From Puniceicoccales bacterium (lineage in GTDB: Bacteria > Verrucomicrobiota > Verrucomicrobiia > Opitutales > JAIRKQ01): DNA of 34,724 nt. The position numbers were made by a program, and so were the translations under genes. The DNA is taken from positions 1-34,724 of the forward strand of contig JAISXS010000047.1 in NCBI GenBank assembly GCA_031270385.1, given 5' to 3'. The notes under the pieces were generated by a model, which did not search any database, was not told the origin of the DNA, and was given only the letters and a program-made list of their open reading frames with translations. Within the stretch, counting starts at the first letter, position 1. Each line of letters opens with the position of its first letter. This document shows positions 1 through 34,724 of the stretch, piece by piece.

Positions 1-192
1 TCATGTCATAAGCATCCCAGGACGCGGAACGCCATCGAGGCCGCTGGATGCTCGCTAATTTACCTCCCTCCCTATTCTCCAGATTCCAATCCCATCGAAA
101 AATTTTGGGCTAACTCCAAACGAAAACTTTCCTCCATCCTCCATCTCTTTGCGTCCCTTGCCGATGCCATCCAGTATGCTTTTCTCAAGTAA
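1..192 (+). CDS. IS630/Tc1-mariner-family DDE transposase, 3' end only (gene runs off the left edge)
   Basis: Frame 1 is open from base 1 and reads ...HKHPRTRNAIEAAGCSLIYLPPYSPDSNPIEKFWANSKRKLSSILHLFASLADAIQYAFLK*. The LPPYSPDxNPIEKxW block is the hallmark C-terminal catalytic region of IS630-family transposases. The TAA stop at 190-192 lies inside the terminal repeat. It is absent from the ORF track because there is no start codon in the window. Confidence 0.8.
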   Translation, partial: SCHKHPRTRNAIEAAGCSLIYLPPYSPDSNPIEKFWANSKRKLSSILHLFASLADAIQYAFLK

Positions 193-205
193 GATAACCA
201 TATAG
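176..205 (+). mobile_element. Terminal inverted repeat (inner end) of the left IS630-family element
   Basis: ATGCTTTTCTCAAGTAAGATAACCATATAG overlaps the transposase stop codon. Its sequence is the same roughly 28-bp motif that bounds every MITE copy in the window, and it ends at a TA-rich junction (TATAG). Confidence 0.7.
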
Positions 206-385
206 TCATCTTCCTCGAGAAAAGGCACACTCCTCATCCCAAAAAACGGGAGTTTTCCGTTAAATATCGTTGAGTAGCATGCCTTTTTCAAGTAAGACGA
301 CTATAGTCGCTTTACTTGAAAAGGACGTGTTATTTTTTGTGAAAAGAAGAACTTTCCTACTAAATATTGTTAAACAAAATGACTT
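201..385. repeat. MITE copies (one complete inverted copy about 201-306, one partial copy about 301-385) derived from the IS630-family element
   Basis: TAGTCATCTTCCTCGAGAAAAGGCAC ... CCCAAAAAACGGGAGTTTTCCGTTAAATATCGT ... GCATGCCTTTTTCAAGTAAGACGACTATAG is the reverse complement of the unit seen at 24165-24271. It is followed by a second left-type TIR, CTATAGTCGCTTTACTTGAAAAGGAC. Confidence 0.7.
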
Positions 386-548
386 TATTTGGTGTGATGA
401 TTGTGAAATTTCGAAAAAATGAAACACATTCCAGCGTTTTTCACATAAAAATTTGGTAAATTTACAGTAAAAAATTTCGATATTTTGAGTTGACAAGGAA
501 ACATTTCTCTGCTTCTGATGGAACGTTTCTAAAACGATAGGAAAAATT

Positions 549-1121
549 ATGAACATCGAAAACAGAAATTTGGAAGCACAACACATCCCTTCGGTAGCGA
601 CATACTTCTATATTGGTAGAGGCACTAAAGACTATGAATTGCTTGACAGTGACGCGAGGTTCAGAATACTCGACGCTTGTAGAGGTTGGGCCACTTGGAA
701 GAAAGAGGGTGACAAATACGTACGGGAATTTTCCGTAAGAAACGCGTCCCGTTCGCTTTCTGAGAGAGGGGCAGAAAGTGCGAAAATTTCCGCCATACCT
801 ACTGGTATTTACGACGACGGCAGACAAATTGAAGTGTTGGTTGTGGTTGAATTCTCCGAGCTGAAGGTGGATTCTGGTGAACGTTTAAGTCTTCGTCGGA
901 GTGGGGTGTCCGACGCAAAGATCACTAAAAAGGCAGTCGAATGCGCTAGAAGCTCGAAACAGCTTGGAGTTGAAAAGGCGGAAGAACTTACAGATTCGTA
1001 TCATGAGTGCGAAAGAATCGCGAAAGAAAATCCCGCACTAGAGGTTTTTATGTGCTTGATCTGGATTCGTGGCTTTGTCGAGGTAAGCGATGTCGGGGGC
1101 ATGAATGAATCCATCGGTTGA
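549..1121 (+). CDS. Hypothetical protein (190 aa), no recognisable family
   Basis: Longest ORF in an island bounded by MITE arrays. A purine-rich AGGAAAA sits 4 nt upstream of the ATG. I recognise no motif. Confidence 0.45.
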   Translation: MNIENRNLEAQHIPSVATYFYIGRGTKDYELLDSDARFRILDACRGWATWKKEGDKYVREFSVRNASRSLSERGAESAKISAIPTGIYDDGRQIEVLVVVEFSELKVDSGERLSLRRSGVSDAKITKKAVECARSSKQLGVEKAEELTDSYHECERIAKENPALEVFMCLIWIRGFVEVSDVGGMNESIG

Positions 1122-1220
1122 TCTGGAAGATGGCGGGGAATGCTGGGTTCGAACCGATCGGCTAAGCTCTTATCTGGAAATTGTTTTTCCATATTTTTTC
1201 GCTGATATGTTGTCGCATAG

Positions 1221-1507
1221 AATGCTTTTCTCGGGGAAGATGACTATAGTTACCTTACTTGAGGAAAGCGTTCTGTTTGACGATATTTAGCGGGAAGATT
1301 TTCGCTTTTTGGAATAGAGGGTATGCTTTTATCAAGCAAGATAACCAGTCTTGTTTGACAAAAGCATTCCAATGCAACGACGTATCAATGGAAAATTCAT
1401 GCTTGAATGGAAAAACAATATGCTCTTTTCAGGTAAGATGACTATAGCGGAAAGGTTTTCATTTTTTGGAATAGAGGGTATGCTTTTCTCGAGGAAGATG
1501 GCTATAG
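1221..1507. repeat. MITE array (solo right TIR, two near-complete units, one partial unit)
   Basis: ATGCTTTTCTCGGGGAAGATGACTATAG | TTACCTTACTTGAGGAAAGC...GACGATATTTAGCGGGAAGATTTTCGCTTTTTGGAATAGAGGGTATGCTTTT... is repeated, with TIRs abutting at CTATAG. ORF-track entries 1105..1290, 1259..1441, 1332..1583 and 1351..1671 are translations of these repeats. Confidence 0.75.
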
Positions 1508-1611
1508 CACGGCCGGAACACGTGAAAACGAGTGATTGCTTGCCAAGACGGAACCGTGGACTGTCGTCGAGCTTGATCCTCAATGGAGTCCATGGGTCGG
1601 AAATGAATCGG

Positions 1612-3447
1612 TCATCTTTTGCGAATTCTTTCCGTCAACTGTTTGGTCTCCTTCGGCCATTTCGTCGGTAGTTTGTACTCATCCGAGGCAAGCGTCGGGT
1701 CCGCCGTCAGCTCACCGGGCTGCAAAAACCTGTCGTAGGTGTGGTCGTCGCTGCGAATTTCGACAACCGTTGGAGAAATAACATAAACTCGCTCTTTGAC
1801 TGTCTTTTCCTTTCCTGCGTGCTTGAATAACACACCAACTATCGGAATGTCCTTAAGCAAAGGCACTCCTCCGTTCGACGTACTGTTTACCTCAGTGTTG
1901 TATCCGCCGATCATCAAGCTCTGTCCTTCGTACAATACAGCCTGCGTATTCAACGAATGCTGCGTAACTGCTCCACCCGCCACCGATTCAAAGGACCCAT
2001 CGGAAATGTCAACGAAAAGCTTCATTTTTCTCCTGCCGTTGTTGTCGACATCCCCAGGTATGATGTGCGGGACGACTTGCAATTTTGTTGTCGCCGTCTG
2101 CGTGTACGCATTCGAACTATTAGCTCCAGATACAGTGGTATAGTGAACTTTACTCGTCTCCAAAATGGCAGCCACATTATCCAGCGTTAAAACGGACGGC
2201 TTCGACATAGTTTGCCCATTACCACTTTTTTCTATGGCATCGAGTGCAATCTCTATGGGTACGTTCCTTATTATTCCAGTGCTCCCAACTATTGTTCCAG
2301 TAGCGTCAGAATTTTTTGGATCTGTCCGAAATTTTATACTCCACGAACTATTTGGCGCAGTACCAGAGACTTTTATGCTGTTTAGGCCAATCGCCATCTC
2401 CGAGTTCTTATTGACATCCACGACTGCGGCATCGATTTTTATGACTTCGCAGGGAACATCGAGTGTCGCGATAATTTCTTCGTAAAACGGTATATTCTCC
2501 CGCCTATCACGGATTATTACGGCATTTAACCTCTGATCACACGTTATAAACCCAGGCAGCGTGGTCCCAGAGATGTCAACTGACTTTTCTCCAGGGATCC
2601 CTTCGCCGCTTTCACCCTTCTTGCCATCCGCTGTGCCCGACGAACCATCCCTCGCCTGTATCTTTTTTATACTATTGTTTATGTCCTTTGCGTATTGCGG
2701 CGTGTCATCGTGTATGCCGATCATTTGCTGCGACTCGGGTTTTTGAGCGCCACCAACGTTGACATTGAACGGAGAAAATACGCCTTCCGACCGTTGGCCA
2801 GAAATTATGCTCTGCAGCATGCTGGAAATACCAGGGACTGAGATTGATCCATTGGCGTAGTTAAACGTCATGTCGTACGCCCAGGCATACTTAAGTGGAA
2901 TTATTTTTACGATCGTTGTGTCCGAAATTTTACTCGGTACGAACTTCGCAGCAATATCATTTATGACACTCAAATATTGCGGTGGCGCCGTAACTATCAA
3001 AACATTGGCTTCCCCTATCCCGCGAAATGAAAAATCGGATGTCGCGAACTCAAGCCTGGAAAGAATGACGGATAGCGTTTCGATGCTATCCAAATCCATC
3101 CTAAAAATCTGCGTGTGCAATTCGGAACTCGGGTACACAAACATTATCTTTCCGTCGAAAAACCACACCAACCCATAGGCCTTCGTTATGTAATTCCAAA
3201 ATTCCACGGGATCCATTTTACTGAACCTACCGTTCACGATACGGTCAATTTTCCCGCTCACTATAACGGTCATCCCCTGCATTGCGAAGAAATCCTTGAT
3301 CAGTTCCGCCAGGTTCTGATTCCTTGCAAAGTGGTAGTAGCTTGCATTTGAAAATGGGAGCTTGGTATACGGGTCCTCCGCGACGGCCGCCAATTGGGAA
3401 CATGTCGCCACTAGAACGATTATCGAAAAAAATCTTGTAGTCTTCAT
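1612..3447 (-). CDS. sctC: Type III secretion system outer-membrane secretin (SctC/YscC family)
   Basis: The C-terminal secretin core reads GQSLMIGGY...GVPLLKDIPIVGVLFKH...RVYVISPTVV. T3SS-type blocks are present: N-terminal FWNYITKAYGLVWFFDGKIMFVYPSSEL (compare YscC LVWYYDG) and LFVDISDGSFE (compare IEDG). I set the start at the internal MKTTRFFSIIVLVATCSQLAAVAEDP, which looks like a signal peptide. That ATG overlaps the upstream gene's TGA as ATGA at 3444-3447. Confidence 0.9.
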   Translation of the reverse strand: MKTTRFFSIIVLVATCSQLAAVAEDPYTKLPFSNASYYHFARNQNLAELIKDFFAMQGMTVIVSGKIDRIVNGRFSKMDPVEFWNYITKAYGLVWFFDGKIMFVYPSSELHTQIFRMDLDSIETLSVILSRLEFATSDFSFRGIGEANVLIVTAPPQYLSVINDIAAKFVPSKISDTTIVKIIPLKYAWAYDMTFNYANGSISVPGISSMLQSIISGQRSEGVFSPFNVNVGGAQKPESQQMIGIHDDTPQYAKDINNSIKKIQARDGSSGTADGKKGESGEGIPGEKSVDISGTTLPGFITCDQRLNAVIIRDRRENIPFYEEIIATLDVPCEVIKIDAAVVDVNKNSEMAIGLNSIKVSGTAPNSSWSIKFRTDPKNSDATGTIVGSTGIIRNVPIEIALDAIEKSGNGQTMSKPSVLTLDNVAAILETSKVHYTTVSGANSSNAYTQTATTKLQVVPHIIPGDVDNNGRRKMKLFVDISDGSFESVAGGAVTQHSLNTQAVLYEGQSLMIGGYNTEVNSTSNGGVPLLKDIPIVGVLFKHAGKEKTVKERVYVISPTVVEIRSDDHTYDRFLQPGELTADPTLASDEYKLPTKWPKETKQLTERIRKR

Positions 3448-3911
3448 TTTTTCCCAAAGAAACTCAACAACGGAGATACGGCCGCGGAAGATTGCTTCCA
3501 CTGCAATACCATATTCCAAAAATCTATGTTCCGCACGAACGACTCCACGGAATCAACCAAAAAATCAAATGAAATGCTGACTAATGGAATACACTTCGTT
3601 GTCGTAGGCCGCCCAGTCCTCCTATCCAGCGACAAAATTTCGTCATTGTGAATAATTCTTGCAAAATTCGCCATAAGAAGGTATCGCAACCGTTCCTCAT
3701 TGGAATTCGCCGCATCCGCATTCCGTATCGGTTCGCCGAACATCGCCTGGATTACCAGGATACCCTTATCTCGTTGGAACACGCGAATTTCCACTTCTCT
3801 ATCAAGGACAGCGTAGCGCTCGCCGTACTCGTCACTTTCCCACTGCTCTATCCTGAACAACCCCGAGACTATATCGACTGCTTCATCATACTCCATGAGC
3901 GAGCGGCCCAT
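3444..3911 (-). CDS. Putative T3SS class I (CesT/SycE-like) secretion chaperone
   Basis: Small acidic protein with the typical chaperone layout: GILVIQAMFGEP...EERLRYLLMANF...LSLDRRTG...FDFLVDSVESFVRNIDFW. It is translationally coupled to sctC by the ATGA overlap. The start is uncertain: ATG at 3911 (155 aa), 3896, or 3986. The 3986 start would overlap the glyQS end. Confidence 0.55.
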   Translation of the reverse strand: MGRSLMEYDEAVDIVSGLFRIEQWESDEYGERYAVLDREVEIRVFQRDKGILVIQAMFGEPIRNADAANSNEERLRYLLMANFARIIHNDEILSLDRRTGRPTTTKCIPLVSISFDFLVDSVESFVRNIDFWNMVLQWKQSSAAVSPLLSFFGKK

Positions 3912-3948
3912 TGTGCACACAAACTTGCCAATCTCAAGACAAATTTTT

Positions 3949-5484
3949 TCAAAAACATTTTTTATCAAGGAAAGCAAGCAGTTCATCCAAAGAAACTCTT
4001 TCTTGGTCCATGGAATCCCTATCCCTCAGAGTAAACGTCCCATTCGACAGCGTATCGAAGTCAATTGTTATGCAGTACGGTGTCCCGATTTCATCCATCC
4101 GGCGATATCTCCTACCGATTGCACCGCTCGCATCATAATACGTATTCCACCGCTGTTTGATAGTTTTATACACTTCATTTGCCACTGCGACTATCTCTCC
4201 ATTATTCTTTACTAGAGGAAAGATAGCAGCTTTTATGGGGGCAATGCGTGGAGAAAATCGTAGTACCGTACGCACGTCGCCGCCGACATCTTCCTCGTCG
4301 TACGCAGAACAAATAACGGCCAGTAAGGTTCTATCGACACCGGTAGCAGGTTCTATCACGTGGGGAACGTACTTCCTCTTCGTGTTTTCATCGAAGTATT
4401 CCATTGACTTCCCGCTGTGATTCTGGTGCTGCGTAAGGTCGAAGTTCCCGCGGGCGGCTATTCCCTCCAACTCCTGGGCACCAAATGGGTACTTAAATGT
4501 TATATCCGTACAAGCTTTAGAATAGTGGGCAAGTTTTTCCTTTTCGTGAACATCAATGGAGAGAAGTTCCCTGCGAATCCCTATGCTTTGGTGCCAATTA
4601 AGTCGCTCGGTTACCCAGTATTCATGCCACTTGCGCCATGATTCTTCCGAGTCATCTATGAAAAATTCTAACTCCATCTGCTCGAATTCCCTGGATCTGA
4701 ATACGAAATTTCTCGGGGTAATTTCATTGCGGAACGATTTTCCGATCTGTGCGATGCCGAATGGTATCCTTACCCGCGTTGTTGCAATGACATTTGAAAA
4801 ATTCGTGAATGTTCCCTGGGCAGTCTCCGGGCGAAGGTATGCAACTGTTGTATCGTCGACGACTGCCCCAACGTGCGTTTGAAACATCAGATTGAACGCC
4901 CGCGGCTGCGTCAAAGTCCCGATCGAACCGGTAATTGGCGACGGTATGCGTGCTATCTCTTCGGCAGAAGCCTCGCTCACGGGTCTTAATCCCAGCACTT
5001 CCAATTTTCCTGACCTTCCAGAATTCTTTTGCAACTTCTCGGCAACAATTTGCGCACTTTGTTCCGTATCGCCGCATTCTTGCACACAAATATACCCAAT
5101 TGACTCCCCGCCAGAAATGACGTCCGCAAAGAATAACTGATCGGCCCGGAATCTCATCTTCGATTCCCTGCAGTCTACCATCGGGTCCGAAAATCCAGCC
5201 ACATGACCGGATGCTTCCCAAATTTTTTGGTGCGATATTATGGAGCAATCCAAACCAACAACATCGTCCCTTCGCCTGACAACATCTGCCCACCAAGCGT
5301 CTTTAATATTTCGCTTCAATTCCACTCCGAGCGGCCCATAGTCGAAAAATCCATTAACACCTCCGTATATGTCAGATGACCTGAAGATGAACCCGCGCCG
5401 CTTCGCCAGCGAAATTATGCTACTCATAGCATCGTCTTCGCAGTCCCGGGAAGCACCATCGCCAACATTGGAAAAATTCACCAT
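3949..5484 (-). CDS. glyQS: Glycine--tRNA ligase, homodimeric (alpha2, class II) type
   Basis: [69 protein letters not shown] and GVDRTLLAV are characteristic of single-chain GlyRS. The likely true start is the [16 protein letters not shown] at 5427. The ORF maximum is given in the coordinates. Confidence 0.9.
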
Positions 5485-5550
5485 CCGGTAAGGCTATTGC
5501 GGAAATAGCCACAAAGTCAATGCATATCCGTCAGACCATGTTTTTGATCC

Positions 5551-5776
5551 GTAGTTACCTTACTTGAGAAAAGTATTCTAATGCAACGACGTACCAACGG
5601 AAAGTTCATGCTTGTATGGAAGAAAGCGTATTTTTTTTCGTAAAAACATGAATCTTTCCGTCAAATATCGTTATAGTTGTCTTATTTGAGAAAAGCATTT
5701 TATGTTAGCGATATTTAGCGAAAAATTCCAGTTTTTTGAAATGAAGAGTGTGCTTTTCTCGGGGAAGATGACTGTA
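5551..5776. repeat. MITE array (about two units)
   Basis: GTAGTTACCTTACTTGAGAAAAGTAT...; TATAGTTGTCTTATTTGAGAAAAGCAT...GCGATATTTAGCGAAAAATTCCAGTTTTTTGAAATGAAGAGTGTGCTTTTCTCGGGGAAGATGACTGTA. Confidence 0.75.
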
Positions 5777-5796
5777 TGGCAATCGAATCAATCGCA

Positions 5797-6264
5797 TTAA
5801 TGCGCGTACGGGTAGGCTGCTACCTGAACCGTTGAAAATCCGGACTTTTTTGCAATTTCACAAATTTTTATGAGCACGAAAACTGGCAGAGATTTATCCG
5901 GTCGCACCAGAATGGCGCTCACAGCCGAACTACCACCAGCGCAATTCTCCCGCAAGTATTTTTTTATGCCGTTTTCAAGAGTGTCCAGCGAGAAAATGTT
6001 TCCGTTGAAAACTATAAACTTTTCGGATTGGACAGTTATCACACCCATCGTCTCAACGAACTCGACGGCATCAACGCTTGGCAGGGAGATACTGACTCCA
6101 GGCGATAGGATGAAACGCGAATTCAGGAGGACAAAAGTACAGCACAGCATCAGAATGTTTAAAACGCCAAATAACTCCACTCCGATGTCAGGTTCCCGTA
6201 ACACACGGCCACGGGATGGATTAAACCTCCGCACTTGCGGTATTTTTATCATTTTCAATCGCAA
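5797..6264 (-). CDS. exbD: ExbD/TolR-family biopolymer transport protein
   Basis: Single N-terminal TM (FGVLNILMLCCTFVLL), then the ExbD-type periplasmic domain (ISLPSV...ILVRPDKSLPVFVLIKICEIAKKSGF). It overlaps the 3' end of the upstream exbB-like gene. Confidence 0.75.
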   Translation of the reverse strand: MRLKMIKIPQVRRFNPSRGRVLREPDIGVELFGVLNILMLCCTFVLLNSRFILSPGVSISLPSVDAVEFVETMGVITVQSEKFIVFNGNIFSLDTLENGIKKYLRENCAGGSSAVSAILVRPDKSLPVFVLIKICEIAKKSGFSTVQVAAYPYAH

Positions 6265-6868
6265 TATAATTCAAAATTTCGCTGCGACTCCACTCCATGT
6301 CGTATATTAGGCGCCGTACTCTGCCGTGCAAAAAACTGTATGCAAGAATTCCTGTTATGTTCACCACAAAGCCAAATGATACCAAAACAACCGCCTGGCG
6401 GACAAATGAAATAACCACACCCGCGGAAAGATACGTTGCGGTATATTTTATACCATCCAATGTTTTGGACAACACTTGCAAAACGCCCATGAAGCCTATA
6501 ATTGGAGCGATCTTCGCTATTAATCGAATTGAGTTTAGGCGGCGTTCAAGAAGTGGAATTTCCAACAGCGCCACGTTATCCAAAGCATGTTCCAATTCTC
6601 TCTGTGGTTTTTCTCGAAAAACCAGTGCAGTTTTTACTATCAGAGCGGCAACTCCGGGGGAACTTTCACACACAGTTAACGCCTCGTTATGCCTACCGCG
6701 CTTCAACAATGAAACAACACCATCGAAAAATTGCCGCGGCTTTACTCTGCTGCCATGCAAAAACAAGCATCTTTCGGCGACGTAAGATAGTAGCACGACA
6801 AACAGAACTAAAAGTATTAGCATCGCAAAATTAGTCAGCGGAAGCCAACTGGAAAAAACTTTCCACAT
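6221..6868 (-). CDS. exbB: MotA/TolQ/ExbB-family proton channel protein
   Basis: Three-TM layout with the conserved region IAKIAPIIGFMGVLQVL (compare APLLGLLGTV) and a C-terminal TM pair. It is paired with exbD. The sequence is diverged. Confidence 0.7.
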   Translation of the reverse strand: MWKVFSSWLPLTNFAMLILLVLFVVLLSYVAERCLFLHGSRVKPRQFFDGVVSLLKRGRHNEALTVCESSPGVAALIVKTALVFREKPQRELEHALDNVALLEIPLLERRLNSIRLIAKIAPIIGFMGVLQVLSKTLDGIKYTATYLSAGVVISFVRQAVVLVSFGFVVNITGILAYSFLHGRVRRLIYDMEWSRSEILNYIAIENDKNTASAEV

Positions 6869-6967
6869 GGCGGCGATGAAAACACAACTCCAAATAATTT
6901 CAAATTAAAATTCTTCGTACTCTTTCAATACAGCTGTCACATTCGGCAATGGCATTCTATCCAACGA

Positions 6968-7061
6968 TATGTCGTCTTTTCCGAGAGAAGCATGTTGTTT
7001 CCGTGAATTTCTCCATCAGATATTGCTAAACAGAATGCTTTTCTCGGGGAAGATGACTATA
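6968..7061. repeat. Single MITE copy
   Basis: TGTCGTCTTTTCCGAGAGAAGCAT ... CAGATATTGCTAAACAGAATGCTTTTCTCGGGGAAGATGACTATA. Confidence 0.7.
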
Positions 7062-7085
7062 ACCGCGTGGACGCAAGTTCCGAAA

Positions 7086-8453
7086 TTAAATCAAGAAACA
7101 AGCAAGCCATCCGGAAATAAATACCGGAATTGTGAAATGTAAAAATGTCGGTATCGCGGTGTCGCTGATTAGGGAATGCTGACCATCGGCGTTCAACCCC
7201 ATCGTTGGCCCAAGGGTAGAGTCCGATGCCGGAGACCCCGCATCGCCAGTTATGCCAGACACTGCCACTATTATCACGATTGCAGCCGGCGAAAACCCGA
7301 GCTCAATTCCAAGCGGAACATACACGCTCGCGACAATTGGGACCGTCGAAAACGATGACCCTATGCCAACGGATATCAAAAATCCAACAAACAACATGCC
7401 AAAAGACGCCACCGCCTTGCTGTTCGTTGTGTGATCCGCTACCCAGTTTACGATGTCAGAAATGCCACCAGATGCACGTAACACGTGTCCAAATCCCGCA
7501 GCCGCTAGCATTGTAAAGGAAATTATCGACATCATTTTGAACCCATTTGCGACGACATTTTCCGAATCTTTCCTCCTGACAACCCCACCGAGGGACAATA
7601 CCAAAAAACCAGCCAACGCTCCTAAGATTATGTTTTTTGCTGCAAGTTGCACCGCTAACGCGGCGGCTATGGCGATGCAGGAAACTATCAAATCATTCTT
7701 GGAAAGTGGTTCATCCTTTTCAATTTTTTTTACTTCTGCGTCATCGTAGTTCCTCGGCCGCCTGTAGCGAATCAGCGCGATGCATAACCCAATTGCCATG
7801 CCGGTAACCGGCAGGATGAGCGCCAGAACAACTTCGTTCGTTGAAATTTCCAACCCATTCGTTCGCAAGCAATGCGTCAATATGTCGACCAAAAAAATCT
7901 CCCCAAACCCGATTGGAACTATCATATATGCGACAATCACACCAAATGTTATTATGCACGCAACGGCACGACGATCCACTTTCATCGCGTTGAAAATTCC
8001 GAGCAACGGCGGAATGAGGATTGGGACGAACGCAATGTGGACTGGAATTACATTTTTGCAAGCTATTGACATCAGCCCTATTGCTGAAAATAATATAACT
8101 TTCGCCGACTTTGAGGACGTGCCCCCACCCACCGCCAATTCTCCGTCGGACTTTTCCGAACGCAAATGCAATAATCTTGCAGCCTCCTCCATAAGGAATT
8201 TTGGAACGCCAGAATGTGCCAGCGCGGAGGCGAAAGCTCCCAGAATTGCGTAACTAACAGCGATCTTCGCACCACCTCCGAGACCTTCGGAAAATGTCGA
8301 TGAAAATAGCGAGACTGCTTCGCTAACTGTCTTCCCGCTCACCAGACTGCACGCTAGCGCACCGGTCGTCAACGCTATCACGACGTTGACACGAAAAACA
8401 CACATCATTAAGACTAGCGCCACGGATACAACGACTGGGTTAAACACTATCAT
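7086..8453 (-). CDS. Polytopic membrane transporter, YuiF-like / NhaC-superfamily (Na+/H+ antiporter family protein)
   Basis: About 12 hydrophobic segments. From memory, the N-terminus (VNVVIALTTGALACSLVSG...GLGGGAKIAVSYAILGAFASALAHSGVP) resembles B. subtilis YuiF-type proteins. It lies only 15 nt downstream of gyrA. Confidence 0.6.
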   Translation of the reverse strand: MIVFNPVVVSVALVLMMCVFRVNVVIALTTGALACSLVSGKTVSEAVSLFSSTFSEGLGGGAKIAVSYAILGAFASALAHSGVPKFLMEEAARLLHLRSEKSDGELAVGGGTSSKSAKVILFSAIGLMSIACKNVIPVHIAFVPILIPPLLGIFNAMKVDRRAVACIITFGVIVAYMIVPIGFGEIFLVDILTHCLRTNGLEISTNEVVLALILPVTGMAIGLCIALIRYRRPRNYDDAEVKKIEKDEPLSKNDLIVSCIAIAAALAVQLAAKNIILGALAGFLVLSLGGVVRRKDSENVVANGFKMMSIISFTMLAAAGFGHVLRASGGISDIVNWVADHTTNSKAVASFGMLFVGFLISVGIGSSFSTVPIVASVYVPLGIELGFSPAAIVIIVAVSGITGDAGSPASDSTLGPTMGLNADGQHSLISDTAIPTFLHFTIPVFISGWLACFLI

Positions 8454-8468
8454 CGATTGTAACCCTAT

Positions 8469-10895
8469 TTAATCCTCTTCAACGGCCACCACCTTAGAAA
8501 TTCCTACCAATTTGTCCCCTTTATCAACAGCCATCAACCGAACCCCGCTGGTTGAACGCCCAATCACACGAACCTCGCTAACTGAAGACCGTACAGCCTG
8601 GCCGTTGTTTGTCAACATCATTATTTCGTCGCTATCGGAAACGGTCAATGCACCAGCAATACAAATACCACGCTGCAATTTCATCGCGATTACGCCGGAT
8701 CCCCCGCGGTGTTGCAGACGATAATCCTCAAACTTTGAGCGCTTTCCCTGCCCATTTTCCGCAGCTAGTAAAAATGTTTGCCCATCGTCTACGACCGTCA
8801 TCGCGCGGACAGCATCATCATCTTTCAACGTAATTCCGCGGACACCGCGTGTCGCCCGACCCTGGTCGCGCAGGTCACTTTCACTGAATCGCACGGACAT
8901 CCCATGTTTCGTTATTATTACAAGCTCATCGCTGCCTGTCGTCATAACGGCCTCTATCAGCGCATCATCCTCATCGATACTTATGCCGATTATTCCCCCA
9001 CGACGCACATTTTTGTAATCTGCCAAACACGTTTTTTTCGTGATTCCATTCTTCGTGCACATCACAACAAATTGGCTCTCGGAAAACTCCTGGAAGCACA
9101 GCATCGCCGCCACCCGTTCCTCCTTCTGCATTTCAAGGACGTTGACCAACGCTCTTCCCTTCGATATCCTCGAACCTTCTGGGATTTCATAGACCTTCTC
9201 AACGTACACACGGCCGCTATCCATTGCGAACATCAGGTTATCGTGGGTGTTCGCCGTAAACATATGTTCCACGAAATCGTCGCCGTGCTGCCCTGCTCCA
9301 ATTACTCCCTTACCACCACGCCTCTGGGAGCGGTATAAATTTGCCGGCGTTCGTTTTATAAAACCGTTGTGGGAAACGGTAATCAAGCAACACTCATTTG
9401 CTATGACATCTTCGATCCTGAACTCTCCTATATCATGCTCAATCTTTGTCACCCTTGGCGAAGAATATTTGTCACGCATTTCCAGCAGCTCTTTTTTTAC
9501 AAGAGCTAACAAATTCGCGTTGCTCGATAAAATTTCACGGTAATAGTTTATTAGTTTTTTTAAGTCACCAAATTCTTCCTCTATTTTACTGCGCTCAATG
9601 CCAGTCAACTGGTAAAGGCGCATTTCCAAAATCGCATCCGCTTGGACCGGGGAGACTGGATATTTCGCCACAAGTTCGATTTTTGCTCCTTCACGATTGG
9701 AAGACTTTCCGATTATGTGGACAAAGTCATCCGAGTTATTGAGTGCCACTATGAACCCCTCTAATATGTGAGCGCGCGCTTCTGCCTTCCTCATGCGAAA
9801 CTCAGTCCTCCGGGTAACGACATCCCGGCGATGTTCGATGTAGCACTCTAGAATTTCCTTGATGTTCATCTGCTTCGGTCGCAGCCTATCCAATGCCAGC
9901 ATGATCACGCCAAATGACGCTTCAAGTTGCGTATGTTTGAACAATTTGTTCATGACAATATTCGTCACCGCATCCCGTTTCAACTCCACTACTATGCGCG
10001 TTTTGTTGTCGGATTCGTCACGCAGGTCACTGACTTCATCCAAAATTTTTTCCGTAACTAGCTCGGCAATCCTAGTTACAAGCATTGCCCGGTTGACGGC
10101 ATATGGAATTTGCGTAATTACGATCTGCTCTTTTCCATTCGGTAGTTCTTCGACTGTCGCGATCCCACGGACTTTCACTATGCCGCGGCCAGTCGTTAAG
10201 TAGCGTTCAATGCTGTCGATTCCGACAACAACTCCGCCAGTTGGAAAATCTGGTCCATGAACAAATTTGCATAACTCTTCCACTGCAATCGCTGGTTCAT
10301 CGATTATTTTACAAGCGGCATCTATGATTTCCGACAAATTGTGAGGTGGAATGTTTGTCGTCATACCAACCGCGATGCCAGTCGACCCGTTCATCAGCAA
10401 ATTCGGAAGTGCTGACGGAAGTACGCTCGGCTCCTTCGTGCTTTCTTTATAGTTTGGGACGAAATCAACTGTATCTTCGTCGATGTCCCGAAGTAGCTCT
10501 TCGGAGACACTGTGCAATTTACACTCCGTGTAGCGATACGCCGCCGCTGGATCACCGTCGACGGATCCAAAATTTCCCTGCGGAAAAATGAGTGGATAGC
10601 GCATCACCCAGTCCTGAGCCAGGCGGACAAGGGTGTCGTAGACGGCGGCATCGCTGTGGGGATGATAGTTCTTCAACACCTCCCCGATCACGCCGGCGCA
10701 TTTGTCAAACTGACGGTTAAAGAACAACCCTTCCCGCAGCATGGCGTATAAAATCCTCCGTTGCACAGGCTTCAGACCGTCACGGACATCGGGCAGCGCC
10801 CGACTAACTATCACCGACATTGAATAGTCGATATAGGATGTTTGCATGACATCGGTGATGTTCGCAATGGTAATTTTTTCTTGTTCCGTATTCAT
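8469..10895 (-). CDS. gyrA: DNA gyrase subunit A
   Basis: YIDYSMSVIVSRALPDVRDGLKPVQRRILYAM, HPHSDAAVYDTLVRLAQDW and AAYRYTE (active-site Tyr context), with C-terminal beta-pinwheel repeats. The ATG directly follows the gyrB TAA (TAAATG). Confidence 0.97.
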   Translation of the reverse strand: MNTEQEKITIANITDVMQTSYIDYSMSVIVSRALPDVRDGLKPVQRRILYAMLREGLFFNRQFDKCAGVIGEVLKNYHPHSDAAVYDTLVRLAQDWVMRYPLIFPQGNFGSVDGDPAAAYRYTECKLHSVSEELLRDIDEDTVDFVPNYKESTKEPSVLPSALPNLLMNGSTGIAVGMTTNIPPHNLSEIIDAACKIIDEPAIAVEELCKFVHGPDFPTGGVVVGIDSIERYLTTGRGIVKVRGIATVEELPNGKEQIVITQIPYAVNRAMLVTRIAELVTEKILDEVSDLRDESDNKTRIVVELKRDAVTNIVMNKLFKHTQLEASFGVIMLALDRLRPKQMNIKEILECYIEHRRDVVTRRTEFRMRKAEARAHILEGFIVALNNSDDFVHIIGKSSNREGAKIELVAKYPVSPVQADAILEMRLYQLTGIERSKIEEEFGDLKKLINYYREILSSNANLLALVKKELLEMRDKYSSPRVTKIEHDIGEFRIEDVIANECCLITVSHNGFIKRTPANLYRSQRRGGKGVIGAGQHGDDFVEHMFTANTHDNLMFAMDSGRVYVEKVYEIPEGSRISKGRALVNVLEMQKEERVAAMLCFQEFSESQFVVMCTKNGITKKTCLADYKNVRRGGIIGISIDEDDALIEAVMTTGSDELVIITKHGMSVRFSESDLRDQGRATRGVRGITLKDDDAVRAMTVVDDGQTFLLAAENGQGKRSKFEDYRLQHRGGSGVIAMKLQRGICIAGALTVSDSDEIMMLTNNGQAVRSSVSEVRVIGRSTSGVRLMAVDKGDKLVGISKVVAVEED

Positions 10896-13442
<2,547 letters not shown>

Positions 13443-13540
13443 TCATAGTAATGGAGTAGAAAAATGCGAACAAAAATTTAACACCGTCAAGTTGTTGTTG
13501 CAATTTTTTTCGCAACATTCCCCTGAATGGTGAAAATCGG

Positions 13541-14389
13541 TTAAATGTTCTTAGATATCCCGGACTTCGAAGCGTATTCCCGCTGGATAACTTCCCTGAT
13601 TGTGTCCATGATTGTTTGCACATTTTTTTTAGAAGTACTGTAAGCTTCCTGCATTTCCTTCACATGGCTTAGGGTAAATTCAAAAAATTTCTCGGCTCTT
13701 TTCGCATCGGCGTTTGTAATGCTAGCCTCGTGTCTTAGGTTTGCTGTGGTGATGCTCATCGAAAAGGATACAACGCTCATGACAAAATTTATAATAGTTA
13801 CTACGAGTTTGATGATCTTGACTACCGTGCCTAAGATTTTTCCGGTACTGAGCCCACCTGCGACTCCGCTAAGTCCCGAGGTTACAATATTAACGATGCC
13901 GGTAGCAATTTTCATACATGCCGTTTTTTTGCTGGCTTTGTAGGTAGCATCCGCTTCTTTTATTTTCATTTCGAAGACTGAGGACGCTGCTTTATCTGCC
14001 ACTTTTATTTTCGTTATCATTTCATTGAAACGCGAGTTTCTCTGGTCTGCGGCTGATTCTTCAAGAATGACCATGACAAGAAAAAGGATATCCTCGTAGG
14101 AACATTTCTTGGAATTCGTGGAATCTACATCCAACAGTCGAATGGCACTGTGCAAATCTCCCATTTTAATTGTACCGCTATTCCCGGCTAATTCGAACGT
14201 ACGATCCGTTTGGTTCGGTATCAGTGCCGGATTGTCCAATGCGGAATGCACGGGGGGCACAACATCGTTTGGATCGGCAGTTGATACAATTTTTGCGATT
14301 TCAGCACCTTCTGATGACGGACCACCAATGGTTGGATCTTCGGTGGACGGCTGTGAAGTGCTATCGGAAATGTTTTTTGATTCCGACAT
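13541..14389 (-). CDS. T3SS translocator-like protein, minor/SctB-like candidate (282 aa)
   Basis: Last gene of the translocon operon, with AGGTGA 4 nt before the ATG. The N-terminus is Ser/Thr/Pro-rich (MSESKNISDSTSQPSTEDP). It has the block ILFLVMVILEESAADQRNSRFNEM plus a coiled coil, one long Gly-rich hydrophobic region (ATGIVNIVTSGLSGVAGGL...VVSFSMSITTA) and a C-terminal amphipathic helix. Confidence 0.55.
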   Translation of the reverse strand: MSESKNISDSTSQPSTEDPTIGGPSSEGAEIAKIVSTADPNDVVPPVHSALDNPALIPNQTDRTFELAGNSGTIKMGDLHSAIRLLDVDSTNSKKCSYEDILFLVMVILEESAADQRNSRFNEMITKIKVADKAASSVFEMKIKEADATYKASKKTACMKIATGIVNIVTSGLSGVAGGLSTGKILGTVVKIIKLVVTIINFVMSVVSFSMSITTANLRHEASITNADAKRAEKFFEFTLSHVKEMQEAYSTSKKNVQTIMDTIREVIQREYASKSGISKNI

Positions 14390-14421
14390 ATTTCACCTTG
14401 GTTTCTCCATTTTCGCACTGG

Positions 14422-15957
14422 CTATATATTGTGCGCAATGTCTTTTTTGGATTGAACGAGCTCCCCAATAAGCCTCGATAGATTTTGAATGCTTTTCTCG
14501 CGGCTATCGTCTGCCTTTTTCAGTGATTCCGAAATACCCTGGGAGAGATTGCTCACGGAATTTCTAATACCCTCTGTAAAGCCTTCCAACGACTTTCGCG
14601 AATCAGCTCTGTGTCCCTCGTTAGCCGACGCAAATTTCAAACCACCCCCGACAAGGCCTACTGCGTTTGAGATTATTTCACCTACTGCAGCATTTTTTTT
14701 ATCTATTCTCTGTTGCTTATCGGCCCTTTCACGCCTGTCATTTTGTACCTCCATTTTTTCGGCTGATGCGACAAGTTTGTCAGCCGTTTCATCCATCTTG
14801 ACTTCGAGTGCTTCACGGTTTGATATAACGTCTTCTTCCGTGAGGTCTTTTTCCGAGATCTCTGTGTCAGTTCTCTTCTTCACGCCCTCTTTATTGTTCT
14901 CATCGTTCTCATTTTTCTCTAATCTTTCTTTAGTTGCTGCATTATCTGCATCCTCTACCAATTTATTATCTTCTATATTCTTTTCATCATCTTCTGCCTT
15001 CTCTTTCGTATCCTTCACAACCTCTTTGTCTTCAGTTATATTCTCTTCATGTTCACCCACGTCCTTTTCCCGTCCTTCCACTTCATCCGTCTTTTTATCA
15101 TCTGCATTTATCTTTCCTTCCTCTTTCTCTATCTCCTCTTCGTCTCCATCCGTAGCAACTTCGTTTTTCTCCACCTCATCTTTCGTTTCATTAATTTCCG
15201 TTTCTCTCACCTCATCCCGTGTTTGCTCCACTTTTGCTTGCTCCGTTTTAAGGGTTTCATTTTTCGTCGCGTTCGTTGTTTTCTCTTGCGAGACTTCAGA
15301 AACGTCTGCCCCACTTTCAGCTGTATTTGAGGCGGTTGAACTTGGATCTATTGATGTTGACTTGTCGTCAACACCGGAACTTTTCGAATTGTTTTCTGAC
15401 GTCGCAGACAGCCCAAATGAGACAACACCGCCAACTAGAGCACCTGCTCCCTTGATCAAGTCAGATGTTGCATCGATGTACGCCTTATCTTTATTGGCTT
15501 CAGCGGCTTCGAGGGAAAATCCGTATACAAGCCTCGATAAATCCATGTTCATATTGTTGGCTACTCGCTTGAGCGTCGCCAAAACCTCCCTCCTCTCCTC
15601 TTGGACGTCAATATTCATCATCTCGGCAAATATAATAAGCTCGGCAATACTCATTTTGCTTAAATCCTTCTCGCTTCCGGCCCCAACCAAACTAAGCATG
15701 CTGCAGAGAGATCCATGGATATTCTCGAGGCCCTTATTGCCACTAATATAATCGGGAGAAGAAGGACTAAATATCGCCTCAGGCTGGCTAGGCCCGTTCG
15801 TCTCCTGCGGAACGTCTCTATCAACAACAACACTATCGCCAGTAGGATTCACGTCCCCAGGTTTAGGACTGGTTACGTTATCCGGTCCCTGATTTCCATC
15901 GCTTCCACCGACAGCATACGCGTTACCTTGGCTACCAATACCATCTACATTAGTCAT
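14422..15957 (-). CDS. T3SS translocator-like protein with large acidic insert (511 aa)
   Basis: GGGGGA Shine-Dalgarno upstream and a Gly/Asn/Ser-rich N-terminus. The block IAELIIFAEMMNIDVQEERREVL plus coiled coil is shared with its neighbours. Two Gly-rich hydrophobic segments (GAGALVGGVVSFGLSA and AAVGEIISNAVGLVGGGL) are separated by about 235 residues of E/K/D/T-rich low-complexity sequence. Confidence 0.5.
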   Translation of the reverse strand: MTNVDGIGSQGNAYAVGGSDGNQGPDNVTSPKPGDVNPTGDSVVVDRDVPQETNGPSQPEAIFSPSSPDYISGNKGLENIHGSLCSMLSLVGAGSEKDLSKMSIAELIIFAEMMNIDVQEERREVLATLKRVANNMNMDLSRLVYGFSLEAAEANKDKAYIDATSDLIKGAGALVGGVVSFGLSATSENNSKSSGVDDKSTSIDPSSTASNTAESGADVSEVSQEKTTNATKNETLKTEQAKVEQTRDEVRETEINETKDEVEKNEVATDGDEEEIEKEEGKINADDKKTDEVEGREKDVGEHEENITEDKEVVKDTKEKAEDDEKNIEDNKLVEDADNAATKERLEKNENDENNKEGVKKRTDTEISEKDLTEEDVISNREALEVKMDETADKLVASAEKMEVQNDRRERADKQQRIDKKNAAVGEIISNAVGLVGGGLKFASANEGHRADSRKSLEGFTEGIRNSVSNLSQGISESLKKADDSREKSIQNLSRLIGELVQSKKDIAHNI

Positions 15958-16001
15958 GACATTTATCCCCCAAAATAATTAAAATTACAATTACTTAATT
16001 C

Positions 16002-17189
16002 CTAAAAATTCCTGACAATATTCATTTTTGTTTCGTGTTCTGCCTTAAGATTTCGCGATGCCGCCTCGTACGCTTTTTTTATATCATTGAGATCAGATCC
16101 AAAGGCATCCATGAGTAAGTCTAGCTGTTGGCCGATTAAATCCGCATCCTGCCTTAGTTTGCTGATTATAGCCGATATCTTGTCTATGGCTAACCTCTTT
16201 TCGGCAAGGTCAAGATCCTTCTTCCCTTGAACTATTCCCTGCACTCCAGACGCGACTCCAGTGGCCACCTGAGCTACCATCGAGGCAATCTCAATGATTT
16301 TCAACACAGACGAAATGACGGCGCCTGAGGCTGCACCCAACGAAGCAACGGTCATGGCCACCATTATCAGGATCATAATGATATCTGCACCCAGTTTCAC
16401 CCACATTTTAATTTTCTTCATCGCTGGATCATTAATATCTGTCCCATTTGCGGCACAAACGACATCCATCACTAGGTCCGCTGCGATCTGTGCTGGGCTA
16501 ATGAACGACAAAGCTTTATCAATTGCACCATCCACTTTCCTGTTCTTGGAACACACTTTCACCAATTCCATTATCCCAACAACCAACATTACAAGGCCCA
16601 GTACTAATAATCCTCCCATTGGCCCGGCAACGGCACACGCAACTACCGTGGCAACCACTATTACTATTAACACAATAACTTTTATGAGAATCTCCCACCA
16701 CTTGTCGTTTTCTTCCGGTGGGTCGACTGTCGGACCGCCAGATGGCGATGTTCCGGCCTTTTTCTTCCAATCGTCTTCTTCGTAGGCGAGTTTTTCCGTT
16801 TGCTCCTGGGCGTATTTCGTAGCGTTTATGATCTCATTCGTCTGCGCGACTTGACGCATCCTGCCCATGTTGATCGAATTGACCGTATTCTCTATCGACT
16901 CTCCCTCTACTTTCGCCATCATTAGCGAGATAATTAGGTGCATTCTTTCCGGGGGATACTGTTTAAGCAACTCGTCGATCTGCGCGTTATCTATACACAC
17001 GTCGAAGAGTGAGTCTATGGTTCCGCTCCCAAGATTGAACTGAGTTTGGCCCTTTGTAGATGTGATATCAAAGGAATCGCTTGCCCCTGCAGGTTTCCCG
17101 GCTGGGTACAGTGCTTTATCTACCCTAGCCAATAGTGCATCGACTACGGATGGTTGGTCGCCTGTGCTGTTACTGACCGTGGTTGACAT
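16002..17189 (-). CDS. T3SS major hydrophobic translocator candidate (SctE / YopB-IpaB-CopB-like, 395 aa)
   Basis: Lies immediately downstream of the class II chaperone. N-terminus is MSTTVSNSTGDQPS. It has the block MHLIISLMMAKVEGESIENTV plus a coiled coil, and a bilobed roughly 45-aa hydrophobic hairpin (WWEILIKVIVLIVIVVATVVACAVAGPMGGLLVLGLVMLVVGIMELV). A second hydrophobic region (ADIIMILIMVAMTVASLGAASGAVISSV...) and a C-terminal coiled coil follow. Confidence 0.6.
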   Translation of the reverse strand: MSTTVSNSTGDQPSVVDALLARVDKALYPAGKPAGASDSFDITSTKGQTQFNLGSGTIDSLFDVCIDNAQIDELLKQYPPERMHLIISLMMAKVEGESIENTVNSINMGRMRQVAQTNEIINATKYAQEQTEKLAYEEDDWKKKAGTSPSGGPTVDPPEENDKWWEILIKVIVLIVIVVATVVACAVAGPMGGLLVLGLVMLVVGIMELVKVCSKNRKVDGAIDKALSFISPAQIAADLVMDVVCAANGTDINDPAMKKIKMWVKLGADIIMILIMVAMTVASLGAASGAVISSVLKIIEIASMVAQVATGVASGVQGIVQGKKDLDLAEKRLAIDKISAIISKLRQDADLIGQQLDLLMDAFGSDLNDIKKAYEAASRNLKAEHETKMNIVRNF

Positions 17190-17207
17190 ACGTCTTTCGT
17201 TCGAATT

Positions 17208-17768
17208 TTATCTCTTTTTTCCCAACTGTTTTTTCGGAGATTTTTTTTCTTCGGCTAGTTTGGCCAATTCTTTTTCTACCATCGTGCTCGTCATCCTAGC
17301 TCTTGCCTCATATATCCGTGATTCTCTGTCGTTTTTGAATTTATCGTCGTTGGCAAGCGTCAAAAGCTCATCTATGTACTTCTTAGCAAGATCTAGCTGA
17401 TCAAGCCTGATGACGCATTCTGCCAAGCGCATGAGCATTTTCGGGGTATATTCCCCTTCGGCGAGAGCCATCCTGAAATACTGTGCCGCTGTTGTGTAGT
17501 CCCCAGCCATGAAACTAGCGGATCCGCAGGCCGATAGGTATTTTGAGGACATCGGTTGTAGCGTGCATAGCAAGGCAAACACGCCCTTTGCTTTTACGTA
17601 TTGTTTGTGTTTGTACATTTCGTGGCCAACCATGTATATCGCTTCTAGGCCGTCATCGCTTATGCCGTAATACTCTCGAAGGCTGAAGTTCCCGCTGATG
17701 ATTTTCTCTGCGGCATTTTTCAGGGCCTCTTCGTACTCTTTTCCTTGTTGTTCCTTTTTCTCTTCCAT
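17208..17768 (-). CDS. T3SS class II (translocator) chaperone, TPR-type, LcrH/SycD/IpgC/Scc2-like
   Basis: LREYYGISDDGLEAIYMVGHEMYKHKQYVKAKGVFALLCTLQPMSSKYLSACGSASFMAGDYTTAAQYFRMALA aligns by eye with the LcrH/SycD TPR core (L..L.GIS.D.LE.LY..AY..Y..G.Y..A...F..LC.LD......LGLG.C). Start set at MEEKKEQ (17768), with a GGGAG Shine-Dalgarno that overlaps the stop of the upstream giant gene. Confidence 0.8.
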   Translation of the reverse strand: MEEKKEQQGKEYEEALKNAAEKIISGNFSLREYYGISDDGLEAIYMVGHEMYKHKQYVKAKGVFALLCTLQPMSSKYLSACGSASFMAGDYTTAAQYFRMALAEGEYTPKMLMRLAECVIRLDQLDLAKKYIDELLTLANDDKFKNDRESRIYEARARMTSTMVEKELAKLAEEKKSPKKQLGKKR

Positions 17769-17781
17769 AAATTTTATCTCC

Positions 17782-20700
17782 CTAGCGAATGTTAGAAGTC
17801 GTGGTTTTCCCGTAGTCACCGACTGATTTCAAAGTTTGTGTGCACGCGCCTATATTCGAGTTCACTTCCTGCATGAATTGTTGCATCTTTGTGCTCATTA
17901 GATTTGCATCCGTTGATAATTTGTCGCCGTGGAGGCGGACTTGGTCTTGCCAATTTGTCACGGCTGTGAGTAGGGTTTGTTCCTGGACGTCGATGTTGCT
18001 CACGTCCTTACTCCAAGCCTTTTTATCTGTCCACTTTTCACCATCTTTATTGTAATGGGCGACGGCGAAGCGTAGTGTTCCACCTGAATCGACGCCATAG
18101 CTTATACCGAACGTTGTGTAAAAACTTGAAAGTCCAGTCGACGCTATTCCGCCGTTTTTCACCACGTCTTTCATGTATGTGTTTAGGTCGGACATTGGTA
18201 CATCACAAGACTCGAACAATTCTTGGCTTGTTATGGCCCCTTGCCTGTCCTGGCCTTGGATTTCGCCATCCGTAGCTTCCCTATAAACTCGTTCGTATAT
18301 CCATGACAGTGCTTTGAGCATTTTGTTGTTTACTCGGATTTCCTCGTTAACTTGCTCTATTTCTCTTATCTGTTCTGCTAGCATTAGTCGTTGTATTTCT
18401 GTCATCGAATACATTACCGCCACTGCGACGTAGTGTATGGCTAATCCGACGTAGCAATCTGTTTTGGAGAATGATTCCTGGTATTCGCTCTCCGATATGA
18501 ACATATCTTCTCCGTCTTCATAAATCAGCTTGTATTCGTAGTTTATTTTTCCATCTTCGGCGACCTTATCTATTCTTTCGATGCCAGCGACGAGTTTGTA
18601 CTTACCATCCGAGGTTGGCACCGGCTCTGAAGCTGTGAGGCAAAGACTTAGGAGGTCGTCCATGGTGGCGCCGGTGTTAGCTTTCATCTCTTCGTATCTC
18701 TTCTTTGTTCCGTCGAATGACATTCTTGCGTTCATCATGGCCTTATATTCCTTGGTTTCTTCGTAAGCCTTCAGTTTGGTTCTGTATTCTTCTTCGTTTG
18801 CGTCTCTGGCTGAAACGAGCTCGTTGTACGCCCCTCCTACTGACAATTGCCCGAGAACGGCGTTACCGTAGGCTTTTTCGGCTTTTTGGCGTTGTGTTTT
18901 AAGGGTGTCGGCTAATTCTTTTTCAATCTCTACAGCATCGGCAGCATTGGAGATGACAGTGGTGAGAATGTCATACAGTTGGCCTTTTTGGGTTTCGGAA
19001 AGCGTTGTACGCGGGCCACCATCGCGGTCAAAGTAGGGCTCAAGCTTTGCATAATCGGCTGGCGTCAAAGCGAACGTGCTAATCTGAACACCGGTAAGCA
19101 TGTTGAGAAACATGCCTTTTTGCTTTTCATCCTCATTTGCATATTCATCGTATGTAACATTTCCATTGGCATCGACTTTAGCCTTTTTAAATAGTTTGTC
19201 GTTGATACTCTTCCATTCGTTATAAAGGTCCTTCATTGCTTCTTTGCCATTCTTTCCAGATTCCGCGGCGAAGTCGGTCTTTATAATTCCGGCCATATAC
19301 TGTCCGGCGGTGTATGACTTGTTTTGTTTTATGGCTGAGCCAGTATAGGTATTACCCTGGTGGTATTCCTCTTCCAAATCATTTTTTATTTTATTTAAAA
19401 TAGTCCACAGTTCGTCCAGTGTTTTCGCATTTGGCACAGAATTAAAATCTCCTATAATTAAATCAACCGCGCCAAAAACACTTTCAAATGCCTCTCTGTG
19501 TCCCTCTGTCATCCTAGTACCATTATCGTTTCCTTGGCCGCCGTCGTTATAAGCATCTCTGGCTGCTTTTAGTGCCTGAGCTAACGAATCTGTGCTGAAC
19601 ACACTACTACGAAGCACGCTAACTATCGTTTCCAGGTAATTTTCAGCGGCGGAAAGCCGGCCCTTTGCCTCTTCTTCTATGGCTATGGCCGTGTCGAACT
19701 CGTCTCTGTAATCTTTGACGCTCTTTGCCCCAAATTTTTTCGCCTTATCCTCCAATTTTTTCATTGCTTCGGCGAGAGCTTCCTTGTGTTTTCCTTCTTT
19801 ATCAAGTGATTCTATTGTCGTTTTAATTGTATCGTCGTAATTATAGCCGAGTTCGGTGAGCGCTGTTCTAAGTCTCGTATAATCGTACATCGTCGCTCCG
19901 CTGTCGTATTGTTTTGGTTTTTTATTTCCATCGAGCTCTGGGACTACGAGTTTCAACAGGTCATTGTAACTCATATTAGACTTGTCATTGGTGCCATCCC
20001 CATCGACATCAAGATTTTCAAGCTCGAACACCTTTTGATCCTTTGCTACATTAACCGCATTTTTAGCGGTCGACACATCCGCCTCGAGCGAAAGAAACGT
20101 TTTCCCACTACCATCCAAATCTCTGGTATATAAGCCATTATAGGCATTCCTGGCGTATATCCATTTTTGGTACGCCAGCGACGTTGCATTTTCCAGATAT
20201 TCGCTTTCATGAAAGTTTTTCATGGATTCGATGTCTGCCATTTTTGCTTTTTCGAAGGCCACTACTGCGCCTGCCGTTTGCACAGCATTCTCAGCATCCT
20301 TAAGGTCTTTTTCAAACTGTTCCAATTCCGACTCGAGTCCGTTTATGCTTTTTTTATCGACAGTGTTGCCGAATAGGGCATTTGCTAGGTTTGTTCTGGC
20401 CGTTTCCAGAGTTCTCGCTGCATCTAATTTGGTCCTCATACTTCCTAGGGTGTCCTTCAGCCCTTTTAGGCTTACACTCCCGCCCTCGCCGACGTACGTA
20501 CAATCAGCATTAAAGAGTGTCGATTCATCATCCGTTAAAAAGGCTTCCTCAGGCAAGTTTTGTTCCAAAGCCTTATCCAGGGCCGTTTCGAGCGTGGTTA
20601 CATCGTTTTTTAAATCGTCAAAGCTCTTCGTTCCATGATAGGTAATGTCGGGGGACTCCTCCGTACCCAATGTAAATCCGGCGTAATTTCCATCATCGTC

Positions 20701-26447: not shown

Positions 26448-26510
26448 TACTTTGCTATCAATTGCCGTTCCGGTGAAGGCGACCGAGCGGCACAAACCGA
26501 GGGACAAAAC

Positions 26511-26867
26511 ATGCCAAAAGTAACAAATGTGGTCGCTACAAAGAAGCGACGCAATAGGGTTTTAGCAGCTACGCGTGGCTACTTTGGAAACAAGTCGCGG
26601 CTGTTCAGATATTCCAAAGATGCAATGTGGCGTGCTGGGAAGTTTGCGTATCGTGATCGCAAGCGTAAAAAAACTAACATGCGTCAGCTATGGATTGTTA
26701 GGATAAATGCCGCATGCAGAGCAGGCGGAATGGCCTATAGCCGGTTTATTGCTGGGCTAAAAGAGTCTGGCATAGCGATGGATCGTCGCTCTCTCAGCGA
26801 ATTAGCGATCCACAGTCCGGGGGCTTTCGAAAAAGTTATTGCGATGGCGAAGGCTGCTTTGCGATGA
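26511..26867 (+). CDS. rplT: 50S ribosomal protein L20
   Basis: MPKVTNVVATKKRRNRVLAATRGYFGNKSRLFRYSKDAMWRAGKFAYRDRKRKKTNMRQLWIVRINAACR is the canonical L20 N-terminus. Confidence 0.95.
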   Translation: MPKVTNVVATKKRRNRVLAATRGYFGNKSRLFRYSKDAMWRAGKFAYRDRKRKKTNMRQLWIVRINAACRAGGMAYSRFIAGLKESGIAMDRRSLSELAIHSPGAFEKVIAMAKAALR

Positions 26868-26872
26868 TTTTC

Positions 26873-27015
26873 ACCTGTTCCGGTAGGGGCATTGGGCTTG
26901 GCGTCGGTAGCGCAGTGCTGCGGTCCGGACGATTCAGGTGCCTTGAGTAGCGGATGAGGGTTTCCGCGATCCGGAAGGGTGCTGCCGCGGGCAGTTATGG
27001 CTGCCATGCTCAGCA
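26873..27015 (+). ncRNA. GC-rich, hairpin-dense segment; candidate structured RNA or leader relic of unknown class
   Basis: Visibly more GC-rich than its surroundings. There is a long-range pairing CACCTGTTCCGG...CCGGACGATTCAGGTG and mutually exclusive hairpins CTGCC-gcg-GGCAG-ttatgg-CTGCC. It contains TCCGGAAGG (SRP-RNA-like) and AGGGTGCTGCCGCGG (T-box-like), but I could fold neither canonical structure by hand. Confidence 0.25.
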
Positions 27016-27027
27016 AATGCGTCTTGT

Positions 27028-27302
27028 CTATAGTCGTCTTACTTGAGAAAAGCATTCTGTTTGACGATGTCTAACGGCAAAATTCCCGTTTTTTGGAATT
27101 AGGGAATGTGCTTTTCTCGGGGAAGATGACTATATTTAACGGAAAAATTCCCGTTTTTTTGGAATGGAGGGTGTGCTTTTCTTGGGTAAGATTGCTATAT
27201 GTAGTCATCTTATTCGAAAAAAGCGTATTATTTTTCGAAAAAACGGGAATTTTTCTGCTGAATATTGTTGAATAGGATGCTTTTTTCAAGTAGAGCACTT
27301 AT
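27028..27302. repeat. MITE cluster: one complete unit (27029-27134), one 5'-truncated unit (27135-27199), one complete inverted unit (27199-27302)
   Basis: CTATAGTCGTCTTACTTGAGAAAAGCAT...GTGCTTTTCTCGGGGAAGATGACTATA; ...GGTGTGCTTTTCTTGGGTAAGATTGCTATA; TGTAGTCATCTTATTCGAAAAAAGCGT...GGATGCTTTTTTCAAGTAGAGCACTTATA. Confidence 0.75.
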
Positions 27303-27374
27303 AACGATGCCCAGCGAGAAAATTGTCATTTTCATGAAAAATACGCCCCTCTCAATCGAAATTATTATAGAAAT

Positions 27375-27477
27375 TATAGTTATCTTACTTGAAAAAAACA
27401 TTTTATTTAACGATATTTAGCGGAAAGATTCCCATTTTTTGGAATATAGAGTGTGCTTTTCTTAGAAAAATGACTAT
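27375..27477. repeat. Single complete MITE
   Basis: TATAGTTATCTTACTTGAAAAAAACAT...ACGATATTTAGCGGAAAGATTCCCATTTTTTGGAATATAGAGTGTGCTTTTCTTAGAAAAATGACTATG. Confidence 0.75.
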
Positions 27478-27710
27478 GGAAATTGGAACGAAGCCATCTT
27501 AAAATTAAGAATATGCTCGGCAGATAAAAGATTAGCGTGCATTGCCACTCGCTAAGATCGCACACACGCCTTTTTCCCCACTTTTACTACGCTCTCACTT
27601 GTTTGTTTATGAGTTCCCCAACCTAGTTCGGGCGGCTACTGCCCACAGAAAGCCGGTTGGCAGTGAAAATCTCGCTTGCCAATCGGCGAAGATTTCTAGA
27701 CTGCGCCAAA

Positions 27711-28664
27711 ATGGTATTGCATTTAACGGCATTACTCCTGGTAGTTGGGTTTGCATTTTTGACGATCGGAGCGAACATGCTCTGCGATTCCGTAATACAC
27801 ATCGCACACAAGTTACACGTGGGCCCCATTGCCGGAATACTCCTTATGTCAATGGTGACGTCTGCGCCGGACTTCATGTCGTCCGTAATGGCCATACTAA
27901 ATGGTAATCCCGATATGCCAATAGGTAACATTCTCGGTAGCAATTTTATTAATTTGACCCTCGGATTCGGTGTGGCCTCGCTGATCACGCCATTCCAATG
28001 TGAAAAAAAAGTTACCAAAGTGGAATTTCCATTGCTGTTCTTATTGACCCTATTTTTTACGTTTTGCTGCGCGAATGGGAAACTTTCCAGGGGCGAGGGA
28101 ATTGCCCTTTTGGTTGTGTTTTGTTGCTATATTTTTTTTACATTTGCCAAAAAAAAGCCGGATGTCTGCATTGATGTGAAAAATACAGACACGGGTTTCA
28201 ATGTATGGACAACTAAGAAAAGTGTACTAGTTTTCCTGACAGCGGCATCTCTGCTGGCGTACGGGTCTAACCTTGTCGTTAATCATTGCCGCGAAATTGC
28301 TGATTTTTTCAAGATTCCCAAAATTGTCATAGGATTTTCTCTGGTGGCATTGCAGACCAGTGCTCCAGAAATTTTCGTCGTCGCGATGGCAGCGAAGCGG
28401 AGAGACTACACGATATGCGCCGGAAATATCCTCGGATCTAGTCTGATAAATCTGATGTTTGTCAGCGGACTTTGTGCAGCGGTATACCCACTGCACTTCG
28501 AAAAAAACATTTTCATGAAAAACGCAACAGCACTAATCTTTGTAACTGCCCTCGATTGGTATATTTTCTACAAAAAAAGAATATTTTCAAGAATATATGG
28601 GGTGATACTTGTGGTAACGTACCTGGTAGTGACGCTAAACTCAGTGCTCGTGAAAGATATTTGA
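27711..28664 (+). CDS. Ca2+/Na+ (CaCA-family, YrbG-like) antiporter
   Basis: Two alpha-repeat signatures: GILLMSMVTSAPDFMSSV...GNILGSNFINLTLGFG and GFSLVALQTSAPEIFVVAMAA...GNILGSSLINLMFVSG. Start set at MVLHLTALLLVVG (27711). Confidence 0.85.
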   Translation: MVLHLTALLLVVGFAFLTIGANMLCDSVIHIAHKLHVGPIAGILLMSMVTSAPDFMSSVMAILNGNPDMPIGNILGSNFINLTLGFGVASLITPFQCEKKVTKVEFPLLFLLTLFFTFCCANGKLSRGEGIALLVVFCCYIFFTFAKKKPDVCIDVKNTDTGFNVWTTKKSVLVFLTAASLLAYGSNLVVNHCREIADFFKIPKIVIGFSLVALQTSAPEIFVVAMAAKRRDYTICAGNILGSSLINLMFVSGLCAAVYPLHFEKNIFMKNATALIFVTALDWYIFYKKRIFSRIYGVILVVTYLVVTLNSVLVKDI

Positions 28665-28843
28665 TGTGAATTTCACTGCGAAACCGAACCATGCCTCCCT
28701 ACAGAGCCGCCACAAACTCAACCGCACAAAACAAAAACACACCCAGCAAACAAAGAAACCGACGTCGCACTGCCATACATTATGACGACCGGCGCGTCCA
28801 CACCATCATTTCTTCCGCTTGAACTACACTCCCCAACCCACTA

Positions 28844-28912
28844 CCATAGCTATTTTATCTGAGGAAGGCGTGCTCTTCTCTATAAAAAGGAAGATCTTCC
28901 CGCTAAGTATCG
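28844..28912. repeat. Degenerate or rearranged MITE fragment
   Basis: A left-type TIR (CCATAGCTATTTTATCTGAGGAAGGCGTGC) is followed by the internal segment in the opposite orientation (GGAAGATCTTCCCGCTAAGTATCGT). Confidence 0.5.
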
Positions 28913-29013
28913 TTGGACGAAACGCCCCCGTCGAGTGTGACAACCACGCAAGCCCCGCACCCCGACTTCGTCCTTCCAGTCCTAATCCCACAACACCAAT
29001 GGGCGTCCACTAT

Positions 29014-29331
29014 CTACTTACGTTCTTTTAGGCTCAACCCGGAAAACAATCCATTTATATCTCCCTGATTTATGCTTCCCTGATTCATAACCTGACTTGT
29101 GTATGTCGAGTTTGGGCGTCCACTGTCCCAGTACTTTCGCTCCGTGTCCCCCTGATTCGGTACCGGACTCGTGTCTTCCTTGTGCCATTGATATCCGTCC
29201 CACCCTTTTTGCTGAAAGCTGGTCGACGAAAAAATGGCTCCACCAGACTCATCACCACCGATTTTCCAATTGACGTCATCTCCGATCGATAAGTCCAGCG
29301 ACATATCACCAGTATTTTTTACATTTTCCAT
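29014..29331 (-). CDS. Possible small Gly/Asp/Trp/Gln-rich protein (105 aa from the first ATG)
   Basis: This is the only sizeable ORF in the gap between the antiporter and tkt. The track start is TTG; the first ATG gives MENVKNTGDMSLD. The Shine-Dalgarno is weak and competing ORFs in other frames cover the same DNA, so coding status is doubtful. Confidence 0.25.
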   Translation of the reverse strand: MENVKNTGDMSLDLSIGDDVNWKIGGDESGGAIFSSTSFQQKGWDGYQWHKEDTSPVPNQGDTERKYWDSGRPNSTYTSQVMNQGSINQGDINGLFSGLSLKERK

Positions 29332-29476
29332 TGTCTTCGAACTAAATCTATGTCCCAATTAAATGTCAACACTAAAAATGGAATAACTACAAAAAAAATT
29401 ATGGAAACCGCGTCCCCGGACCGGTATTTTTATGTTTTCGATTGTAACACTGCGACGAAATAGCAACCTGCGCAAA

Positions 29477-31456
29477 ATGAGCGATGGAGACGTAGAAAAA
29501 ATATTGATGACTGCGGCAAATGAAACACGTGGGTTAGCAATGGACGCCATTGCAGCCGCGAACTCTGGGCACTTGGGCATGCCAATGGGATGTGCCGAGA
29601 TCGGCGCCGCGTTGTTTGGGATACTTTTGAATTTTGACCCAAGTCATCCGGATTGGATAAACCGCGATCGCTTCATTTTATCAGCTGGCCACGGCAGTAT
29701 GCTCCTCTACGCCTGGTTGCACCTCGCCGGCTATGAAATCTCGATGGATGATATAAAAAATTTTCGAAAATCCAATAGCAAGGCACACGGCCATCCGGAA
29801 TTTGATAAAAATTCCGGGATTGAATGCACGACTGGTCCGCTCGGCCAGGGGGTAGCCAACGCTGTCGGCATGGCGTTATCCTGTAAAAAATTAGCTGTAA
29901 TGTGCAACACTGCTGAGCATACGATCGTCGATAATCGCGTCGTTTGCCTATGCGGCGACGGATGTTTGCAGGAAGGAATTTCCTCCGAAGCGTGCTCCCT
30001 CGCCGGTCACTGGAGATTAGACAATTTAATAATTGTCTTCGATGCAAACGGGGTTACGCTGGACGCCGACCTGTCAAAATCGCAGAGTGAAGATGTCCCC
30101 AAACGCTTCGAGAGCTATGGTTTTGAAATATTTCGAAGCAATGGGAATAATATTCGTGATTTCGTAGCCACATTCCGCAACGCAGAATTGTCGGGATCCG
30201 GTTGTCCGAAATTGATAATCGCAGAAACCATCATCGGATTTGGAATAGACGAAGTCGCCGGAACAAACAAGGCACACGGCGCAGCCGGCATACAATTTTC
30301 CAACGCAGCAAAGGGAAAATTGGGGTTGCCAGCGGAAAAATTCTTTGTTTCCGATGGGACAAAGGAATTTTTCGCGAAAAAAAGGATTGAGCGCGGAAAG
30401 AGGTACGGTGAATGGTCAGAAACCTTTGGAGAATGGAAAACGAAAAATCCGAAATTGGCGGGTATGTTAGAGCGCAATGGACCGATAATTTTTGATGATT
30501 CAGGTACGATCGCGGAGTCAACGGCGGAAAAAATGTCGACGCGGGTAGCCAGCGGTAAAATTTTGCAAAAAGTTGCCAAGTCGAATAAATTAATGCTAAG
30601 CGGAAGCGCAGATTTATTCAGTTCGGCGTGCAATTACATTGCCGATGGGGGCGATTTTTCCGCGAAAAACGTTGCCGGAAAAAATATTTTTTTCGGTATC
30701 CGGGAGCACGCAATGGCCGCGATTTCCAATGGAATATCCTACGAAGGATTGTTTCGCATATGTTGCTCCACATTTTTGGTGTTTTCCGATTATATGCGGC
30801 CGGCGATGCGCGTTGCAGCGCTGGCGAAACTCGGAACAATATTTGTACTGACGCATGATTCAATAGCCGTCGGAGAGGACGGGCCGACGCATCAGCCGGT
30901 TGAAACAATTACATCCCTGCGCTGCATACCGAATTTGGACGTCGTGCGACCAGCTGATTATTGTGAGACCGCCGGGGCGTGGGAACTAGCAATCGCAAAT
31001 GCGAACCGACCGACTGCGTTGATTCTGTCCAGGCAGGATCTGTCGTCGCTGGAGTGGATTAATTCGGTAAAAAAACGAAGGGGAGTTATGCTCGGTGCGT
31101 ACGTCGCACGGGAAGAAACAGGGAATCTGGAACGCATAATAATTTCGTCGGGTAGCGAACTCCACTTGGCACTTCATGTGGCTAGCTTGATGCACGGTAC
31201 CCGCGTTGTCTCGATGCCTTGCATGGAGGCATTCGATCGCCAACCAAAACACTATGCGGAAGACGTTTTGCCGAAAGCGTGCAAAAAAAGAATAGCCATC
31301 GAGGCTGGAATTTCCATGCCTTGGCATAAATACGTCGGTTCTGATGGAAAGGTAATATCCGTCGATGATTTCGGATACAGCGGTCGTATGTCCGATTTAC
31401 TCAATAGTTTCGGAATAACGTTGGAAAATTTAAAGGAATTCGCAGAATGTCCCTGA
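29477..31456 (+). CDS. tkt: Transketolase
   Basis: AANSGHLGMPMG, RDRFILSAGHGSMLLYAWLHLAGY, GPLGQGVANAVGMA, CLCGDGCLQEGIS and THDSIAVGEDGPTHQPVE are classic transketolase ThDP and substrate motifs. Start set at MSDGDVEKIL (29477). Confidence 0.95.
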   Translation: MSDGDVEKILMTAANETRGLAMDAIAAANSGHLGMPMGCAEIGAALFGILLNFDPSHPDWINRDRFILSAGHGSMLLYAWLHLAGYEISMDDIKNFRKSNSKAHGHPEFDKNSGIECTTGPLGQGVANAVGMALSCKKLAVMCNTAEHTIVDNRVVCLCGDGCLQEGISSEACSLAGHWRLDNLIIVFDANGVTLDADLSKSQSEDVPKRFESYGFEIFRSNGNNIRDFVATFRNAELSGSGCPKLIIAETIIGFGIDEVAGTNKAHGAAGIQFSNAAKGKLGLPAEKFFVSDGTKEFFAKKRIERGKRYGEWSETFGEWKTKNPKLAGMLERNGPIIFDDSGTIAESTAEKMSTRVASGKILQKVAKSNKLMLSGSADLFSSACNYIADGGDFSAKNVAGKNIFFGIREHAMAAISNGISYEGLFRICCSTFLVFSDYMRPAMRVAALAKLGTIFVLTHDSIAVGEDGPTHQPVETITSLRCIPNLDVVRPADYCETAGAWELAIANANRPTALILSRQDLSSLEWINSVKKRRGVMLGAYVAREETGNLERIIISSGSELHLALHVASLMHGTRVVSMPCMEAFDRQPKHYAEDVLPKACKKRIAIEAGISMPWHKYVGSDGKVISVDDFGYSGRMSDLLNSFGITLENLKEFAECP

Positions 31457-31475
31457 CAATGGTTTAGTTGTAATC

Positions 31476-34442
31476 ATGGGCGTACTAAAAAGACTGTTTT
31501 TTCTGGTTCTAGCACTGGCCGTGATCGCGGTTGCTGTGGTGATGTCGCCATTCGTACAAAAAAGTGTTGCAATGTGGTTTCTCAAAAAACACTTCGAGAA
31601 TGTCTCGCTGGAGAGAATTTCCGCTGGCCCGAAAACCATTAGAATATCTGGATTTTCGCTAGATGTTGGGAATACTGCGCTAAAAATTGGTGACTGCAAA
31701 GCGAAGTGGTCACTGCGGGAGCTAATATTTTCGAAGCGCATAAATATCAAGGATCTTACGATAAGTGGCCTGGGTCTTAGCGTGGTAAACGAAAGGGATG
31801 ATGGAGAATACAGTAGCATAAACTTGGATCCAACGGAAATTCACAGGGATATTACGGGGAAGTCAATTCCTGTTTTATATTTTGCCAGATTTGCAAGTAA
31901 TCCGCAGCTCCCAGTAAAGATGACCATAGATCACATGCACATCACTGGGTTCGTCAATTTAAGCGATGTCGCGGTGTCCGCAGTAACTTTGGACGGTGTT
32001 GGATTTGCCCCGCTCGGGACAGCAATTGTGAAAATAAATGCCGCATCGGATATCGATATCGGGCAATTGGGCCTAAATATAAATACCAACTGCGACATGA
32101 AAATTTTTCAATCAGATGAGGCCATTCTGAGTGACATTGATTGCAACCTTACCTGCGAGATGGCAAGGGGTCGAGGGCAACAAGTGAAAACATTCACGGC
32201 GATGTGCTCTTCAAAAATTGACGAATTTACAAACTTATACCATTTTTCCCTGAAAGATGCGAGTGCGCCTGAAACTGAAGATGTTTGCCGTGCCGATGTC
32301 AAGTTCGATAGGAAAAACGGCAAATTATTCGCATCCTATGCCCATGGTATCGATATCAATATGTTCAAGGAAATACTCGGTGAGCTTCAGCTGCCGAGAT
32401 TCGAAACGGACCTCAAATTGAATGGGGAATTCGAACTGGAAGAGTGGCAGGGTTTGCTAAAGGGATCCGGAAGATTGGCCATGGCTAATATATTTGTGAA
32501 ACAACTTCCATCACTAAGATCTGACTTGATGTTTTCTGGGGATTTTACCCTAAAAATGGTAAACGGCGTCTTGTCAATCAGTTCATTCAACGGAATTTGC
32601 GATAGCGTCGGCGATTCCCTGAGGATACTTTGCCATTCCACGAATCCGCTAACAATTTGGAGCAAGGCATACGGGTTCTCAGAGGAAGCGAGCATACTAA
32701 ATTTCGGACAAAGCATAGCGAAGGTGGTTATCGACCGTTTTAATCCAAAAATCATGTTCGCGGGAGGATCGTCAATTGTCGTTGATACCAAGGTTTCCGG
32801 CCAGTTCGATGTTCTGTCGAAAGGTGGCGAATTTTTCATTAAGCCAAGTGAAAATTGTCCGCTAAAGTTCGACAAATGCACGATCTCCGAAAGGAAGAAA
32901 AAATATTGTGATGGCGTAGATCTTTCGTGCCAATTGGATTTGACGCTTGGAAAAGGCATAGCAGTCAACTTGGACGAAGTTTCCATAGGAGTTGGAGAGG
33001 ATGATGACATAGTTGTAGGATCGGTATCGCTGGCATCCGCGGCTGACTCCAATAATTATGAAATATCATGCGATATCCTCGGGAACGCAGAGAAGTTGAA
33101 CAAATTATCGCCACTCTTTCGCGACATACCGCCGGTAAAGTCCGGAAGTTGTTCATTGCACGCGGACTTTACACGCAAAAATCTGGAAATTAACGCTAAT
33201 GCGGAAATTAAACTGAAATCTATCGCAGTAGGTGACAGAATGACGCCGGTTAGTGGTCAGATCGCGCTTACGGCTGCCCACACGCCCGAGTTGTCGAAGG
33301 TGAACGCGGAAGTAAACCTCAGTGGCAAGCATAGTACGGCTGCTCGCATGGCGTTTGAGGCGGCCACTCCACCGTCTAATCTTACGACAGATGTAAAGTT
33401 CGAGCTACGCGGAGACGCCATATCGCTACCCGACATCGCTACCATCATAGCGGTACCGTTAAAAATTTTTGAGGGGAGAAGCGGGTTTGCAGACGATTCT
33501 ACGGATATCACTGGGGATATGGACATCAAGATCATAAAAAAACCTACGACCTCGGAATGGTCCAGGTTTGCAGGTCGCGGGATAGCAAATGTTTCGAAAA
33601 TCTTCCTCTCCGATTCCTTCGCCATCGACAAATTTGAATTTTGCTGCCTAATTGATCCATCGGAAATTGACCTTAAAACCATAACTTTCTACGTGGCTGA
33701 ATCTCCATTTTCAACTGACGCTAAGCTAGAGTTTTTGGATAATGGAGCGAAAAATTCCTACGCATTTTCGATGCAAGCGGCATTTGATATGCGTGATATT
33801 GGAAAAATTTGCAAAATGCTGATGCCAGATAAACAGGCAGTCATGGAAGGCTCTGGAAAGATTACGGCGAAATTTGCATTGGAGGGAGATAGTGCCATTG
33901 AGACTGTCAGGGCAGCCCCTGGAACGGTTGACATCGAATGTTCGAACGGGGTCATACAGCCGACGAAGTGGCTGAACGAAAAAAATAACGCTATCGTAGA
34001 CGTCATCGGCCATGCTGGTGCGTTTTTAGCCCGAAGGGATATGGACAGCGGGTTCGGTGCCACAGCCGCCCTCATCGACAGTCTGAGATCCATAGAGTAC
34101 GATTCAATAAAAATCGCACTGAAGCGCAGGTCCGACCTAAATATTGCCATAACAGAGGGTCTTTTGGTCGGTCCAGAAATCCTTGTCGACGCCACAGGGA
34201 AAATTTCATACGTAAAATATAAGAATTTTTTGAGCTATCCGCTTACACTTAACGTAAAAATCGACGCAGCAGGAAATTTGGGTGACTGCCTGAGTCGACT
34301 TGGATTGACGCATGGTATCAACGACACGACGTACATGTCTGGACCAAGATTCTGCGTCAAAGGGACAGTCGGGAATCCAGACTATTCCGATCTCCCAAAA
34401 GTTTTATACCAAATATTTAGATTGGGCGTTCCAGCGAATTAG
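31476..34442 (+). CDS. Large inner-membrane-anchored, beta-rich envelope protein, AsmA/TamB/YhdP-like (tentative)
   Basis: N-terminal signal anchor (LFFLVLALAVIAVAVVMSPF), about 950 aa without further TM segments, and a C-terminal motif GPRFCVKGTVGNPDYSDL that resembles AsmA-family C-termini. It starts 19 nt after the tkt stop. Confidence 0.5.
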   Translation: MGVLKRLFFLVLALAVIAVAVVMSPFVQKSVAMWFLKKHFENVSLERISAGPKTIRISGFSLDVGNTALKIGDCKAKWSLRELIFSKRINIKDLTISGLGLSVVNERDDGEYSSINLDPTEIHRDITGKSIPVLYFARFASNPQLPVKMTIDHMHITGFVNLSDVAVSAVTLDGVGFAPLGTAIVKINAASDIDIGQLGLNINTNCDMKIFQSDEAILSDIDCNLTCEMARGRGQQVKTFTAMCSSKIDEFTNLYHFSLKDASAPETEDVCRADVKFDRKNGKLFASYAHGIDINMFKEILGELQLPRFETDLKLNGEFELEEWQGLLKGSGRLAMANIFVKQLPSLRSDLMFSGDFTLKMVNGVLSISSFNGICDSVGDSLRILCHSTNPLTIWSKAYGFSEEASILNFGQSIAKVVIDRFNPKIMFAGGSSIVVDTKVSGQFDVLSKGGEFFIKPSENCPLKFDKCTISERKKKYCDGVDLSCQLDLTLGKGIAVNLDEVSIGVGEDDDIVVGSVSLASAADSNNYEISCDILGNAEKLNKLSPLFRDIPPVKSGSCSLHADFTRKNLEINANAEIKLKSIAVGDRMTPVSGQIALTAAHTPELSKVNAEVNLSGKHSTAARMAFEAATPPSNLTTDVKFELRGDAISLPDIATIIAVPLKIFEGRSGFADDSTDITGDMDIKIIKKPTTSEWSRFAGRGIANVSKIFLSDSFAIDKFEFCCLIDPSEIDLKTITFYVAESPFSTDAKLEFLDNGAKNSYAFSMQAAFDMRDIGKICKMLMPDKQAVMEGSGKITAKFALEGDSAIETVRAAPGTVDIECSNGVIQPTKWLNEKNNAIVDVIGHAGAFLARRDMDSGFGATAALIDSLRSIEYDSIKIALKRRSDLNIAITEGLLVGPEILVDATGKISYVKYKNFLSYPLTLNVKIDAAGNLGDCLSRLGLTHGINDTTYMSGPRFCVKGTVGNPDYSDLPKVLYQIFRLGVPAN

Positions 34443-34542
34443 CAGTTGCCTTACCCGAGTAGGACATACTGTTCAGTAATGTTTGGTGGCAAAATCTCCA
34501 CACCTATGAAAAAACATCGTGCCCCTTTCAACTGAGGTAATT

Positions 34543-34612
34543 ATGTGTGGTCATCTTATTCGAGAAAAGCATATTATTTTTCATAGAAACTGGAGTTTTC
34601 CCGCAAAATATA
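34543..34612. repeat. Partial MITE adjacent to the right-hand IS end
   Basis: TGTGTGGTCATCTTATTCGAGAAAAGCAT-ATTATTTTTCATAGAAACTGGAGTTTTCCCGCAAAATATAG: a TIR plus the internal segment. Confidence 0.6.
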
Positions 34613-34622
34613 GCAGCTCCGG

Positions 34623-34724
34623 TTAAGAAAGGCACAAAAAAGCATGGTAAAGTGCATCGCCAAGGGAAGAGAAAAGAGGCAAGATATCCCTGAGTTTTCG
34701 TTTGAGTTTAGCCCAAAATTTTTC
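34623..34724 (-). CDS. IS630/Tc1-mariner-family transposase, 3' end only (gene runs off the right edge), a diverged second copy
   Basis: The reverse complement reads ...EKFWAKLKRKLRDILPLFSSLGDALYHAFLCLS*. It is collinear with the left-edge copy (EKFWANSKRKLSSILHLFASLADAIQYAFLK*). Nucleotide identity is obvious over GAAAAATTTTGGGCTAA.CTC.AAACGAAAACT. Confidence 0.7.
   Translation of the reverse strand, partial: EKFWAKLKRKLRDILPLFSSLGDALYHAFLCLS

Follow-up and report, generated by a model that had tools for sequence, protein, structure and literature searches.

The window, that is, the whole stretch of DNA analysed here, is 34,724 nucleotides long and comes from a Puniceicoccales bacterium (contig JAISXS010000047.1). 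It contains a gene for a 1565-aa protein, which lies in an operon with type III secretion system (T3SS) translocon genes. The genes considered were as follows.

22509..23069, reverse strand: small upstream ORF, 186 aa from MKKDEK, start codon uncertain
17782..22479, reverse strand: gene for the 1565-aa family member, the largest of about 50 cluster representatives
17208..17768, reverse strand: LcrH/SycD-type class II (translocator) chaperone, 186 aa, TPR (TIGR02552)
16002..17189, reverse strand: 395-aa protein, candidate major translocator (SctE-like), with four strongly hydrophobic segments (KD19 1.7–3.2)
14422..15957, reverse strand: 511-aa acidic protein with a low-complexity centre, missing from the short-member loci
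13541..14389, reverse strand: 282-aa SseD-like minor translocator (SctB-like), with one hydrophobic segment
1612..3519, reverse strand: SctC, the T3SS outer-membrane secretin (TIGR02516; Pfam Secretin and T3S_SPI-1_N0)

The 1565-aa product is 172 kDa with a pI of 4.5, and GGAGG precedes its ATG at 22479. The TAG stop at 17782–17784 is followed by GGAGATAAAATTT and then by the chaperone ATG at 17768. This reproduced two details of the preliminary description, the 13-nt gap to the chaperone ATG and a GGGAG that overlaps the stop. The spacings to the two neighbours are 13 and 29 nt. The N-terminus, described as rich in Ser, Thr and Asn and poor in charge, was indeed so: residues 1–30 are rich in T, V, S and N, with one K and one D. 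The composition of the whole protein resembles that of many coiled-coil proteins.

The chaperone matched NCBIfam TIGR02552 with E=3e-21 and 75 bits, which is below the curated cutoff of 104.8, and its homologues at 50–64% identity came exclusively from Puniceicoccales MAGs. The NCBIfam model translocon_SseD was matched by six of the SseD-like (A4) proteins scanned, with a best E of 6e-7 (below the curated cutoff) and E=0.006 for the protein in the window. The 511-aa and SseD-like proteins were paralogous in their C-terminal 70 aa (hhalign P=1.4e-12). SctC scored 317 bits against TIGR02516 (E=1.4e-94), above the cutoff of 238. The presence of this secretin in the same window indicated that the genome encodes an injectisome. 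Its gene lies about 14 kb away, among housekeeping genes.

The same gene order was found in nine loci and in the window: small ORF, family member, LcrH-type chaperone, multi-TM protein, a middle protein that is not always present, and SseD-like protein. The small upstream ORF was in all nine compared loci, including the LcrG/LcrR slot of locus L011, and had a basic C-terminal tail, KKxVRRLK(I/V); it had no match in Pfam and no similarity to LcrG. The position of the member in the operon was constant whatever the surrounding genes in all syntenic loci examined, which were from Puniceicoccales/Opitutales MAGs.

In L011 the order was sctW-tyeA-?-yscX-?-sctV(FHIPEP)-142-aa ORF-member-TPR chaperone-402-aa protein. 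This is a Ysc-like order, and with TyeA, YscX and SctV directly upstream the member falls in the lcrV slot. The orders lcrG-lcrV-lcrH-yopB-yopD and sseA-sseB-sscA-sseC-sseD are matching gene orders. LcrV, PcrV and AcrV occupy the same gene slot, in a series of small ORF, tip, LcrH-type chaperone and translocators. The LcrV-type order downstream of sctV was found in L011, and its distal part recurs in the window and the other loci. LcrV is paired with a small LcrG encoded immediately upstream, and a conserved small ORF always preceded the member here. The slot of the member is also that of SseB in the sse order, and the operon has an SseD-like minor translocator. On the other hand, ipaD (ipgC-ipaB-ipaC-ipaD) follows the translocator genes, whereas the present gene precedes both the chaperone and the translocators.

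The loci of two short members (L009 and L010) contained exactly one non-membrane protein and two hydrophobic ones around the chaperone. This count fits a complement of SctA, SctE and SctB. The gene had been placed in the tip-protein position from the window alone, and in all the syntenic loci recovered it occupied the tip/filament slot of the translocon operon.

The full-length 1565-aa query found no match in the first search of genome contigs. Exhaustive search gave a family of 50 cluster representatives, and all the named or titled ones came from Puniceicoccales, Opitutales or Opitutia MAGs. The isolate names of the MAGs suggest a termite-gut origin. In other genomes, homologues with 36–45% identity occupy this operon position, so that the 1565-aa ORF is not a chance one; an orphan status of the gene was ruled out by synteny and the exhaustive search. 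The family is one of uncultured Verrucomicrobia and is without prior annotation.

Searches with the whole protein, its C-terminal 237 aa and profile A1 against Pfam, NCBIfam and PDB sequences gave chance matches only (DUF5643, MtrB, ribosomal L9 and an isomerase). The lack of domain annotation in these libraries and a coiled-coil-like composition would be expected if this were a coiled-coil or surface protein that neighbours the translocon genes and has no role in the T3SS. The conserved position in all syntenic loci, the short gaps on both sides and the SctF-like C-terminus (below) make this reading highly improbable.

Alignment of the family divided the protein into conserved modules and inserts.

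22354..22446, reverse strand: N1 part of the N-terminal module, residues ~12–42, GYxITQxxIDxVxNPF(L/F)
22015..22353, reverse strand: insert A, residues 43–155, I/N/S-rich, which splits the N-module
21841..22014, reverse strand: N2 part of the N-terminal module, residues ~156–213, FYFLxGxYDQxxLxx(I/M)(F/Y)(D/E)A(L/I)
18655..21840, reverse strand: insert B, residues ~214–1275, acidic, A/E/L/D/K-rich, 1% Pro
20230..21678, reverse strand: eight degenerate repeats of ~50–70 aa in insert B, anchor (L/V)F(N/D/G)xxG
17785..18654, reverse strand: conserved C-module, residues 1276–1565, which begins LLSLCLTASEP and is common to the family

N1 was matched in most members by a jackhmmer profile. Insert A, about 110 residues between N1 and N2, was present in the closest relatives only, and in the remaining members N1 directly adjoins N2. 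Insert B, between N2 and the C-module, is about 1,060–1,100 residues long; its site contains 12 residues in the short members and from 12 to 1,096 across the family. The C-module includes a small beta-hairpin unit at residues ~1297–1320. Full-length members range from 263 to 1565 aa, and the short ones (263–430 aa) contain both the N- and the C-terminal modules. This indicated that the 1565-aa protein is a core of about 350 aa with an insertion of about 1,100 aa and a second one of about 110 aa. The length variation in the family is concentrated at one site, that of insert B, and the termini are conserved. The preliminary description had seen a tip domain carrying an N-terminal extension of roughly 1300 aa. 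This had to be abandoned, as the extra mass consists of inserts and a conserved N-module is present.

Residues 366–805, within insert B, had no homologue among 1.8 billion representatives. The repeat anchors are at residues 268, 354, 402, 471, 541, 591, 654 and 701. In a leave-one-out HMM test seven of the eight units outscored all 200 shuffles, a result that is biased by the selection of the units by their anchor motif. Self-comparison by BLASTP showed no internal repeats; they were visible only with the motif-anchored HMM.

Conserved termini, which serve axial assembly, and a hypervariable centre of differing lengths are also found in flagellins, and giant flagellins (>1000 aa) form filaments (PMC6248924). 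The flagellin Pfam domains gave no significant match in the family, one member having a stray Flagellin_N match at E=6.4. The context of flagellins is the flagellum, whereas that of the present family is the injectisome. We regard the likeness as an architectural analogy and not as homology.

The C-module was modelled with AF2. A model of the last 340 residues based on a 29-sequence alignment had a mean pLDDT of 80, and a single-sequence model of the last 292 aa (pLDDT 49) was unusable. The former predicted three parts.

18271..18438, reverse strand: first long helix, residues 1348–1403 (model residues 123–178), block pLDDT 70–97
17989..18270, reverse strand: mixed alpha/beta 'distal' segment, residues 1404–1497
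17788..17988, reverse strand: terminal long helix, residues 1498–1564, 67 residues

A helix of 56 residues, a segment of about 95 and a helix of 67 residues agree with the helix, mixed and helix layout that had been proposed for the last ~225 residues. In 33 members the final 71 residues, NIDVxEQ through the terminal N(I/V)R, aligned without gaps. The first long helix opens with the moderately hydrophobic LAIHYVAVAVMYSM, for which the family motif is PY(F/Y)ALAIMYEK. The KD19 hydropathy of this start is 1.46, and the family median of the maximum KD19 is 1.31. The values were under the transmembrane level in 36 of 41 members; those of the 395-aa protein family were 2.3–3.5. A transmembrane or translocator reading of residues 1342–1360 was rejected on these values and on the E/K interruptions present in most members.

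Foldseek search of the PDB with the AF2 model ranked the IpaD core (residues 122–321) first, followed by flagellins, FlgK/L-type junction proteins and the EspA filament. All matches were non-significant (best E=0.014, prob 0.35, TM 0.13–0.40, RMSD 8–17 Å), and generic coiled coils (colicin Ia and the PI3K regulatory subunit) were in the same list. The superposition on IpaD gave a TM of 0.13–0.22 and an RMSD of ~17 Å. The structure comparison suggested in the preliminary description did put IpaD at the top, at a non-significant E=0.014. The EspA filament subunit 7khw (E=0.69) had a TMt of 0.40, the best target-normalised value among the listed axial-protein matches.

The predicted layout was compared with those of known tips and filaments. 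LcrV is composed of long helices and an alpha/beta domain, and its two long helices are parted by this domain in the same plan as in the AF2 model. LcrV-family tips are typically ~290–360 aa; the present family covers 263–1565 aa. The IpaD core has matching proportions, with a helix of ~50 aa, a distal domain of ~95 aa and a helix of ~60 aa. Bsp22 and EspA also have the helix, alpha/beta and helix plan (PMC12607632). EspA is 192 aa long, and the 1565-aa protein is 8 times larger. The big insertion of the latter precedes the first long helix and is not in the inter-helix loop, in contrast to EspA and Bsp22. Bsp22 provides a precedent for a tip family without sequence similarity to the others.

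Profiles were compared by hhalign with references of 1–7 sequences each, the reference sequences having been verified against the PDB. None of the three regions compared (C-module, N-module and helix 1) matched IpaD/SipD/BipD, LcrV or EspA above the reversed controls. A2 against the IpaD/SipD/BipD alignment gave P=0.22 (reversed control 0.06), the family against LcrV gave P=0.13 (reversed control 0.29), and the family against EspA gave P=0.77, with no Pfam EspA match. The IpaD and LcrV models matched no family protein in the Pfam, NCBIfam and PDB profile searches. Of the claimed resemblance to IpaD, SipD, BipD and LcrV, the helix layout and the first rank of IpaD in Foldseek therefore stood, but sequence relatedness was undetectable.

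These results bear on the possibility that the protein is a genuine but very divergent IpaD/SipD/BipD or LcrV/PcrV tip, forming a pentameric cap that carries extra mass. The LcrV slot in L011, the shared plan and the Foldseek rank of the IpaD core are consistent with it, and the best hhalign alignments, although non-significant, place the C-terminal helix on those of IpaD and LcrV. On the other hand, the P values (0.13–0.22) were not better than the reversed controls, model matches were lacking, the TM to IpaD was low, the upstream ORF is not LcrG-like, and the minor translocator resembles SseD, not YopD or IpaC. We consider this possibility quite unlikely.

A similarity to the needle protein SctF was found at the very end of the protein.

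17785..17889, reverse strand: SctF-like last 35 residues, residues 1531–1565, aligned to the very end of SctF

The last 35 residues aligned by hhalign to SctF columns 44–78 of 78, with Prob 70–79% and P from 1.6e-5 to 4e-5. The score was 30.7, compared with ~13 for the reversed control. In 150 column shuffles the mean was 10.5 (sd 2.2) and the maximum 17.7, which put the observed score at z~9. PF09392 (T3SS_needle_F) was matched weakly by 14 of 29 members, in register with the profile end and all below the gathering score. A search with an SctF HMM covered the window and 26 loci, 2,230 ORFs in all, and the family C-termini ranked top. An extension of the similarity over the whole 71-residue end was rejected, as the confidence of low-mact and global hhalign was zero beyond the last 35 residues. 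Against SctF, neither the N-module nor helix 1 outscored the reversed controls. The classical tips showed no such similarity in the same test, and LcrV against SctF gave nothing.

What is shared with SctF (MxiH, PrgI, BsaL, YscF; PF09392) is the C-terminal helix including the terminal xN(F/I)R. This helix lines the needle lumen. SctF is a helix-turn-helix of 70–90 aa with a PxxP turn, whereas the members are 263–1565 aa long and have in the AF2 model a single continuous helix without PxxP. The N-terminal half of SctF was not confidently aligned to the members.

A weaker version of the C-terminal motif (...ARNI) also closes the translocator-like proteins of the operon, and an ending of the form ...(R/K/S)N(I/F) is common to all four operon proteins. 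By hhalign (P=3.4e-5), the C-terminal ~55 residues of the family resembled the last 54 aa of the multi-TM 395-aa protein. This suggested that the motif might be a lineage-specific secretion or docking signal and not a polymerisation helix. One alternative is that the protein is a translocon-associated secreted substrate outside the axial structure, such as a hydrophilic extra translocator or a large effector, using the class II chaperone and carrying the C-terminal motif for sorting or chaperone binding. The adjacent LcrH-type chaperone, the moderately hydrophobic helix at residues 1342–1360 and the large size, more typical of effectors, would also agree with this. However, significant SctF similarity was confined to this family and was not seen in the translocator-like proteins, and the hydropathy was below the transmembrane level in most members. 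The operons of the short members would be left without a tip candidate, and effectors rarely have strictly conserved, length-invariant termini across a whole order. We regard such a role as unlikely.

No needle gene or small needle-like ORF was found in the window or in the 26 loci, which cover ~10 kb on each side of the operon. This absence, the SctF-like C-terminal helix that reaches to the last residue, and the flagellin-like plan, in which giants do form filaments, raised the idea that the needle or filament is built mainly from this protein, a giant SctF type in place of a small needle protein, in the way that giant flagellins take over from ordinary ones. The loci are of limited span, and the T3SS genes are scattered, SctC being ~14 kb away, which makes it likely that the needle gene is elsewhere. 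Moreover, the match covers the C-terminal half of SctF only, with no similarity to the PxxP turn or the N-helix, and the gene is in the tip slot and not in a needle or apparatus operon. A giant needle subunit therefore appeared very unlikely to us.

The reading that we prefer, with somewhat better than even confidence, is that the gene encodes a distal axial component of a Puniceicoccales injectisome, a counterpart of SctA in the form of a tip complex or an EspA/Bsp22-like filament. The analysis showed where the gene sits in the operon, to what family it belongs and how that family is built, what secondary structure is predicted, and that the C-terminus is SctF-like. Function, in the sense of secretion, assembly on the needle and the form of a pentamer or a filament, is inferred.

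On the reading as a distal axial component, the protein would leave through the needle as one of the middle substrates. The helices at 1348–1403 and 1498–1564 would pack as a coiled coil, and the SctF-like last 35 residues may attach to the needle lattice or lengthen it. The distal surface, where the translocators are received, would consist of the alpha/beta segment and the N-module. The acidic, largely helical and repeat-bearing insertion of ~1,100 residues would project outward in the manner of flagellin D2/D3. Insert B may thus serve as a spacer, an adhesin or an antigenically variable surface.

A further proposal, which goes beyond this and which we hold as rather doubtful, rests on the analogy with the flagellum. 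The family would represent a new, flagellin-like class of tip-filament subunits, with a core of needle-type terminal helices and an insert on the surface that can grow beyond 1,000 residues. The extracellular parts of the machine, namely the tip/filament and the major and minor translocators, would all share an ancestral needle-like helix for docking, so that needle, tip and translocon would form one homologous axial series, like the flagellar rod, hook, junction and filament.

To our knowledge, the T3SS tip families (IpaD, LcrV, EspA, Bsp22) are mutually unrecognisable. If the present family is a further one, it extends this list outside the Proteobacteria. In the literature searched, no paper dealt with Puniceicoccales together with type III secretion. 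The detectable sequence link to the needle may help to explain the docking of tips and the evolution of the distal injectisome. The series from 12 to 1,100 residues at one site is a natural experiment on the mass that a needle-distal protein carries, and such length tolerance is relevant to the engineering of T3SS display and secretion. For the bacteria themselves, the family would be a pointer to host-contact functions in symbionts.

The large reading frame described at 17782..22479 on the reverse strand was present, with 1565 codons and an ATG after GGAGG, and encoded a protein of 172 kDa and pI 4.5. As also described, 13 nt separated its TAG stop from the ATG of the next gene, and GGGAG overlapped the stop. 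The next gene encoded the expected translocator chaperone, an LcrH/SycD-type TPR protein (TIGR02552, E=3e-21, under the NCBI curated cutoff). Three further genes followed the chaperone on the same strand with intergenic gaps of 18-44 nt, and gyrB, gyrA and a Na+/H+ antiporter gene came after the 282-aa SseD-like gene.

Features in the window
1612-3519, reverse strand: SctC, the T3SS secretin (TIGR02516, 317 bits, exceeding the cutoff)
within 13541-17189, reverse strand: 282-aa protein, weak match to the SseD translocon model
14422-15957, reverse strand: 511-aa acidic protein
within 13541-17189, reverse strand: 395-aa multi-TM protein with four strongly hydrophobic segments
20230-21678, reverse strand: eight degenerate repeats of ~50-70 aa (residues 268-750), in the central insert of the 1565-aa protein
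22509-23069, reverse strand: small ORF upstream of the large gene, conserved in 9/9 loci compared

The secretin gene indicated that the genome carries an injectisome. It lay ~14 kb from the translocon operon, adjoining glycine-tRNA ligase and tolQ/tolR-like (ExbB/ExbD) genes. T3SS genes in the window were dispersed among housekeeping genes, as they are in the Chlamydiae. A 568-aa Ser/Pro/Thr-rich protein (24284-25990, reverse strand), with its sole strongly hydrophobic segment at the extreme C-terminus like a tail anchor, gave no family match; it is a possible effector or membrane-anchored protein. Downstream of the transketolase gene, a 988-aa ORF (31476-34442, forward strand) had no Pfam or NCBIfam match.

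A word-indexed homologue search returned the query only. With this long, compositionally biased protein it missed all family members, and likewise with the family profile; the orphan look of the protein is an artefact of that search. The family was recovered through synteny at the neighbouring chaperone and by exhaustive HMMER search. Chaperone homologues came exclusively from 'Puniceicoccales bacterium' MAGs, on contigs syntenic with the window that carried large unannotated proteins (1353, 1126, 1427, 1311 and 913 aa) in the same slot. BLASTP against the first three gave 36-45% identity across the C-terminal 440-770 residues, weaker conservation of the N-terminal ~150-280 residues, and unalignable middles. 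When residues 366-1565 were compared with 1.84 billion representatives, phmmer recovered 50 proteins with E<=1e-3, of which 43 reached E<=1e-10, and all 50 aligned to the last ~320 residues. Every member bearing a name or record title was from a Puniceicoccales, Opitutales or Opitutia MAG.

Short yet complete members (263-430 aa) were numerous and contained two conserved modules. The N-module carried the motifs GYxITQxxIDxVxNPFL... and FYFxxxxYDQxxLxxIFDAI. The C-module started with LLxLCLxASTPxP, a small beta unit and then PYFALAIMYEK...IEKINEEIxxNN, and ended with NIDVxEQxxLTxISNxQDxxRxYGDxLSTDxQxxTTKMxQYxQ...KSxGDYxKxIxSN(I/V)R; the final 71 residues were without gaps in 33 members. Counted from the end of the N-module to the start of the C-module, the spacing was 12 residues in members of 308 and 369 aa, ~450 and ~610 in intermediate ones, and 924, 992 and 1096 in the top three by size, of which the window protein is the largest. 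Its N-module was also interrupted by ~110 extra residues, leaving pieces at 12-42 and 156-213. Because short members carry both modules, the spacing varies across the family and the N-module is split, the protein is a ~350-aa core with two insertions, instead of the tip domain on an N-terminal extension proposed in the preliminary description.

The insert between the modules (~214-1275) was acidic, with A, E, L, D and K abundant and proline at 1%. Residues 366-805 had no homologue by phmmer among the 1.84 billion representatives. The repeat unit ran from (L/V)F(N/D/G)xxG through a loop to an amphipathic helix, (S/T)(L/F)xxLxxx(V/L)xx(L/A)E. The test for the repeats was biased, its units having been picked by an anchor motif. 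Apart from one marginal match in the member P0015, the repeats were not found in other members' inserts.

The genomic slot was conserved. In two short-member loci (L009 and L010) the order was small ORF, member, TPR chaperone, multi-TM protein and SseD-like protein, as in the window. Around the chaperone, such operons encoded a single non-membrane protein and exactly two hydrophobic proteins, which matches the tip, major and minor translocator complement SctA/SctE/SctB (nomenclature from PMC10114087). Six proteins of the 282-aa family, among those scanned, matched the SseD model (best E=6e-7). The operon order likewise equals sseA-sseB-sscA-sseC-sseD of SPI-2. Other short members (P0041, P0043, P0045 and that of L008 at 182-1225) were 335-369 aa and lay on small contigs; at L008 no chaperone gene lay directly downstream. 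These members may be stand-alone paralogues or come from a different lineage.

On the metagenomic contig ENA ERZ19048635 (L011, 4699-13084), TyeA and YscX homologues adjoined SctV, followed by a 428-aa member. The order was 377 aa, TyeA, 128 aa, YscX, 127 aa, FHIPEP/SctV, 142-aa small ORF, 428-aa member, TPR chaperone and 402 aa. YscX is characteristic of Ysc-type injectisomes, and the Yersinia order is yopN-tyeA-sycN-yscX-yscY-lcrD-(lcrR/lcrG)-lcrV-lcrH-yopB. The L011 order equals it, the family member taking the place of lcrV. That the family is an unrelated neighbour of translocon genes is hardly credible beside these gene orders.

The small upstream ORF (142-244 aa across loci), in the LcrG/SseA position, had a GEPNP(V/I) motif and a basic C-terminal tail, KKxVRRLK(I/V). 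It matched no known family and may be a dedicated chaperone or regulator.

Searches of Pfam, NCBIfam and PDB (phmmer and profile) matched no tip family. Reference sequences of IpaD, SipD, BipD, LcrV and EspA were confirmed against PDB (~2.0-2.15 bits per residue); hhalign of the family alignment against IpaD/SipD/BipD, LcrV and EspA gave P=0.13-0.77, with reversed controls equally good. The N-module and first long helix matched nothing compared. A divergent true IpaD/LcrV homologue, lacking any tip-family signal in these searches, is distinctly unlikely.

A single-sequence AF2 model was unusable; one built on a 29-sequence alignment was usable (pLDDT 80, pTM 0.56). It predicted a helix (1348-1403), an alpha/beta segment (1404-1497) and a helix (1498-1564), in agreement with the plan of the proposed tip-like domain. 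Foldseek against PDB gave no hits at E<=1e-3. The IpaD core (122-321) led the ranking non-significantly (E=0.014, TM 0.13-0.22). Below it came flagellins, proteins of the hook-filament junction and, at TMt 0.40, the EspA filament; generic coiled coils were listed too. Membership of the IpaD or LcrV family is not established. As a general plan the prediction fits the class of T3SS axial and tip proteins, among them Bsp22 and EspA in their AlphaFold description (PMC12607632).

When 29 members were scanned singly against Pfam, 14 weakly matched T3SS_needle_F (best E=0.0012), their last 30-40 residues falling on profile positions 33/37/41-70 of 71; every other family was matched by two members at most. 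For hhalign, the needle subunit (SctF) alignment comprised seven proteins: MxiH, PrgI, BsaL and YscF, confirmed in PDB; PscF and SsaG, partly so; and EscF, without a PDB match. The last 35 residues of the family aligned to the C-terminal helix of SctF from end to end, at Prob 70-79% and P=1.6e-5 to 4e-5, with a score of ~30. A reversed control reached ~13, and 150 column shuffles 10.5 +/- 2.2 (maximum 17.7). IpaD, LcrV and EspA gave nothing against SctF.

When the SctF HMM was run on the window and 26 loci (2,230 ORFs in all), family C-termini ranked first and no separate small needle gene was found. The longest match was the 428-aa L011 member (HMM positions 16-78), and no confident similarity extended past 35 residues. 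The window protein being itself the needle subunit is very unlikely.

The four secreted-type operon proteins all terminated in ...(A/S/T)(R/K/H/S)N(I/V/F), the 395-, 511- and 282-aa proteins (13541-17189, reverse strand, and equivalents in L001-L011) sharing ...I(A/S)(R/K)NI. Over their last ~70 residues these three families were homologous to one another (P=1e-8 to 1e-12 by hhalign), and they were also weakly related to the C-terminus of the large family (P=3.4e-5 for the 395-aa family). Among the four, the large family alone reached significance against SctF. The 511-aa protein had an extremely E/K/D-rich low-complexity centre between Gly-rich, mildly hydrophobic segments, and shared a paralogous C-terminus with the SseD-like protein; between loci it ranged from 308 to 579 aa and was missing from L009 and L010.

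One docking helix may be common to the needle, the tip and the translocators. The motif may instead be a lineage-specific signal, which keeps alive a non-axial, translocon-associated substrate or effector, an unlikely reading. The hydropathy of the large family (median maximum KD19 = 1.31) argues against a membrane role.

We lean slightly towards reading these proteins as a new family of distal axial T3SS components that would build a tip complex or an EspA/Bsp22-like filament. On this reading a needle-docking core would be made by the conserved termini, and the insert between them would face outward; the analogy, one of architecture, is with flagellins, giant flagellins among them (PMC6248924). 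What the analysis shows is the operon slot, the family with its architecture and predicted secondary structure, and the SctF-like C-terminus; that the protein is secreted and assembles on the needle, in what stoichiometry, and what the insert does are inferred. No paper in the literature searched treated Puniceicoccales together with type III secretion. Tip and filament proteins are already known as a type of T3SS component; what is new is the taxonomic home, the needle-like C-terminus and the insertion series from 12 to 1,100 residues.
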